A stretch of DNA of 62,511 nucleotides, counting the filler, from Basidiobolus ranarum (lineage: Eukaryota): NCBI GenBank assembly GCA_040143965.1. It is 40 parts of 40 records of this genome, joined end to end, with 100 filler letters (N's around TTAATTAATTAA, not from the genome) between each part and the next. Parts side by side here need not be neighbours in the genome. Positions count along the whole stretch, not along the records: positions 6,285 to 7,754 come from JASJQH010011961.1; 39 more parts are not named here. One strand, written 5' to 3'. Position numbers and translations under genes: made by a program. Positions 1 through 62,511 of this stretch are shown here, piece after piece. The notes below the pieces were generated by a model, which saw nothing but the letters and a program-made list of their open reading frames with translations, was not told the origin of the DNA and made no database searches. Positions within the stretch are counted from its first letter, which is position 1. Every line of letters starts with the position of its first letter.

Positions 1-1472
1 GCTGATCCATATAGGGCTTCAAATCGAGTAGACTTCTATAGCAATCTTGTTGGGCATCTGTTTTTGATACAGACTGCAGTGGAGACAGATTTGGCCCAAT
101 AATGGTAATCTAACTTTCACTCATGTAACATTGATCTTGCCATCTCCACTATGGTCCTATTAACATGTTCTGCAACTCCATGTTGCTGTGGAGTATAAGG
201 TACATTAGTTTTTGCTTAATTCCATATTCAGAGCAAAAACTAGCAAAGTCTTTAGTGCATTATTCTCAACCATTAAAACTCCTTAGTACTCTTATTTTTT
301 GTGCTGATTCTTTCTCTACCATTGTTTTGTAGTGTTTGATTGTAGCTGAGGCCTCAGATTTGGATTTGAGAAAGAATACCCAAGTGTATCTTGTTTTGTC
401 ATCAATTGAGGTCATAAAGTACCTTTTACCACCTAGTAAGATACTTTTCATGGGCCCACATAGGTCAGAACAAATTAGGGCAAAATTCTGAGTGAATTTG
501 ATCTCTACAGAGCTTGAAAATGGCTGTCTGTGATGTTTTCCATATAAGCAACCTTAGCAGAGATCCAATTTGGTGATATTTCCAATTTCCAAGCCTGAAC
601 CAAGCTGATTTTGGATCATTTGGGTCAATTTATGTTCTGCAATGTGGCCTAAACTTCTATTCCATGTTTGACAGCTTAATTTGCCAGTTTTAGCCAAGTT
701 TACATGCTCAAAATGCAATTTGCTGATTACTAGCTTGTACAAGTTTTGAATAATGATCCCAGTAGCTAATTTGGTAATATTCTGATCTGTGATAGTGCAT
801 CCAGCCTTACTGAGCCCAAGATTGAGTCCTTGAGTTGTTGCTTGGCTTACTGAGAGTAGATTCTTGGCTATATTTGGTACATAGAGTACATCATCTAATT
901 ATGCATATGGTGTAGCTGAATTTTGGTCTAAATTGAGTACAGCTGTGCCCTTACCAACTGCATGTAATGCATAGTCATCACCTAAGTAGACTTTTCTTAT
1001 TTGAATTGGTTTTAAGCTGAGAAACCAATCTTTCCTTTTTGACATACACTGGGGCAGCTGGAAAAACCAATATGTCTTGTTTGACTTATGATTGGAAGCT
1101 CCTGAATCAATGTACCACATTTCTGAGTCTTCTTTAGTGGTTGCTGATAGGGCCAACACAAATAGATGATCTCCATCAGTACTTACTTGATTTGCTTGTT
1201 CCAATTTTACCTTTTGGGCAAAAATCCTTTTCTGCAATCTTTGAATAAGTGGCCTGGTATCTTGCAATACTTGCAGATGATTAATTTCCTGATAGGGGCA
1301 CCATAATTGAAGCCTGTTGGAAGTTTTACAGCTCCAAGAATGCCTGTTTGGCATTATTTTGCTGAGAGTTAGATCTCCTTAATTCTTTGTTCAAAAGCCT
1401 AGGACCAACATATTTCATTGTTAATGGCTCTGATCTGGATTATAGGGCACTATGAGGTTCCCAAACTCATTT
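1..1472 (-). mobile_element. Ty1/copia gag-pol fragment (zinc knuckle, protease, GAG-pre-integrase, integrase core), degenerate
   Basis: WYIDSGASNH protease motif, KVYLGDDYAL, GGKRYFMTSIDDKTRYTWVFFLKSKSE integrase motif; many frameshifts and stops. Confidence 0.95.
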
Positions 1473-1572
1473 NNNNNNNNNNNNNNNNNNNNNNNNNNNN
1501 NNNNNNNNNNNNNNNNTTAATTAATTAANNNNNNNNNNNNNNNNNNNNNNNNNNNNNNNNNNNNNNNNNNNN
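1473..1572. other. Artificial contig linker N44-TTAATTAATTAA-N44 (first of 39 identical linkers)
   Basis: Identical 100-bp unit with stops in all six frames recurs every ~1.56-1.57 kb; contig lengths decrease from 1472 to 1459. Confidence 0.99.
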
Positions 1573-3043
1573 AGTATATTGGTAATACCATCAGCTTTAT
1601 GGTGAGTACTTTGGTATTGGATCAATGATCTGTACTTGGGTGATTTCAGCAAAACTTTAAGATGGGGAATCACTGGTATGTAAGCCAAATATCAACAATA
1701 TTTGCCTGATTCAGTGATTGCCAATTGTGTGCAATCAGTACATGACTTCAGGTTTTTCAGATCACTGGTGCAAGCCAAAAAACCATTCGGACATGAAGGC
1801 AGTTTAATTACTGAAGAGTTATAAGTCATATGATTGACAAGTGTTTTCACTTATACCAGGTCTGTGGCAAGCAACAGTTGCCAAGCAACTGTGGAAAAGT
1901 GTATGAAAACTAATAAACACCTGGTTACTAAGATTGGATTGAACTCTCCACTCCTCAATAATCAAACCTGCTTCCTTTACAGTAAGTGTTACGAGTGGAC
2001 TAATGTTTGCTGATAACAAAGAGTCCGTAACAAAACCATTGACTTCTTCTTCAACTTCTGGTTTGACCAAAGCTGCATTTCTACCCACATCATTCAGGTC
2101 ATAAAACTGTAGTAACTCCATGGTATCTTGACTTTTGGCAGTGTTACCAAAACCTTGAGGCAAAGTACAGTCAGTGGACACAATGGGCAAAACTAAAGTT
2201 GATTTAGTGCACTTATTGCTGTTGTTATACACCAGGCTTTTTACAGTGACCATGCTTGTGATTATTTTTCCTATGAAGCCTCCAGCTTTTGTAGCACAAG
2301 AATTTGTGACAATAATAGCAGGGCTTCTTTGAATGTCTGTGTTGTGGCACAACAAGGAGATTGTAGAAAAAACAACATCTCATACATAAGGGTGGTGTAT
2401 TAGGTATAGCCCATCAATATCATCAGCTGATTCTCAGATGGTGTCACAGATGAGTTATCAGGGAATTTACAAGATATTTTGGTAATGGATTGCAATTTTT
2501 GTTTATTATAAGCTGTTTCTAAGCAATTTCATTACATCAAGTTCACCATCTGAAAATTTCAATGCCATTCAAAAAGCATTCAAAATCAAAATCAGAATTG
2601 GCTTCCAAGCCAAAGCCTGCTGGCACAAGAGGAGAAAAAATAGCAAGAACAGAGGTCTTAATTGATGAGTAGGCTAGCAATCCACTATCCACTTTGGAAG
2701 CCATTAACATGCTGGAAACTAACTAAAGTAATGACAAAGCTTTAATCAATTTACCAGATGTGTTCTTTTCCAGCAATAGTGCAAGTGAGGAGATTGTAAT
2801 CCCCCACTTACATAGTAAGTCAATAGTGGAGCAAAGTTCAACCAAAAGCTATCAAGACCATCAACTACCAAAATAGCTACTTTGCCCACTATTGAACAAC
2901 CCTCTATAGAAAATTTGGATAGAATTAACACAACAAGGGAATTGCAGGCAGAACACCATAATGATTTGTATGCAATCATAAGTAAAAACTATGAAGTTGC
3001 TATACAGGCCATGACAAGCAATAATGCCACAATATTGCATTTA
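1573..3043. mobile_element. CACTA/EnSpm-like (CMC) transposon, central part: transposase 5' end (-), intergenic region, accessory ORF2 5' end (+)
   Basis: Minus strand ~1670-1800 gives CPNG..AC...L..CTDC...AYIPVIP (Tnp2-type Cys motif plus YIPLIPRL-like motif); near-identical sequence at 9060-9324, 19270-20304, 40755-41184, 57934-58912. Confidence 0.8.
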
Positions 3044-3143
3044 NNNNNNNNNNNNNNNNNNNNNNNNNNNNNNNNNNNNNNNNNNNNTTAATTAATTAAN
3101 NNNNNNNNNNNNNNNNNNNNNNNNNNNNNNNNNNNNNNNNNNN

Positions 3144-4246
3144 TACGCAATGATCGTCCAAATTTGACCCCATCATAATTAGATTTTTAAGATGTGAACA
3201 AGAGTCACCAACTATTCTCTCGATCCCTTCCGGTAATTGATCATTGATAAGATAAAGAGAAGTTAAATGAGAACCGCATCTCGTCAAGAGTTGCTCCCAG
3301 GGGACGGGGCTGACTGGTTGGTTCGGTCGACGAAATCGAGATAATTTGAGAGAAGACAAGTTGGTTGGAAGTATGTAAGCAAGTTGAAATAGCATTTGTG
3401 AGTTAAGCTCAACTCCATCCAATTCGAAACTCTGTAACTCAGACCAGGGACCATTGACCAATTCTAAGAAGTGTCCAATATCACCTTGATCAGGGTCTGA
3501 GTAAACGGGGTTCTCAAGTTTGAGACTGAAATGTTGTAAAGGTAGTATTAGCACTTTTAACATAGAATTTAGAAAACTTGTAATCAGAGGGACTCTTTCC
3601 TCAAGAGGTTCCCAGTATTGAAACCCGTCCCAAGTAATACTCAAGGAAGTTAAACGACTCGCTATCGGTAAAGGTTGAGTCAAACACTGATTTGGTTTCT
3701 CTCTTACATCAACACTTAATTCTTCCAATAGAGGACACTGTTGGAACAATTGACTTAATTGCAAGAAACCGCAATCCTCAAAATCCAAACGAAGGTTTCG
3801 GATTCTTTTCAAGTACGGAAAATGAAGACCTTCAAAAGAGTAACTTATCGGACGGCGGGGAAAGTATAGAAATTGTATATTGGGGAAACGATCCAACATT
3901 TTTTCGAGCCCGTACCATATTCTTAAATCCAAAATTCTAACTAGACGCAACTTGGAACCTGTAAAAAATTATGGTGTTAATACTTGAAAAATGGAATCGA
4001 AATCAAATGGTCAAGATTACCAGGAGGTGGATTAGGATTGTCTTTGACATATTGTAAGAAAGCCTTTGCTGATGTGAAACTAGCGGGTTTAGGACGACGC
4101 CACAGAATAGGAATGGCTACTTTGGACCAGGTGACATTGACTAAGCAACAGTTGGCAACGTCTTTGTTGTCAGGAAGTAGTTGCATAACCAGGGTCAATA
4201 TATCTAAAGGTAAGTTTACCCAACGTAACTCTTGCCAGCTACTCAT
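3144..4246 (-). CDS. F-box/LRR (RNI-like) protein, 3'-truncated; exon 4246-4021, intron 4020-3959, exon 3958-3144
   Basis: F-box motif LPLDILTLVM...CCLVNVTWSKVAIPILWR; 62-nt GTAATC..TATTAAC..TACAG intron joins in frame to LxxLxL repeats (CPLLEELSV, HLTSLYL, CSHLKNL). Confidence 0.88.
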
Positions 4247-4714
4247 GTTGTCTCTATTGTGTTGTATCGTATTTCAAAGAAGCAAACTCTAAGCAGTGTG
4301 ACTACTACTTGGGAAGAAGTCTTGAAAAATAAAATAGAAGTAACTACTACTATTGCTCATAGCTATGAAGGATTAGTTTCATCCTGCATCTCCGGTTTGC
4401 TTAATAATCCAACCTAATTTTGAGGCTTTCTCACTAAAAATGATGGTAATGATCATTGGCTGCGGGTGAGGTAGTTCAGAACCATATCAGTACACTCGTT
4501 ATCCATCCATCGGAGGTGGCATCAGAGGTGTGTTGGTGCATCCACAATAAATATTGGGTGCTTTACAAGGGTGATTTACAATGGTGGCCACGTATCAAAT
4601 ATTCAGAAAAAAGCNNNNNNNNNNNNNNNNNNNNNNNNNNNNNNNNNNNNNNNNNNNNTTAATTAATTAANNNNNNNNNNNNNNNNNNNNNNNNNNNNNN
4701 NNNNNNNNNNNNNN

Positions 4715-4895
4715 CTGGTAAGTTGGGCAGACATAAGAAACTGAAGTCGTATTCACCGATCCAACCCTGCCTTGTACACAAGTTACGCATATACCACTTG
4801 AGGTTGCTCTCTTCATCCGTGGCATAAGGGGTGGGTTCTGTAGAAATGAAATCTTTTTCATCGATACCTGTAACTATTGTTTCTTCTTTCTTCAT
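4715..4895 (-). CDS. NCS2/NAT xanthine-uracil (purine) permease, N-terminal fragment
   Basis: MKKEE...LCTRQGWIGEYDFSFLCLPNLP matches the T.EGLIGDYDY.FL..P.LP N-terminal motif of fungal UapA/UapC; TATAAA about 90 nt upstream. Confidence 0.8.
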
Positions 4896-6063
4896 TGAAC
4901 TAATGAAAGGATTCGGAAGAGTGGAAATGGGATGAAAGAGCTGAGGAATACTGAATTTGAGAGAAGGCAATGGCTTACTTTATATCAGAGTTTGTGGTGC
5001 CCATTTCGATAGATTGGGGAGTTTGTAACTAAGACTTGTTTTTCTTGACAGATACGATATGAGCACTTGTACTCCCTAAATTTTCCTTTTATATCGTTTG
5101 ATTTTGTTATGTGTAAAGTTCAAACTCCTGCTATCTTATCAATGACTGATAAAGAGTATTTTATGGTGTTTCGCCACCTCGGTTGTGTTAACCTAAACCC
5201 CGTGATATTAAGCATGGAACAAGGATGGCACCTGATAAATTACATATCACCATCCCGTTAGATAAGTTTAACCACCAGTCACAGGGTTCCTATCTCAAAA
5301 TCGGCAGAGAAGCTCGGATAATAACAGGCTTGTACGACCCAAAACCGTTTAAGTGAAATAGCGTGTGAAAGGGTTCAGTTGAAAATTAAGACTTGCATAT
5401 AATTACTTATAAAATATATATTAGGAATCATTCACTCCTCCGGTATATACTCATATTTGTCACGGGCAGCTCAGTGATTAAACCGGAATCAACTTCTCAC
5501 AATGGATTCTACAACATTCAATTCATTGGGGACTTCTATAGTAAATAAACTTGAAATAAGCTTGTTCCGAACTGACTGAAAAATAACTACAATCTACGGA
5601 ATTGATCGGATAGCAAAAAATTATCTTCCCAGGGATAATCCAAACGCTTGGTTTACTCTGGGTTTATTCCCAGTAGATAATCGGCCTAAAATGAGAACAT
5701 GGGTAATCGTGATGGAGATTTCAACTAGTTATGACTCGAATTAGATGTATTTTCAACTTTTTAGAGACTTTATCTTGCTGAATCGTTCAACCCGGAGCAT
5801 GTGTTAGTAACGGGTACAGCAGGAATGGTTTAGATTATTTGGGACCGTTATGTAACCAAATCTTATATGAATTACCACCATTTACAGAGATCACATGGAC
5901 TACATACCATAGCCTTGATTAGTGTGAACAGTGAATCAACTAACGTTGTATCAGTATGAGTTCAAATTTGGATTTTAATGAAGGTGTGCCTTGAATTAGC
6001 ATGATCGATTAAAAGTAATTTAGTTCTTACTAATTTGACTAATAAATGGTGGATGAATACAAT

Positions 6064-6184
6064 TTAGACTGGGTGTCCATTATTCTCCTCCTCTTCAAGA
6101 TCCTCAGCTTCTTTAGGCATTACCAAGTTCAAAATGATTGCTATGATCGAAGCAATGGTGAAACCAGAGTTCACAATCATTTCA
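6064..6184 (-). CDS. NCS2/NAT purine permease, C-terminal fragment (upstream tandem paralog)
   Basis: KMIVNSGFTIASIIAIILNLVMPKEAEDLEEEENNGHPV* resembles the last TM of UapA-type permeases (GF......A..LN..MP); not in ORF track. Confidence 0.78.
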
Positions 6185-6284
6185 NNNNNNNNNNNNNNNN
6201 NNNNNNNNNNNNNNNNNNNNNNNNNNNNTTAATTAATTAANNNNNNNNNNNNNNNNNNNNNNNNNNNNNNNNNNNNNNNNNNNN

Positions 6285-6438
6285 TCCAAAATCTTTTGGT
6301 CGCAAACACGATCTGAGTCGCCATCTGGCTACAGTACATAAAGGTGAAAGGCCTCACCAATGCCCTAGCTGTCAAAAGAATTTCTCAAGAAAAGACGGCT
6401 TGCATCGACACCTGATCAAAGGGTGTTCCAGCACTTGA
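6285..6438 (+). CDS. C2H2 zinc-finger transcription factor, C-terminal fragment
   Basis: PKSFGRKHDLSRHLATVHKGERPHQCPSCQKNFSRKDGLHRHLIKGCSST*; tandem C2H2 fingers with GERP linker. Confidence 0.9.
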
Positions 6439-6869
6439 CGGTCTTGAATTCAAACCATCTTATTCTTACTATGTGAAGTAGTCTTAGTGTTTTGTCTGAT
6501 TGTCTTATATTTTGGTTAGCTCTTGTATTTGTTCTAGTATCTTTTTTCGTATAGCGTTTTCCTAATTTTGACCAACTTTTCTGTTCCTCCGTGCACTGGT
6601 ATTTTGGTGTGTATTCGTACTTGACATGTATATGTATTTTATTGTAATTTCCTTTGCTTTGCTTTTCTTTGACAACACATGCTACTTCGTATTTTGCTTT
6701 ATAGTGTGCACAAATCGCTTTGGATCTCGATTGTTTTCTGCAATGTGATATTAATAATACATCAAAAATAGTCCATATATCTGATGGAGGAGTGCTATAC
6801 GATTGTAAACATTCGTTCAGTATGGTGCGGCATATACAGCACTGAGTGAGGATGATCAAGCCGAAATCA

Positions 6870-7754
6870 TTCAGGTTTTCATCTTGTTGCAAGGCTTCCT
6901 TCAGATCTTCTATAACATAGTCCTCCTTGGTGCTATCAAAGTGTTTGGGCGTTGGTTTGTAAACGACCACGTCAGCAGAGTAACCATCAGTTTTTATAAG
7001 GTTTGCAAAAACATTTTGTGCGTGATGACGCCTACTTTCTTTCTGCTCTCTAAAACTACAATGTGTGTTAATTACATACCCTTATACATTGTTATTTGAT
7101 GACACTACCTTTTAAAATTCAGTTTCGAAAAGTCAAACACTCAAGAACATATCTTGGTTATCATTGAATGCTGAGGATACTTTTTTGAAGCCTGTTGTGA
7201 AAGCCTTTAGGCCTGTAGGCGTAATGGAGATGAACCTGAACTTGAAGGAAGGCTCTGATGTCAAAGCGAACATTCTTGGTAAATCGTCTTGCTCATTGCT
7301 TTTATCGGGCTTTTCTGTCTTTTGGTACTACAATTTGTAGAAGAAGTTCATCACAAACTGCTTCAACAAGCTTCCTGTGCCCTGCGGATAAGGGATTTTT
7401 TTGTTCTGGCCAACTGTATTCAAGTCCACAAACTTTTTTGTAGCAGTATTCTTCTGTAATAGTCCTTCTCTCTCTCATGTTAAACTAATAAAGATAAATG
7501 TTAGCATAGAAGAGATGGGATTATCAAAGTAACATGATTTACGCACCCCCTTTGGCAGTATTGCCTTGAATTTTCGAATGAAAAAGGTACACAATCTTTC
7601 AAATAATTCAACAATATGATTTGTGTATGTTGTAGCTGTTTCAACACATGCTGGCGAAAGACATCAACTGTAGCCATTCACCAGTGAAGCAGTATATAAT
7701 ACATCATGTCCATTACTAAAACTCTCCCAACAGGCCAACAAGTCATCAGGGACT
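6870..7754 (-). pseudogene. Fanzor1-like (eukaryotic TnpB homologue) nuclease gene remnant with two introns; RuvC region missing
   Basis: Spliced translation: PDDLLACWESFS..GYS*CLSPACVETATTYTNHIVELFER / YCYKKVCG..WP..LPRMFAL..EPSFKFRFISI..MF..VFDFSKL / VFANLIKTDGYSADVVVYK; introns 7546-7485 and 7108-7056 are GT-AG and keep frame; one stop (7664-7666) and two frameshifts. Confidence 0.75.
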
Positions 7755-7854
7755 NNNNNNNNNNNNNNNNNNNNNNNNNNNNNNNNNNNNNNNNNNNNTT
7801 AATTAATTAANNNNNNNNNNNNNNNNNNNNNNNNNNNNNNNNNNNNNNNNNNNN

Positions 7855-7963
7855 GGGTAAGTCAAATAAGGATAATAAAATAGAAATTGTGCAATAGTAA
7901 TGATATGAGCTTGGAGTGGAAATAAGTCAACCTGCCAGTGGGTAGCAATGCTACCCCACTACA
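7855..7963 (-). repeat. Terminus of LTR family E (starts TGTAGTGGGG on -), inserted in the CACTA element
   Basis: Nearly identical to 60030-60138; ends ...CCCCACTACA; flank is CACTA sequence matching 60723 onward. Confidence 0.8.
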
Positions 7964-9324
7964 GCGTAACTCCATCTTTATCACCAAAAAGTCTGTTTTG
8001 CAGCTTTCCTAGAAATACCATCAGATTATTACACAAACTAACTAGTCCAAATTATAGAGGTACTTACTTGGTATCCATGGATTGGGCATTGTTGCTGTTA
8101 TTGTGCTCAAACAATGTGAAAACCTGTGAGTACATTGAAAAGAGCCCTTTGTTGGAAGGTTAATGTACTCTAGAGTCTCTTTAACCTATTGCATTACATC
8201 CATCACTGGTTTTGCTGTTACATTATAAAGCAGATTAATATATGGTAATACTGACAATTTCACATGAAGCATCATCTCACCACAGATGCACTCCATTGGG
8301 AACTCCCAGAATGTATAGCAAGGGCCTATAATCTCTCAGCATTGTAAAATATGCAGCAGGGAATGTATTGAATACCAGCATAGTTTCAGTCTAACTTCTT
8401 AAATCCGGTGATGCAATTTTTGTATCCATTACAAAGTCTTTGCACAGTTGCTGTATCTGCCTGAGATCAGCCAATGCAAGTTGATGCCATAAGAATATAT
8501 TAACAATATCCAGAAACAAATCCCAATGTTGCCAATACTTATCAGGCAGAAATCTTCTCAAGATTCCACTTGAATATACACAAATCCAATACTTCCAGTC
8601 TTTGCATTTGAATAAATGCCTAGATTGGTGGATATTGATGGGAGTCCTGGCTAACTATGATGGTATCTTGACGTTTTCAAACATTTTCCCACTTGATTCA
8701 AACTTTGATACCAACTCAAATGGCCCATTTATGTTAAATTTTCCATATATAGCTGTGTAATTAGTATTGGAATGATGTTGAATAGCAAGTGCATGGTCCT
8801 AATGGCAAGCTCAGGCTCTAGCTGATCCCCTTTGGCAATACAATCATAGGCTTATGGCTAATACCTAGTTTGATATTAGTTTGACTATTTGATGAATTGA
8901 CTTCAATGATCATGTTAAAATGTGACCAGGCTCTTGAAGGTAAATTCATGGAGTTTAGTTTTGTATTTAGATAGTAGTAGTGCATACACCTGACTGAGTA
9001 GACTCCATTGCTTTGACAAAATCTACAGCAAAACAGTACATTGGGCCCACTGGTTATTTTTTTATGAAGCCACCAGCTTTCATAGCACAAGAATTTGTGA
9101 CAATAATAGCAGGGCTTCTTTAATCATTTGTTTTGTGGCATGACAAGGATATTGTGGAAAAAAGAACACCTTCTATGTAAGGGTGGTACTATAGGTATAG
9201 CCCATCAATATCATCAGCTGTTTCTTAGATGGTGTCACCAATGAGTCATCAGGGGATTTACAAGATATTTCTGGTAATGGATGGCAATTTTGATTTATTA
9301 TAAGCTGTTTCTAAGCAATTTCAT
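7964..9324 (-). mobile_element. CACTA/EnSpm-like transposase pseudogene, C-terminal half with internal deletion
   Basis: CRFC..G.Y..HYYY; MHLLFN; RTPINI...FKCKDWKYWICVYSSGILRRFLPDKYWQHW; IHSLLHI..IGPCYTFWEFPME(C)ICG (~8281-8370), matching the H.L.H..GP..W.FP.ER signature. Confidence 0.88.
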
Positions 9325-9424
9325 NNNNNNNNNNNNNNNNNNNNNNNNNNNNNNNNNNNNNNNNNNNNTTAATTAATTAANNNNNNNNNNNNNNNNNNNN
9401 NNNNNNNNNNNNNNNNNNNNNNNN

Positions 9425-9615
9425 TTTGAGATATTCAGGAGTTTGTGTAATAAGATATAATAGATAAGTGGGGGTAATAAGACATACTTGTTATATAGAT
9501 ATAGATATATTCCTATTTAGAATATAGGGGCTATAAATACGTTGCTTTCTGTTTCTGATATATGTATCATAACTAAAGTTAACTATGAAGTTGAATAAAG
9601 ATTAATTATCCAACA
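9425..9615 (-). repeat. Copia LTR family C (partial), inserted into a copia RT
   Basis: Ends ...CCAACA, interrupts LGIQIKI; matches 35101-35167 plus 35544-35667. Confidence 0.85.
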
Positions 9616-10893
9616 ATCTTAATTTGGATTCCAAGATAGAACCTCAGTTCACCAAGATCAGTCATTTTGAATTTGGCAGATAAGCTGGATTTGGTGTCCT
9701 CCAAAGTCTTCAAGTCATTGGTTGCTTTAATAAGATCATCTACATATAAGGCTAATAAAACTGGGTTTGTCTTATCTGGCCTGAAGTAGGTACTATAGGC
9801 AGCATTACTCTTTTGGAATTTGAGTGTTTGCAAATAAGCATCTATCTTGCTATTCCAAGCTCTTGGAGATTGTTTTAAGCCATAGGGTGTTTTCCAGAGT
9901 CTGCAAACTTTCAGGGTTTTCTGGGTCCACAAATCCATCTGGCTAGTCCATATAAATTTCCTCAGCAAGTTCAACATTCAAAAAGGCAGTTTTAACATCA
10001 ATTTGATGTATAATAAACTGATATTTAGCTGAAATTGCTAAAATCAATCTAATTGAATTGAACTTTGCTACAGGAGCAAAAGTTTCTGTTTAATCTATTC
10101 CTGGCATTTGGGAATAGCCTTTGGCTACTAGTCTAGCATTGTACCTTTCTATATTGTCATCAGAGTTGTATTTAACTTTAAACACCCATTGGTAGCCAAT
10201 TGATTTTCTATCATCAGGTAAGTTGGTTAAAATCCATGTTTAATTATCAAAACAAAGCCTGGTATTCATCAGCCATTGCAGATCTCCAAAATTTCATGTG
10301 AGCGCCATTCAGAGCCTCTTTGACAGTCTGGGGTTCATGTATTTGAGCTGTGCAGGCATAGGCCCAATTTTGGGACTCATTGATATAGTAATCAGGGCTA
10401 TTTCTGATCCAATATGATCTCCTGGTTTTGGATAAAGGTATTACAACTCCTGGCCTTGTATTGGGCACTTCAGTAGGGAAAATTTTGGTTGCAGGTTCCA
10501 CAGGAATGCTATTTTCTTCACTTTTTATTTGAATCAATTTCAATGATTGGATCAGGAGAAAATTGATTTTTGTCATCATCTGAGGTCATTCTGGGTGAAA
10601 ATGTTTCATTTTCATTAAACAAAACAATCCTGGACTTGATTAAATGGAAGTTTTGGTATCATAGAGTCTGTAGGCCTTAGTTTGAGTACAATAACCCAGA
10701 AAAATGCATTTCTTACTTTTTGGATCAAAGATAGACCAATTTTTGGTCATAATTTTAACATGGGCAATGCATGCAAAGATCCTCAAATGTTTTACATCAG
10801 ATTTAACTCCAAACCAAGCTTGATATGGTGTTGAGTTAGAAAGGCCTCTAGTGTAACTCCTATTCTTCATATATACAGCTATAGCAACAGATT
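9616..10893 (-). mobile_element. Ty1/copia pol fragment (integrase C-term/SH3, RT)
   Basis: DPKSKKCIFLGYC, EPQTVKEAL..W.SAMADE, YGLKQSPRAW, LYVDDL, MTDLGEL. Confidence 0.95.
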
Positions 10894-10993
10894 NNNNNNN
10901 NNNNNNNNNNNNNNNNNNNNNNNNNNNNNNNNNNNNNTTAATTAATTAANNNNNNNNNNNNNNNNNNNNNNNNNNNNNNNNNNNNNNNNNNNN

Positions 10994-11214
10994 ATTGGAA
11001 AGGATACTCAACAAATGATCAATCATGGGAGCCAGCAACAAATCTTTCCAATTCCAAGGAACTTTGCCAGGAGTTTCATGAAGCCTACCCAGAAAAACCT
11101 GGCCATGGCTATCTTCCTTGTCCAGTCTTGTCTTGTGGTCTACACCCAAGTACTCTCCTGCCTTCTAGTCTCTTGTTGTTGTTCTCAGTCCTTGTCCAGT
11201 TCCTTATTGTGACA
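10994..11214 (+). mobile_element. Ty3/gypsy chromodomain end fused by deletion to the LTR 3' end (..TTGTGACA), inserted in a copia RT
   Basis: WKGYSTNDQSWEPATNL matches 46664-46773; LTR tail matches the reverse complement of 57389-57500. Confidence 0.88.
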
Positions 11215-12462
11215 AATACACTATATAGAAACTTTTGCTCCTATATCATTGTTTAATTAGTTTTGGCAATTTTGGCTAAATACCAATGTGTTGTGTATGA
11301 AATAGATATTTCAGACAGCATTGTTGAATGATGAGCTTGCTAAGCCCATCTATGTGGACCAGCCAAATAGGTTTGTGGATCTGGAACATTATATCATAGT
11401 GTGTAGACTCCAGAAAACACTCTATGGCTTAATACAATCTCCAAAATCTTCAAATAGCAAGAGAGTTATTTGTTATCACCTCTGAGCTTTAAAAGATTAT
11501 TACTGACTACAGTATCCATGTCATGCCTGATAAGACAAGAGTAGCTTTATTAGCCTTAAGCATTAATTATCTTATGACTGTAATCCATGGCTTGTAGATT
11601 GTAGAGAAAATAAATCCAGCTAAGCTGCAAATTCAAAATCATTGATCTTGGTAAATTGATGTACTTTCTTAATATCCAAACCAAAATAGGTAGAAGTTTC
11701 AAAGTAATACATTAAAGCCAGTCTGAGTATGTCAGAGATAAAACAAAGAGGTTGAAAATGAAACACTTGTATCCATCACAGAGTGTTATGAATGATGGAT
11801 CTATTGAAAATTCTGATACACATGGTTGCTGACTTACATAAACAATATTTTCAATAAGTGTAATGCTCTTATACTTGATGATGAAAGTGACTAAATTGTG
11901 AAATCCATTTTTAATGAACCTCATAAGAACAAGAGTTAAATGATCATTACAGGGTAAACTTTTAGGGCTACATTAATGTTACATTGTTAAACAATGTATA
12001 CATTCAATAAATGAACTCATGATCTTTTTCTGAAGAATAGATCTTGCTGTCATATCTTTCACTCATTTCTAATTGGCCAATCCCTTCATTATCTTAACTG
12101 TTGAAGTAATTTGGGAGCTTGTTGGAAGTGGATTGTATAACTAGAAGAATTGGAGGATTTTGTTGATATTAACATTGCCTAGGCACCAATATACTCATAT
12201 ATGGCTTAGTACTTGGTTACCTTATATTTCAAAATGATATTACCCATTGTTCTCCACCACAATTAACTTAGAATATGTTGAGATTAGCATTGCCTAAACA
12301 CCTATATAGTCATATATAGCTTAGTACTTAGTTATCTTATAATTCACCAAGATATTATCAATTATTCTCAATTGGAATTTACTTGGAATATTTTTACCAA
12401 CTTAGAAGTTCTCAGATATATAGATTTTTCAAACTTGTGCTAGAAGCCCCAAACTGTACACA
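11215..12462 (+). mobile_element. Degenerate copia RT followed by two nested starts of LTR family A (12161, 12276)
   Basis: ETFAP, MDQP..FVD, QKTLYGL remnants; TGTTGA.ATTAGCATTGCCTA LTR starts. Confidence 0.8.
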
Positions 12463-12562
12463 NNNNNNNNNNNNNNNNNNNNNNNNNNNNNNNNNNNNNN
12501 NNNNNNTTAATTAATTAANNNNNNNNNNNNNNNNNNNNNNNNNNNNNNNNNNNNNNNNNNNN

Positions 12563-13511
12563 GTTTTGGTTGAACTTTGCTCAACTATTGATTTACTACG
12601 TAATTGGGGATTACAATCTCTTCACTTGCACTATTGCTGGAAAGGAACATATCTGGTAAATTGATTAATGCTTCATCATTACTTGAGTTAGTTTTTGTCA
12701 TGTTAATGCCTTGCAAAGTGGAAAGTGCATTGCTACACTGCTCATCAATTAAGTCCTCTACACTTGCTGGTTTTTTTCCTTTTGTGCCAGCAGGCTTTGG
12801 CTTGGAAGCCAATTTTGACTTAGATTTTGAAGATGGCGTAGGTATTTGTACATAGTAAAATATTGATCCTCACATTTAGCATGTGTTATTTAAATTCTGA
12901 TAATTTTTGCATTAAACTATATTTAGAATGGTAAACTACTGGGTTTATGGCTGTAGAAATGTGAATTCATATGCATGCCCTTATTTAAAAATTTTAGGCT
13001 TAGTATTCTAGCCATAACAAGAATCAAAGAATACAAGAATCTAGTTGTGTTTAGTCTCTAGATATGCACATACATTACTGCTCATATATAACTCAACTAC
13101 ATCAACATGTTTTACAAGCAAACTAATAGTAGAAAAATTGCTAAACATCTGAAATTTTGAATTGCAGCAACACTTGGCAAATAGCCCACTCTTGTTACAG
13201 TTCCCAATGAGAATAAGCTCTTGGCAAATTTCTGTAAATCAATCCGCTAAAATATTCCCAACCTGCAGTCAACAAATGTTTTGCCACAAGAAGATCTGTG
13301 ATTGCTTGAATAGATTACCACATGCCTAAACCAGTAATACTGTGCATCTTGTTCTATCTCACCCAGAAGTCTATCTTGCAGCTTTCGTAGAAATACCAAC
13401 TGATTATTGCACAAATAAATTATTCCAATATATAGAGGTACCTACTGTGAGTCCTTGAATTGGGCTTTGTTGCTGTTTTTGTGCTTAAGCAATGCAAAAG
13501 CCCATGTGCAC
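12563..13511. mobile_element. Rearranged CACTA fragment: ORF2 start (-) joined to left subterminal/transposase 3' region (+)
   Basis: 12563-12830 matches the reverse complement of 58500-58765; 12830-13511 matches 60200-60890. Confidence 0.75.
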
Positions 13512-14031
13512 ATTATTTATTGTCCAGAAATAAAGCATTTGTACTTTTTTGGTGGATATATAGAAAACTAACACTGGGGTTGTGTTCAGAATCTCTGTGG
13601 GAGTAAAATAAGCTATCTTTGGGGCAATTTGGATGAGTTTGAAATTTCCAATATGGAATTGCTAATTTTCACCTTATTCACATATATATAATATATGTTT
13701 TGATTTTCAGCAAAGTGAAATTTGACCAAGTAATGTTAACCAACTTATATGTGATATATGAAATAGTTAGGTGTATAAAGATAGAGAAAACAATTATGAT
13801 AAAGACAATAAACTTCAACACTCCCACTCAACTAATTATTGATATATCTTAATCCTAACTTAAAGCTTAATTCTTGAAATTTAGGCTTGCATAATGGTTT
13901 GGTAAGGATGTCAGCAATCATGTCCTCAGTCAGACAGTACTCCTGTTGAACATGCTTATTCTCAATAGCTTCCTTAACAAAGTGATGTTGAATATCAATA
14001 TGATTACTTCTAGCATGAAATTTGGGATTTT
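13512..14031 (-). mobile_element. Copia RNase H end, PPT and 3' LTR family B (13512-13820)
   Basis: NPKFHARS.HIDIQHHFV..MIADILTKPL; AGTTGAGTGGGAG PPT followed by TGTTGAAG. Confidence 0.92.
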
Positions 14032-14131
14032 NNNNNNNNNNNNNNNNNNNNNNNNNNNNNNNNNNNNNNNNNNNNTTAATTAATTAANNNNNNNNNNNNN
14101 NNNNNNNNNNNNNNNNNNNNNNNNNNNNNNN

Positions 14132-14792
14132 CTTTGCTGTCACTTTTGATGATGGACCAATAGAATACACTGGAAAACTTCTTGACGCTTTGAAAGCCAA
14201 GAAGGTTAAAGTGACATTCTTCGTGGTTGGTGAAAGTAAAGAATTTCTTTATATGTCTGGTTGAATTTGATTCATTATCTCAACGTCCTCTTTGTGTCTT
14301 TTAGCTCTTCTTGAAGAACAAAACCGTAAATACCTCAAGCGTGCCTATGATGAAGGTCATCACATCGCTTCCCACACCTATACCCACATCAGTCTTTCCA
14401 AATCTTCTGATGATGTTATTCGTTCCGAGATGCAAAAGACTTCGGATGCTATTTTTAAGGTCATTGGTAAGCGTCCCCAATACATGCGTCCTCCTTATGG
14501 TGAATACAATGCCAAGTCACTTGCTATCATGAAGGATATGGGCTACAAAGTCATCTACTGGGATGTTGACACTCTTGACTGGCAGCACAAGAACTCTAAG
14601 CAGACTCTCAAAGTCTACAAGGATGTTCTTGCCAAGGCCAATGCTAAGAATGATCGCTTCATTTCCCTTCAACATGATATTCAATCGAGTACCATTGATG
14701 TTGCTTCACAAATCTTGACTTCAGTCATTAAGGCTGGATTCAAGATAACCACAGTTCCTGACTGCTTGGGAGATACTGGATTGTACTTCTAA
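14132..14792 (+). CDS. CE4/NodB polysaccharide (chitin) deacetylase, 5'-truncated; intron 14236-14304
   Basis: TFDDGP, HTYTH, RPPYG, DTLDW and LQHD motifs all intact; GT-AG intron restores frame. Confidence 0.95.
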
Positions 14793-15352
14793 AGGATTAG
14801 ATGTTCTAAAGACCATCTAATTGAAAATATTTCGAACTTGCTAATATTCATATCATTAGTTAATTTAATAAATAGCATCTACAGTATCAATTGGATATTT
14901 ACAGGAGATTAGCAATTACGAGAATAAAAACGAAAATGATTCACCCTAATCACTAACTCGTACATGAAGCATTCAGTCTTACCACATTTAGTGGCTATCG
15001 CACAGCATAGAACTGAACAATTGGGGTGAAAACGTTCAGGTTATGGCAGTTACACTTTTTCCTCAACTTCAAAGTGGCATAGCATTTACCGAATCAGTGG
15101 TCAAGAAATTAGTTACACATTATGCAAAAGAAGAGATACCGAATAAAGTAGTAATAAGATTGCTTCATCAGCTTACATGCCAATTTGAAATATATCAAAC
15201 CATTTATTTTTATGTAAATATCAAAACTGTAACTTGAATGCGAGTTATTCAAAAATGGTTTCAATAATTTCACTTGATAATTGCAAAAGCCTACATTATA
15301 AAGTTATATAAATACTTCATTATTAGCTAACTATAATATAATCTGAACTATT

Positions 15353-15600
15353 TTAATGGTATAAGCCGGAGTCACCGAGACAATCAGCAACAGTGGTGAT
15401 CTTGAATCCTGATTTGATCACAGTGTCAAGAATACCAGCAGCGGCTTGGATAGTGCTGGGCTGGATGTCATGTTGGAGAGAGATGAAGCGGTCATTCTTG
15501 AGACTGGCCTTGGCGAGGACATCCTTGTACACCTTGAGGGACTTGGCTGGGTTCTTATGTTCCCAGTCAAGAGTGTCAACGTTCCAGTAGATGACCTTGA
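15353..15600 (-). CDS. CE4 deacetylase paralog, C-terminal fragment, convergent with 14132-14792
   Basis: KVIYWNVDTLDWEHKNPAKSLKVYKDVLAKASLKNDRFISLQHDIQPST...TVADCLGDSGLYH*. Confidence 0.93.
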
Positions 15601-15700
15601 NNNNNNNNNNNNNNNNNNNNNNNNNNNNNNNNNNNNNNNNNNNNTTAATTAATTAANNNNNNNNNNNNNNNNNNNNNNNNNNNNNNNNNNNNNNNNNNNN

Positions 15701-17168
15701 GGGCATTTGGTTTTGATATAGACTGCAGTTGAGACAGATTCAGCCCAATATTGGTAATCTAACTTTTGATCATGTAATATTGATCTTGACATCTCCACTA
15801 TGGTCCTATTAGCACATTCTGCAACTCCATATTGCTGTGGAGTATAAGCTACAGTAGTTTGTTGCTTAATTCCATATTTTGAGCAAAAACTAGTAAAGTC
15901 TTTAGAGCAGTATTCCCCACCATCATCACTCTTTAGTACCCTTGTTTTTTGTGCTAATTCTTTCTCTACCATGGCTATGCCATGCTTGAACACAGCTAAG
16001 ACTTGAGATTTGGAATTGAAAAGGAATACCAAAGTATATCTTTTTTTGTCATCAATAAAGGTCATAAAGTACCTTTTCCAACCTAATGAGATATCTTTCA
16101 TGGGCCTACATAGGTCAGAATGAATCAGGGCAAAATTCTGAGTTGAATTGATCTCTCCAGAGCTTGAAATGGTTCTCTGTGTTGTTTTCCATACATGCAT
16201 TCTTAACACAGATCCAATTTAATGATATTTTCAATTTCTAAGTCTGAAGCAAGCCGATTTCAGATCATTTGGGTCAACTGTTGTTCTGCAATATAGCCTA
16301 GTCCTTTATGCCATGTTCTATTGCTTATTTCACTGGTTTTGGCCATGTTTGCATGCTCAGAATGCAATTTGTTGATTTCCGGCTTGTATATGCTTTGAGT
16401 TTTGACTTCAGTAGCTAATTTGGTGTTGTTCTAATCTGTGATAGTGCATCAAGCTTTGCTAAAAACAAAATTTAGTCCTTGAGTTGTGGCTTGGCTTACT
16501 GAGAGTATATTCTTGGCTATATTTGGAACATAGAGTATATCATCCAATTTTGCAGAAGGTGAAGCTGAATTTTGGTCCAAATTAAGCACAACTGTGCCCT
16601 TACTAGCTACATCTAGTGCATAGTCATCACCCAAGTAGACTTACATTGTTTTAATTGGTTTTAAGCTGAACACCAATCTTTCTTGTTTGACATATGTGGG
16701 GAAGCCTCTGAATCTATGTATTTATATACCTTTCTGAGTCTTTTTTAGTGGTTACTGATAGGGCAGACACAAACAGATGATCCCTATCAGTGCTTACTTG
16801 ATTTGCTTGTTGCAATTTTAGCTTTTTGGCAGAAATCCTTTTTCTGCAGTCTTTGATTAAATGGCCTGGTTTCTTGCAATAGTTGCAGATGATTAATTTC
16901 CTATTAAGGACAACATTATTGAGGCATGTTGGATGTCTTACAGCTCCAAAAAGAGCCTGTTCTGTGTTATGTTGCTGAAAAATAGATCTCCTTAAACTCC
17001 TCATTCAAAAGCCTAGCATCAACATATTCCTTTGTTAATAGCTCTGATCTTGATCTTAGGGCAATTATGAGGTTCCCAAACTTGTCTGACAGACTCCCAA
17101 GTAGTGTCATGACTAGGTCATCTTCATCTAATAGTGTCCAATGGATGCAAGCTGACCTGCTATTGTTT
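15701..17168 (-). mobile_element. Ty1/copia gag-pol fragment (same family as 1-1472)
   Basis: CNYCKKPGHLIKDC knuckle; IHSDLC..KRYFMTFIDD..SDDGGEY..TPQQ.GVAE.ANRTIVEM. Confidence 0.96.
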
Positions 17169-17268
17169 NNNNNNNNNNNNNNNNNNNNNNNNNNNNNNNN
17201 NNNNNNNNNNNNTTAATTAATTAANNNNNNNNNNNNNNNNNNNNNNNNNNNNNNNNNNNNNNNNNNNN

Positions 17269-17957
17269 AGTGAGTTTAGACTCAACTGTCCCACATACCT
17301 AATTTGTCACACCATTTCAAAGATCTGCATTTCCAGAGTCAGATATACTGGCAAAAAAGCTTAATTTCATCATAGAACCAGGTACACTAGTTGCAGGAGT
17401 GCTAAATTTGGAAGCTTATCCAACACCTGGCACCTCTCAACCAGCCAAAGCACCAGCAAATAAAACTCATGGCTCTCCAACCTCAACTGGTAAGAAGATA
17501 ATACAAAATGGCACCATATTGCAGGGCATCTGCCAGATAGCTGGAAGAATGTTGATTCAGCAATGTTAATACAATGGTAGGCTCTGATGGAGATATTGAT
17601 ACAAACTCTTGTTGGATATGAGCTAAGCATTGGGTATGAAGAACTCTATAAAATTATTCAGGAGAATATATCAAAGAAACTATGATTTTAAAAGGTGACA
17701 AATTAGTGTTCAAGTGGTAAATGTGTAAAATTTGAGTTACATTTTTCACACATGCATTGATCCTTAGGTCTCTGAGGTTGTAGCCAATCATGTGCATCTA
17801 TTTTGCAAGATCTTAAAGTTTACTCCTGAAACTGAAAAAATTGATTAACATCAAATCTAAATTGAAGATTTTATGATGGTAAGTAAACAGTCAATCCCAA
17901 ATGGATTAAAATTGTGATGGTTTTCCTATGATAACAATCCCCAAATTTCTGTTAGGG
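17269..17957 (+). mobile_element. CACTA ORF2 3' end and right terminus (..TTTCTGTTAGGG), inserted in a copia gag
   Basis: Matches 44430-45263 with a deletion; ends in the reverse complement of the CCCTAACAGAAATTT terminus. Confidence 0.82.
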
Positions 17958-18727
17958 AATGGTGACTCTATGAATTAGTGATTTAATGTCTTCTCCTGGC
18001 TTCATCTTTAAGTTAAAGAATGTTCTTCTTAGAAACATCTTTTTGATAGCAGAGCATGTTTGGTAGGTATCTTCCAAGGCTTTCCATACATTCTTGGCAG
18101 TTTTAGCTCTTGAACACTGAATTAGCAATTTGTCTTGAACATTAAGACAAATTGAGTTAAATGCACTTTGATCTTTTTTAACCTGGATTGAATCTTTGGT
18201 TTCAGATAGTTTTGCATTGTTTTCTTCTCCTACAACAGTGTCCCAAAGTCCTTTTTCTTTCAGCAGCATTTTTATTTTAATTTTCCAAACTTGAGAATTG
18301 GTTTGATTCAATATTTCAGAAGAGAGAGAAGTTCCATAAATTTGAGAAGTAGACATTACAGAGAGTGCAAGCTTGGGGTTCATAATCTGTAAAGTATTTG
18401 GGAGTCTGTTAGAAGTGGTTTGGAGAATTAGAGGAATTGGTGGCTTTCACTTATTGATTTACTGAGTTGACATTTATAGTTTTGTCAAGATGTAAATAAT
18501 GTAATGTGTAGAATGTGTTAAGAAAGGTCCCAGGAAGGTGTGTGCAAAGTTTGGGGCTTCTAGCACAAGTTTGAAAAATCTATATATCTGAGAACTTCCA
18601 AGTTGGTTGAAATATTCAATGTAATTTCCAATTGAGAATAATGGATAATATCTTAGTGAATTATAAGATAACTAGGTACTAAGCTATATATGACTATATA
18701 GGTGCTTGGGCAAAACTAATTTCAACA
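17958..18727 (-). mobile_element. Copia 5' LTR family A (18388-18727), PBS and gag start
   Basis: LTR then GATTATGAACCCCA (decayed GGTTATGAGCCCCA); gag N..VWKIKIKMLLKEKGLWD..AKTAKNVWKALE..FFNLKM. Confidence 0.92.
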
Positions 18728-18836
18728 GCATTGACANNNNNNNNNNNNNNNNNNNNNNNNNNNNNNNNNNNNNNNNNNNNTTAATTAATTAANNNNNNNN
18801 NNNNNNNNNNNNNNNNNNNNNNNNNNNNNNNNNNNN

Positions 18837-20304
18837 CTCCCAATGTTGCCAATGCTTATCAGGCAGAAATCTTTTCAAGATGCCACTTAAATATATACAA
18901 ATCCAATACTTCCAGTCTTTGCATTTGAATAAATGCCTAGATGAGTGGATATTGATTGGAGTCTTGGTAAAATGTGATGGTATCTTGACATTTTCAAGCA
19001 TTTTCCCATTCAATTCAAACATTGATCCTATATCAATTAGCTCATTCATATTGAATTTTCTACTATATAGATGAGTAAGTAGTATTGAAATGTTGTTGAA
19101 TAGTGAGTGGATAGTGCAAAATGGGAAGCTCTGGCTCCAGCTGATCCTCTTTAGCAATGCAATCTTAGGCTTACAGCTAATACCAAGTTTGATGTTAGAC
19201 TGACTATTTGGTGAATTGATATCAGTGATGATGTTGAAATCTGACCAGGCTGTTGATGGTAAAATCATGGAGTTTAGTGTTGTATTTGGATAGTAGTAAT
19301 ATGTAATATAATCAGCTTTATGGTGAGTACTTTGATATTGGATTAATGATTAATATGTGGGTGATTTCATTAAAACTTTGAGACAAGGAATCAACGGTAT
19401 GTAAGCCAAATATGAACAATATTTACCTGATTCAGTGATTGTCAATTGTGTGCAAACAGTATAGGACTTCAGGTTTTTCAGATCACTGGTGAAAGCCAAA
19501 CAACCATTTGGACATGCAGGAAGTTTAATTACTCAAGGATTCAAAGTCATACAATTGACAAGTGTTTTGCACTTGTACCAGGTCTGTGGCAAGCAGCAGT
19601 TGCCAATCATCTGTAGTAAAAGTGTAAGAAAAACAATAAAAACCTGGTTGCTAAGATTGGATTGAACTCTGCACTCCTCAATAATCAAAGCTGCTTCCTT
19701 TACAGTAGTGTTATGAATGGACTAGTGTTTGCCAATAACAAAGAGTCCACAACAAAACCATCATCTTATTCTTCAACTTCTGATATACTACCATCAGTAC
19801 TGGAATAACCAAGGTCAATATCCAGTTACCTGTCCTCAGAGTTGTCTGGACTTACTGGTTCAGCCAAAGTTGCATTTCTATCTACATCTTTCTGGTCATA
19901 TAACTGTGGTAACTCCATAGTATCTTAACTTTTGGCAGTGCTACCAAAACTTGGTGGCAACAAAGTCAAGTAATGATGAAGCATTAATCAATTTGCCAGA
20001 TGTGTTCCTTTCTAGTGATAGTGCAAGTGAAGAGATTGTAATCCCCCAATTGCATAGTAAATCAATAGTTGAGCAAAGTTCAACCAAAACACCGTCAAGA
20101 CCATCAAATTCCAAAATGGCTACTTTGCCCACTATTGAACAAACCTCCATAGAAAATTTGGATAGAATTATTACAAGGGAATTGCTGGCAGAACACCATA
20201 ATGATTTGTATGCAATCATAAGTAAAAACTTTGTAGTTGCTATACAGGCCATGACATACCATAACATCAGAATATTACATTTAATGCTGCATTCAGCCTT
20301 TATG
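18837..20304. mobile_element. CACTA transposase (-) and ORF2 (+) with two internal deletions
   Basis: ACPNGCLAF..L..VC..AYIPLIP(C)LKVL; SFP..IHSLFNNI; FKCKDWKYW..LPDKHWQHW; promoter region lost near 19950. Confidence 0.85.
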
Positions 20305-20609
20305 NNNNNNNNNNNNNNNNNNNNNNNNNNNNNNNNNNNNNNNNNNNNTTAATTAATTAANNNNNNNNNNNNNNNNNNNNNNNNNNNNNNNNNNNNNNNN
20401 NNNNTTCGGGTCAGTTTAAGCCTTCAAGAGCTGCTTCTGTGAATCACTTACTTTCTCAATAGATTGGTACTCAGTGCCAACTTGTTCCTCTTTAGCATGG
20501 GTAGGGATATAATAAAGACCTCGCCTATCTGAAAAGTGAGCCTTTGAGCAGTAGTTTCTGTTGTGAATATGTCATGAATTAAGACATCCTACTAATGTAA
20601 GTCTGTACA

Positions 20610-20693
20610 GCTGATTTGGCCGAGTGGTCTAAGGCGGGTGACTTAAGATCCCCTCCCGGAAACGGGGCGCGAGTTCGAACCTCGCAGTCAGCA
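20610..20693 (+). tRNA. tRNA-Leu(UAA)
   Basis: Acceptor GCTGATT/AGTCAGC, A-box TGGCCGAGTGG, anticodon loop CT-TAA-GA, long variable arm, GTTCGAAC; one mismatch in anticodon stem. Confidence 0.93.
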
Positions 20694-21594
20694 TCTTTTG
20701 TTCTAATTAGCCTCAACTCTCAAATTCAATTATTTCATATCTTCCTTATTTTGGATTCCCACGCCATTGGTTTGTAGGGATTTATCATTTCATTCACCAA
20801 TACCAGATTCATGCCAGAAATTCCTTTTCGCTCATTTTTCACCACACAATGATCCGATCAGTTATCCCAACCTGCTGCAATACTTACAAGCGCCAATCTT
20901 TGGGTGATTTGAAATGTCAACGTAGCATGGCCCTTAGGATGGCATCAGTCGTTTCATTAGATGCCCGACTGAATAACTCAGATAGTGGTGAAGTACACGC
21001 CACTTTGTTCTATCATGGCTCATTTTAATCCAATTCAAAGTCAATCATGGCAAAGCTCGATGGTTAAATGTGTAATGTCATCCATACTCTACCTACTGAT
21101 TGCGTTCCTCTGTTCCCTAAGCATTTTAACCAATACTCATTCGTGTGTGATTTCTGACTAGGATTAGGGTCGGTGAATTTCCACCTTCTGATGATAGTTT
21201 TTCCAAGCGGGAAAAAAGATGGGAAATTTGGGTTGTAAAATTCGCCACCCCTTCCTCTGAGTAGTCATGAGATGGATTAATGATAGTCATGATTCTTTCT
21301 GTTACTATGAGTCGAACCATGTACCTTACAATATACCATTAATTATTACCAGGTGAGATCCATCAACCTACTAACTAGGCCAAAGGCACATCGCAATAGT
21401 CAATGTATCATCTCTGAGCTTATGAATAGTTATGAGGCAAAGAGAACTGCGTGAAAATATAGACACCCATTCTATGGTAGAACAAGTAGATTCATTCTCA
21501 CCTTCTATTAGCATTGACTAGGAAGAAAAGAGAAATGAATCCCATGCCTGCCAATCAAAGAGTCTTACAGAAAGTCCATAAAATTAGCCATCTC

Positions 21595-21667
21595 TGGAGA
21601 TTCCGGGTATCGATCCCGGTGCCTATCGCATGCGAAGCGATCGCTCTACCACTTGAGCTAAACCCCC
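21595..21667 (-). tRNA. tRNA-Ala(CGC)
   Basis: GGGGGTT/AATCTCC acceptor with G3:U70, ATCGC-TT CGC AT-GCGAT anticodon arm, CCGGG-ATCGATA-CCCGG T arm. Confidence 0.95.
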
Positions 21668-21972
21668 ATATAGTAACGAGGACATATTTATCCAAGCTCC
21701 TATTGTAATCATTCTTTATTTTTTGGGGAGAGAGAGAGAAAGGATCGTGAGGAGATATGGTATCATTGCATTTCCAGCCATCAAGACGTACTGATTCCCT
21801 TAACCATCATCCACCAACTCAATACATGCAAAATATCAAGACTGAACCAAAATGACTCGATGTACCATACCANNNNNNNNNNNNNNNNNNNNNNNNNNNN
21901 NNNNNNNNNNNNNNNNTTAATTAATTAANNNNNNNNNNNNNNNNNNNNNNNNNNNNNNNNNNNNNNNNNNNN

Positions 21973-23439
21973 CCAATGTAACAAGTCTAATGGAAAACAT
22001 CACAGACAGCCAAAAGCAGATATATTTGGCCATTCTTTGTAAGATCAAAATCTGAATCATTAGCCACATTCAAGCATTACAAAAGAATGGTAGAGAAAGA
22101 ATCAGCAAGAAAAAATAAGAGTACTATGGGGTGATAATGGTGGAGAATACTGCTCTAAAGACTTCACTAGTTTTTGTTCTTAACATGGAATTGAGCAACA
22201 AACCACTGTACCCCAAACTCCATGGCAAAATGGAGTTGTAGAACATGCTAATAAGGCCATAGCAAAGATGGCAAGATCAATGCTACAAGATCAAAGTTTG
22301 ATTACCATTACTGGGCTGAATTTGTCTCCACTGCAGTCTATATCAAAAACACATGCCTAAGAAGATTGCTACAAAATTCCACTCCATTTGAAGCCCTGCA
22401 TGAATTAAAACTAAGTGTGGATTATCTCAGGATTGTTGATTGCACAGCATATTGCCTATTTTCAACTCCACAACTCTCTAAATTGGATTGCAAAAGTAGA
22501 AAATTCATATTCCTTGGTTACCATGATGGATCTAAGGCCTATAGACTGTTTGATACCAAAAATAGGTAGTTAATTAAGTGCAATGATGTGGTTTTTGATG
22601 AAAAAGCAAATTTTTCCCCTCATATCACTGTTATTGATCCTGAAAACTCAATCAGCACCATTCCAGAAGTGTCTGACAAAATTCCAGCTTTATCTGAGCC
22701 CTGTTCACCAAAATTTCAATGCCAATTACATCAGAGGTTGATTGAGGATCCAGAAGGAGAAATTAGCCAGGAAACAGGTGGAACACTTCCAATGAAGATG
22801 TATATGCTTCTGCAGATATTATGTGACATGCCACAGACTGTAGATCAAGCTTTGAAGTGTCCAAAATCAAAATCATAGGAATAAGCAATCTCTTAAGAGT
22901 TTTCTTCACCTCAGGGCAGCAAAGCATGGGTTTTAAGTCCTCTACCATCACAGAGAAGCCTATAGGTTGCAACTGGTTCTACAAAGTCAAAAACCAAGCC
23001 AATGGAACCATAGAAAGGTACAGAGCAAGATTAGTTGCAAAAGGTTATTCCAAGACACCAGGAGCTGATTTTAATGAATCTTTTGCTCCAGTATTTAAAT
23101 TTAGCTTCATTAGATAATTAATGGCTCTCTTGGCCATCCATAACCTGGGCCATCCATAATCTTGATCTACATCAATGGATTTAAAAACAGCCTTTCTTAA
23201 TGGAAATCAAGAAGAAAAGATCTATATGGAGCAACCAGATGGATTTGTTGACCCAAAACACCCTCATAAGATCTGTAAACTGAAAAAATAGCTACATGGA
23301 CTCAAGCAAGCACCCAAGGCTTGGTGCAATAAGATTGATACCCATTTGGAATTACCAGAATTCCAAATATAGACAGCAGATCACAGTATTTACATCAAAA
23401 CAACGGGAAATAGGATCCTTATCTTGGCACTATGAGTGG
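21973..23439 (+). mobile_element. Ty1/copia integrase-RT fragment, degenerate
   Basis: DNGGEY, KLDCKSRKFIFLGY..SKAYRL, IGCNWFYKVK..ERYRARLVAKGY, GLKQAP.AW. Confidence 0.95.
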
Positions 23440-23539
23440 NNNNNNNNNNNNNNNNNNNNNNNNNNNNNNNNNNNNNNNNNNNNTTAATTAATTAANNNNN
23501 NNNNNNNNNNNNNNNNNNNNNNNNNNNNNNNNNNNNNNN

Positions 23540-25006
23540 AGTTGACATTTATAGTTTTGTCAAGATGTAAACAAACTAACATGTAGAATATGTTAAGGAA
23601 GGTCCCAGGAACATGTGTGCAAAGTTTGGGGCTTCTAGCACAAGTTTGAAGAATCTATATATCTGAGAACTTACAAGTTGGTAAATATATTCCAAGTAAA
23701 TGCTGATTGAGATTGATTGATAATATCTTAGTGAGTTATAAGATAACTAATTACTAAGCTATATATGACTAGATAGGTGTTTAGGCAATGCTAATTTCAA
23801 CACTGTCCCTCAACTAAATAGTCATATAAACTAATCCTAATAAAGGTCTAAATTTCTCAAATTTCTGTCTAGCTAATGGTTTGGTTAATATACAAGCAAT
23901 CATGTCTTCTTTAGAACAATAGGTTAAGTCAATAAACTGATTCTCTATAGTCTCACAAATGCAGTGATGCTTAATATCAATGTGTTTGTTTATATTATGA
24001 AACATGGGATTTTTAGCTAATTTGATACAACTTTGATTAGCTTGAAATATTGCAGTTGCTGAATTTTGAGAATAACCCAAATCTGTTAAGAGTTTTCTTA
24101 ACCATATTGCTTCTTTTGTTGCTTTACAGGCAGCCATGTATTCAGCTTCTGCTGTAGAAAGTGCTACAGTAGGTTGTTTCTTTGAATTCCAAGAAATAGC
24201 TCCATTACAGCAAAAAACTAACTATCCTTTTGTAGATCTCCTGTCTTCAATATCTCTTCACCAAATTGCATCTGAATATCCCATCAGATCAAAATTTGAT
24301 CCAGAATATGTGTATTTTAAGCATAGATCCACAGTACCTTTCAAATATCTGAAAATCCGCTTAACTGCTATGATTTGATCAGATCCATAATTTTGAAGAT
24401 ATTGGCACATAACTCCCACAGAATATGCAATATCTGGCCGTGTTCCAACCATGATATACATCAAACTACCAACCATAGATTGATAAGGAAATTTCTGGCT
24501 TTCATTTGAATCCAAGAACGTCTGATTTGAGCCATTTTTGGTCAAGTTAAGATTTGTCTCCATTGGGGTAGATACTGGATTACATTCTTCCATTTTAAAC
24601 TTCTTTAGTATATCTAGGATATACTTAGACTGGTTTAAAGTTATTGTTTTGGTAGTTCTATCTATCTTAATTTGGATTCCAAGATAGTACGTCAGTTCAC
24701 CAAGATCAGTCATTTTGAATTCGGCAGATAAGCTGGATTTGGTGTTCTCCAAAGTCTTCAAGTCATTGGTTGCTATAATAAGATCATCTACATATAAGGC
24801 TAATAAAACTGGGTTTGTCTTATCTGGCCTGAAGTAGATACTATAGTCAGCATTACTCTTTTGGAATTTGAGTGTTTCTAAAAAAGTGTCTATCTTGCTA
24901 TTCCAAGCTCTTGGAGATTGTTTTAAGCCATAGAGTGTTTTCCAGAGTCTGCAAACTTTTTTAGGGTTTTCTGGGTCCACAAATCCATCTGGCTGGTCCA
25001 TATAGA
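23540..25006 (-). mobile_element. Ty1/copia RT-RNase H, PPT (23803-23815) and 3' LTR family A (23540-23802); relatively young copy
   Basis: 247-aa open frame with LYVDDL, TRPDIAYSV, GYSDA; STAEAEYMA, KHIDIK; several CpGs retained. Confidence 0.97.
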
Positions 25007-25106
25007 NNNNNNNNNNNNNNNNNNNNNNNNNNNNNNNNNNNNNNNNNNNNTTAATTAATTAANNNNNNNNNNNNNNNNNNNNNNNNNNNNNNNNNNNNNN
25101 NNNNNN

Positions 25107-25520
25107 AAGTAGTGCTTGTTTGGGCTGTAATTGACTCAGATCAACATTCCATGAAGAAGGAGTCGCGGAATATGAAGGGGCCTCTTGAGTTTGGTCTTCA
25201 ATCTGTGACTGGTTGTCTTCAGCTGGAGTCTGTTCCATTTGACCTTGATCTTGGGTGGACTCCTCATCTGCTGGTTGTTCTTGACTCTTTTGGTACACTG
25301 GCATTACTTGTGGTTGAACATAACTATACTCAGTTGCTTGAGGTGCTGCCTGATATTGGGGCTGTGTAAAGCAAGATCCAGCCTGCTCTCCGCAAGATCT
25401 ATCCTTGTAAGTAGTTTGCGCAACTGCATTTGCAAAACCTGATAGATTGTGGAGTGGTGCTGCCAAAGTTCCTTGAGCCAAGATACATGAAGGGACCAAA
25501 AGAGCTATGACGGTTTGCAT
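25107..25520 (-). CDS. Secreted Gln-rich protein of unknown function, N-terminal part
   Basis: Signal-peptide-like MQTVIALLVPSCILAQGTLAAP, Cys pair, Q/E-rich body. Confidence 0.75.
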
Positions 25521-26184
25521 TATTGACGAGTACAGAATACGAATGAATCACACGCTGTATAACCAAAAAAGACCGACAGAGTAGTATTTTATGCATTTAT
25601 CATGGGTATTCATTTAGCACACTTTTCAATCTCACAAACTATTTCTTATACTGGCAAGTATTTTTTTCGCTAACTTATACTTTAATGTATGTAAGGCTAT
25701 ACATGAGCTTGCACCATATACAGGTACTTATCTAATTGTCTTTGTATGCAAGTCACTACTTGTATGTGTTTGATATCGAGCCTAACGTTTCGAACAACTT
25801 TCTTTTGCAAGTTATAGCGCTTGGATAGGTCGAGATGCATTATAGTATCACCGACTGGCAATCCATACTTTGATCATTGCTAGTGATATTTTTGTACATT
25901 GTAGCATCCTAATAGAGAATACTTCATATCCATACATCCATAAAAATAGTGCGAGTAATTGAATTGTAAGCAAGAAGTGCTCTTTATTGAGAACTCCTTG
26001 AAGAGAGTAAGACGATTGGTGATTTACACTCGATATGAACTGTAAACATTTGGAATCTGGCATTGAAATTTGAGCATGATACAAATCATAATTGGGCCCA
26101 TGTTTATTGTAACAGAGTAAGCATGACCAAACATACAGCTATCAGGTTATACTAGTATGGCAGTACTGAGGAACTACTTAGAAC

Positions 26185-26573
26185 TCAGTGTCTATTGCCA
26201 CTGAAATATCTGATTTTAAAGGAACGATGAGCAAATTTCTTGTAGGCTCTTCTGGGACGGTACATTGGCCACTGAGGAATGATGATCTGGGGTTGAGGTG
26301 GCTGAGCTGGTTGGTACACAGTTTGGTCGACCAACTGAGCTTGATCAAATTGATTCGAGTTAGACAGAGCTTGACTACGTTGGGAAGAGTGACCTTTCAC
26401 TTCGTCAAGTAGTGCTTGTTTGGGCTGTAATTGACTCAGATCAACATTCCATGAAGAAGGAGTCGCGGAATATGAAGGGGCCTCTTGAGTTTGGTCTTCA
26501 ATCTGTGACTGGTCGCCTTCAGCTGGAGCTTGTTCCATTTGACCTTGATCGAAAGTAGATTTCTCACCTGCTG
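26185..26573 (-). CDS. Tandem paralog of the Gln-rich secreted protein, C-terminal part
   Basis: 26407-26550 is nearly identical to 25107-25250; ends ..RPRRAYKKFAHRSFKIRYFSGNRH*. Confidence 0.75.
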
Positions 26574-26673
26574 NNNNNNNNNNNNNNNNNNNNNNNNNNN
26601 NNNNNNNNNNNNNNNNNTTAATTAATTAANNNNNNNNNNNNNNNNNNNNNNNNNNNNNNNNNNNNNNNNNNNN

Positions 26674-28139
26674 TGCTACAGCTGTATATCTGAAGAATAG
26701 GAGTTTACTAGAAGTCTGTCTAAATCTACACCATATCTAGCTTGATCTGGAGTTATACTTGATGTAAAATATTTGAAGATCTTTGGATGCATTGCTTATG
26801 TCAAAATTATGACCAAAATTTGGTCTAACCTTCTGAAGTGCTTAATACAATGCCAGAAGTTGTAGTACCTTTATCCCAAACTAGGAGATCAAATAGGATC
26901 AGCAATAGCTCTGATTAGTATATCAAGGAGTCCCAAAATTGGACCTATGCCTACACAGCCCAAAGAGGCCCCAAATGGCCCTCACACAATATTTTGGAGA
27001 TCTGCAATGGCTAATAAATTCCAGCCTTTGACTGTTAATGAAACCTGGATTTAAACTAAATTACCAGATGATAAAAAATTAATTGGCTGCTGATGGGTAT
27101 TTGAAGTGAGATACAACTCTGACAGCAATATGGAAAGGTACAAGGCTAGACTAGTGGCCAAAGGCTATTACCAAACTCCAGGAATTGGTTATACAGAAAC
27201 TTTTGCTTCTCTAGCAAGGTTTAATTTAACTAAATTGATTTTAACAATTTCAGCTAAATATTGGTGTATTATACATCCAATGGATTTTAAAACTCCCTTT
27301 TTGAATGGTGAGCTTGCTGAGAAGATCTGTATGGACCAGCTGGATGGATTTGTGGACCCAGAAAATCTCAAAAAAGTTTGTAGACTCCAGAAAACACTCT
27401 ATGGCTTAAAATAATCTACAAAAGCTTCTGGAAACACTCAAATTCCAAAAGAGTAATGCTGAGTATGTTATCTACTTCAGGTCAGATAAGACTAACCCAG
27501 CTTTGTTAGCCTTATGTGTGGATGACCTTATTATAGCAACCAAGGACTAGAATGTTGAAATTAGCTTTACCTAAACACCTACATAGTCATATATAGCTTA
27601 GTACTTATTTATCTCATACTTCACTAAGATATAACCCATTTTTCTTAATCAGAATTTACTTGTAATATTTTTACCAACTTAGAAGTTCTCAGATATATAC
27701 CATTTTTCAAACTAGTGTTAGAAGCACCAAACTTTGCACCCATGTTTCTGGGACTTTCCTTAACAAATTCTACTTGTTAGTTTGTTTGCATTTTGACAAA
27801 ATTATAAATGTCACCTTTCAACTCAATAAATCAATAAGTGAATACCGCCAATTTCTCTAATTCTCCAAACCACTTCCAACAGGCTCCCTAATACTTTAAC
27901 ATTTTAAGTTTGAGCCAGAAGCTCATAACTTTGTACACATGTCTCAAGAACCTTCTTTAAAGTGCTGTACATGCTAGTTTGCTTACATCCTAACAAAATT
28001 ATAAATGTTAACTTTGTTGAAGTATTTGGGAGCCAGTTGGAAGTGGTTTGGAGAATTAGAGGAATTGGTGGTTTTCACTTATTGATTTATTGAGTAGAAA
28101 GTTGACATTTATAGTTTTGTCAATATGTAAACAAACTAA
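26674..28139 (+). mobile_element. Degenerate copia pol interrupted by LTR A (27553-27901), plus an inverted LTR A part (28015-28139)
   Basis: ERYKARLVAKGYYQ, QKTLYGLK; TGTTGAAATTAG...TACTTTAACA. Confidence 0.9.
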
Positions 28140-29530
28140 NNNNNNNNNNNNNNNNNNNNNNNNNNNNNNNNNNNNNNNNNNNNTTAATTAATTAANNNNN
28201 NNNNNNNNNNNNNNNNNNNNNNNNNNNNNNNNNNNNNNNTTTCTGCTTTGCAACATTCATACATATACTCCTGATCTCCATACATTAGTTAAGAAACTAC
28301 AAAAGTAGTTATGGCTTCTTTGTTTTGTTTGAAATAAAGATTTCACCTTTTGGTGACTGTCCCCCCCCCTAACCCTTTCATCCTTACCTTCCCTTACCCT
28401 TACCAGAACATCTATACCTTGACCCTACAAAACAGCCTAAAATTGTTACTATAGACTTCCAGCTACACCTTTGGAAGCAATACCTTGCCTCTAAGACACC
28501 TTTCTTGATTCCTATTATTGCAGGTCTTTGTCCTATTGTCCATCTAATTTGTGCTGAGTTCCTTTCTTTCTGCTTGCCACCTTTGCTTCTTAACACTATA
28601 TTTACATCCTCTGAACTTGATTATATTGGTCAGCAAGTTATGTATGGATATGATCCAGTATTGTCACAATGTCTTAAAAGATTGAAGTCTTGATTGTCAG
28701 TTTGTTTAGGTGAGTGTATGAGCTAAATAAAGTCTACACCACCTGGTGCTTTTCATCCTCTCTAATCCAAATTTAAGAAAAGTAGGGATAGAGGAACTGG
28801 ATGATGTTTAAATGCTCTGGCACCTTCAGTTATAACCATAAGACCTATAGAGCACAAGTATCCAAGACAGCCAGTCACATCTGCGGATTGTTATTTCTGT
28901 GGCAAACTGCGGAGTATATAGCCAAATAAGGAATAGATAGGATAATGGCATTGCATACTGAAAAATCAGTATCTCCATGGATATGGTTATTGTACATCGT
29001 GATTGGATAAATTGGTCAAAAGAGAACCCTATACACTTCAGCATTAAGCACTTAAAGATACCCAGTGAGTGATTACCCACTTGTGATTAAAGTATGCTTG
29101 GATTGGTGAACATGTCTCCTAAACTTACAAGAAACGTAGGGCTTGGGCTTATCTCATGTAAACTTCTATACAAAGCTAAAGACATACTTCCCTATATATG
29201 ATGCAAGATGCTACGCGGCAAATCTATATTCTCCCGTCAACATCTACCCAACAAAACCTCTCAGGACCAGATTCATAGTACTAGCTACATTAGCCACTAC
29301 CAAGATGAGAAGTGGCAAGAGAGATATAACCGTAACTTCTCCCCACCGCTTTACTTACTATCATTATTTATACCTCATATGAAGTGTATGTGTTTCTTGT
29401 AGCCAAGATAGAATGATGCTCTTAAATGCATTTATTGGATTAACATGCACTTCCATTTACCAACTGGGTTACATTTATTTCAAATTGGGTGTCATAATGA
29501 GCTTCGTAATTATTTCGTGCATACATGCTG

Positions 29531-29582
29531 TGTTTCTTGATTGCTTCTTGTGTTTCTTGATTGCTTCTTGTGTTTCTTGATT
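29531..29582. repeat. 20-bp tandem repeat TGTTTCTTGATTGCTTCTTG x2.6
   Basis: Read directly from sequence. Confidence 0.9.
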
Positions 29583-29805
29583 CTCTAGTAGCCAGACCAA
29601 TAGGCTCCATTGTTTGTGACTTTGGCTGAGTCGTAAACAAGATAGGTAGAACTGTTGTATGGTCGGGACGGGAACACGCCAATAAAGTTGCTCTGAATTT
29701 CCATANNNNNNNNNNNNNNNNNNNNNNNNNNNNNNNNNNNNNNNNNNNNTTAATTAATTAANNNNNNNNNNNNNNNNNNNNNNNNNNNNNNNNNNNNNNN
29801 NNNNN

Positions 29806-30080
29806 CTTCAATAATGGTGCTCCTATTAGGAAATTAATCATCTGCAAGTATTGCCAGAAACCAGGCCATTTAATCAAAGATTGCAGAAAAAGGATTTTTG
29901 CCGAAAAGCTAAAATCCGAACAAGCAAATCAAGTAAGCACTGATAGAGATCATCTATTTGTGTCTGCCTTATCAGTAACCACTAAAGAAGACTCAGAAAC
30001 GTGGTACATTGATTCAGGAGCTTCCCAGCATATGTCAAACAGGAAAGATTGGTTTTTCAGCTTAAAACCAATCTAGACAC
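29806..30080 (+). mobile_element. Copia gag zinc knuckle and protease start
   Basis: CKYCQKPGHLIKDC..WYIDSGASQHM. Confidence 0.92.
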
Positions 30081-31160
30081 ACCCACCAGTATCTTCATGG
30101 AGTTTTGCAATAGTAAAAAATAATCAGCTACACTAGAAGTAACCATGCAGATGAGCAACTTTCTTTATTGCGATACAGTTGGAAAAGTCTTGCCTAGCAA
30201 GTCTATGAATCAACAGAAGAATTGGCTCTGGACATCTTTACAAAGCCATTCATAAAAGTCAACTTGGCAGTAAAAAATAACACGGAATTATAGAATAGAA
30301 ATAGGAATTTTTGTGAGTGTCGCACTCAAGTGTTAAGCAAACATTATCATACATAGCATAATTAAATAGTATATAACTTACCCATATCTCAAAAATATTG
30401 ACAAAGATAAATCTGTTTCCCGATAATAATAATAACCGTACAATAGATTCATTGTTATTGTTTTTTCATAACCAAAGTGGAATTAAGCATATGTGTCTTC
30501 TAACTGTCCAAAGTACTTCCAGTTCATTCCAAACACTTGAAATAAATGTTTTATTGCAGATATTTATTTCTCCAGATACTGTATGAAATTGCTCTTATCA
30601 CCAGTAATATTAAGCTTCAAACAGGTAGCACAGATATTTCGGAAAAAAGACAAAAGGAAATGTACATTTACACTATGTAAGTTGCGTCAATAACGTATGA
30701 TTGATATTTTGAGCTATATCTAAATCGAATACTTAGCATGCTGTTGTCTGCTTATTACTGTATTCGGCGGGAATTTTTACTGGAGCGGTAATATTGTGGT
30801 GTTAATCTCACGTTTACTGTGATCATTGCAGACTCAAGTGATACAAACACCTCGGATATGCGAATAATAGATGAAAGTATGAAGAGGATCGATAAAATCA
30901 TATGATGACGCATCCCCATGATAGTCAACCAAATCGTACTTAAGTTACTGGGATGGAAACTTGAGAAACATGAACTCTTTTGGGAAATAAGATTCATATA
31001 ATAATGTAGCTAATCATAATGTCAACTAATTATGGTATTTTACTTAGTTGTGATATAATGATTCCATTTCGAGGCCCAGTGTACAGTTGTTGTCTCAGCT
31101 AAATTTTATAATTGCACATTCAATGGACCATATATAGAAATTATGGACTTCACCAGTCCC

Positions 31161-31271
31161 CTTGGGTGTAGACCACAAGACAAGACAAGACAAGACTGGA
31201 CAAGGAAGATACTTTGGTAAGAATCTTTATTGATAACTGGCATTGATCAGACTGAGGTCTGATCAAGGAAT
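31161..31271 (-). repeat. Chromovirus LTR fragment (R/U5) with the hairpin
   Basis: Matches 57453-57559, including TTGATCAGAC-TGAG-GTCTGATCAA. Confidence 0.88.
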
Positions 31272-31371
31272 NNNNNNNNNNNNNNNNNNNNNNNNNNNNN
31301 NNNNNNNNNNNNNNNTTAATTAATTAANNNNNNNNNNNNNNNNNNNNNNNNNNNNNNNNNNNNNNNNNNNN

Positions 31372-32334
31372 TTCTACTATATAAGTCACCATATACTCTT
31401 AAGAATAAACTAACTAAAACACACTATCATAAGTTGCTTCTAATACTCAAAGTCTACCCCATTATGTCAAGATCCTCCAACACATTGCCTAAACACCTAT
31501 ATTGTCATACTTAGTATTTAGTTAGGCTCTATTGAATTAACATGTCACCTCAGAGGAATTTACTTAGAAGTTTGATGATGTATAGATTTTTCAGACTTGC
31601 GCTAGAGGCCCCAAGCTTTGCACACATGTTTCTAGAACTTTCCTCAACGTAATATATATGTTTGTTTACTTGCATCTTAACAAATCTATAAATGTCAACT
31701 CTCAACTCAATGAATCAATAAGTGCAAACCACCAATTTCTCTAGTTCTCCAAACCACTTCCAACAGGCTCCCAATGTACTTTAGCAATTGATTACTCTTG
31801 GTATAATATTCAAGTGTCCAAGTACTATATTTGGGATCAATTCAGATAGCTCTCTAATTCTCACAAGAGCACTCATTCTCTTATATTCCTTCCATAAGTC
31901 TTAAATACTACTAATAAATATAGTTACATCTACAAAAATTCAAAATGGAAAAATTCGTCAAACTCCCTTGCATATTCTGGCAGAATATTAAGCACAATAT
32001 AAGTATGTATTGTCAAAATTAATACAGGTTAAATATCTATATAGTCATATATAGCTTAGTATTCAGTTACTCCATATTTCACTAAGATATCACCCACTAT
32101 TGTCAATTGGAATTTGTTTGGAAGTTCTCAGATATATAGATTTTTGAAACTTATACTAGAAGCCCCAAACTTTGCATGCATATTCCGGGGAATTTCCATA
32201 ACACTTCATGCTTATTTGTTTACTACTTAAACAAACTATAAATGTCAACTCTCTTCTCTAAACTAATAAGTAAAAGCCACCAATTCTTCTAGTTCTCCAA
32301 ACCACTTCCGACACACTTCTAAAACATTTCAACA
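31372..32334 (+). repeat. Cluster of copia LTRs: LTR C end (31372-31482) inside LTR A (31483-31786); second LTR A (~32030-32334)
   Basis: Similarity to 34975-35090 (reverse complement) and to 37147-37496. Confidence 0.82.
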
Positions 32335-32936
32335 TATATATTTATACTGGCATTACTTTGATAATACTAGGCTTAATTAATTAGGATACTAACCAGACAG
32401 TTATGAAAGTTATTGAGAATATTGCTCATTTGAATACTTGAATACTCGATCATAGTACTGCATCTATCAGAATAACTGGGCTTGAATTACGGACACCATC
32501 ATCTATCTTTGCCTTTAGTAAAAATACTATACCAAGTGCTGCTATATTGATGGATGATGTATTCTTATAGATAGGCGTACTTTAACCATCTTGAGCGTTT
32601 ATGAATAGCCGTCCATTCGAGGAGCTCTATTTTGTTTCCCAAGTGAATTAGTTGTGTATTTACTATTCCTTTCTTACTGTTCCTTAGAATTCCCATTTAG
32701 AGGATTACAATTATGCATAATATCGATCACACATTGGCGCTGGTAATATTCCCATATTGAGGCCTACCAACCAGTGATTATTCCAAATTTCCGCTTTGAT
32801 TTGGCTGTTAGGCAGTTGCTAACATTAGGTTACCACNNNNNNNNNNNNNNNNNNNNNNNNNNNNNNNNNNNNNNNNNNNNTTAATTAATTAANNNNNNNN
32901 NNNNNNNNNNNNNNNNNNNNNNNNNNNNNNNNNNNN

Positions 32937-33159
32937 AATTCCTACAGCAGTAAACCCAGTGATTTGCCATTCAATAATTATATTTTGCAAAAATTGCCAG
33001 ATATTGAATAATGCATGCCAAATTTGAGGATCAATATTTCAACATGTACAAATACCATAACAACACAGTCAAAAAACCACCATCACACCATCAAAGTCGC
33101 TGGCAAAATGCAAGCCACCAGTATTGTGATGGTTCTCCAATGGTTTTGCTCTTTTGGGG
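32937..33159 (-). mobile_element. Probable left terminus of the CACTA element (CCCCAAAAGA... on -)
   Basis: Reverse complement of 60139-60335; ends TCTTTTGGGG, similar to right end CCCTAACAGA; shares subterminal AACCATCACAAT. Confidence 0.65.
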
Positions 33160-33208
33160 GTGGAACTAATCCATATCAAATCAATTTTATTTTTGTTAGG
33201 AAGTTGAC

Positions 33209-33850
33209 ATGACAAGATCAAGGCCACATGATCAAAAGTTATATTACCAATATTGGGCTGAATCTATCCTTACAGCAGTCTTTAACACAGACAGATGCCC
33301 AATAAGATTACTACAAAATTCTACTACAACTGAAGCCCAATACAAATTCAAACCAGGTATGGATCATCTCAGGATCTTTGGTTGCACTGCATAGTGCCTG
33401 ATTCCAGCTCAAAAACACTCTGAACTGGAGCCTGATGCAGGAAAAGCATATTTCCTGCTTATTGTGATGGATCCAGGGCCCACAAATTGATTGACACCAA
33501 AATCAGAAGTCAATGAAGCTCAGAGATGTGCTTTTGTTGACAAACATATTTTCACCTCAAATCATAGTCCTTCATGCAGAAAACAGAATTATCACTATAG
33601 AGAGAGTGTCTGACCAAATTCTGGCTATATCTGGGCCCAATTCAATTGAGTTTCCAGCCCCAATTATATTAGGGAACAAATTTGGACCTAGAAGATGATC
33701 CAGAAGGAGAAATAAGCAAGGGAACTGGTGGAACATTTCCAATGATGATGAATATGTTTAAGTGGCACTCTGTGAGAAGCCACAGACTACAAGTTTAGTT
33801 GCACAAGGTTCTTTGCAGACCCCAGGAGTTGCTTTTGTTGAAACCTTTGA
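33209..33850 (+). mobile_element. Degenerate copia integrase C-terminus
   Basis: YWAES..TAV, HLRIFGCTA; similar to 22270-22850. Confidence 0.85.
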
Positions 33851-34400
33851 CCCTAACAGAAATTTGAGCATTGTTATTGTAGGAAAACCATCAAAATTTT
33901 AATCTATTTGGGATTGACCATTTACTTACATTCATAAAATCATCAAGTTAGATTTGATTTTAATCAATTTTTTCAGTTTCAGGGGTGAAATTTCAAGATT
34001 TTGCAAAATAGTTGTTCATGATTGGCTACAATCTCAGAGAATTATGGTTCAACACATAGGCAAAAAATGTAACTCAAATTTTACACAATTACCACTTGAA
34101 TGCTAATTTTCACCTTCAAAATCCCCAGTCTCTTTGATATATTCTCCTGTATATTTTTATAGAGTTCTTTGTACCCAAGGTTTAGCTCATACCCAACACA
34201 AGTTTGTATCAATATCTCCATCAAAGCCCACCATTGTATTAACGTTGCTGAATCAACATTATTCCAGCTATCTGGCAGATACCCTGCAATATTTGATAAA
34301 AGTGTTTAGGGGATTTGGAAGTGTTTTGGACAAGATTTGGATTTGTGAATTAGACACTTAAGTTTTATTGAATTGAATATGTCCTATTTATAGTTTACTA
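33851..34400 (-). mobile_element. CACTA right terminus and ORF2 end (33851-34293), interrupted by LTR family D (34294-34400)
   Basis: Starts CCCTAACAGAAATTTGAG; TGATAAAAGTGTTTAG matches 50582 onward. Confidence 0.82.
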
Positions 34401-34500
34401 NNNNNNNNNNNNNNNNNNNNNNNNNNNNNNNNNNNNNNNNNNNNTTAATTAATTAANNNNNNNNNNNNNNNNNNNNNNNNNNNNNNNNNNNNNNNNNNNN

Positions 34501-35667
34501 ATATCCATTTCAGGTACTTCATAGTTCACTGATTCCAGTTGTTGGGCAAGTTTCTTGACACCATTTACATATGTCATAATATCTGAATCCTCAGACATAC
34601 AAGAGTTTAAGAATTTTCTTTGTAGCATCATCAAGTGAGCAAGCCCTTTTTGCTCATGATGTTCCACTAGGATTTCCCATGCATTCTTGGCACAGTTAGC
34701 ATCTCTGCCTAGCATAAGCTGTTGTGATCCCAGTCTTAGACAAATTTCCCTAAATGCCAATCTATCTTTTTCTTTAAAGGTTGCCCTGGCTTCTTTGCTT
34801 CAGTGTCAGAATCTATACTTTCTTCTTCATCTGGTTGAACTACTTCCCAGGCATGTTTCCCTTCAGGCACAAGTTGCATCTTGAATTTCCATTCATGGAA
34901 ATCTTCCCCATTAAATGCTGGAATATTGGTAATCTTCTTTTAGGAAGAAGACTCTAATTCACTTGCTGCTATCATGTTGGAGGATCTTGACATAATAGGG
35001 GTAGACTTTGGGTAGTAGAAGCAACTTATGATAATGTGTTTTAGTTAGTTTATTCTTAAGAGTATATGGTGACTTATACAGTAGAAAAGTAAATCAATTG
35101 TTTGAGATATTCAGGAGTTAGTGTAATAAGCTATAGTAGATAAGTGGGGGTAATAAGACATACTTGTTATTGGGAAAATATTGGCTGTTTGGAGGAACTT
35201 TAGAAAAGTGGAGTTGTCAATAGCTTTGTGAGATAATTGTTTATTGTCCAGAAATAAAGTATTTATACTTTTTGGTGGAAATACAGAAAACTAACACTGG
35301 GGTTGTGTACAGAACATCTGTGGGAGTAAAATGAGCTATCTTTGGGGCAATTTGGATGAGTTTGAAATTTCCAATGTGGAATTGCTAATTCTCACATTAT
35401 TCACATATATATATACTATATGTTCTGATTTTTAGCTAAGTGATATTTGACTAAGTAATGTTAAATAACTGCTATATGAAATAGTTAGGTGTATAAAGAT
35501 AGAGATAACAAATATGATAAAGACAATAAACTTCAACACTTGTTATATAGATATAGAGATATTCCTATTTAGAATATAGGGGTTATAGATACATTGCTTT
35601 CTGTTTCTGATATATGTATCATAACTAAAGTTAACTATGATGTTGCATAAAGATCAATCAGCCAACA
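34501..35667 (-). mobile_element. Copia 5' LTR family C (34975-35667), PBS-like TGATAGCAGC and gag start
   Basis: LTR ends ..GATCCTCCAACA; gag FNGEDF.EWKFKM..., AKNAWEIL..LQRKFLNSCM. Confidence 0.88.
35168..35538 (-). repeat. Solo LTR family B nested in LTR C, 5-bp TSD CTTGT
   Basis: CTTGT at 35163-35167 and 35539-35543; the uninterrupted site is seen at 9481-9500. Confidence 0.95.
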
Positions 35668-36064
35668 GACACTCAAGCTTAATTCTACTCCTCTTGGAAT
35701 ACTTACCAATATACTTTTTGCTAATTACAATGACATTCATATATGGAAAGTATGTCCCACACAGGAATTTAACAATTGGCCATCTTTTGTATGGATACTA
35801 CTTAATGATATATTTTTATTCATCATATGATTTTCTTTCATATACTATGGTGGCTATCTGAGATGCCATACAAATGTATACAATACAAAACCAGTTCCAT
35901 GTAATAGATACTGGATCCAAAACTAATTGCAGAGTGGAATAAATCCTCAAAATAGTTTGTATAANNNNNNNNNNNNNNNNNNNNNNNNNNNNNNNNNNNN
36001 NNNNNNNNTTAATTAATTAANNNNNNNNNNNNNNNNNNNNNNNNNNNNNNNNNNNNNNNNNNNN

Positions 36065-37146
36065 TCAAAAATCCCATCAAAAATGATGAAAATTGGCCAA
36101 ATATGGCTCAAAATATGTCATTTGGAAGCCCTGAGTTCCCTTATCAATCTATGGTAGGTAGTTTGATCTATGCTACAACTGGAACCCAACTAGATATCTC
36201 TTTTGCAGTGGGAGTTGTCAGCCAATATGTCCAAAACCCAGGATCTGAGCATTATGCAGTTGTTAAGCGGATTTTCAAATATTCGAAGGGGATAATTGAC
36301 CTAGGATTAAGATACACATATTCTTATGAGAATGCGGATCTAATTGGGTTTAGTGATGCTGATTGGGGATGTGATATTGAGGACAGAAGATCTATCACTG
36401 GATACACCTTTCTCTATAGTGAAACAGGCATATCTTGGAATAGCAAGAAACAACTCACCATAGCACTTTCAACAACTGAAGCAGAATACATGGCAGCATC
36501 ACATACAATAAAGGAGGCTATGTGGCTAAGGAAACTGTTTAAAGACTTAGGCATCTTTAAAGTTTACCCACAATAATTTTCAAGGATAATCAAAGTTGTA
36601 TTTCTTTAGCTAAAAATCCCAAATTTCATGCTAGAAGTAAGCACATTGACATTCAACAGCACTTTGTTAGGGAAGCTATTGAGAATAAGCACATCCAACT
36701 ACTATACTGTCCAACTGAGGACATGCTTGCTGACATCCTTGCCAAACCATTACCCAAGCCAAAATTTGAAGAATTAAGATTTAAGTTAGGATTAATATAT
36801 ATGAATATTTAGTTTAGTGGGATTATTGAAGTTTATTGTCTTTATCATATTTGTTATCTCTATCTTTATTCACCCAACTATTTCATATATCACATAGAAA
36901 TTAGTTAACAGTACTTAGTCAAATATTCCTTAACTGAAAATTAGAACATATATTATATATATATATGTGAATAATGTTAGCAATTCCATATTGGAAATTT
37001 CAAACTTGTCCAAATTGCCCCAAAGATAGCTCATTTTACTCCCAGAGATGTTTTGAACACTACCCCAGTGTTAGTTTTCTGTATTTCCACCAAAATGTAT
37101 ATATGCTTTATTTCTGGACAATAAATAATTATCTCACAAAGCTATT
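36065..37146 (+). mobile_element. Copia RT end/RNase H and 3' LTR B (from 36824)
   Basis: GFSDADWG..DRRSITGY..SWNSKKQ..ALSTTEAEYMA; KHIDIQ; ADILAKPL. Confidence 0.95.
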
Positions 37147-37528
37147 TGTTTAAATTAGCATTGCCTAAGTGCCTGTATAGTCATATATAGCTTAATACTT
37201 AGTTATCTTATAATTCACCAAGATATTATCAATTATTCTAAATTGGGATTTACTTAGAATATTTTTACCAACTTAGAAGTTCTCAGATATATATAGATTT
37301 TTCAAATTTGTGCTAGAAGCCCCAAACTCTGCACACATGTTCCTGGGACCTTTCTTAACACATTCTACACATTAGTTTGCTTACATCTTGACAAAACTAT
37401 AAATGTCAACTTTCTATTCAATAAATCAATAAGTGAAAACCACCAATTCCTCTAATTCTCCAAACCACTTCCAACAGGCTCCCAAATACTTTAACAGGTT
37501 ATGAGCCCCAAGCTTGCACTCTCTGTAA
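37147..37528 (+). mobile_element. Copia 5' LTR A (37147-37496) with PBS GGTTATGAGCCCCA (37497-37510), inserted in LTR B
   Basis: TGTT...AACA termini, 350 bp; PBS directly adjacent. Confidence 0.92.
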
Positions 37529-37952
37529 NNNNNNNNNNNNNNNNNNNNNNNNNNNNNNNNNNNNNNNNNNNNTTAATTAATTAANNNNNNNNNNNNNNNN
37601 NNNNNNNNNNNNNNNNNNNNNNNNNNNNAATTTGCTGAAGAAGAAAAATTTTCAATCAAAACCATCCAGGATCAAGAAAAACAACCAAAAATTGATGAAA
37701 ATTCTTCTTTTTCTCACCAGATCCTGATCAGTGAGAAAACAATAAAACTTCTTCACCTGCTGTCTGCTCAACTAAGCCTGAGGTGGTTGCATTGCCTAAA
37801 TTGGTACCAGAAGTTGTAGTGCCAATTTCCCATCTTAGGCAATCTAATTGAATGAGATCTCAACCTGATTACTACTCTCACACTTGCCAAAAGAAAACTA
37901 GTGCCAATTTAGCCTCTTCTGATGAGCCCAAATCAGTACAGGAGGCTATGGA

Positions 37953-38233
37953 TGTTGAAAGTCTGGTGACTTGTGGTACATGCAGTAATTCCAAAAGAGG
38001 AAAATATGGAGCATGGTGACTGCATCTGAACACAAAGGCTAAGGCAAATCAGTTGCTTGTATAGCTGAAATGCCAAAGTATCATACATTAACAGACTAGG
38101 TTAAGGTCCCCTAGCAACATAGGCATAGCACACAAGGACTGGTAGCTCAGTGGTTAGAGCACCTGCTAAAGTGAAGGAGATGCCAGGTTCAAATCCTGGC
38201 CAGACCAATATTTCTCCCTAAATAATTTCAACA
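37953..38233 (+). mobile_element. 281-bp solo LTR containing a tRNA-like sequence (Helenus-type TRIM-like)
   Basis: TGTTGAAA...TTTCAACA inverted ends; TSD ATGGA at 37948-37952 and 38234-38238; removing it restores the host RT frame. Confidence 0.9.
38136..38207 (+). ncRNA. tRNA-like (pseudo-tRNA) with Pol III A and B boxes inside the LTR
   Basis: GGACTGG/CCAGACC acceptor (one mismatch), TAGCTCAGTGG A-box, CCAGG-TTCAAAT-CCTGG T arm; anticodon arm degenerate. Confidence 0.85.
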
Positions 38234-39191
38234 ATGGAGAGTCCAAACACAAAGTTTTGGAGTGCTGCAATGGCAGAGGAGTATCAGTCATTCGTAGATA
38301 ACCAAACTTGGACTCTGGTTAGGTTACCTGATGACCATAAATCAATTGGATGCAAATGGGTTTTTCAAGTTAAACAGCAAGTTGATGGATATGCAGAAAG
38401 ATATAAAGCCAGACTTGTGGCTAGAGGATACTCTCAAAAGGAAGGATTGGACTACATTGAAACATATGCTCCTGTAGGAAAGTTTAATTCCATAAGAACT
38501 GTACTAGCAGTAGCAGCAAAGCACAGCTTGAAAATCCACCAAATGGATGTTAAAACTGCTTTTTTGAATGGGGACTTAGAAGAGGATATATTTGTGGATG
38601 CCCCAGATGGTTTTGTGAATCCTGAGCACCCCGAGGATGTGTGCAAGCTGCAAAAGCCACTTTATGGACTTAAACAATCATCCAGTGCCTGGTATACTAA
38701 GATAGAAACATGCTTGGAATAACTTGATTTCCAAAAAAGTACCAAGGATTTTGGGATCTACTTTAAGGCAGATACAAGCAGTAAGGTGATACTTGCCTTT
38801 TATGTGGGTGATCTGATTATAGCTACCAATAATGATGAAGCTCTCAGGAACACCAAAAGAGATTTATCAGTCCAATTTAGGATGGCCAATTTAGGTAAAC
38901 TTACATATTTTTTAGGCCTGCAGATCCATACAGATTTATTGAGCAAACCTATTACTCTGAATCTATCTAAATACATCTCAGACATTATCAGATGTTCCAG
39001 AATAGAGAATTGTAAGCCAGTAGCAACTCCCATGGATCCTGGTGTGAAACTAGTCAAAAGTCCCATGAAAAATGATGAAACTTGGCCAAATNNNNNNNNN
39101 NNNNNNNNNNNNNNNNNNNNNNNNNNNNNNNNNNNTTAATTAATTAANNNNNNNNNNNNNNNNNNNNNNNNNNNNNNNNNNNNNNNNNNNN

Positions 39192-40654
39192 TGGCATTGC
39201 AAGAAACCAGGCCATGTAATCAAAGAGTGCAGCACAAGAATATTTGACAAAAACTATAGTTGGAGCAAGCAATTAAGTAAGCACTGATAGATATCATCAG
39301 TTTGTATCTGCCCTGTCAATAAACACTAAAGATGACTTGGAAGCATGGTACGTTAATTCAGGAGCTTCCCAGCATATGTCAAAACCTTGTCTATGCTCTA
39401 GAACTACAAAGCAATGGTAGGGAAAGAATTAGCACAAAAATAAGGGTACTCAGGAGCCACAATAGTGGTGAATACTGCTCTAAAGACTTTGCTAGTTGTT
39501 TAAATGAATATGGAATTAAGCAACAAACCACTGTACCTTTTACTCCACAGCAAGATGTAGTTGCATAATGTGCCAATAGTATCATAGTGGAGAAGACAAG
39601 AACAATGTTACATGAACTAAAGTCAGATTGCCAATATTGGGGTGAATTTGTCCACACTGCAATCTATATCAATCGATGCCCAACATGATTGCTACAAAAT
39701 TTTACTCCTTTTGAAGCCCCTTCTGGATTGAAACACAGTTTGCATCATCATAACATCTTTGGTTCCATAATACATTGCCTAATTCTAGCTCACAAACACA
39801 CTGAATTGAAACCCAAAAGCAGTGTAATGCATATTTCTTGATTACTGTGAAAGATCTGAGGCCAACAGACCATTTGATACCAAAAATCAGAAGCTAGTTA
39901 AGTGCTGATATGTGATTTTTAATGAAAAGGATGTCTGTGTTGATACAGGCTTGCTGTTCTCCATGCTGAGGCATTTTAGGATATCTAGTACATATCTAGA
40001 TTGATTTGGCATGATTTTCTGATAGTATGTATCTGTCTTAATTTAGATTCTGAGGAAATATCTTAAACAACAATATCAGTAATCCAAAATTGGTTTGATA
40101 AGCTGCTTTTCCTGCAATAGAGTGCTTCCAGATCATTTGCAACTATGCTCAAGTCATCCACATATAGTGCCAAGATAAGGCTGCTATTTCTAGTTGCTTT
40201 GATGTGAACACTGTGATCTGCCTTGCATTTTTAAATTATAGTTATTCCAAATAGGTAGCTATCTTCTTCTACCAAGCCTTGAGCTCTTGCTTGAGACCAT
40301 GTAGCCAATTTTACTATTTGCAGACCATAACAGAGTTTTTTTGGTCACCATATCCATCTGGTTGGTCCATATAGATCTTTTCCCCAAGACTCCCATTCTG
40401 AAAGGCTCATTTTGCATCTGTTTGATGTACCTTAAGGTTATGGATAGCTGTGAGTGCTGGGATTGACATAACAGAGGTAAACTTAGCTATTAGAGCAACA
40501 GTCTCAATAATGTCAACTCCAGGATTCTGGGAATAACCTTTTGCAACTAAACTTGCTTTTTACCTTTCTATGGCTACATCAGCTTGATGTTTGCCTCTGT
40601 AGACCCAGTTGCAACTTATTGGCTTTCAGCATGATGGTTGAGGACTTTAGACGC
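39192..40654. mobile_element. Copia remnants in opposite orientation: gag/integrase (+, to ~39930) and RT (-)
   Basis: KIRVLRSHNSGEYCSK..TPQQ on +; KASLVAKGYSQNPGVD..ETVA, MDQPDG, LYVDDL on -. Confidence 0.85.
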
Positions 40655-40754
40655 NNNNNNNNNNNNNNNNNNNNNNNNNNNNNNNNNNNNNNNNNNNNTT
40701 AATTAATTAANNNNNNNNNNNNNNNNNNNNNNNNNNNNNNNNNNNNNNNNNNNN

Positions 40755-41184
40755 CAATTAAGTCCTCTGTTCTTGCTGGTTTTTTTCCTTTCCTGCTAGT
40801 AGGCTTTGGCTTGGAAGCCAATTTTGACATTAATTTTGAATGCTTTTTGAATGGCATTGAAATTTTCAGATGGTGAACTTGTTGTATTGAAATTGCTTAG
40901 AAACAGCTTACAATATACCAAAATTGCCATCCATTACCAGAAATATCTTGTAAATCCCCTGATGACTCATCTGTGCCACCATCTCAAAATCAGCTGATGA
41001 TATTGATGGGCTATACTTAAAATACCAGCCTTAAGTGGGAGGTGTTCTTTTTTCTTCTAATATCCTTCTCATGCCACAAAACAAACATCTAAAGAAGCCC
41101 TGCTATTATAGTTGCTTATTCTTGTGCTATGAAAGCTGGAGGCATCATAGAAAAAGTAATCACAAGCACCATAACTGTATAAGG
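40755..41184. mobile_element. CACTA bidirectional region (ORF2 start on -, transposase start on +)
   Basis: MPQNKHLKKPCYY..LCYESWRHHRK; reverse complement of 58160-58585. Confidence 0.8.
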
Positions 41185-42217
41185 TATTATGGAAAATATG
41201 GGCTGTTTGTAGGAACTTTAGAAAAGTGGAGTTGTGAGTAGCTTTGTGAGATAATTGTTTATTGTCCAGAAATAAAGTATTTATACTTTTTGGTGGAAAC
41301 ACAGAAAACTAACACTGGGATTGTGTTCAAAACATCTCAGGGAGTAAAATGAGCTATCTTTGGGGCAATTTGGACGAGTTTGAAATTTCCAATATGGAAT
41401 TGCTAATTCTCACATTATTCACATATATATAAAATATATCTTCTGATTTTCAGCCAAGTGAAATTTGACTAAGTAGTATTAACTAACTTATATGTGAAAT
41501 ATGAAATAGTTAGGTGTATAAGGAAAGAAATAACAAATAAGATAAACATAATTAACTTGAACACTCCCACTCAACTAAATATTGATATATCTTAATCCTA
41601 ACTTAAATCTTAATTGTTCAAATTTTGGCTTGGGTAATGGTTTGGTAAGGATGTCAGCAATCAAGTCATCAGTTGGACAGTACTCCAGTTGGACATGGCT
41701 ATTCTCAATAGCTTCCCTAACAAAGTGATGTTGAATAACAATATGCTAGCATGAAATTTAGGATTTTTAGCTAAAGAAATACCACTTTGATTATCCTTGA
41801 AAATTGTGGTGGGTGAACTTTGAATAATGCCCAAGTCTTTGAGCAGCTTGCTTAACCACATAGCCTCCTTTGTTGTATGTGATGCTGCCATGTACTCTGC
41901 TTCAGTTGTTGACAGTGCTATGGTGGGCTATTTCTTGCTATGCCAAGATATGGCTGCTTCACTGTAGAGAATGGTTTATCCAGTTATAGATCTTCTGTTC
42001 TCAATATCACGTCCCCAATCTGCATCACTACACCCAATTAGATCCTTATTCTCATAAAAATATGTGTATCTTAATCCCAGATCAATTGCCCCTTCAAAAA
42101 TCTGAAAATCCACTTAACTGCTGCATAATGCTCAGATCCTGGGTTTTGCACATGTTGGCGGACTACTCCCCCTGCAAAAGAGATATCTGGCCAGGTTCCA
42201 GTTATAGCATAGACCAA
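41185..42217 (-). mobile_element. Copia RNase H, PPT and full 3' LTR B (41185-41563), inserted in the CACTA transposase start
   Basis: SDADWG.D..RRSITG, LSTTEAEYMAAS, DNQSGISLAKNPKFH. Confidence 0.93.
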
Positions 42218-42317
42218 NNNNNNNNNNNNNNNNNNNNNNNNNNNNNNNNNNNNNNNNNNNNTTAATTAATTAANNNNNNNNNNNNNNNNNNNNNNNNNNN
42301 NNNNNNNNNNNNNNNNN

Positions 42318-42682
42318 AAACTTAACGTTTGCTGTCGCCAAGCAATAACATGAATGAGCATTCATCTGGTTCACAATTTGTATTTGTTTCATACCCAGAT
42401 CGCAAAGGCTCCATGAGCTCTACTCCTAGCTCAAATGATATGAAGAACGTGGCAATACCACCCATGTCCAGTAGTAGCACGCGCTTTAATTCGCTTGGTA
42501 GTGAAAGTGGCGTTGATGGAAAAGACTTACCCACCAAAAAATCTGAACCTATTTCGCGACGTACATCGAAGAAGTCCCCTAAATCCCACCTTACTTTCCG
42601 TAGTTATATTCCGTCGGACGAAGGGGTCATGGCCAGAGTAAGCGCGAAGCAAAAGCCCCGCAAAGGTGGACAAAAGAGATGA
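42318..42682 (+). CDS. Ser-rich C-terminal fragment of an unknown host protein
   Basis: Open frame from the contig edge to TGA; CpG content normal for a gene; no recognised motif. Confidence 0.55.
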
Positions 42683-43604
42683 TTGGAATTGTCCGAAAAT
42701 GCGCAACCCTCGTTATCGTCGCAAAGAGTAGAGTCGATTGTCCTGTCACCTATATTGCATAAGGCTCAGCCCCTTTTGTATGTTAGTCAAAGATGTTCCT
42801 GAGTTAAGTGTGTGTATATGTTGTGTGAATCAAGCCCAACTTGGGTAACCTTTCTAGCACATCTTTGACCCAGTCGTATTACTCTGAACTCTACCGTTCT
42901 CCTGATGAATTATTTTCGTTACGCTGTTCTCAGATGATTTGCTTTTTTTGAGCATGATTTTGATGTGTTATACCTGTTTGTTTTGTTTTTATCAGTATTG
43001 GCTATTGAATACTTGTTTATCATATTTCTTAATCTTATCATCCCTATTTAACCCTTTCTTATGTTGAGGCTGGAGAGTCTGCTGTTGATTTGTCCATGTT
43101 TTGTATATAAAATAGATCTTGAAAATCGAGTAATTGAGATTAGCAAGTAGGTCCTCTTGAAAACTACTAGGGGAAGAGTCGATCCTCTATTATCTATGTC
43201 TGAGTCTGTAACTCCATCGGCGGGAAGACAACATATGGTCTGTATGAGCTCTAGGGAAACGATACCACGACATTCATGTGATCTGTCCTAGTGGAGTCAC
43301 CAATAGATTGAGCTTCAATACAGTCACATTTAAATCCTTATATATGTAGCCTACCAATGAGCATTTTATGAGGTGCAAAGTGCTGATATATGTGGTACTC
43401 AAATTATTAAGAGTCTACTTGATTGGACAATCGGAAAATATGCTGATTAGTTTGAAGATTTCTATTTTGACAAAATCAAATATGTATTTTAGTGCTTCTC
43501 AGCCACCCAGTATTTCTTGGTTTACTCATTGATACTCCAATAATTCGAGTTAACGATACACTCTCTCTACCATACCGACATTATTATAGAATACGAATAA
43601 AGCT

Positions 43605-43780
43605 ATGGAGACCGGGAGACAATCAAAGGCGTCCTATATCTATCCTACGTTGAAACCTTCGGAGATATTGATTTGCATGCGGGACTTAGAACTCCCTTTT
43701 GCCGAGGAAGATTTAACCACACCGACAGCGCTGCGTTTAGGAGTTGTATATGAGGCCTTCGTAGACATATTTATGGGTAT
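43605..43780 (+). CDS. NUF2: Kinetochore protein Nuf2, N-terminal fragment
   Basis: YPTLKPSEILICMRDLELPFAEEDLTTPT..VYEAFVDIFMG matches the Nuf2 CH-domain start (FP.L...EI..C......EDL..P.....YE.F....MG). Confidence 0.82.
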
Positions 43781-43880
43781 NNNNNNNNNNNNNNNNNNNN
43801 NNNNNNNNNNNNNNNNNNNNNNNNTTAATTAATTAANNNNNNNNNNNNNNNNNNNNNNNNNNNNNNNNNNNNNNNNNNNN

Positions 43881-45263
43881 AATGATGCAAGACCTTCTGA
43901 ATGCTGTTCTTGAGGTACAGCAACATGCTGCTCTCTCTGTCCATTCTCATACAGGATTTCAGTCAATCCCACACCATACATATGAATGTCACCATGACAA
44001 TCTAGCAGAGCAGAATATATGTTGGACCATTAAGCCTACACAATGACCCAAAATTGATTGGTCACATGAAAGTAGAAATCTAATAGGAAAACCAGCAAAC
44101 CAAAAGACTGTGAATGTCAGAGCAGCCATCACTTGCTTTGATGATGAGTGGTTCAACATTTTGGAAACTGTGTGGAATCTTGCCCAAAATCACCTGGATT
44201 TAAGTTAATTGTGGAAAAACTAAAATCAGGCATTACTCTGAAGATTCTTGACTTATTTCATGTGACTTATCCTGGGTTTTGCAAGCAAATGGCAATTGGG
44301 CTAGTATAGGCGTATTCATGAAGCATCTCAAAGATGTATGCAATTATTGACTTGGAAAAGAAAGAAAAGCAACTATGGAAGTACTGAAGGAGCAGGAAGT
44401 TAGTAAACCCAAGGGAAAAGCAAAGGAGCCAGTGAGTTTAGGCTCTACTGTCCCACTTACCAAGTTCTTCACAGCATTACAAGGATCTGCAGTTCCAGAG
44501 TCAGATATACTGGCAAAAAAGCTTAATTTCACCATGGAACCAGGTACACCAGTTGGAAGAGTCCTAAATTTGGAAGTTTATCCAACACCTGGTACCTCTC
44601 AACAAGCCAAAACACCAGCAAATAAAACTCATGGCTCTCCAACCTCAACTGGTACTTTTCAAAGTGTTGAAATTAGTCCCAAAGCTAAAGGCAAGCAAAT
44701 GCCTCACAAACACCCCAAAGCACCCTTAGTAATGTCACACTACAAGGATGTACATAAATAGTCAAAGTGCTTGAGGAGTATTTTCAAAAGTATGAAGGGA
44801 AAAATGTAGTGCAAGTATGCCAAAAGTTGCTTCAGAATAAGTACATTCAACTTGACATTCAGTCCAGTGTTGACCATGCAGATATCTGGGAAGGACTTAA
44901 TACAGAGTGGCACAATATTGCAGGGTATCTGCCAGATAGCTGGAAGAATGTTGATTCAGCAATGTTAATACAATGGTGGGCTTTGATGAAGATATTGACA
45001 CAAACCTGTGTTGGGTATGAGCAAAACCTTGGGTATGAAGAACTCTATAAAAATATTCAGGAGAATATATCAAAGACACTAGGGATTTCAAAGGTGACAA
45101 ATTAGCATTCAAGTAGTAATTTTGTAAAATTTGAGTTACATTTTTTGCACATGTGTTGATCCATAGTTCTGTGAGATTGTAGCCAATCCTATGCAACTAT
45201 TTTGTGAGATCTTGAAATTTCACTCCTGAAACTGAAAAAATTGATTAAAATCGAATCTAACTT
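43881..45263 (+). mobile_element. CACTA accessory ORF2, 3' half, and right subterminal region
   Basis: MEVLKEQ.. and ..ISKVTN ORFs; same sequence at 17269-17957, 33851-34293 and 62006-62511. Confidence 0.75.
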
Positions 45264-45343
45264 CCCTAACAGAAATTTGAGGATTGTTATTGTAGGAAAA
45301 CCGTCACAATTTTAATCCATTTGGGATTGACCGTTTACTTACC
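45264..45343 (-). mobile_element. Younger CACTA right terminus inserted in inverted orientation into another copy's right end
   Basis: CCCTAACAGAAATTTGAGG; retains CpGs (CCGTCAC, GACCGTT) lost in other copies. Confidence 0.85.
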
Positions 45344-45443
45344 NNNNNNNNNNNNNNNNNNNNNNNNNNNNNNNNNNNNNNNNNNNNTTAATTAATTAAN
45401 NNNNNNNNNNNNNNNNNNNNNNNNNNNNNNNNNNNNNNNNNNN

Positions 45444-46905
45444 CTCAAGCTTGAATCTGTACCACCATTTCTCTATCAGCAATGATCTCTTGTTTTATAA
45501 GAAGTGACTTTACATTTGAGACCACACTTCCACACTCAAAATCACGCAGGAAAGACATTACTCACCACTAGCTGGACACTTTGGTGTTGCCAAATCATAT
45601 ATGTTGGTATCCAGGGATTATTGGTGGCCCAAAATGTTTGCATTTGTCAAGACTTATGTTTTGACCTGTGATACTTGTGTTTGAGTGAAGACTCCAAGAC
45701 ATCAGCCCTATGGCCTCCTACAGCCTCTTCCAATTCCTGATCAGCAGTGGAAATCCATATCCCTGGTTTCATAATTGATCTACCCTTGTCTGCCAAATAT
45801 GACTCAATTCTGGTAATTGTTGACTGTCTAACAAAGATGGCCCACTTTGTGTGCTGCAACAAGTCAATTGATGAAAAACAAACAGCAGATTTGGTAACTC
45901 AAAACATCTTGCACCTACATGGACTTGCTGAAACTATCATCTGTGACCAAAGACCTCAGTTTGCTTCCAAATTCTGGAAAAGTCTCCTCCATACCTTGGG
46001 TATCTCTGCCAATCTCTCCACTGCTTTCCATCCCCAATCTGATGGCCAAACAGAAAGAGTCAATCAAGTTTTGGAACAATATTTCCAATGCACTATCAAC
46101 TATAATCAGGATAATTGGACACAACTCTTATCATACCTCAACAGAGCAAACTCCTTTCTTTGCAAATTATGGATTCCATCCTTGTTTCACAATTTACTAA
46201 CCAACCAATCTACCTTGCCCTGCTGCCTCAGACCATGCCACTTTCCTTGAGGACATCCATAAACAATTGATATCTGAGTTGGAGCATGCTCAATCCCAAT
46301 ACAAGAATTTTGCTGATAAGAAAAGAAAGCTGAGTCCAGATCACAAGCCAGGAGATCATGTTTGGCTACTCCGGAAAAATATCAAAACCACTAGACCTTG
46401 TGATAAACTTGATCATAAAAGACTAGGGCCTTTTAAGATTATTAAGCAAATCAGTTCAGTAGCCTTCTGCCTTTAACTCCCAGCCTATTTCAAAGTCCAC
46501 AATGTATTCCATGTGTCTCTCTTAGAGCCACATGCAAGAAAACCTTCCAGGGCCAATTGATTGACCCACCCCCAGCAATCCAAGTTGAGGAACACCCTGA
46601 CTATGAAGTTAGCTTAATTCTAGATTCCAGAATTTATCAACGTAAATTGCAATATTTAGTGGACTGGAAGGGATATTCAACAAATGATCAATCATGGGAG
46701 CCAGCAACAAATCTTTCCAATTCCAAGGAACTTTGCCAGGAGTTTTATGAAGCCTACCCAGAAAAACCTGGCCCTATGATGTCTGGAAGCCATCACTAAA
46801 GAAGGGGATACTGTCATGATTCCAATCTCAGCATACCAATCCACTGCAAAAAGAACTCTTCTATTATTAGATTATGACATCATATCTGCTGTGCCATCCC
46901 TTCTC
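45444..46905 (+). mobile_element. Ty3/gypsy chromovirus: integrase, chromodomain, PPT and 3' LTR start (46812)
   Basis: AGHFG..K...YWWP; HPQSDGQTERVNQ; GPFKI; YEVSLILDSR..LQYLVDWKGY..SWEP; AAAGAAGGGGATAC|TGTCATG. Confidence 0.97.
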
Positions 46906-47005
46906 NNNNNNNNNNNNNNNNNNNNNNNNNNNNNNNNNNNNNNNNNNNNTTAATTAATTAANNNNNNNNNNNNNNNNNNNNNNNNNNNNNNNNNNNNNNN
47001 NNNNN

Positions 47006-48248
47006 AAAGGTTTTTGTGGTTGATAACCACTCATTGGATGCTATTGGAATGGGAATAATTCAAGTCAATTTGAATGGAGATTCTAAATAGAAAGTGTATA
47101 CTTTGAAGGATGTACTACATGTTCCAGATATTGCCAAGAATTTAATATCTGTATGCAAGGCCACCTTGGAAGGGCTAAAATTCAATTTTGATAAGTCAGG
47201 GTGCACCATCACTGACCAAAATGGGAATTTTTTAGCTTTGGGAGAAAAGGATGAGAACTTATAAAAACTTACATAGAGTCCAAAAGGTTTGTGTGAAATA
47301 TAAGTTATTCCACTCAAGAAGCTATTCAATAATGGCATAAGAGATTTGTGCATATTGGATTTGATTATTTGAACAAAATGATCAAAAATTGCCTAATTTC
47401 TGGAATTCAAATTAATCTCCCAAACAGAATGGGAATTTGTGAGGGTTGGAAATAAGAAAAACAAGCCAGGCAACCATTCACAGGTTCTGGTTCAACCAAA
47501 TCTGTCTAAAAATTGGATCTAATTCATTCAGATTTGTGTGGACCTATGCAAAGTTTATCCTTGGGCAGAAGAAGATATTCAATCACATTTCTTGATGATT
47601 ATACTAGATATACATGAGTCTACTTTATGGAAGGAAAAAACAAAGCTCTCTCAATCATTAGAGATTTTAAAACACTTGTCAAAACTGAAACTGAAGCTAA
47701 AATCAAGAAAATATGTACTGATGATGGTGGAGAATATACTTCAACAATATTTAAGCACTTTTGCAAAGTTCTTGGAATTAAGCAAAAAACTACTGCCCCG
47801 TATTCACCTCAGCAAAATAGAGTTGCTGAAAGAGCAAACAGGACTATAATAGAAATGGCAAGATCAATGATAAATGCCCTAAGTATATAAGATAACTTTC
47901 GGGTGGAATCTATTGTTACAGCTATATATTTTTAAAATAGCAGTTTTACTAAAAGTCTGTCTAACTATACACCATATCAAGCTTTGTTTGGAGTTAAACC
48001 TGATATAAAACATTTGAGGATCTTTGGAATCATTGCTTATGTCAAAATTATGATCAAAAATTGGTCTATATTTGATCCAAAAATGTAATAAATGCATATA
48101 TCTGGGTTATTGTACTCAAACTAAGGCCTACAGACACTATGATACCAACATTTCAAAGTTAATCAGGTCCAAGGATATTTTGTGTGATGACAACAAAATA
48201 TTTTCATGCAAAATGCTCTCATATAATGACAAAAATCAATTTTCTGCT
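47006..48248 (+). mobile_element. Ty1/copia protease-integrase fragment
   Basis: LKDVLHVPDIAKNLISV, WHKRF.H, IHSDLCGPM, TDDGGEY, YSPQQN.VAERANRTIIEMARSM. Confidence 0.95.
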
Positions 48249-48467
48249 CCCTAACAGAAATTTGAGGATTGTTATTGTAGGAAAACCATCACAATTTTAA
48301 TCCATTTGGGTTTGACCATTTACTCACCATCATAAAATTGTCAAGTTAGATTTGAATTTAATCAATTTTTTCAGTTTCAGGAGTGAAATTTCAAGATCTT
48401 GCAAAATAGTTGCACATGATTGGCTACAATCTCAGAGAACTATGGATCAACACATGTGCAAAAAATG
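48249..48467 (-). mobile_element. CACTA right terminus inserted in copia
   Basis: Starts CCCTAACAGAAATTTGAGGATTG. Confidence 0.85.
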
Positions 48468-48567
48468 NNNNNNNNNNNNNNNNNNNNNNNNNNNNNNNNN
48501 NNNNNNNNNNNTTAATTAATTAANNNNNNNNNNNNNNNNNNNNNNNNNNNNNNNNNNNNNNNNNNNN

Positions 48568-49034
48568 TCATCTGGGGATTTACATGATATTTCCGGTTAT
48601 GGATGGCAATTTTGGTTTATTATAAGCTGTTTCTAAGCAATCTCATTACACCAAGTTTACCATCTGAAAATTGCAATGCTTTTCTAAAAGAATTCAAATT
48701 CTAAATCAAAATTAGCTTCCAAGCAAAAGCATGCTGGCAGGAAAGAGAAAAACAGCAAGAATGGAGGACTAGGTAACAAATTAGTGTTCAAGGGGTAGAT
48801 ATAAAAATTTGAGTTACATTCTTTGGACATGTGTTGATCCATAGTTCCCTGAGCTTGTAGCCAATCATGTGCAACTATCTTCAGCAATTTTGAAAGTTTA
48901 CTCCCAAAACTGAAAAAATGATTAAAATCAAATCCAACTTGATAATCTTAAGACAGTAAGCAAATGGTCAATCCAAAATATATTAAAATTGTGTTGATTT
49001 TCCTGAAATAACAATTCTGAAATTTCCATTTTGG
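48568..49034 (+). mobile_element. CACTA deletion derivative joining ORF2 start directly to ORF2 end and right terminus
   Basis: Junction ~48770: ..CAGCAAGAATGGAGGACT|AGGTAACAAATTAGTG.. Confidence 0.8.
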
Positions 49035-49039
49035 AACTG

Positions 49040-50029
49040 GAACTTCTTAAGAGAAAGTATGTATTTATGAGGATGTACTCCATGTTCCAGATATTGACAA
49101 GAATTTAATATCTCTATTGACAGCCACCACAGAAAGGCTAAAATGCAAATTTGATCAGTCAGGATGTACCATCACTGATCAAAATGGGAATTATTTAGCT
49201 TTGCGAGAAAAGGATCAGAACTTATAAATACTTTCACATAATATAAGAGGCTTATGTGTAAGTAAAAGTTGTTCCAATCAATAAACTATTCAATTATAGC
49301 ATAAGAGATTTGGCCATAATGAATTTGATTTCTTAAGCAAATTGATCAAAAATTGCCTAATTTTGGGAATTCAAATTAACCCCCGACCAGAATGGAAACT
49401 TGTGAGGATTGCATATATGGAAAACAAGCCAGGCAATTGTTCAAGAGCTCTGGTCTTATCAAATCTGTCAAAAAATTAGATCTAATTCCTTCAGATTTGT
49501 GTGTAACTAAGCAAAATTAATCCTTGGGTGGAAAAAGATATCAATCACATTTATTGATGATTATACAAGATACACTTGGGTCTACTTTATGGAAAGAAAA
49601 GAACAAGCTCTCTCTATCCTTAAAGATTTTAAAAAACTTGTGGAGACTGAAACTGGAACTAAAATCAACACAATACATACTAAAAATGCTGGAGAATACA
49701 CTTAAATACTATTTATCCACTTTTGAAAAGTTCATGAAATTAAGCAAGCAACTACTGCCCACTATTCACCTAAACAAGATTGCTTTTAAATCAATAGGAT
49801 GCTGGTGAATAATTAAGCTAAATACAACTCTGATAGTGTCATGATTCAGATCTCAGCATACTGATCCCCTACAAATAGAATTCCTCTATTATTAGATTAT
49901 GACATCATATCTGCTGTCCCATCCCTTCTTGGCAATCTGGTGTCAGTTCATCCAGATTACCTTATATGGAAGTCATGTTCTTTGGAACATTCCATGAAAC
50001 CTAACCAATCATGTCATCCCTCACATAGT
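49040..50029 (+). mobile_element. Degenerate copia pol, interrupted by a chromovirus LTR (from 49837)
   Basis: Similar to 47090-47820; TGTCATGATTC matches 46812. Confidence 0.88.
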
Positions 50030-50129
50030 NNNNNNNNNNNNNNNNNNNNNNNNNNNNNNNNNNNNNNNNNNNNTTAATTAATTAANNNNNNNNNNNNNNN
50101 NNNNNNNNNNNNNNNNNNNNNNNNNNNNN

Positions 50130-50931
50130 ATTAGAGCAATAAACACACGTTTTTGAATAACAGAATTGAGTGCTAAATAATCAGAATATGAATAAACTAA
50201 CTACTAAATAATGAGTTGCTATTTACCTAATTTCAACACTTAGAGGGTATGGAAGTGTTTAAATTCAGTATGTCCTATTTGTAGTTTACTAAGAAATAGC
50301 ACTATTGGACATGTTTGGATCATAGCAAACATGCCAGTTGAGCAAGGTTGAAAATTTGAGGTGGCTTTGGAGATGTTTTGAGAAAATAGTTAAATTGGTA
50401 TTAGTGCTCTGATTAATATTTCTATTAATTAGGGCAATAAACACACATTTTTTGAATGACCCAATTGAGTGCTAAATAATCAAAATTTGAATAAACTAAC
50501 TATTAAATAATTATTAATCCAACTATTATCCTGGGATGTAGCTACATTATGATGAAGGGATATGGTACTGTACCAAGCCATTGGTAAAAGTGTTTAGTGG
50601 ACTTGGAAGTGTATAGGACAAGATTTGATTTTGAGTCTAAGATACTTAAGCACTATTGAATTGAATAAGTCCTGTTTATAGTTTACTGCAAAATATCACT
50701 ATTGGCCATGCTTAGACTATGGCAACTGTGCCTGTAAAGCATGTGTGAAAATTTAAGATGATATAAAGAAGTTTTGAGAAAATACTCAGAAATGGTAAAC
50801 ATAATCTGATTGATATTTCTGTCAATTAGAGCAATAAGCACACATTTGGAATGCCTGAATGGAGTGCTAAATAATCAGAATAGGAACAACTGACTAATAA
50901 TTATTGAGTTGCTATATACCTGATTGTAACA
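50130..50931 (-). repeat. Three same-orientation diverged copies of LTR family D (ends at 50238, ~50520, 50931)
   Basis: ATTAG(A/G)GCAATAA.CACAC..GAGTGCTAAATAATCA recurs at 50130, 50428 and 50826; ..TTTCAACA terminus; decayed copia gag follows (~51160-51420). Confidence 0.75.
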
Positions 50932-52942
50932 GATTTGATGTTTGAAACTAACTCTATGGCAAAAATCCTTTTTGGCATTCTTTAATTGAATGGACCAGGT
51001 TCTTGCACTTTTTAATTGAATTCCTATAGGAGACACAATTAGTGAAGCTTGTTGGACATTATGCAGCTCCAAAACATTCCTGATCCCAATTGTTTCCTGA
51101 TAATAATATCTTCATAATTCCTCATTCAACAGCTCAGAACCATTATAAATGGCTGCAATCTTAACTCTAGGGCAATCAGAAGGTTCCCAAAGTCATTAGG
51201 CAGGCTCCCTAGAAGTTCAATGCCTATATTATATCCAATTAAAGATGGTTTAATGGATAAGGGCAAATTGCATAGCATTCACCAAATCTATGTGATTAGC
51301 CATAGAATCACCAGTACTGATCAGAATTGATAGTTATTTCCTTCCAAAATGTAGCCCATTACCTATACTTTTGGTATCATACAGTCCCTCAAGTGCTTAA
51401 CAAACATTTAGGATGACTCAACACTTGCCAGTATAGATGATCTTTTAATATCGGAATATAACACTGATTGAGAACCCAGCCTAATTGAGTACTGTAGCAC
51501 ATAGTGGTTGACAATAGGTAAAGCCTATTGTCAAGCTATGGTAAGCAATAATACTAACTGAAATAAGTAACTATTCACCTGGCAAAGCATANNNNNNNNN
51601 NNNNNNNNNNNNNNNNNNNNNNNNNNNNNNNNNNNTTAATTAATTAANNNNNNNNNNNNNNNNNNNNNNNNNNNNNNNNNNNNNNNNNNNNACCGTTACC
51701 GTTTCCGTTTCCACCCTTTCCAGCGTCGTAAGCGCTGGCTGTATTGCCACCGTTTCCATTGCTGTTATCACCACCATTGTCTAAATTCAACTTAGCATCC
51801 TTATAGTAAATGTAGATTTAGTAATTGCATTCACGACATGTTAAGAATTGTCAACTGTTGTAATTTAGTGTGTTGTCAACGTAATAATCAATAATCTAAT
51901 GCTCGGTAGAACTTAGCAAAAGTCTTTATTAGATTTCATGCTAGAACTTGTACAAACAAAGTGCTAACTCTATTGATAACATGATCTGGAACATTTACTA
52001 AATATGGGAGTATTTGTATAAGCATATACCCTGTTAACCTGTTAACGTTAAGCATTATAGTGGCACAACTGATCTAGTGTGTACCAATCCTTCAACTAAT
52101 CAGAAAGAGCTTTTTGTAAGCTTGGTATTGAAAAAGCCATTAATGTAGCTTCTTGTTAAAAGATTTTGAAAGAAGGAAGGGAACTATCATGTAACTTGGA
52201 AGGGATATTTGCAGCGAAGGTATACACTAGTGCACATAACTGCTTCAAACAAATATATCTTAATGATTTTCCAGGTATGAAGTTTATATCAAAATACGAT
52301 ATGGCATGCACAACTATAATGTACAGATTTACAAATATACTATAATCTAACCACATTGGTGCTAATTTACCAGATATCGTATCGCAGGTATAGTATTATC
52401 CTTACTGGTATGGATTAAGATTATGTAATAATTATTGGATACAGGTTTCTATGCATGTTGAATGTACAACTGTACACCTAATACTTCAAGAAGTCTCCTA
52501 TAGCTTATTTCTGGCCATCACCGTCATTTTACTAATATTATGTTTTCAATGAGTACACTATTGGTGGATCTTTGGAGCACTAACTGATAGAATACACTAT
52601 AGATGCTCTTAGTACCAGTTTGTAAAATCTTTAGAGTTTAGATTATTTAGATGGATTCAACTTGATATTATGGTATCTCCGTAGTTGTTTGTAATGTATT
52701 GATGCTCGATATTATTGCTGATGTTTTGTCTGAGCATATCTTAATACCATTACCGAACGATGATGCATTAAAAGCACCTAACCATATCCCTTACCAGAAC
52801 ATCTATACCCTAGAGATCAATAAAACCATTGTAAGCTACAAAGTGGATGTAACAGTCTATATTTATTGATCAATTAATACGAATTTGAATACAACACGTT
52901 CTCAACAATGTTGCAAGTGATATAATACAGTAAGCGTGTCAT

Positions 52943-53153
52943 CTAGTAGTCAATATTCTCAAAAGGATTCATGGTAAATGGAGCCTTATAACCATTTTCT
53001 GGCTTCATGGGCAGTGCCACACTACTGCGAAGTCCATTCTTAATCATATTTTCGGTAGCAGGGATGATTGTGTTATATTCGGATCCAGGGCCATATGGGA
53101 TCATACATACGCGCTCTCCAACACAGTTGGGTTCGCTATAAAAGCAGTAGATA
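52943..53153 (-). CDS. C-terminal fragment of an unknown host protein
   Basis: IYCFYSEPNCVGERVCMIPYGPG...NPFENIDY*; open frame from the contig edge. Confidence 0.55.
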
Positions 53154-53253
53154 NNNNNNNNNNNNNNNNNNNNNNNNNNNNNNNNNNNNNNNNNNNNTTA
53201 ATTAATTAANNNNNNNNNNNNNNNNNNNNNNNNNNNNNNNNNNNNNNNNNNNN

Positions 53254-53455
53254 CATTGATAGTGTATTGTGGCCTCGTGGTTCAGCTGCTGCCGAAGTTT
53301 TATGGTCCGATATCAAACTTGCTGATGGTACTATCCGCAAGACTGGCGATGTATTCCCTCGTATTAATGAGCAAAGAGCACGCTTAGTTGATCGCGGTAT
53401 TGGCGCTGTGCCTTTGCAACCATTGTGGTGTGCTCGTAACCCTCGTAATTGCTAA
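53254..53455 (+). CDS. GH20 beta-N-acetylhexosaminidase, C-terminal fragment
   Basis: DSVLWPRGSAAAEVLWS..RINEQRARLVDRGIGAVPLQPLWC..NP..C*. Confidence 0.93.
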
Positions 53456-54060
53456 TTGTCAGCGTATGGGGTTAATCCTAGTCTGCAATTGCTAGGTTCA
53501 CAAATCCCTTAACTGCAACTAGTAATTAACCTCAATCGAAATTGTTGCTTTTATGTTGTGATTCAATATTAATAAACTTAAGCTTAATAAATGATCAAGA
53601 ATGATAGAAACAGATTTTGTAAGGGATCTTGAAATAATTATAAAGAAGTTGAATAAATTCCGTGTATGCCAATCAAAAGAATTAATGGAAACATATAAAT
53701 AGTTTTGTTCTGCATCTTCTATTCAACTGGACGCATATATTTGATGGCCATACTACCGCAAACTATTTTTGAATGTTTAGAATATTTTGATGTTACCTAT
53801 GTGAATTATCGGCTGATCGATGCAAGGAACACTTCAAGACATGACTCCGTGCAATACATCAAACCTGTGTTAGAGTAACGTTCTCAAAGAAGATCAATAT
53901 TGAATTTTCGTAACCTGTCACTCAACATGATGATATATTAGTACCAAGTTACGCCAAGAACTCAGTAGAAATAGTTACTAAAAAAGAAATACTAGGATTT
54001 GGTATATAAGTGAACACAGGAATCTATTAATATGACATCTTGGTTTTATATCGATTAATC

Positions 54061-54713
54061 ATGGTTGCCATTAAGCTTCTGACCTCTATCTCTTTCTTGG
54101 CTACCGTTTCGATGGCTTGGGTTTGGCCTTTACCTGCGAAGATGGATGTTGGTCATAACATCATTCGCTTGAGCAGAAACGAACTCGATATCTCCATCAA
54201 AACTCCAGCTGGCGCTGATATCCTTGAAAGAGCTGTCCACCGCTACAAGAAGTTGATCTTCACCAAGGGTGAGTTCAGCTCCCTCCTTAACACAGTTGAG
54301 AAGACTGTGTTCCCCATTCCTACTACTTCTGTCCCCGTTCATCAGCTCGCTCCCAAGGGTAAGTACCCTACACTGACTGGACTCAGTATTCAGGTCAGTG
54401 GCCACAACACCAAACTCAATCTTGATACCGATGAGTCGTACACTATCGATGTTCCTGCACGTGGTGGCAAGGCTACCATTAAGGCCAAGAGTGTGTACGG
54501 AGCTCTCCGCGGACTCGAGTCATTCTCCCAATTGGTCAAGTGGACTGCTGAGGCCAATCAGTACCGCATTCCATTCGCTCCAGTCTCGATCTCAGACAAA
54601 CCAGTCTTCGTCCATCGTGGTGTGATGATTGATTCATCCCGCAACTTCCTCAAGATCGAAGATATCAAGCGTACTCTCGATGCTATGTCTTACAACAAGC
54701 TCAATGTTCTTCA
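54061..54713 (+). CDS. GH20 beta-N-acetylhexosaminidase, N-terminal fragment (secreted)
   Basis: Signal peptide, VWPLP, TDESYTI, YGALRGLESFSQL, ISDKP.F.HRGVMIDSSRNF..LDAMSYNKLNVL. Confidence 0.96.
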
Positions 54714-54813
54714 NNNNNNNNNNNNNNNNNNNNNNNNNNNNNNNNNNNNNNNNNNNNTTAATTAATTAANNNNNNNNNNNNNNNNNNNNNNNNNNNNNNN
54801 NNNNNNNNNNNNN

Positions 54814-54979
54814 GGCCAGTCCTCATGTTGCTGGTGTTGCCGCATTGTACCTATCCCAAGGTGGTTTGAGCACCCCTGCCCAAGTATACGCAGCACTTGT
54901 ATCCAAGGCCACCAAGAATGTGATCACAGGATTGAAGGGCACTACTCCCAATCTTTTGGTCTTCAACTCTAACCAATAA
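54814..54979 (+). CDS. Subtilisin (S8, proteinase K-like), C-terminal fragment
   Basis: ASPHVAGVAALYLS..ATKNVITGL.GTTPNLLVFN. Confidence 0.93.
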
Positions 54980-55588
54980 GCTATGCTATACTGCACTTAT
55001 AACTGTGTTTAATAAACGAAGCCATATTGCAAATTAAAGTAGGAATTTTCTATGTTTGAGTTATACAAAGAATTCCATCATGAAACCACACCCTAGGATT
55101 GTAAACATCGGTATGTTTATGGTAAATAGTAGCCGCTCTCCGAATTATAGGAACGCTATGCCGGTGTAATTTAGTGTGAACAGTTAGAAAATATATGGTC
55201 ATATTTAGAGTTACATAAATTTAGAATAAACGATGCTTACTGTATATACAGCACTCATCAGATATTGATTTATTAGTACAGGATAAGGGCCATCTATGTT
55301 TAATCAACAAAAAATCCTATGTTCCCTGTTTGTACATGGTGATGATTTATGCAGAACTGTTGTTTGAATGCTGCCTTTCAACTGGAACTAGACTATTCTC
55401 TTGCTTACGTTTAGCTAAAGTGCTATCAGAGTGCATAGCGGAAGAGCTATACTAGTGGATTAATACGTATGCGTCCAACTTCTTTAGTCTAAACAGACTT
55501 AATTTTACTTCGGTTTACATCAGAATATAGAATATTGTAGCGCATATTTAATAGCTTGCATAATTTTCTTTCTATCGTTGTACCTTCC

Positions 55589-55696
55589 TTTCCATCGTTG
55601 TACCTTTCCATATAGCTACGGGACTTTCCATCGTTGTACCTTTCCATATAGCTACGGGACTTTCCATCGTTGTACCTTTCCATATAGCTACGGGAC
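55589..55696. repeat. Perfect 36-bp tandem repeat x3 (TTTCCATCGTTGTACCTTTCCATATAGCTACGGGAC)
   Basis: Three identical adjacent units; partial diverged unit at 55568-55586. Confidence 0.97.
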
Positions 55697-56053
55697 GTAG
55701 GAGTTTGCAGAGCCCCTGATTGCAAGAAATTGATCACCAAGATCCGTATTTAGACTAATAAATAATATCAATTAACATATAAAATCTCAAGTAGAGGAGT
55801 TTGCTTATCACCTTTAGGCTGTTGCCTAGCAGTTCGAATCAGAGAATAGAAGTTATGTCCTCAATATGTTGAAAGATGGAAGTAGGAGTATCTTCAATTG
55901 AATTAAAAGTAGGTACGTACCTGATTTAATTATAATAGCATTTCAATACATTTTCCTCTCAGATCAATCGTAGATTTCGCATCTTAATGTTAGTATAAAT
56001 AGCAAAGAAAAATAATCTCTGGTGATCACAATCCAAACAACAACTTATCAATC

Positions 56054-56273
56054 ATGCGCTTCGTTCTTGCTTTATTCATTGTATTGTGCTCAATTTCCTC
56101 CACAATTACTGCTCCATTGCCATTGAAGGTTGCGGTAAACGCCGACACTGAGCCTACTGGTACACCACTTAATCCTGGTAGTTGTGACGATATCAAGGCT
56201 AAGATCAGTGTTTCGGATGTGAACGTGGTCGCAGTTGTATGTCTTAAGAGTGGAGAAGAGTTGCCTGCCGGTA
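56054..56273 (+). CDS. Small secreted protein, 3'-truncated
   Basis: Signal peptide MRFVLALFIVLCSISSTITAP; TATAAATA about 60 nt upstream; Cys pair. Confidence 0.7.
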
Positions 56274-56373
56274 NNNNNNNNNNNNNNNNNNNNNNNNNNN
56301 NNNNNNNNNNNNNNNNNTTAATTAATTAANNNNNNNNNNNNNNNNNNNNNNNNNNNNNNNNNNNNNNNNNNNN

Positions 56374-57833
56374 GTGTTTCAAATAACCGGTTGTCACATT
56401 TGACTGCCTGGTGGATAGCATCAGTCAAGGTCACTGGGTCAGCCATAGTGAGTAAAAGATCCTTAATATTTTCTTGGAGTCCATATTGGAATTGGTTGAT
56501 CAGGGCAGATTCTCCCCAATTGAGATCACAGGCAAGAAGGCAAAATTCTGCAGCATAAGTTGATGCAGGTTTTGACCCTTGTTTAAGTGCACAGAGCTTG
56601 GTGGCTGAAGTTCTTTCTTTATCTGCATTTCCAAATGTGGCTTCCAGTTCAGCAAGAAAGGCAAGGAAGTTTGAAAGAAGTGGAGATTGACTTTCCATTA
56701 AAGGAGCAAACCAAGACAGAGCTGTTCCTGATAAGAGTGTTCCCACTAAGCCTACTTTTGTTTGGTCAGAGGGGTAGCAATGGGGATGTAACTGGATGAT
56801 AAGCTTTACTTGGTTAATAAAACCACAATAGTTTTGGCAAGTGCCATCAAACTTATTTGGTAGGGAGATTTTGGGTTCAGGAGTTGGAATTGCAGTATAG
56901 TTGGGTGGAGCTGGATTCTGTACTTGAGCAATGGAAGTACAAAGTTCTTGATTTTCTTGCTGAAGCTGAGTCAGGGCTTGCATAACATCTTCCATTGTGG
57001 GGGCTGGTGTAGACATAATACTTACTATGTTGGGAGGGGAAGTTTTAAAACCACAAGTTTCTCTAGGAATGATAATCACAATGCAATGTCCAACTTTCTG
57101 TTGAAGAAATGATTGGCGCCTTGACAAAAGAATATGCTGGTATCAACGTCCTTTGATCTTGATCAAGTACTAAAGCTTCTTTGATCAAAAACAACTGTAA
57201 ACTCAACCAGTAGTGTCTTGACAAGGATGCACTTAGAGCAATTATCCAAAGGTGGAAGGTACCTTTGCCTTAGCAGGGAAGCTTGGGAAAGATAGGGAAT
57301 AAGAGGGAAGCCGACCTTGGGGGGTTTCAAGGTTGGAGAGCAGGGATGGAGAGAAGTCTACAGGCAAGTATAAGTAGTCTGATCAAACTGTCACAATAAG
57401 GAACTGGACAAGGACTGGGAACAACAACAAGAGGCTAGAAGGCAGGAGAGTACTTGGGTGTAGACCACAAGACAAGACAAGACTGGACAAGGAAGATACT
57501 TTGGCAAGAATCCTTATTGTTAACAGGTGTTGATCAGACTGAGGTCTGATCAAGGAATACACGGGGCTTATATAGATATTGCATGGCAAAACATAATATA
57601 CTTAATAGGGAATATACTGTGGCAAGTTCAAGAGTTGGGGTGTTGGGGACTACAAGGACCAATACAAAGTGGGATGATGTAAGAACAATGTAAGGATGAT
57701 CGGGTGGCCTTTGATGGAAGGACTTGGCGGAAATACACTATGTGTGGGATGACATGATTGGTTAGGTTTCATGGAATGTTCCAAAGAACATGCCTTCCAT
57801 ATAAGGTAATCTGGATGAACTGACACCAGATTG
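56374..57833 (-). mobile_element. Chromovirus 5' LTR (57389-57833), leader and gag (ATG 57016)
   Basis: EPKISLP.KFDG, LLSGTALSWF, LKQG...STYAAEF..L.W.ESALI.QF..GL; LTR ends TGTGACA and overlaps the LTR copies at 11110-11214 and 49931-50026. Confidence 0.95.
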
Positions 57834-57933
57834 NNNNNNNNNNNNNNNNNNNNNNNNNNNNNNNNNNNNNNNNNNNNTTAATTAATTAANNNNNNNNNNN
57901 NNNNNNNNNNNNNNNNNNNNNNNNNNNNNNNNN

Positions 57934-58912
57934 GCAAGTCCTCAAAGTTATCTGGACTTACTGGTTTGACCAAAGTTCCATTTGGACCTACATCATTCTG
58001 GTCATATCATTGTGGTAACTCCATGGTATCTTGACTTTTGGCAGTGTTACTAAAACTTTCAGGCAAAGTATAGTCAGTGGACTCAATGGGCAAAACTAAA
58101 GTTGATATAGTGCATTTATTACTGTTGTTATACACCAGGCTTTGTTCAGCTGGTGGCTTTGTACAGTGACCATGCTTGTGATTATTTTTTCTATAAGGCC
58201 TCCAGCTTTCAAAGCACAAGAATTTGTGACAATAATAGCAGGGCTTTTTTAAATGTTTGTGTTGCAGCATGCAAAGGATATTGTAGAAAAAAAAACACCT
58301 CCGACATAAGGGTGGTATCTTAGGTATAGCCCATCAATATCATCAGCTGATTCTGAGATGATGTCACAGATGAGTCATCAGGGGATTTACAAGATATTTC
58401 CAGTAATGGATGGCAATTTTGGTTTATTATAAGCTGTTTCTAAGTAATTTCATTACACCAAGTTTACCATCTGAAAATTTCAATGCCATTCAAAAAGCAT
58501 TCAAAATCTAAGTCAAAATTGGCTTCCAAGCCAAAGCCTGTGTGCACAAAAGAAAAAAACCAGCAAGAACAGTGGACTCTATTGATGAACAGTCTAGCAA
58601 TCCACTATCCACTTTGGAAGGCATTAACATGCCGGAAACTAACTCAAATAATGATGAAGCATTAATCAATTTACCAGATGTGTTCCTTTCCAGCAATAGT
58701 GCAAGTGAAGAGATTGTAATCCCCAATTACATAGTAAATCAATAGTTGAGCAAAGTTCAACCGCAACACTGTCAAGACCATCAACTTCCAAAATGACTAC
58801 TTTGCCCACTACTGAACAACCCTCTGTGGAAAATTTGGATAGAATTATTACAATAAGGGAATCACAGGCACAACATCATAATAATTTATATGCAATCATA
58901 AGTAAAAACTAT
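57934..58912. mobile_element. CACTA central region: transposase start (-) and ORF2 start (+, MPFKKHSKSK)
   Basis: KKPCYYCHKFLC..W..RKNNH N-terminal Zn-finger-like motif; matches 2060-2992. Confidence 0.8.
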
Positions 58913-59583
58913 AGACTTGTTCCTTTTATTGAGCCAGATCAGGCCAGCTAAAAAGTGTGCCAGCACAAATTGGCATGATTGGGCACTATCCGGCATGATG
59001 TTATTTACCATTTTGGAAACAGTTTATTTCACTTTTGTGATATATTTAAGAAAAGTACTTTGAAACATTATTGCACATTCAAAAGATGATGGAAGCTTTA
59101 TTCATAGTGTCTTGAGTCTAGAGCTCTCAATGGATATCTTTGAGTATGGATGTATTGAGAATTAATCAAGATTTTGACTACTTTGCCTAACTTTGATTTA
59201 GTACCACAAAATGATTTTTCTCTATACTTTCCTGCTACAATGCTATATCTCTTTAGGAAACCAAAGCTTTGTTCTACTCTTACTCTAAAATGGGAAAAAA
59301 TGTCATTATAAAGCTTTTGCCTCTCTGTGAGTATCCCTCCTCTGGGCCTCTTGTTAGCAGTGACACATCCTAGCCTTCTGTATTCTTCCCCAANNNNNNN
59401 NNNNNNNNNNNNNNNNNNNNNNNNNNNNNNNNNNNNNTTAATTAATTAANNNNNNNNNNNNNNNNNNNNNNNNNNNNNNNNNNNNNNNNNNNNCTTCCTT
59501 TGAGCTGGTCAAGTCCTTTCTAGTCACACAGTAGCCTGTAACTGCCTCTAGTAGTCTCTCTTGAGCTTCCTCTTCAAAGGTCT

Positions 59584-60138
59584 TGTAAGTGGCGATGTAA
59601 ATAAGGGGCAATCACAAGTAGTAATTGTTAGTTGAAAACCAGGATGATTTTTATTTGAAAAGATATGGCTCCTATTTATACTTTTCTGAAGATAGATATG
59701 ATTACTAATGAGAATTTCCAGAAAGTTCCAGAGAATTCTATTGGTGGGGATCTGGGGTTATGATATCATCATAAATCATGAGATTAGTAATCCATGGAAT
59801 GTTCCAGAAGGTTGTAAAATAATCCAGAAAGTCATGGAATGTTCCGGCAAAATCAAGTTTTGATTGGTCAAAACTTAATCAATCATCAAATATTCCAAGA
59901 ATCTTGTGGAATATTCCGGAAGATTGTAGAATTTTCCAGAAAATAATAGGGCTAATGTGGGTTAATACTGATAAATCTGAAGTAATAGGGGATAATACTA
60001 ATAGTGTGATATGATTGGCTAGAAAATATGGGTAAGTCAAATAAGGATAATAAAATAGAAATTGTGTAATAGTAATGATATGAGCTTGGAGTGGAAATAA
60101 GTCAACCTGCCAGTGGGTAGCAATGCTACCCCACTACA
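59584..60138 (-). repeat. LTR family E (~555 bp, probably gypsy-type), inserted near the CACTA left end
   Basis: TGTAGTGG / CCACTTACA inverted ends, TATAAATA and AATAAA on - strand; left boundary could be 59596 instead. Confidence 0.7.
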
Positions 60139-60952
60139 CCATCACAATATTGTTGGCTTGCATTTTGCCAGGGATTTTGATGGTGTGATGGCGCTTTCCT
60201 AATGGTATCTTAATGGTGTTCATACATGTTAAAATATTGATCCTCAAATTTGGCATGCGTTATTCAATATCCAGCAATTTTTGTAAAAATATAATTTTCA
60301 AGTGGCAAATTACTGGATTTACTGCTGTAGGAATTCAAAATAATATGCATGCCTGTATTTAGATATTTTAGGCTTTGTATTCCAGCCATAATGAGAATAA
60401 AAAAATACAAGAATCTTGTTGTGTTTAGTCTCTACATATGTGCATATTTGACTGATTAGACATAAATCAACAACATCAATATGCTTTACCAGCAAACTAA
60501 CTGTGGAAAAATTGCTAAACATCTGAAATTTTGAATAACACTGACACTTGGCAAATAGCTGGCTTTTGTTACCATTCACAATGAGAATAAGCTCTTGGAT
60601 TTTGGCAAATTTCCGTAAAGAATTCAGCCAATATATTTCCAACTTTCAGTCAACAAATGTCCTGCACAAATAGATGTGTCATTGCTTGAATAGATTACCC
60701 CGTGGCTAAAACAATAATACTGCGTATCTCCATCTATCTCACCAAGATGTCTGTCTTGCAGCTTTCCTAAAAATACCATCAGATTATTACACAAGCAAAT
60801 TAGTCCAATTATAAAGGTACTTACTCTGTGTCCACGGATTGGGCTCTGTTGCTGTTACTGTGCTGAAACAATGTGAAAACCTATGAGTACATTGAAAAGC
60901 GCCCTTTGATGGCAGGTTAATATACTCTGGAGTCTCCTTAACCCAATGCATT
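60139..60952. mobile_element. CACTA left subterminal region and transposase 3' end
   Basis: Overlaps 32937-33132 (reverse complement), 12840-13511 and 7964-8195. Confidence 0.78.
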
Positions 60953-61052
60953 NNNNNNNNNNNNNNNNNNNNNNNNNNNNNNNNNNNNNNNNNNNNTTAA
61001 TTAATTAANNNNNNNNNNNNNNNNNNNNNNNNNNNNNNNNNNNNNNNNNNNN

Positions 61053-62005
61053 TCTTTGGTTGAAACCTGATTTGCTTGTTCTGACTTCTCATTTTAGTTG
61101 TAATTTCTTGATTTGCAATTGTTTAACTGGTGTCCTGGTTTGTTACAACCCTAGCATAAGCCTGCTTTCCTTCTTTTGTAACCTTTGTACTTGCCAAAGC
61201 TATGTTTTCCAGCTCCAAGAAGAGCCACTTCCTCAGATTCTTTTTCCAAATTCTTAATTCTGAGATGTTAATCCACTAGCCTGGCCACCAGAACCTCCAA
61301 AGACAACTTGTCAGATCTTGCTTCCCAAGCTGTGACTAAGTTTGAGTACTGTTATGGTAGACTACTCAGAAGAGTCACAACAACATCTTCTTCTTATAAA
61401 GTCACACCAATATTTTCCAGTTGTTTTGCCAAAGATCTCACATTTGCAATATGAGTAACCATGTTTTCAGACTTTTCCATCTTTATATGGAAGAATTTTG
61501 GTCTGAGGAAGAGTCTATTAGCAAGACTCTTTGCGTCATAACACTCTTTCAATATAGTTCAAGCTTGATTGGAAGTCCTTGCATATTGAGTATTCACAAG
61601 TTGTGAATCCTTCAAAATTTGACAAATGACATCAAAGGCCTTCTTGTGTCTTTTCTTGTAAGCTTCCAATAAAGAAGGGTCAGATGGTTCCTTTTCATCT
61701 CCAGAGAATACATCCTAAAGCTCCCTGTTTTCCAGCATGATTTGCATCTTGAACTTCCAGAAATTGTAATTTTCTGTATCAAGCTTTTCCACACTTGAGT
61801 TAATAAAAGTGGTAGTAGTGGTTTCTGTCATGCTGTAAAGGTTGGAACATGGGGATCATAACCTATTGGGAAAATATGGGCTGTTAGGAGGAACTTTAGG
61901 AAAGTGGAGCTGTGAATAGCTTTGTGAGATGATTATTTATTGTCCAGTAATAAAGCATTTATATATTTTGATGAAAGTATGGAAAACCAACACTAAGTTT
62001 ATGTT
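61053..62005 (-). mobile_element. Copia gag, PBS GGTTATGATCCCC (61851-61863) and 5' LTR B end (from 61864)
   Basis: NFWKFKMQIMLE..L; EDVVVTLLSSLP; LTR reads ..TTTTCCCAATA|GGTTATG. Confidence 0.9.
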
Positions 62006-62511
62006 CTCTAGCAGAAATTTGAGGATTGTTATCATAGGAAAACCATCACAATTTTAATTCATTTGGGATTGACTGTTTACTTATCATCATAAAATTGTCA
62101 AGTTAGATCTGATTTTAATCAATTTTTTCAGCTTCAGGAGTTAAATTTCAAGACCTTGCAAAATAGTTGCGCATGCTTGGCCAAAATCTCAGAGAACTAT
62201 GGATCAACACATGTGCAAAAAATGTAAGTCAAATTTTACACAATTATTACTTGAACGCTAATTTGTCACTTCAAAATCCCTAGTCTCTTGGATAACTTCT
62301 CCTGAATATTTTTATAGAGTTCTTCATACCCAAGGTTTAGCTCATACCCAACACAAGTTTGTGTCAATATCTCCATCAAAGCCCACCATTGTATTAACAA
62401 TGCTGAATCAACATTCTTCCAGCTATCTGGCGGATACCCTGCAATATTGTGCCACTCTGTATTAAGTTCTTCCCAGATATCTGCACAGTCAACACCAGAC
62501 TGAATGTCAAG
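62006..62511 (-). mobile_element. CACTA right terminus and ORF2 end, inserted in LTR B
   Basis: CTCTAGCAGAAATTTGAGGATTG; reverse complement of 44851-45263. Confidence 0.85.

What the first reader, a model, noticed from the sequence alone, without database searches (positions are those of the whole stretch)
6870..7754. Hidden intron-containing Fanzor1-like (RNA-guided nuclease family) gene remnant
Seen: on the minus strand, three segments separated by canonical introns (7546-7485 GTGCGT..CTAAC..TAG, phase 0; 7108-7056 GTAGTG..TTAAC..TAG, phase 2) splice in frame to VPDDLLACWESFS..GYS*CLSPACVETATTYTNHIVELFER..YCYKKVCGLEYSWP..LPRMFALTSEPSFKFRFISI..MF..VFDFSKL..VFANLIKTDGYSADVVVYK. Knowledge (from memory, not a search): the ordered motifs 'Y.N.I.E.FE.R', 'LPRLF.L.P.PS..WRFI.I', 'FDF.KL' and 'F...I.TDG.S' are typical of the REC/WED region of Fanzor1 proteins in early-diverging fungi, just before the RuvC-I 'DPG'. 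Here the similarity stops about 35 codons after TDG and no DPG follows; there is also a stop and two frameshifts, so this copy is dead. Inference: the genome carries or carried a spliced Fanzor family, and intact copies with an omega-RNA and host transposon may exist elsewhere. The ORF track shows only the tail.
Basis: partly seen in the sequence, partly recalled or inferred. Interest (0 to 1): 0.85.

Follow-up and report, generated by a model that had tools for sequence, protein, structure and literature searches.

The report
Dead Fanzor1 gene fragment, fungal contig
This is a broken, intron-containing leftover of the front half of a Fanzor1 gene (a transposon-borne RNA-guided DNA cutter already known from early-diverging fungi); it has lost its cutting domain, so it is an ordinary relic and not a working system.

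Summary
The window is 40 short contigs joined by N linkers. The finding lies on one 1470-bp contig (6285-7754), so its 5' end is cut by the assembly.

On the minus strand, 7753 to about 6896 matches the REC/WED half of a Mucorales protein family. A profile built from six full-length members alone gives E 2.8e-19.

Those full-length members carry DPG, DE[FY]xTS, a C4 zinc ribbon (PF07282) and WQRD. Their sequence profile hits the solved SpuFz1 structure, and a predicted structure matches only Fanzor structures strongly (Z 18-22).

Both proposed introns splice in frame at positions that fit the relatives.

The copy is dead. It has a TGA where relatives have Q, a deletion of about 24-29 codons with a frame change, and a 2-nt deletion. 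No RuvC or zinc-ribbon sequence appears in any frame.

After the homology ends, a 174-codon stop-free tail continues with no detectable relative. This is unexplained.

All 16 organism-named relatives in the main search are Mucorales, and the nearest is a Phycomyces copy (66-68% identity). The contig's own gene model is labelled Basidiobolus ranarum, so contamination or horizontal transfer cannot be excluded.

Intact copies, an omega RNA and transposon ends could not be tested. Low interest.

The parts
7547..7753 (-). Exon piece A, the REC-domain part of a Fanzor1-like protein. It is cut at its 5' side by the contig end at 7754.
   Evidence: Matches profile A5 nodes 180-247 with E 1.1e-23. It is 66% identical to Phycomyces P0003 over 53 aa and aligns to P0064 residues 182-242.
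7664..7666 (-). In-frame TGA stop inside piece A.
   Evidence: Sequence read directly. Relatives have Q here, as in GYSQC.
7485..7546 (-). Intron 1: 62 nt, phase 0, GTGCGT...CTAAC...TAG.
   Evidence: Sequence read directly. Removing it joins ..AILPKG to FNMRERRTITEEYCY.. with no gap against the profile (A ends at node 247, B starts at node 255, with 8 unaligned residues between). The unspliced ORF P0004 loses homology at the same point..SVLPDE|VCLSS...
7338..7484 (-). Exon piece B, REC part (EEYCYKKVCGLEYSWPE...CDELL). The open frame runs on to 7305.
   Evidence: Matches profile A5 nodes 255-297 with E 1.1e-10. It is 41-43% identical to P0007 and P0005.
7310..7337 (-). Junction of an internal deletion of about 24-29 codons with a change of frame. 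The block ..VTL..L.A.PGSYIP.L.YIL.. is lost.
   Evidence: Profile nodes 298-334 are unmatched, and only 28 nt lie between the aligned ends of B and C. P0005 residues 53-76 and P0007 residues 133-170 have no counterpart.
7142..7327 (-). Exon piece C (..DDLPRMFALTSEPSFKFRFISITPTGLKAFT..DNQDMFL).
   Evidence: Matches profile A5 nodes 335-389 with E 5e-16. It is 68% identical to P0003 and 65% to P0002.
7109..7141 (-). A lone A at 7141 (a 2-nt loss from one codon), then VFDFSKLNFK plus AG in a third frame. This block aligns to the WED part of SpuFz1.
   Evidence: Sequence read directly. Relatives read MFF[E/K/R][V/I]F[D/N][F/L]SKL. Profile nodes 377-391 align to SpuFz1 residues 301-317 (offset 394).
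7056..7108 (-). Intron 2: 53 nt, phase 2, GTAGTG...TTAAC...TAG.
   Evidence: Sequence read directly. The spliced junction ..KLNFK-S-FREQ.. matches the spliced model P0007..KLKLK-S-INEQ... The representatives of two Mycotypha clusters (P0010, 14 members; P0027, 28 members) and P0071 end at ..KL.[FY][KR]R. The unspliced ORFs P0002, P0003 and P0005 lose homology at the same point.
6896..7055 (-). Homologous start of exon 3, a WED beta-hairpin holding the TDG motif (..NVFANLIKTDGYSADVVVYK..DYVIEDLKE). This is the last stretch with Fanzor similarity.
   Evidence: hhalign to profile A3 gives E 5.9e-5 over 26 columns. blastp to P0064 residues 414-459 gives E 5e-6. TDG aligns to SpuFz1 T328-G330.
6416..6895 (-). 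Tail of the same open frame: 159 codons beyond the last aligned residue, ending at the stop at 6416-6418. It shows no similarity to Fanzor or to anything else found. Its origin is unexplained.
   Evidence: The 174 codons tested (6419-6940) have 0 stops, against 13 and 11 in the other two frames; 0 of 5000 dinucleotide shuffles are stop-free. There is no profile similarity, no Pfam match, no atlas neighbour and no metagenome relative.
6285..6438 (+). 3' end of a convergent C2H2 zinc-finger gene, cut by the contig start. It overlaps the tail ORF's end by 23 nt. It is not part of the Fanzor remnant, but it shows that no room is left for the nuclease half.
   Evidence: Pfam zf-C2H2 scores 32.8 bits (cut-off 25.2) and zf-C2H2_4 scores 32.3 bits (cut-off 27).

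Best explanation
The minus strand of contig 6285-7754 holds a mutationally inactivated, 3'-truncated copy of a Fanzor1 gene. Fanzor1 is the eukaryotic TnpB-like, omega-RNA-guided RuvC endonuclease carried by DNA transposons.

[quoted passage not shown] It is split by two short spliceosomal introns at positions that fit the relatives' gene models.

The copy carries a premature TGA, an out-of-frame deletion of about 24-29 codons and a 2-nt deletion. Similarity to Fanzor stops about 8 residues before the place of the RuvC-I Asp (DPG). No RuvC, zinc-ribbon (TNB) or omega-RNA region is on the contig, because the space is taken by unrelated sequence and a convergent C2H2 gene.

The copy therefore cannot bind a guide RNA productively or cut DNA, and it is a relic.

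Shown: the homology, the introns, the defects and the absence of the nuclease half. Inferred: it descends from an active transposon-borne Fanzor1 like those of Mucorales. The activity of that family is itself inferred from motifs and fold, not assayed.
For: 1. phmmer with relative P0003 over 1.84 billion representatives gave 30 proteins at E <= 1e-3. Among them were P0023 (690 aa) and P0026 (744 aa).
2. Those two, together with P0032, P0064, P0065 and P0067, are the 6 of 94 held proteins that carry DPG + DE[FY]xTS + W[QH]RD. PF07282 scores 31.5 bits (above its cut-off) in P0023 and 23.8 bits (below it) in P0026.
3. A profile of these six proteins alone hits the contig's minus frame at E 2.8e-19, nodes 188-452 of 752. 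None of the other 39 contigs scores below E 1.
4. 29 of 30 non-self relatives hit the contig by tblastn at E <= 1.
5. Profile A1 against PDB sequences finds only SpuFz1 (8GKH and 6 further entries) at E 1.9e-5.
6. The AlphaFold2 model of P0064 has pLDDT 73.9 overall and mostly above 85 over residues 100-430. All 7 Foldseek hits at E <= 1e-3 are Fanzor chains. All 7 VIA-align hits at Z >= 8 are Fanzor chains (Z 18.0-21.9, 380-415 residues aligned, rmsd 3.5-4.0); the next hit is Cas12f at Z 6.7.
7. The defects were read directly and placed against relatives.
8. The nuclease half is absent by four tests: a six-frame profile search, Smith-Waterman with shuffles, hhalign, and a C-terminal profile in which the real tail scored -1.4 bits and 790 of 951 reported shuffles scored at least as high.
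Against: - The frame downstream of the last homologous residue stays open for 159 more codons (174 tested; 0 of 5000 shuffles do so). That is odd for an old relic and has no explanation.
- An NDFG at 6871-6860 lies 40 residues after the D of TDG, close to the 42-46 residues at which relatives have DPG. A K/R-rich stretch resembles the P0026 spacer (score 49, 0 of 200 shuffles; but blastp E 0.19). A very diverged rather than deleted RuvC part is therefore not strictly excluded.
- The stop and the frame changes could not be checked against reads.
- The public gene model for this contig (P0001, 270 aa, 'partial') treats pieces C and D as coding.
Confidence: 0.9

Rival explanations
1. The identity is the same (a Fanzor1 relic) but the origin is foreign. 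Either the 1470-bp contig is Mucorales DNA, possibly Phycomycetaceae-like, that contaminates the Basidiobolus ranarum assembly, or a Mucorales-type Fanzor1-bearing transposon entered Basidiobolus horizontally.
For: All 30 hits were looked up. Of these, 16 carry an organism name, and all 16 are Mucorales genera (lineages checked for 5 of them). The other 14 are unnamed.

The only non-Mucorales name is the window's own model, KAK9663163.1 from Basidiobolus ranarum. That species sits in a different phylum.

The fragment and Phycomyces P0003 are each other's nearest relatives, at 66% identity (piece A) and 68% (piece C). P0003's next-best relatives are at 47% and 61%, and other Phycomyces copies are at 38-41%.
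Against: - No sequenced Mucorales copy is near-identical, so a known-genome contaminant is not shown.
- The contig's G+C (37.8%) lies within the range of the other 39 contigs (32-42%).
- Searches were seeded from this subfamily and reach only 30-35 proteins, so copies in other phyla may have been missed.
- Old paralogous subfamilies with differential loss would give the same pattern.
Confidence: 0.3
2. The locus is an exapted or chimeric gene. A nuclease-less piece of Fanzor1 (part of WED) is fused to a new 160-170-residue C-terminal region and is kept as a host gene, as annotated in K7432_018120.
For: The exon-3 frame is 212 codons long and stop-free. Its 174-codon non-homologous tail is stop-free where 0 of 5000 shuffles are. 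A public annotation calls pieces C and D a CDS. It is the fifth-longest stop-free frame in the 62.5-kb window.
Against: - The upstream exons are broken. What remains would be half a WED domain and is unlikely to fold.
- The tail has no relative.
- The language-model recognition value is 1417, below the 2300 that 91 in 100 proteins of known families reach.
- No start codon context or expression data are available.
Confidence: 0.05
3. The gene is intact in the organism. The stop, the frame changes and the loss of the 3' half are sequencing or assembly artefacts, such as a chimeric short contig.
For: The contig is one of many ~1.47-kb contigs of a highly fragmented assembly. The reads could not be inspected.
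Against: Three independent lesions plus a missing block of about 24-29 codons are more than typical errors. TGA is at least two substitutions away from either Gln codon. The close relative P0003 in Phycomyces is also degenerate.
Confidence: 0.04
4. The resemblance to Fanzor1 is chance or low-complexity similarity.
For: Pfam finds nothing in the pieces themselves.
Against: Profile E-values run from 1e-10 to 1e-48 in the correct order along the protein, across three frames joined exactly by two canonical introns.
Confidence: 0.01

Closest known systems
Fanzor1 of Mucorales: families PBl, MCi and ROr of Bao & Jurka 2013 (PMC3627910, passages read), and the proteins P0023/P0064/P0065/P0067 (Mucor flavus), P0026 (Mucor lusitanicus) and P0032 (Parasitella parasitica)
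   Same: The REC/WED blocks are collinear (ATxYTNxIVExFE, EYCY..C....WP, LPRxFxLxPxPSxxxRF, FDFxKL, (S/T)DG.S). Both intron positions fit the relatives' gene models. Identity is 36-44% in piece A to the full-length proteins and 66-68% to the degenerate Phycomyces copy P0003.
   Different: This copy lacks everything from DPG onward (RuvC-I/II/III and the zinc ribbon). It has a stop, an internal deletion and a 2-nt loss, and its gene model is labelled Basidiobolus, not Mucorales. Which of the 2013 families it corresponds to could not be checked, because their sequences are in supplementary files that are closed.
SpuFz1, Spizellomyces punctatus Fanzor1 (PDB 8GKH; Saito et al. 2023, PMC10432273, passages read)
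   Same: The family profile aligns FDFxKL...TDG...DPG to SpuFz1 residues 301-385 (ITTDGAS, IDPN) at E 1.9e-5. The model of relative P0064, residues 97-582, superposes on SpuFz1 residues 18-497 with Z 19-21. The paper also reports partial Fz genes beside full-length ones (42 loci, 19 full-length).
   Different: About 16% sequence identity to the Mucorales family. SpuFz1 is encoded by a single ORF, whereas this family has introns. This fragment has none of the catalytic residues D383/E541/D606.
TnpB of IS200/IS605 and IS607, and Cas12f
   Same: They are the ancestral fold class. The relative's model also aligns to Cas12f at Z 6.5-6.7.
   Different: The relation is remote. Those proteins are prokaryotic, have no introns and have a much smaller REC domain. 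Nothing of the shared RuvC core survives in this fragment.

Membership tests
Fanzor1 (eukaryotic TnpB-like omega-RNA-guided nuclease) | Sequence homology of the REC/WED half to proteins that are demonstrably Fanzor1 | tested here: met
   A profile of six full-length PF07282/DPG/WQRD proteins hits the contig at E 2.8e-19. The per-piece E-values are 1e-23, 1e-10, 5e-16 and 7e-6, in collinear order.
Fanzor1 (eukaryotic TnpB-like omega-RNA-guided nuclease) | RuvC-I aspartate (DPG in this family; D383 in SpuFz1) | tested here: not met
   No match beyond profile node 436-452 in any of six frames. hhalign stops at column 432. The tail scores like its shuffles. An NDFG at the expected distance is not statistically supported.
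Fanzor1 (eukaryotic TnpB-like omega-RNA-guided nuclease) | RuvC-II Glu ([DE]E[FY]xTS), C4 zinc ribbon (PF07282) and RuvC-III Asp (RD), as in Bao & Jurka's motif D-X-[TS][TS]-X-X-C4-X-RD | tested here: not met
   These are absent from the contig in all frames. The space is occupied by unrelated sequence and a convergent C2H2 gene.
Fanzor1 (eukaryotic TnpB-like omega-RNA-guided nuclease) | Full-length relatives have the Fanzor fold | tested here: met
   The model of P0064 gives Foldseek E 1e-15 to 1e-12 against 7 Fanzor chains, and no other chain below E 0.1. VIA-align gives Z 18.0-21.9 against the same chains.
Fanzor1 (eukaryotic TnpB-like omega-RNA-guided nuclease) | Omega RNA encoded at or beyond the 3' end of the ORF | not testable with these tools
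   The 3' half of the gene is missing. Rfam gives only a sub-threshold chance hit. No RNA data are available.
Fanzor1 (eukaryotic TnpB-like omega-RNA-guided nuclease) | Residence inside a DNA transposon (terminal inverted repeats, target-site duplication) | tested here: inconclusive
   No terminal-repeat-like structure lies within the 1470 bp, and no repeat is shared with the other 39 contigs. The contig is too short to hold a whole element.

The most novel reading that the evidence does not exclude
A Mucorales-type, intron-bearing Fanzor1 element reached Basidiobolus, a different fungal phylum, by horizontal transfer. After it lost its nuclease half, the remaining WED-coding exon was fused in frame to a new 160-170-codon sequence that has been kept open. 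On this reading, K7432_018120 is a young chimeric gene built on a Fanzor relic and not plain junk.
Probability: 0.06. Interest if true: 0.5.

Novelty: new member of a known kind. Interest (0 to 1): 0.22.

Why it matters
It shows that a reader working from raw sequence can recognise the poorly annotated, Pfam-invisible front half of Fanzor1. The public records call this model and its relatives 'hypothetical protein', and one is named 'C2H2-type zinc finger transcription factor'.

It also adds a Fanzor1 trace to an assembly labelled Basidiobolus ranarum. The full-text library held no paper with both 'Fanzor' and 'Basidiobolus'.

Beyond that it is ordinary. Fanzor1 copies, partial copies and intron-bearing Fanzor genes in fungi are in print (PMC3627910, PMC10432273, PMC10530073). 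This copy has no nuclease and no guide RNA, and it has no use as an editor.

The only points of wider interest are the Mucorales-like affinity, which could mean contamination or transposon transfer between phyla, and the unexplained open tail.

Tried and rejected

- Whole-genome search: no genome is held.

**Searches that found nothing**
- Earlier findings of this scan: nothing by sequence, place or words.
- Metagenome scans: the first request failed for lack of a conserved stretch. A smaller alignment gave 593 pattern matches with no relative. The exon-3 ORF gave 197 pattern matches with no relative.
- Other contigs of the window: no second copy by tblastn, profile search or blastn.
- Repeats: only short two-copy chance matches, and no terminal inverted repeats.
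- The Yoon et al. preprint (10.1101/2023.08.09.552727) held none of six search terms on fungal phyla or introns.

**Weak hits judged to be chance**
- Pfam on the pieces gave nothing except bHLH_INO2 at 16.7-17.6 bits, below its 23.4 cut-off. It lies inside the Fanzor-homologous block.
- Rfam gave one hit, the fluoride riboswitch at 14.5 bits against a threshold of 34.

**Leads on the missing nuclease half and the tail**
- Two eyeballed vestiges of the DPG motif were not supported by any statistical test. They were 'LDHPHSVLY' in another frame (6866-6795 ORF) and 'NDFG' in the ORF frame.
- In one search, only 1 of 12 protein-by-frame comparisons beat all 200 shuffles. It was a K/R-rich low-complexity stretch, and blastp gave it E 0.19.
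- ESM atlas for the tail: no usable hit, recognition 1417.
- Single-sequence AlphaFold2 of the exon-3 ORF: pLDDT 33, uninformative.

**Coincidence set aside**
- The name 'C2H2 zinc finger' on Phycomyces P0003 and the C2H2 gene on this contig look linked, but Pfam finds no C2H2 domain in P0003.
Full report
**Setting**

The 62,511-base window is not one locus. It is 40 contigs of 1472 to 1459 bp, sorted by size and joined by N44-TTAATTAATTAA-N44 linkers.

The finding lies on the fifth contig, 6285-7754 (1470 bp, 37.8% G+C). Its upper limit at 7754 is therefore an assembly end.

A word-based protein search returned the contig's own public gene model. It is P0001, a 270-aa protein named 'hypothetical protein K7432_018120, partial [Basidiobolus ranarum]', on a contig of 1470 bp.

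The other contigs that I sampled are mostly LTR-retrotransposon pieces (RVT_2, rve, Ty3 gag), plus a few host genes such as a GH20 hexosaminidase and a polysaccharide deacetylase.

**The observation**

| Part | Coordinates | Content |
|---|---|---|
| Piece A | 7753-7547 | VPDDLLACWESFS..GYS[TGA]CLSPACVETATTYTNHIVELFER..ILPKG; TGA at 7666-7664 |
| Intron 1 | 7546-7485 | 62 nt, GTGCGT...CTAAC...TAG, phase 0 |
| Piece B | from 7484 | FNMRERRTITEEYCYKKVCGLEYSWPEQ.. |
| Piece C | 7327-7136, another frame | ..DDLPRMFALTSEPSFKFRFISITPTGLKAFT..DNQDMFLSV |
| Short block | 7140-7111, third frame | VFDFSKLNFK |
| Intron 2 | 7108-7056 | 53 nt, GTAGTG...TTAAC...TAG, phase 2 |
| Exon 3 | from 7055 | S-FREQKESRRHHAQNVFANLIKTDGYSADVVVYK.. 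|

Pfam sees nothing in these pieces. That is expected for the N-terminal half of this family.

**What it is related to**

- Piece C found three proteins among 13 candidates: the contig's own model, an unnamed 148-aa ORF (P0002, 65% identity), and a 437-aa Phycomyces blakesleeanus model (P0003, 68%). P0003 also covers pieces A and B.
- phmmer with P0003 against 1.84 billion representatives gave 30 proteins at E <= 1e-3. Most are short fragments, but three are long: P0009 (521 aa), P0023 (690 aa) and P0026 (744 aa).
- Of the 10 hits that I scanned with Pfam, 2 hit PF07282 (Cas12f1-like TNB, the former OrfB_Zn_ribbon). P0023 scored 31.5 bits, above the 26.3 cut-off. P0026 scored 23.8 bits, below it.
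- Two further word-based searches added P0032 (Parasitella; PF07282 precomputed) and 35 proteins at E <= 1e-5, of which 4 carry PF07282.
- Among the 94 proteins then held, 6 have DPG, [DE]E[FY]xTS and W[QH]RD in order: P0023, P0026, P0032, P0064, P0065 and P0067. This is the motif D...[TS][TS]..C4...RD that Bao and Jurka used to define Fanzor/TnpB (PMC3627910, passages read).
- In the alignment, the (S/T)DG block is followed by DPG 45-46 residues later.

**Link between the fragment and these nucleases**

- A profile of 12 relatives (A1) matches the contig's minus frames at E 8.7e-48 (nodes 173-436 of 693) and 1.1e-9 (nodes 242-292). The plus frames score nothing.
- A profile built only from the six full-length nuclease-bearing proteins hits the same frame at E 2.8e-19 (nodes 188-452 of 752) in a search of 240 frames from all 40 contigs. 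No other contig scores below E 1.
- Piece by piece against profile A5, the matches are collinear:

| Piece | Profile nodes | E-value |
|---|---|---|
| A | 180-247 | 1.1e-23 |
| B | 255-297 | 1.1e-10 |
| C | 335-389 | 5e-16 |
| VFDFSKLNFK | 389-398 | 0.0036 |
| Exon 3 | 406-442 | 6.8e-6 |

- 29 of 30 non-self relatives hit the contig by tblastn at E <= 1.

**Is the family Fanzor1?**

- Profile A1 searched against all PDB sequences finds one distinct sequence, SpuFz1 (8GKH and six further entries), at E 1.9e-5. The alignment puts the family's FDFxKL...TDG...DPG on SpuFz1's ...ITTDGASVSV...VVIDPN.
- Taking D777 of the MBP-fusion chain as D383, the TDG block is SpuFz1 T328-G330 and the FDFxKL block is about residues 301-317.
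- Saito et al. name R291, K312, R315, R317 and Y345 as WED residues, R96 to S269 as REC residues, and D383/E541/D606 as the catalytic site (PMC10432273, passages read).
- An AlphaFold2 model of P0064 (720 aa, 37-row alignment) has mean pLDDT 73.9 and pTM 0.67, with values mostly above 85 between residues 100 and 430.
- Foldseek gives 7 matches at E <= 1e-3, all Fanzor chains (SpuFz, PpFz, GtFz; E 1.2e-15 to 1.3e-12). The next match has E 0.15.
- VIA-align on 980 chains gives 7 with Z >= 8, the same Fanzor entries (Z 18.0-21.9, 380-415 residues aligned, rmsd 3.5-4.0). Model residues 97-582 lie on SpuFz residues 18-497. The next hit is Cas12f at Z 6.7.
- The fragment corresponds to P0064 residues 182-459.

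**Introns**

- Removing intron 1 joins ..FKAILPKG to FNMRERRTITEEYCYKKVCGLEYSWP. This lines up without a gap against, for example, P0010 ..LQNLFPSMVKRDIDEIATKYCYQAICKGEPKWP. The unspliced ORF P0004 loses similarity exactly there..SVLPDE|VCLSS...
- Removing intron 2 gives ..KLNFK-S-FREQ..VFANLIKTDGYSAD. This matches the spliced Rhizopus microsporus model P0007..KLKLK-S-INEQ..VFSNLLRIDGYSAD.
- The 'partial' Mycotypha models P0010 and P0027, which represent clusters of 14 and 28 members at 90% identity, and P0071 end at ..KL.[FY][KR]R. The unspliced ORFs P0002, P0003 and P0005 run a few unrelated residues past that point and stop. Both intron positions thus fit the relatives' gene models.
- Intron-bearing Fanzor genes are already described (Jiang et al. 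2023, PMC10530073, passages read).

**Why this copy is dead**

1. TGA at 7666-7664 stands where relatives have Q (GYSQC).
2. Profile nodes 298-334 have no counterpart between pieces B and C. Only 28 nt separate the aligned ends, against 24 residues in P0005 and 38 in P0007, and the frame changes. This is a deletion of about 24-29 codons that is not a multiple of three.
3. Between ..DMFL and VFDF.. a single A (7141) stands where relatives have one codon (E, K or R), which is a 2-nt loss.
4. Similarity ends at about 6896, roughly 8 residues before the DPG position of P0064. Four tests find nothing of the nuclease half:
   - The six-frame profile search finds nothing beyond that point.
   - hhalign of the exon-3 ORF against the full-length alignment aligns only 26 columns around TDG (E 5.9e-5).
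   - A profile of the C-terminal half scores the tail at -1.4 bits, and 790 of the 951 reported shuffles score at least as high.
   - Of 12 Smith-Waterman comparisons (4 proteins by 3 frames), 1 beat all 200 shuffles. It was a K/R-rich stretch that blastp rates at E 0.19.

The contig's last 154 bases (6285-6438, plus strand) are the end of a convergent C2H2 zinc-finger gene (zf-C2H2 at 32.8 bits). No room remains for RuvC or the zinc ribbon.

No omega-RNA candidate can be expected. Rfam gives only a chance-level hit, and there are no terminal repeats.

**What remains unexplained**

The exon-3 frame stays open for 212 codons down to the stop at 6418-6416. The 174 codons tested (6419-6940) have no stop, while the other two frames have 13 and 11. 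None of 5000 dinucleotide-preserving shuffles is stop-free in any of the three frames.

Yet this tail has no relative in any of the following:
- the family
- Pfam
- the ESM atlas (recognition 1417)
- JGI metagenomes
- earlier findings of this scan

A single-sequence fold was uninformative (pLDDT 33).

An NDFG at 6871-6860 lies 40 residues after the D of TDG, near the spacing of DPG in relatives. No test supports it. I leave it as a possible vestige.

**Origin**

All 30 hits were looked up. Of these, 16 carry organism names: Phycomyces, Spinellus, Rhizopus, Apophysomyces, Mucor, Parasitella, Mycotypha, Cokeromyces and Benjaminiella. All are Mucorales (five lineages checked; the others are Mucorales by my own knowledge). 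The other 14 are unnamed.

The contig's own model is labelled Basidiobolus ranarum, which belongs to the phylum Basidiobolomycota.

The fragment and Phycomyces P0003 are mutually nearest, at 66% (piece A) and 68% (piece C). P0003's next-best relatives reach 47% and 61%, and its paralogues in the same genome reach 38-41%.

This pattern fits three explanations, and I could not separate them:
- contamination of the assembly
- transfer of a transposon between phyla
- old subfamilies with differential loss

**Comparison with what is known, and verdict**

- Fanzor1 has been known in Phycomyces, Mucor and Rhizopus since 2013 (PMC3627910; Table 1 passage).
- Partial copies beside full-length ones are described for S. 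punctatus (PMC10432273).
- Fanzor1 of Parasitella and Rhizopus is discussed in PMC11423790 (passages read).
- No paper in the library holds both 'Fanzor' and 'Basidiobolus'.

The fragment fails the defining nuclease features. It is therefore filed as a relic derived from a Fanzor1 gene, not as a Fanzor1 nuclease.

Its interest score was too high: this is an ordinary dead copy of a known family, with two minor loose ends, the Mucorales-like affinity and the open tail.

Noticed in passing
whole window; linkers at e.g. 7755-7854: The window is a concatenation of 40 size-sorted contigs (1472-1459 bp) joined by N44-TTAATTAATTAA-N44. Neighbouring 'genes' across linkers are not neighbours in the genome.
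   Followed up: yes
window 6285-6438 (+): This is the C-terminal end of a C2H2 zinc-finger protein (two fingers; zf-C2H2 at 32.8 bits). It is convergent with the Fanzor relic, and its stop codon region overlaps the end of the relic's open frame by 23 nt.
   Followed up: partly
window 6419-6940 (-): A 174-codon stop-free, A-rich, Lys-rich reading frame with no detectable relative. 0 of 5000 dinucleotide shuffles are stop-free.
   Followed up: partly
relatives P0023, P0026, P0029, P0032, P0004, P0064 (N-termini): The Mucorales Fanzor1-like proteins begin with a Lys-rich stretch and a CCHC-like knuckle (C..C...GH.S.RS..C). Pfam zf-CCHC matches it only weakly, and only in P0029. This part lies upstream of what the contig preserves.
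   Followed up: no
relatives P0010 and P0027 (Mycotypha africana clusters): There are 14 and 28 members at 90% identity or more. Nearly all are from one genome, and two members are labelled Dichotomocladium elegans. The listed members are nearly all 'partial' models, and the two representatives end at the conserved intron. This suggests a recently amplified Fanzor1 family whose gene models are systematically truncated by annotation.
   Followed up: no
relative P0003 (Phycomyces blakesleeanus): The public name 'C2H2-type zinc finger transcription factor' looks like a misannotation of a degenerate Fanzor1 copy. Pfam finds no C2H2 domain in it, and its frame departs from the family right after ..HIVELFE.
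   Followed up: partly
window 24261-25004 (-), 38222-38719 (+), 15700-16218 (-), 45741-46247 (+), 56375-57142 (-): Copia-type reverse transcriptase (RVT_2), integrase (rve) and Ty3-type gag fragments. Many of the short contigs are LTR-retrotransposon pieces.
   Followed up: partly
window 54031-54711 (+) and 14271-14789 (+): Host-gene fragments: a GH20 beta-hexosaminidase N-terminal part and a polysaccharide (chitin-type) deacetylase domain.
   Followed up: no

Follow-up and report, generated by a model that had tools for sequence, protein, structure and literature searches.

Helenus elements are small non-autonomous LTR retrotransposons (TRIMs) that carry tRNA-derived sequence in their LTRs, and they form part of a proposed group, TRIMp3 (Kojima 2024, Biology 13:119, PMC10886601). 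A whole Helenus element measures 311-1263 bp and consists of two LTRs and a short non-coding interior with a primer-binding site (PBS) as well as a PPT, the LTRs being 111-274 bp long in the portion of the published tables available to us and up to 323 bp in wasps (PMC10886601). Conservation in the tRNA-derived part centers on box A (TRGCY...YGG) and box B (GGTTC) (PMC10886601, section 3.5). Fungal Helenus elements produce target-site duplications (TSDs) of 5 bp and have been assigned copia elements as helpers; they are often left only as solo LTRs, and solo LTRs with a 5-bp TSD are described as common (PMC10886601). Among fungal Helenus and the copia elements presumed to help them, the GGTTATGAGCCC primer type predominates (PMC10886601, section 3.6), and in the part of Data S1 at hand most internal regions of fungal Helenus begin with this word (PMC10886601). 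Insertion of a SINE2 into the LTR of a TRIM has been proposed as the origin of Helenus, and Pol III transcription of these elements is, by the paper's own statement, unvalidated (PMC10886601).

The fungal hosts reported to date are Pucciniales and Agaricales (Table 1 of that work), with Amylostereum mentioned in the text, and all of them belong to Basidiomycota (PMC10886601). The underlying screen took Repbase LTRs as its seeds and went beyond them only into relatives of the seed genomes (PMC10886601), so that early-diverging fungi were not systematically covered and the true range of the Helenus type is probably underestimated. The same work notes that 'not a few' Repbase LTRs hold tRNA-like pieces, Helenus being those that fit the length and structure of a TRIM (PMC10886601); possession of a tRNA-like part is therefore not enough to qualify an element as a TRIM. 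The presence of Helenus also has practical consequences for genome annotation, since in rust genomes these elements give rise to hundreds of false tRNA calls (PMC10886601).

A related arrangement is known from plants, where the TRIM Cassandra carries in its LTR a 5S RNA gene with Pol III promoter and terminator (PMC7215508; PMC10886601). As described in the parts of these two papers that we consulted, Cassandra is a validated precedent for Pol III promoters and terminators inside TRIM LTRs. In this work we analyze a 281-bp insertion in a copia pol frame of a Basidiobolus-like fungus, and we compare its ends, its tRNA-like part and its surroundings with those of the systems outlined above.

Materials and methods

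The DNA under analysis, hereafter the window, is a stretch of 62,511 nucleotides, fillers included. It contains 3432 N in evenly spaced runs (pairs of 44 N about every 1565 bases), which cut several open reading frames (ORFs), among them an exon of glycoside hydrolase family GH20 at its 3′ end, and leave the 281-bp element untouched. The whole window was scanned for segments of 100-1000 bp with a TG start, perfect 8-bp terminal inverted repeats (TIRs) and a perfect 5-bp flanking repeat, and the scan was repeated on 30 block-shuffled windows as a control. Nucleotide similarity within the window was searched with blastn (word size 7, E up to 10), protein domains were assigned with Pfam, and tRNA-like sequences were identified with ARAGORN and Rfam. 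A 27-nt word spanning T arm, acceptor and trailer of the element was matched exactly against collections of assembled contigs, both as it stands and with an N placed at the acceptor A-A mismatch, which was suspected to be private to this copy.

Results

Copia and gypsy remains, nested in one another, crowd the window. A Ty3/gypsy-type gag remnant (Pfam Retrotrans_gag, Ty3_capsid and DUF4939) lies at 56321-57142 on the minus strand, so that both LTR superfamilies are present. Two host exons on the plus strand sit among these transposon remains: a polysaccharide (chitin-type) deacetylase domain exon at 14271-14789 (Pfam 6.9e-23) and an exon encoding the N-terminal part of a GH20 beta-hexosaminidase at 54031-54762, assigned by Pfam and by protein identity. 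Over positions 54061-54711 the latter has 75-80% identity to three Basidiobolus meristosporus proteins, 76% to one of B. ranarum and 58-60% to two further B. meristosporus proteins; among other genera the best matches reach about 40-55%, the upper part of this range over only a portion of the exon. A protein atlas gave the family of this exon and no useful taxon. Judged by these protein similarities, the host is a Basidiobolus-like early-diverging fungus (Zoopagomycota). The low GC content and the prevalence of Pucciniales among fungal Helenus hosts had suggested a rust, a candidate that these identities reject. Rfam reports three tRNA matches in the window. Two of them, which ARAGORN also identifies, are ordinary genes in unique DNA, namely a Leu-TAA gene followed by a T4 run (20610-20693, plus strand) and an Ala-CGC gene (21595-21667, minus strand). 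Both lie in a unique, less AT-rich island at 20405-21872, and neither sits in an LTR-like frame.

The element that carries the third match occupies positions 37953-38233 on the plus strand and reads TGTTGAAA...TTTCAACA, as established by direct reading, blastn and the structure scan. Its 8-bp termini, TGTTGAAA and TTTCAACA, are exact reverse complements, with TG at the start and CA at the end, and it is flanked by two copies of the 5-bp duplication ATGGA, at 37948-37952 on the left and 38234-38238 on the right. LTR-type termini with a short inverted repeat and a 5-bp TSD, as found in fungal and plant families of Helenus, are thus both present. No other segment of the window combines a TG start with a perfect 8-bp TIR and a perfect 5-bp duplication, and in the control two of the 30 shuffled windows gave one match each (mean 0.07). 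The GC content of the element is 42%, against about 34% for the window. This is a real solo LTR, correctly described in the initial annotation, whose boundaries and perfect ATGGA duplication are borne out both by direct reading and by the sole match of the scan.

The insertion interrupts a copia pol frame. On its 5′ side, positions 37852-37952 (plus strand) encode the integrase-RT linker of the host copia, with 39% identity over 33 aa to a paralog at 10408-10310 (E 9.5e-5), and the left flank, in frame over 37852-37950, ends in ...SSDEPKSVQEAM. On its 3′ side the host copia RT extends over 38234-39136 (plus strand), as indicated by Pfam and by the paralog match; from 38234 the sequence reads MESPNTKFWSAAMAEEYQ... 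(MESPNTKFWSAAMAEEYQSF...), leading into Pfam RVT_2, which is recovered with E-values of 1.7e-49 and 3.9e-19 in two RT ORFs parted by a single in-frame stop at 38720-38722. The flanking ATG codons are 286 bp apart, that is, 281 + 5, so that removal of the insert together with one copy of the duplication restores a single frame. The paralogous copia on the minus strand (10132-10408) has an uninterrupted pol frame at the homologous site and provides an 'empty site' at the protein level: the match to the left peptide stops at 10310 and that to the right peptide begins at 10312 (E 9.5e-5 and 1.1e-12, respectively), with a common boundary codon and a junction that reads ...HEPQTVKEAL/NGAHMKFWRSAMADEYQA. 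Since the two matches meet at 10310/10312, the site is contiguous in the paralog. The insertion into the integrase-RT linker is real and precise, and the 286-bp spacing and the contiguous paralog together uphold the earlier statement that excision restores the copia RT frame.

The copia copy that hosts the insertion is itself reduced. A copia LTR at 37147-37496 and its PBS sit only about 130 bp upstream of the integrase-RT linker, the intervening stretch being largely N, and with the 5′ LTR and PBS so near the linker, gag, protease and integrase must be absent from this copy. The copy (37147-37952) therefore looks like an internally deleted, non-autonomous copia derivative, and no matching 3′ LTR was located downstream of it in the window. 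A search for homologues of the host RT returned 4044 proteins at E ≤ 1e-10 among 4604 candidates, the best of them mostly metagenome or plant copia; they carried no taxonomic signal and gave no indication of the origin of the helper.

ARAGORN and Rfam agree on a 72-nt tRNA-like sequence at 38136-38207 on the plus strand. It occupies nucleotides 184-255 of the 281, in sense orientation, and ends 26 nt before the 3′ end of the LTR. The Rfam tRNA score is 49.4 bits against a gathering score of 29, with an E-value of 5.9e-9 in 2.5 kb and 1.5e-7 over the whole window. Its A box, TAGCTCAGTGG (38143-38153, plus strand), fits the Helenus pattern TRGCY..YGG given by Kojima, and its B box, GGTTCAAATCC (38186-38196, plus strand), contains GGTTC, the part conserved in Helenus (PMC10886601). 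A tRNA-derived sequence with both boxes conserved is accordingly found within the LTR, by ARAGORN and by Rfam, as it is in Helenus. In the ARAGORN model the acceptor stem has six of seven pairs and one A-A mismatch, the D arm four pairs, the T arm five, and the anticodon arm four pairs, one of them G.A, with a loop of 8 nt; no isotype is assigned. The cloverleaf, with its two boxes and its D and T arms, thus agrees with the earlier description, with the correction that the anticodon arm, which had been called broken, is weakened and not absent. The minimum-energy fold of the 72 nt is likewise a cloverleaf, of a stability that does not exceed that of shuffled sequences (z = -0.81; 41 of 200 shuffles fold at least as well).

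At Rfam E-values up to 1 the tRNA family is the only gene family matched by the element. There is no match to 5S rRNA at this threshold, and the 5S-derived sequence that defines the LTRs of Cassandra and Ajax is thus missing from this one. Reading of the sequence around 38136-38207 showed neither direct repeats at its flanks nor a tail rich in A or made of simple repeats, of the kind that a recent secondary insertion might leave. The good state of both boxes and of three arms out of four, with a score of 49.4 bits, suggests constraint on the promoter; a recent capture of the tRNA-like part would give the same well-kept boxes and arms.

Downstream of the tRNA-like part lies a trailer of 26 nt (38208-38233, plus strand), delimited by a listing of T runs and by local alignment, with a T3 run at 38211-38213 and ending in ...TTTCAACA. 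Upstream of it, the 183 bp at 37953-38135 (plus strand) would constitute the U3, if its border is placed at the start of the tRNA-like part; this segment has no similarity elsewhere in the window by blastn, where nothing longer than 19 nt is matched. The plus strand of the element contains no TTTT, and the first one past its end is found at about 38254, within the host RT sequence. We considered depletion of TTTT as a mark of selection for Pol III read-through and discarded it as not significant, the same being true of 353 of 2371 windows of 281 bp in this DNA (15%) and of 49% of shuffles. The solo LTR may still be firing Pol III.

No second copy of the element was found in the window by blastn (word size 7, E up to 10), where comparison with the remaining sequence yielded the self-match and 30 chance matches of 11-19 nt. 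The 27-nt word gave no exact match in metagenome contigs, and neither did its version with an N at the mismatch in metagenome, viral and prokaryote-genome contigs; because both scans demand exact identity and these collections hold little fungal DNA, they are weak evidence on copy number.

The LTR upstream of the insertion (37147-37496, plus strand) is a mutated copy of the 350-bp LTR of a resident copia family, identified by repeat comparison and alignment and reading TGTTTAAATTAGC...CTTTAACA; other copies, starting with TGTTGAAATTAG, are located at 27553 on the plus strand and at 18727 and 23802 on the minus strand. Directly after it, at 37497-37508 (plus strand), position and word match identify the PBS GGTTATGAGCCC, which is complementary to an anticodon loop with anticodon CAT. 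The window holds four matches to this PBS word at up to two mismatches, against 2.73 expected by chance, so that the word gains its meaning only from where it lies, right behind the LTR end at 37496. When 3′ ends are aligned, the last 20 nt of the element and the last 18 nt of the copia LTR share 17 identities with two 1-nt gaps, a local alignment score of 12 that was reached by seven of 1000 shuffles. At the 5′ end only the 8-nt TGTTGAAA is common to both, with a score reached by 660 of 1000 shuffles. Because the ends of the element are palindromic, the opposite orientation gives some end similarity too (59/1000 and 204/1000 shuffles). Given this similarity and the weak 5′ match, it is chiefly the Helenus analogy and the 3′-end match that support the orientation assigned to the element. 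The link to resident copia elements drawn in the initial annotation gains some support from the 3′-terminal 20-nt match (7/1000) and the Helenus-type PBS; mobilization itself is what we infer from them.

The four 350-bp copia LTRs thus resemble the element in their TGTTGAAA start and in their 3′ end, whereas their interiors show no similarity to it by blastn and, unlike the element, they have no tRNA-like part, as follows from the three Rfam tRNA matches in the window, two of which are the ordinary genes described above. One of these copies is part of a nested insertion at 27500-27560, where the TGTTGAAATTAG-family LTR starts at 27553 right after a copia RT frame ending ...LCVDDLIIATKD, with RT homology upstream at 26980-27150. 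A second LTR family has copies at 35168, 41186 and 61864 on the minus strand, and GGTTATGATCCC, which adjoins it at 61852-61863 (minus strand), is one mismatch away from the anticodon-loop-type PBS; priming of this type thus seems to be common to several copia families of the window.

Discussion

What is directly observed at this locus is an LTR-type-ended insertion with a 5-bp duplication, of which one LTR is left, carrying in sense orientation a tRNA-like sequence whose A and B boxes are intact. Our preferred explanation, to which we assign a probability of about 0.6, is that the element is the solo LTR of a Helenus-type small non-autonomous LTR retrotransposon. The labels 'mini-retrotransposon' and 'Pol III-driven' given to it earlier are ones that we infer. 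It is plausible that we are dealing with a new family, or a new host lineage, within a known kind; what is new is the host lineage and, probably, the family, the kind itself having been published in 2024.

The main rival to this reading is an ordinary copia-type LTR, belonging to an autonomous or large non-autonomous family transcribed by Pol II, in which an old tRNA- or SINE-derived segment persists as a passenger or enhancer. The ends, the TSD and the insertion itself speak for it exactly as they do for a Helenus-type element, many Repbase LTRs hold tRNA-like pieces without being TRIMs (PMC10886601), the 281 bp are near the size of the 350-bp resident copia LTR, and the window is packed with copia and gypsy remains. 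We nevertheless consider it a clearly less probable alternative, of perhaps one chance in four, because both promoter boxes and three arms out of four are in good condition (49.4 bits), which suggests constraint, a point tempered by the fact that a recent capture would look alike; because the tRNA-like part, by its place and orientation, and the short trailer reproduce the Helenus layout, as compared by eye with the available part of the published consensus sequences; and because blastn finds in the window no similar LTR joined to coding copia remains.

Two other explanations would detach the tRNA-like part from the LTR, or the LTR from retrotransposition. A SINE or tRNA retrocopy could have entered an ordinary solo LTR after its integration, so that the tRNA-like part would be private to this copy, a scenario that the initial annotation itself raised; the SINE2-into-TRIM-LTR origin proposed by Kojima for Helenus implies that such events occur (PMC10886601). 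The segment at 38136-38207 lacks, however, both a flanking duplication and an A-rich or simple-repeat tail, and the 20 nt past the T run of the trailer continue as a copia-like LTR end, so that a secondary insert would need to have landed exactly at the Helenus tRNA position, which makes this course of events quite unlikely. Less probable still, and in our estimate very improbable, is that the structure is no LTR at all, and is instead a MITE with 8-bp terminal inverted repeats or a product of chance. Perfect inverted-repeat ends do not by themselves separate an LTR from a TIR element, and two of 30 shuffled windows contained one TIR-plus-TSD structure each. Against this, and going by the TSD lengths usual for each superfamily, TG...CA ends combined with a duplication of 5 bp are the signature of copia integrase and are unusual for DNA transposons; the resident copia LTRs have the same TGTTGAAA start and a very similar end; and the precise in-frame interruption with a contiguous paralog marks a real insertion.

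Under the Helenus-type reading, the original insertion would have comprised two LTRs and a short interior with PBS and PPT, and recombination between the LTRs would have left the single LTR seen today. Integrase and reverse transcriptase would have been supplied in trans by the resident copia family, a candidate helper because its LTRs begin with the same TGTTGAAA and end very similarly, it makes duplications of 5 bp, and its primer site is of the half-tRNA type (CAT anticodon loop). Transcription of an intact element by Pol III would start at about 38136, leaving a U3 of about 183 nt; R would be made up of the tRNA-like part, which opens it, up to the following T run, and U5 of the last 20 nt or so, so that the trailer at 38208-38233 would hold the end of R and U5. 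In this scheme the tRNA-like part would be no functional tRNA; its role would be that of an internal Pol III promoter. A T run straight after the promoter would raise the difficulty known from retroviral poly(A) signals: transcription would need to ignore it in the 5′ LTR yet stop at it in the 3′ LTR. In fungi, Pol III terminates weakly at short T runs, which would allow read-through of the 5′ LTR.

If this reading is right, the element represents a Helenus-type family outside Basidiomycota, the only fungal phylum with reports of Helenus, and with confirmation, TRIMs with a tRNA promoter (Helenus/TRIMp3) would be known from an early-diverging lineage of fungi as well. Among the titles and abstract openings that we surveyed in the literature there is no report of such elements in Basidiobolus or other early-diverging fungi. 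A bolder version, which we regard as improbable, holds that Basidiobolus-like fungi have a Helenus-type family of their own, parasitic on copia elements primed by that half of an initiator tRNA which holds the anticodon loop, with a tRNA-like part and trailer homologous to those of the rust Helenus-4/16 type. Were it true, such homology would make the pairing of parasite and helper far older than the approximately 130 million years proposed for Pucciniales, or would point to horizontal movement of the pairing between distant fungal phyla. In practical terms, a confirmed Helenus-type element would call for the same caution with tRNA gene predictions in Basidiobolus-type genomes as in rusts, and a copia family with matching ends and primer type adjoining the element would make this a handy genome for studying which helper traits TRIMs imitate.

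Comparison with known systems places the element at different distances from each of them. With Cassandra it shares, on the Helenus-type reading, the principle of a small-RNA Pol III promoter within a TRIM LTR, whereas Cassandra belongs to the plant lineage and carries a 5S sequence in place of a tRNA-like part. With tRNA-derived SINEs (SINE2) it has in common a tRNA-derived promoter with A and B boxes in a short non-coding repeat. SINE2 elements have their tRNA head at the 5′ end, followed by a tail, and variable-length TSDs generated by the LINE machinery; the element, by contrast, has TG...CA inverted repeats at its ends, a TSD of 5 bp and a tRNA-like part that begins only at nucleotide 184 of 281, so that neither a 5′ tRNA head with a 3′ tail nor the lack of terminal inverted repeats proper to SINE2 is seen.

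Helenus differs from the element in host, Pucciniales, Agaricales and Amylostereum standing against a Basidiobolus-like fungus, and in state, only a solo LTR in one copy, with no interior, being found in the window. The LTR of 281 bp compares with 111-274 bp in the tables as far as they were available and with up to 323 bp in wasps, and the trailer of 26 nt with 15 to about 65 nt in those Helenus trailers of the accessible data that were measured. By eye, and for the part of Data S1 consulted, the tRNA-like part is of a 72-nt type without the long extra arm of the most similar Puccinia families, and the run that follows it is T3 as against T4 or longer in all 26 Puccinia consensus LTRs. As exact words in the Data S1 file, the T arm of the element occurs 0 times and its D arm 16 times; the absence of the former indicates that the element is distinct from the published consensus sequences. 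Helenus-4_PGr, Helenus-4_PSt, Helenus-16_CroRib and Helenus-5_UTr have letters in common with the element in acceptor, T arm and, to some extent, trailer, and the last 11 nt of the element are the last 11 nt of Helenus-2_PTrit, again by eye within the portion of the data at hand.

The likeness extends to the overall plan. Helenus LTRs, like the element, start with TGTTG... and end with ...CA, are flanked by a 5-bp TSD and hold a sense tRNA-like part with A and B boxes near their 3′ end, and the copia helpers with an initiator-type anticodon-loop PBS that accompany them have a counterpart in a copia family of the window. In part 1 of Data S1, inspected by eye, all 26 complete consensus LTRs begin with TGT..., hold a sense tRNA-like part in their 3′ portion, continue with a short trailer that has a T run and end in CA, and further LTRs from the other parts that we consulted have the same layout. 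The comparison with Helenus made in the initial annotation is therefore apt, the layout of the element being, by eye and for the consensus sequences seen, that of the published fungal Helenus LTRs.
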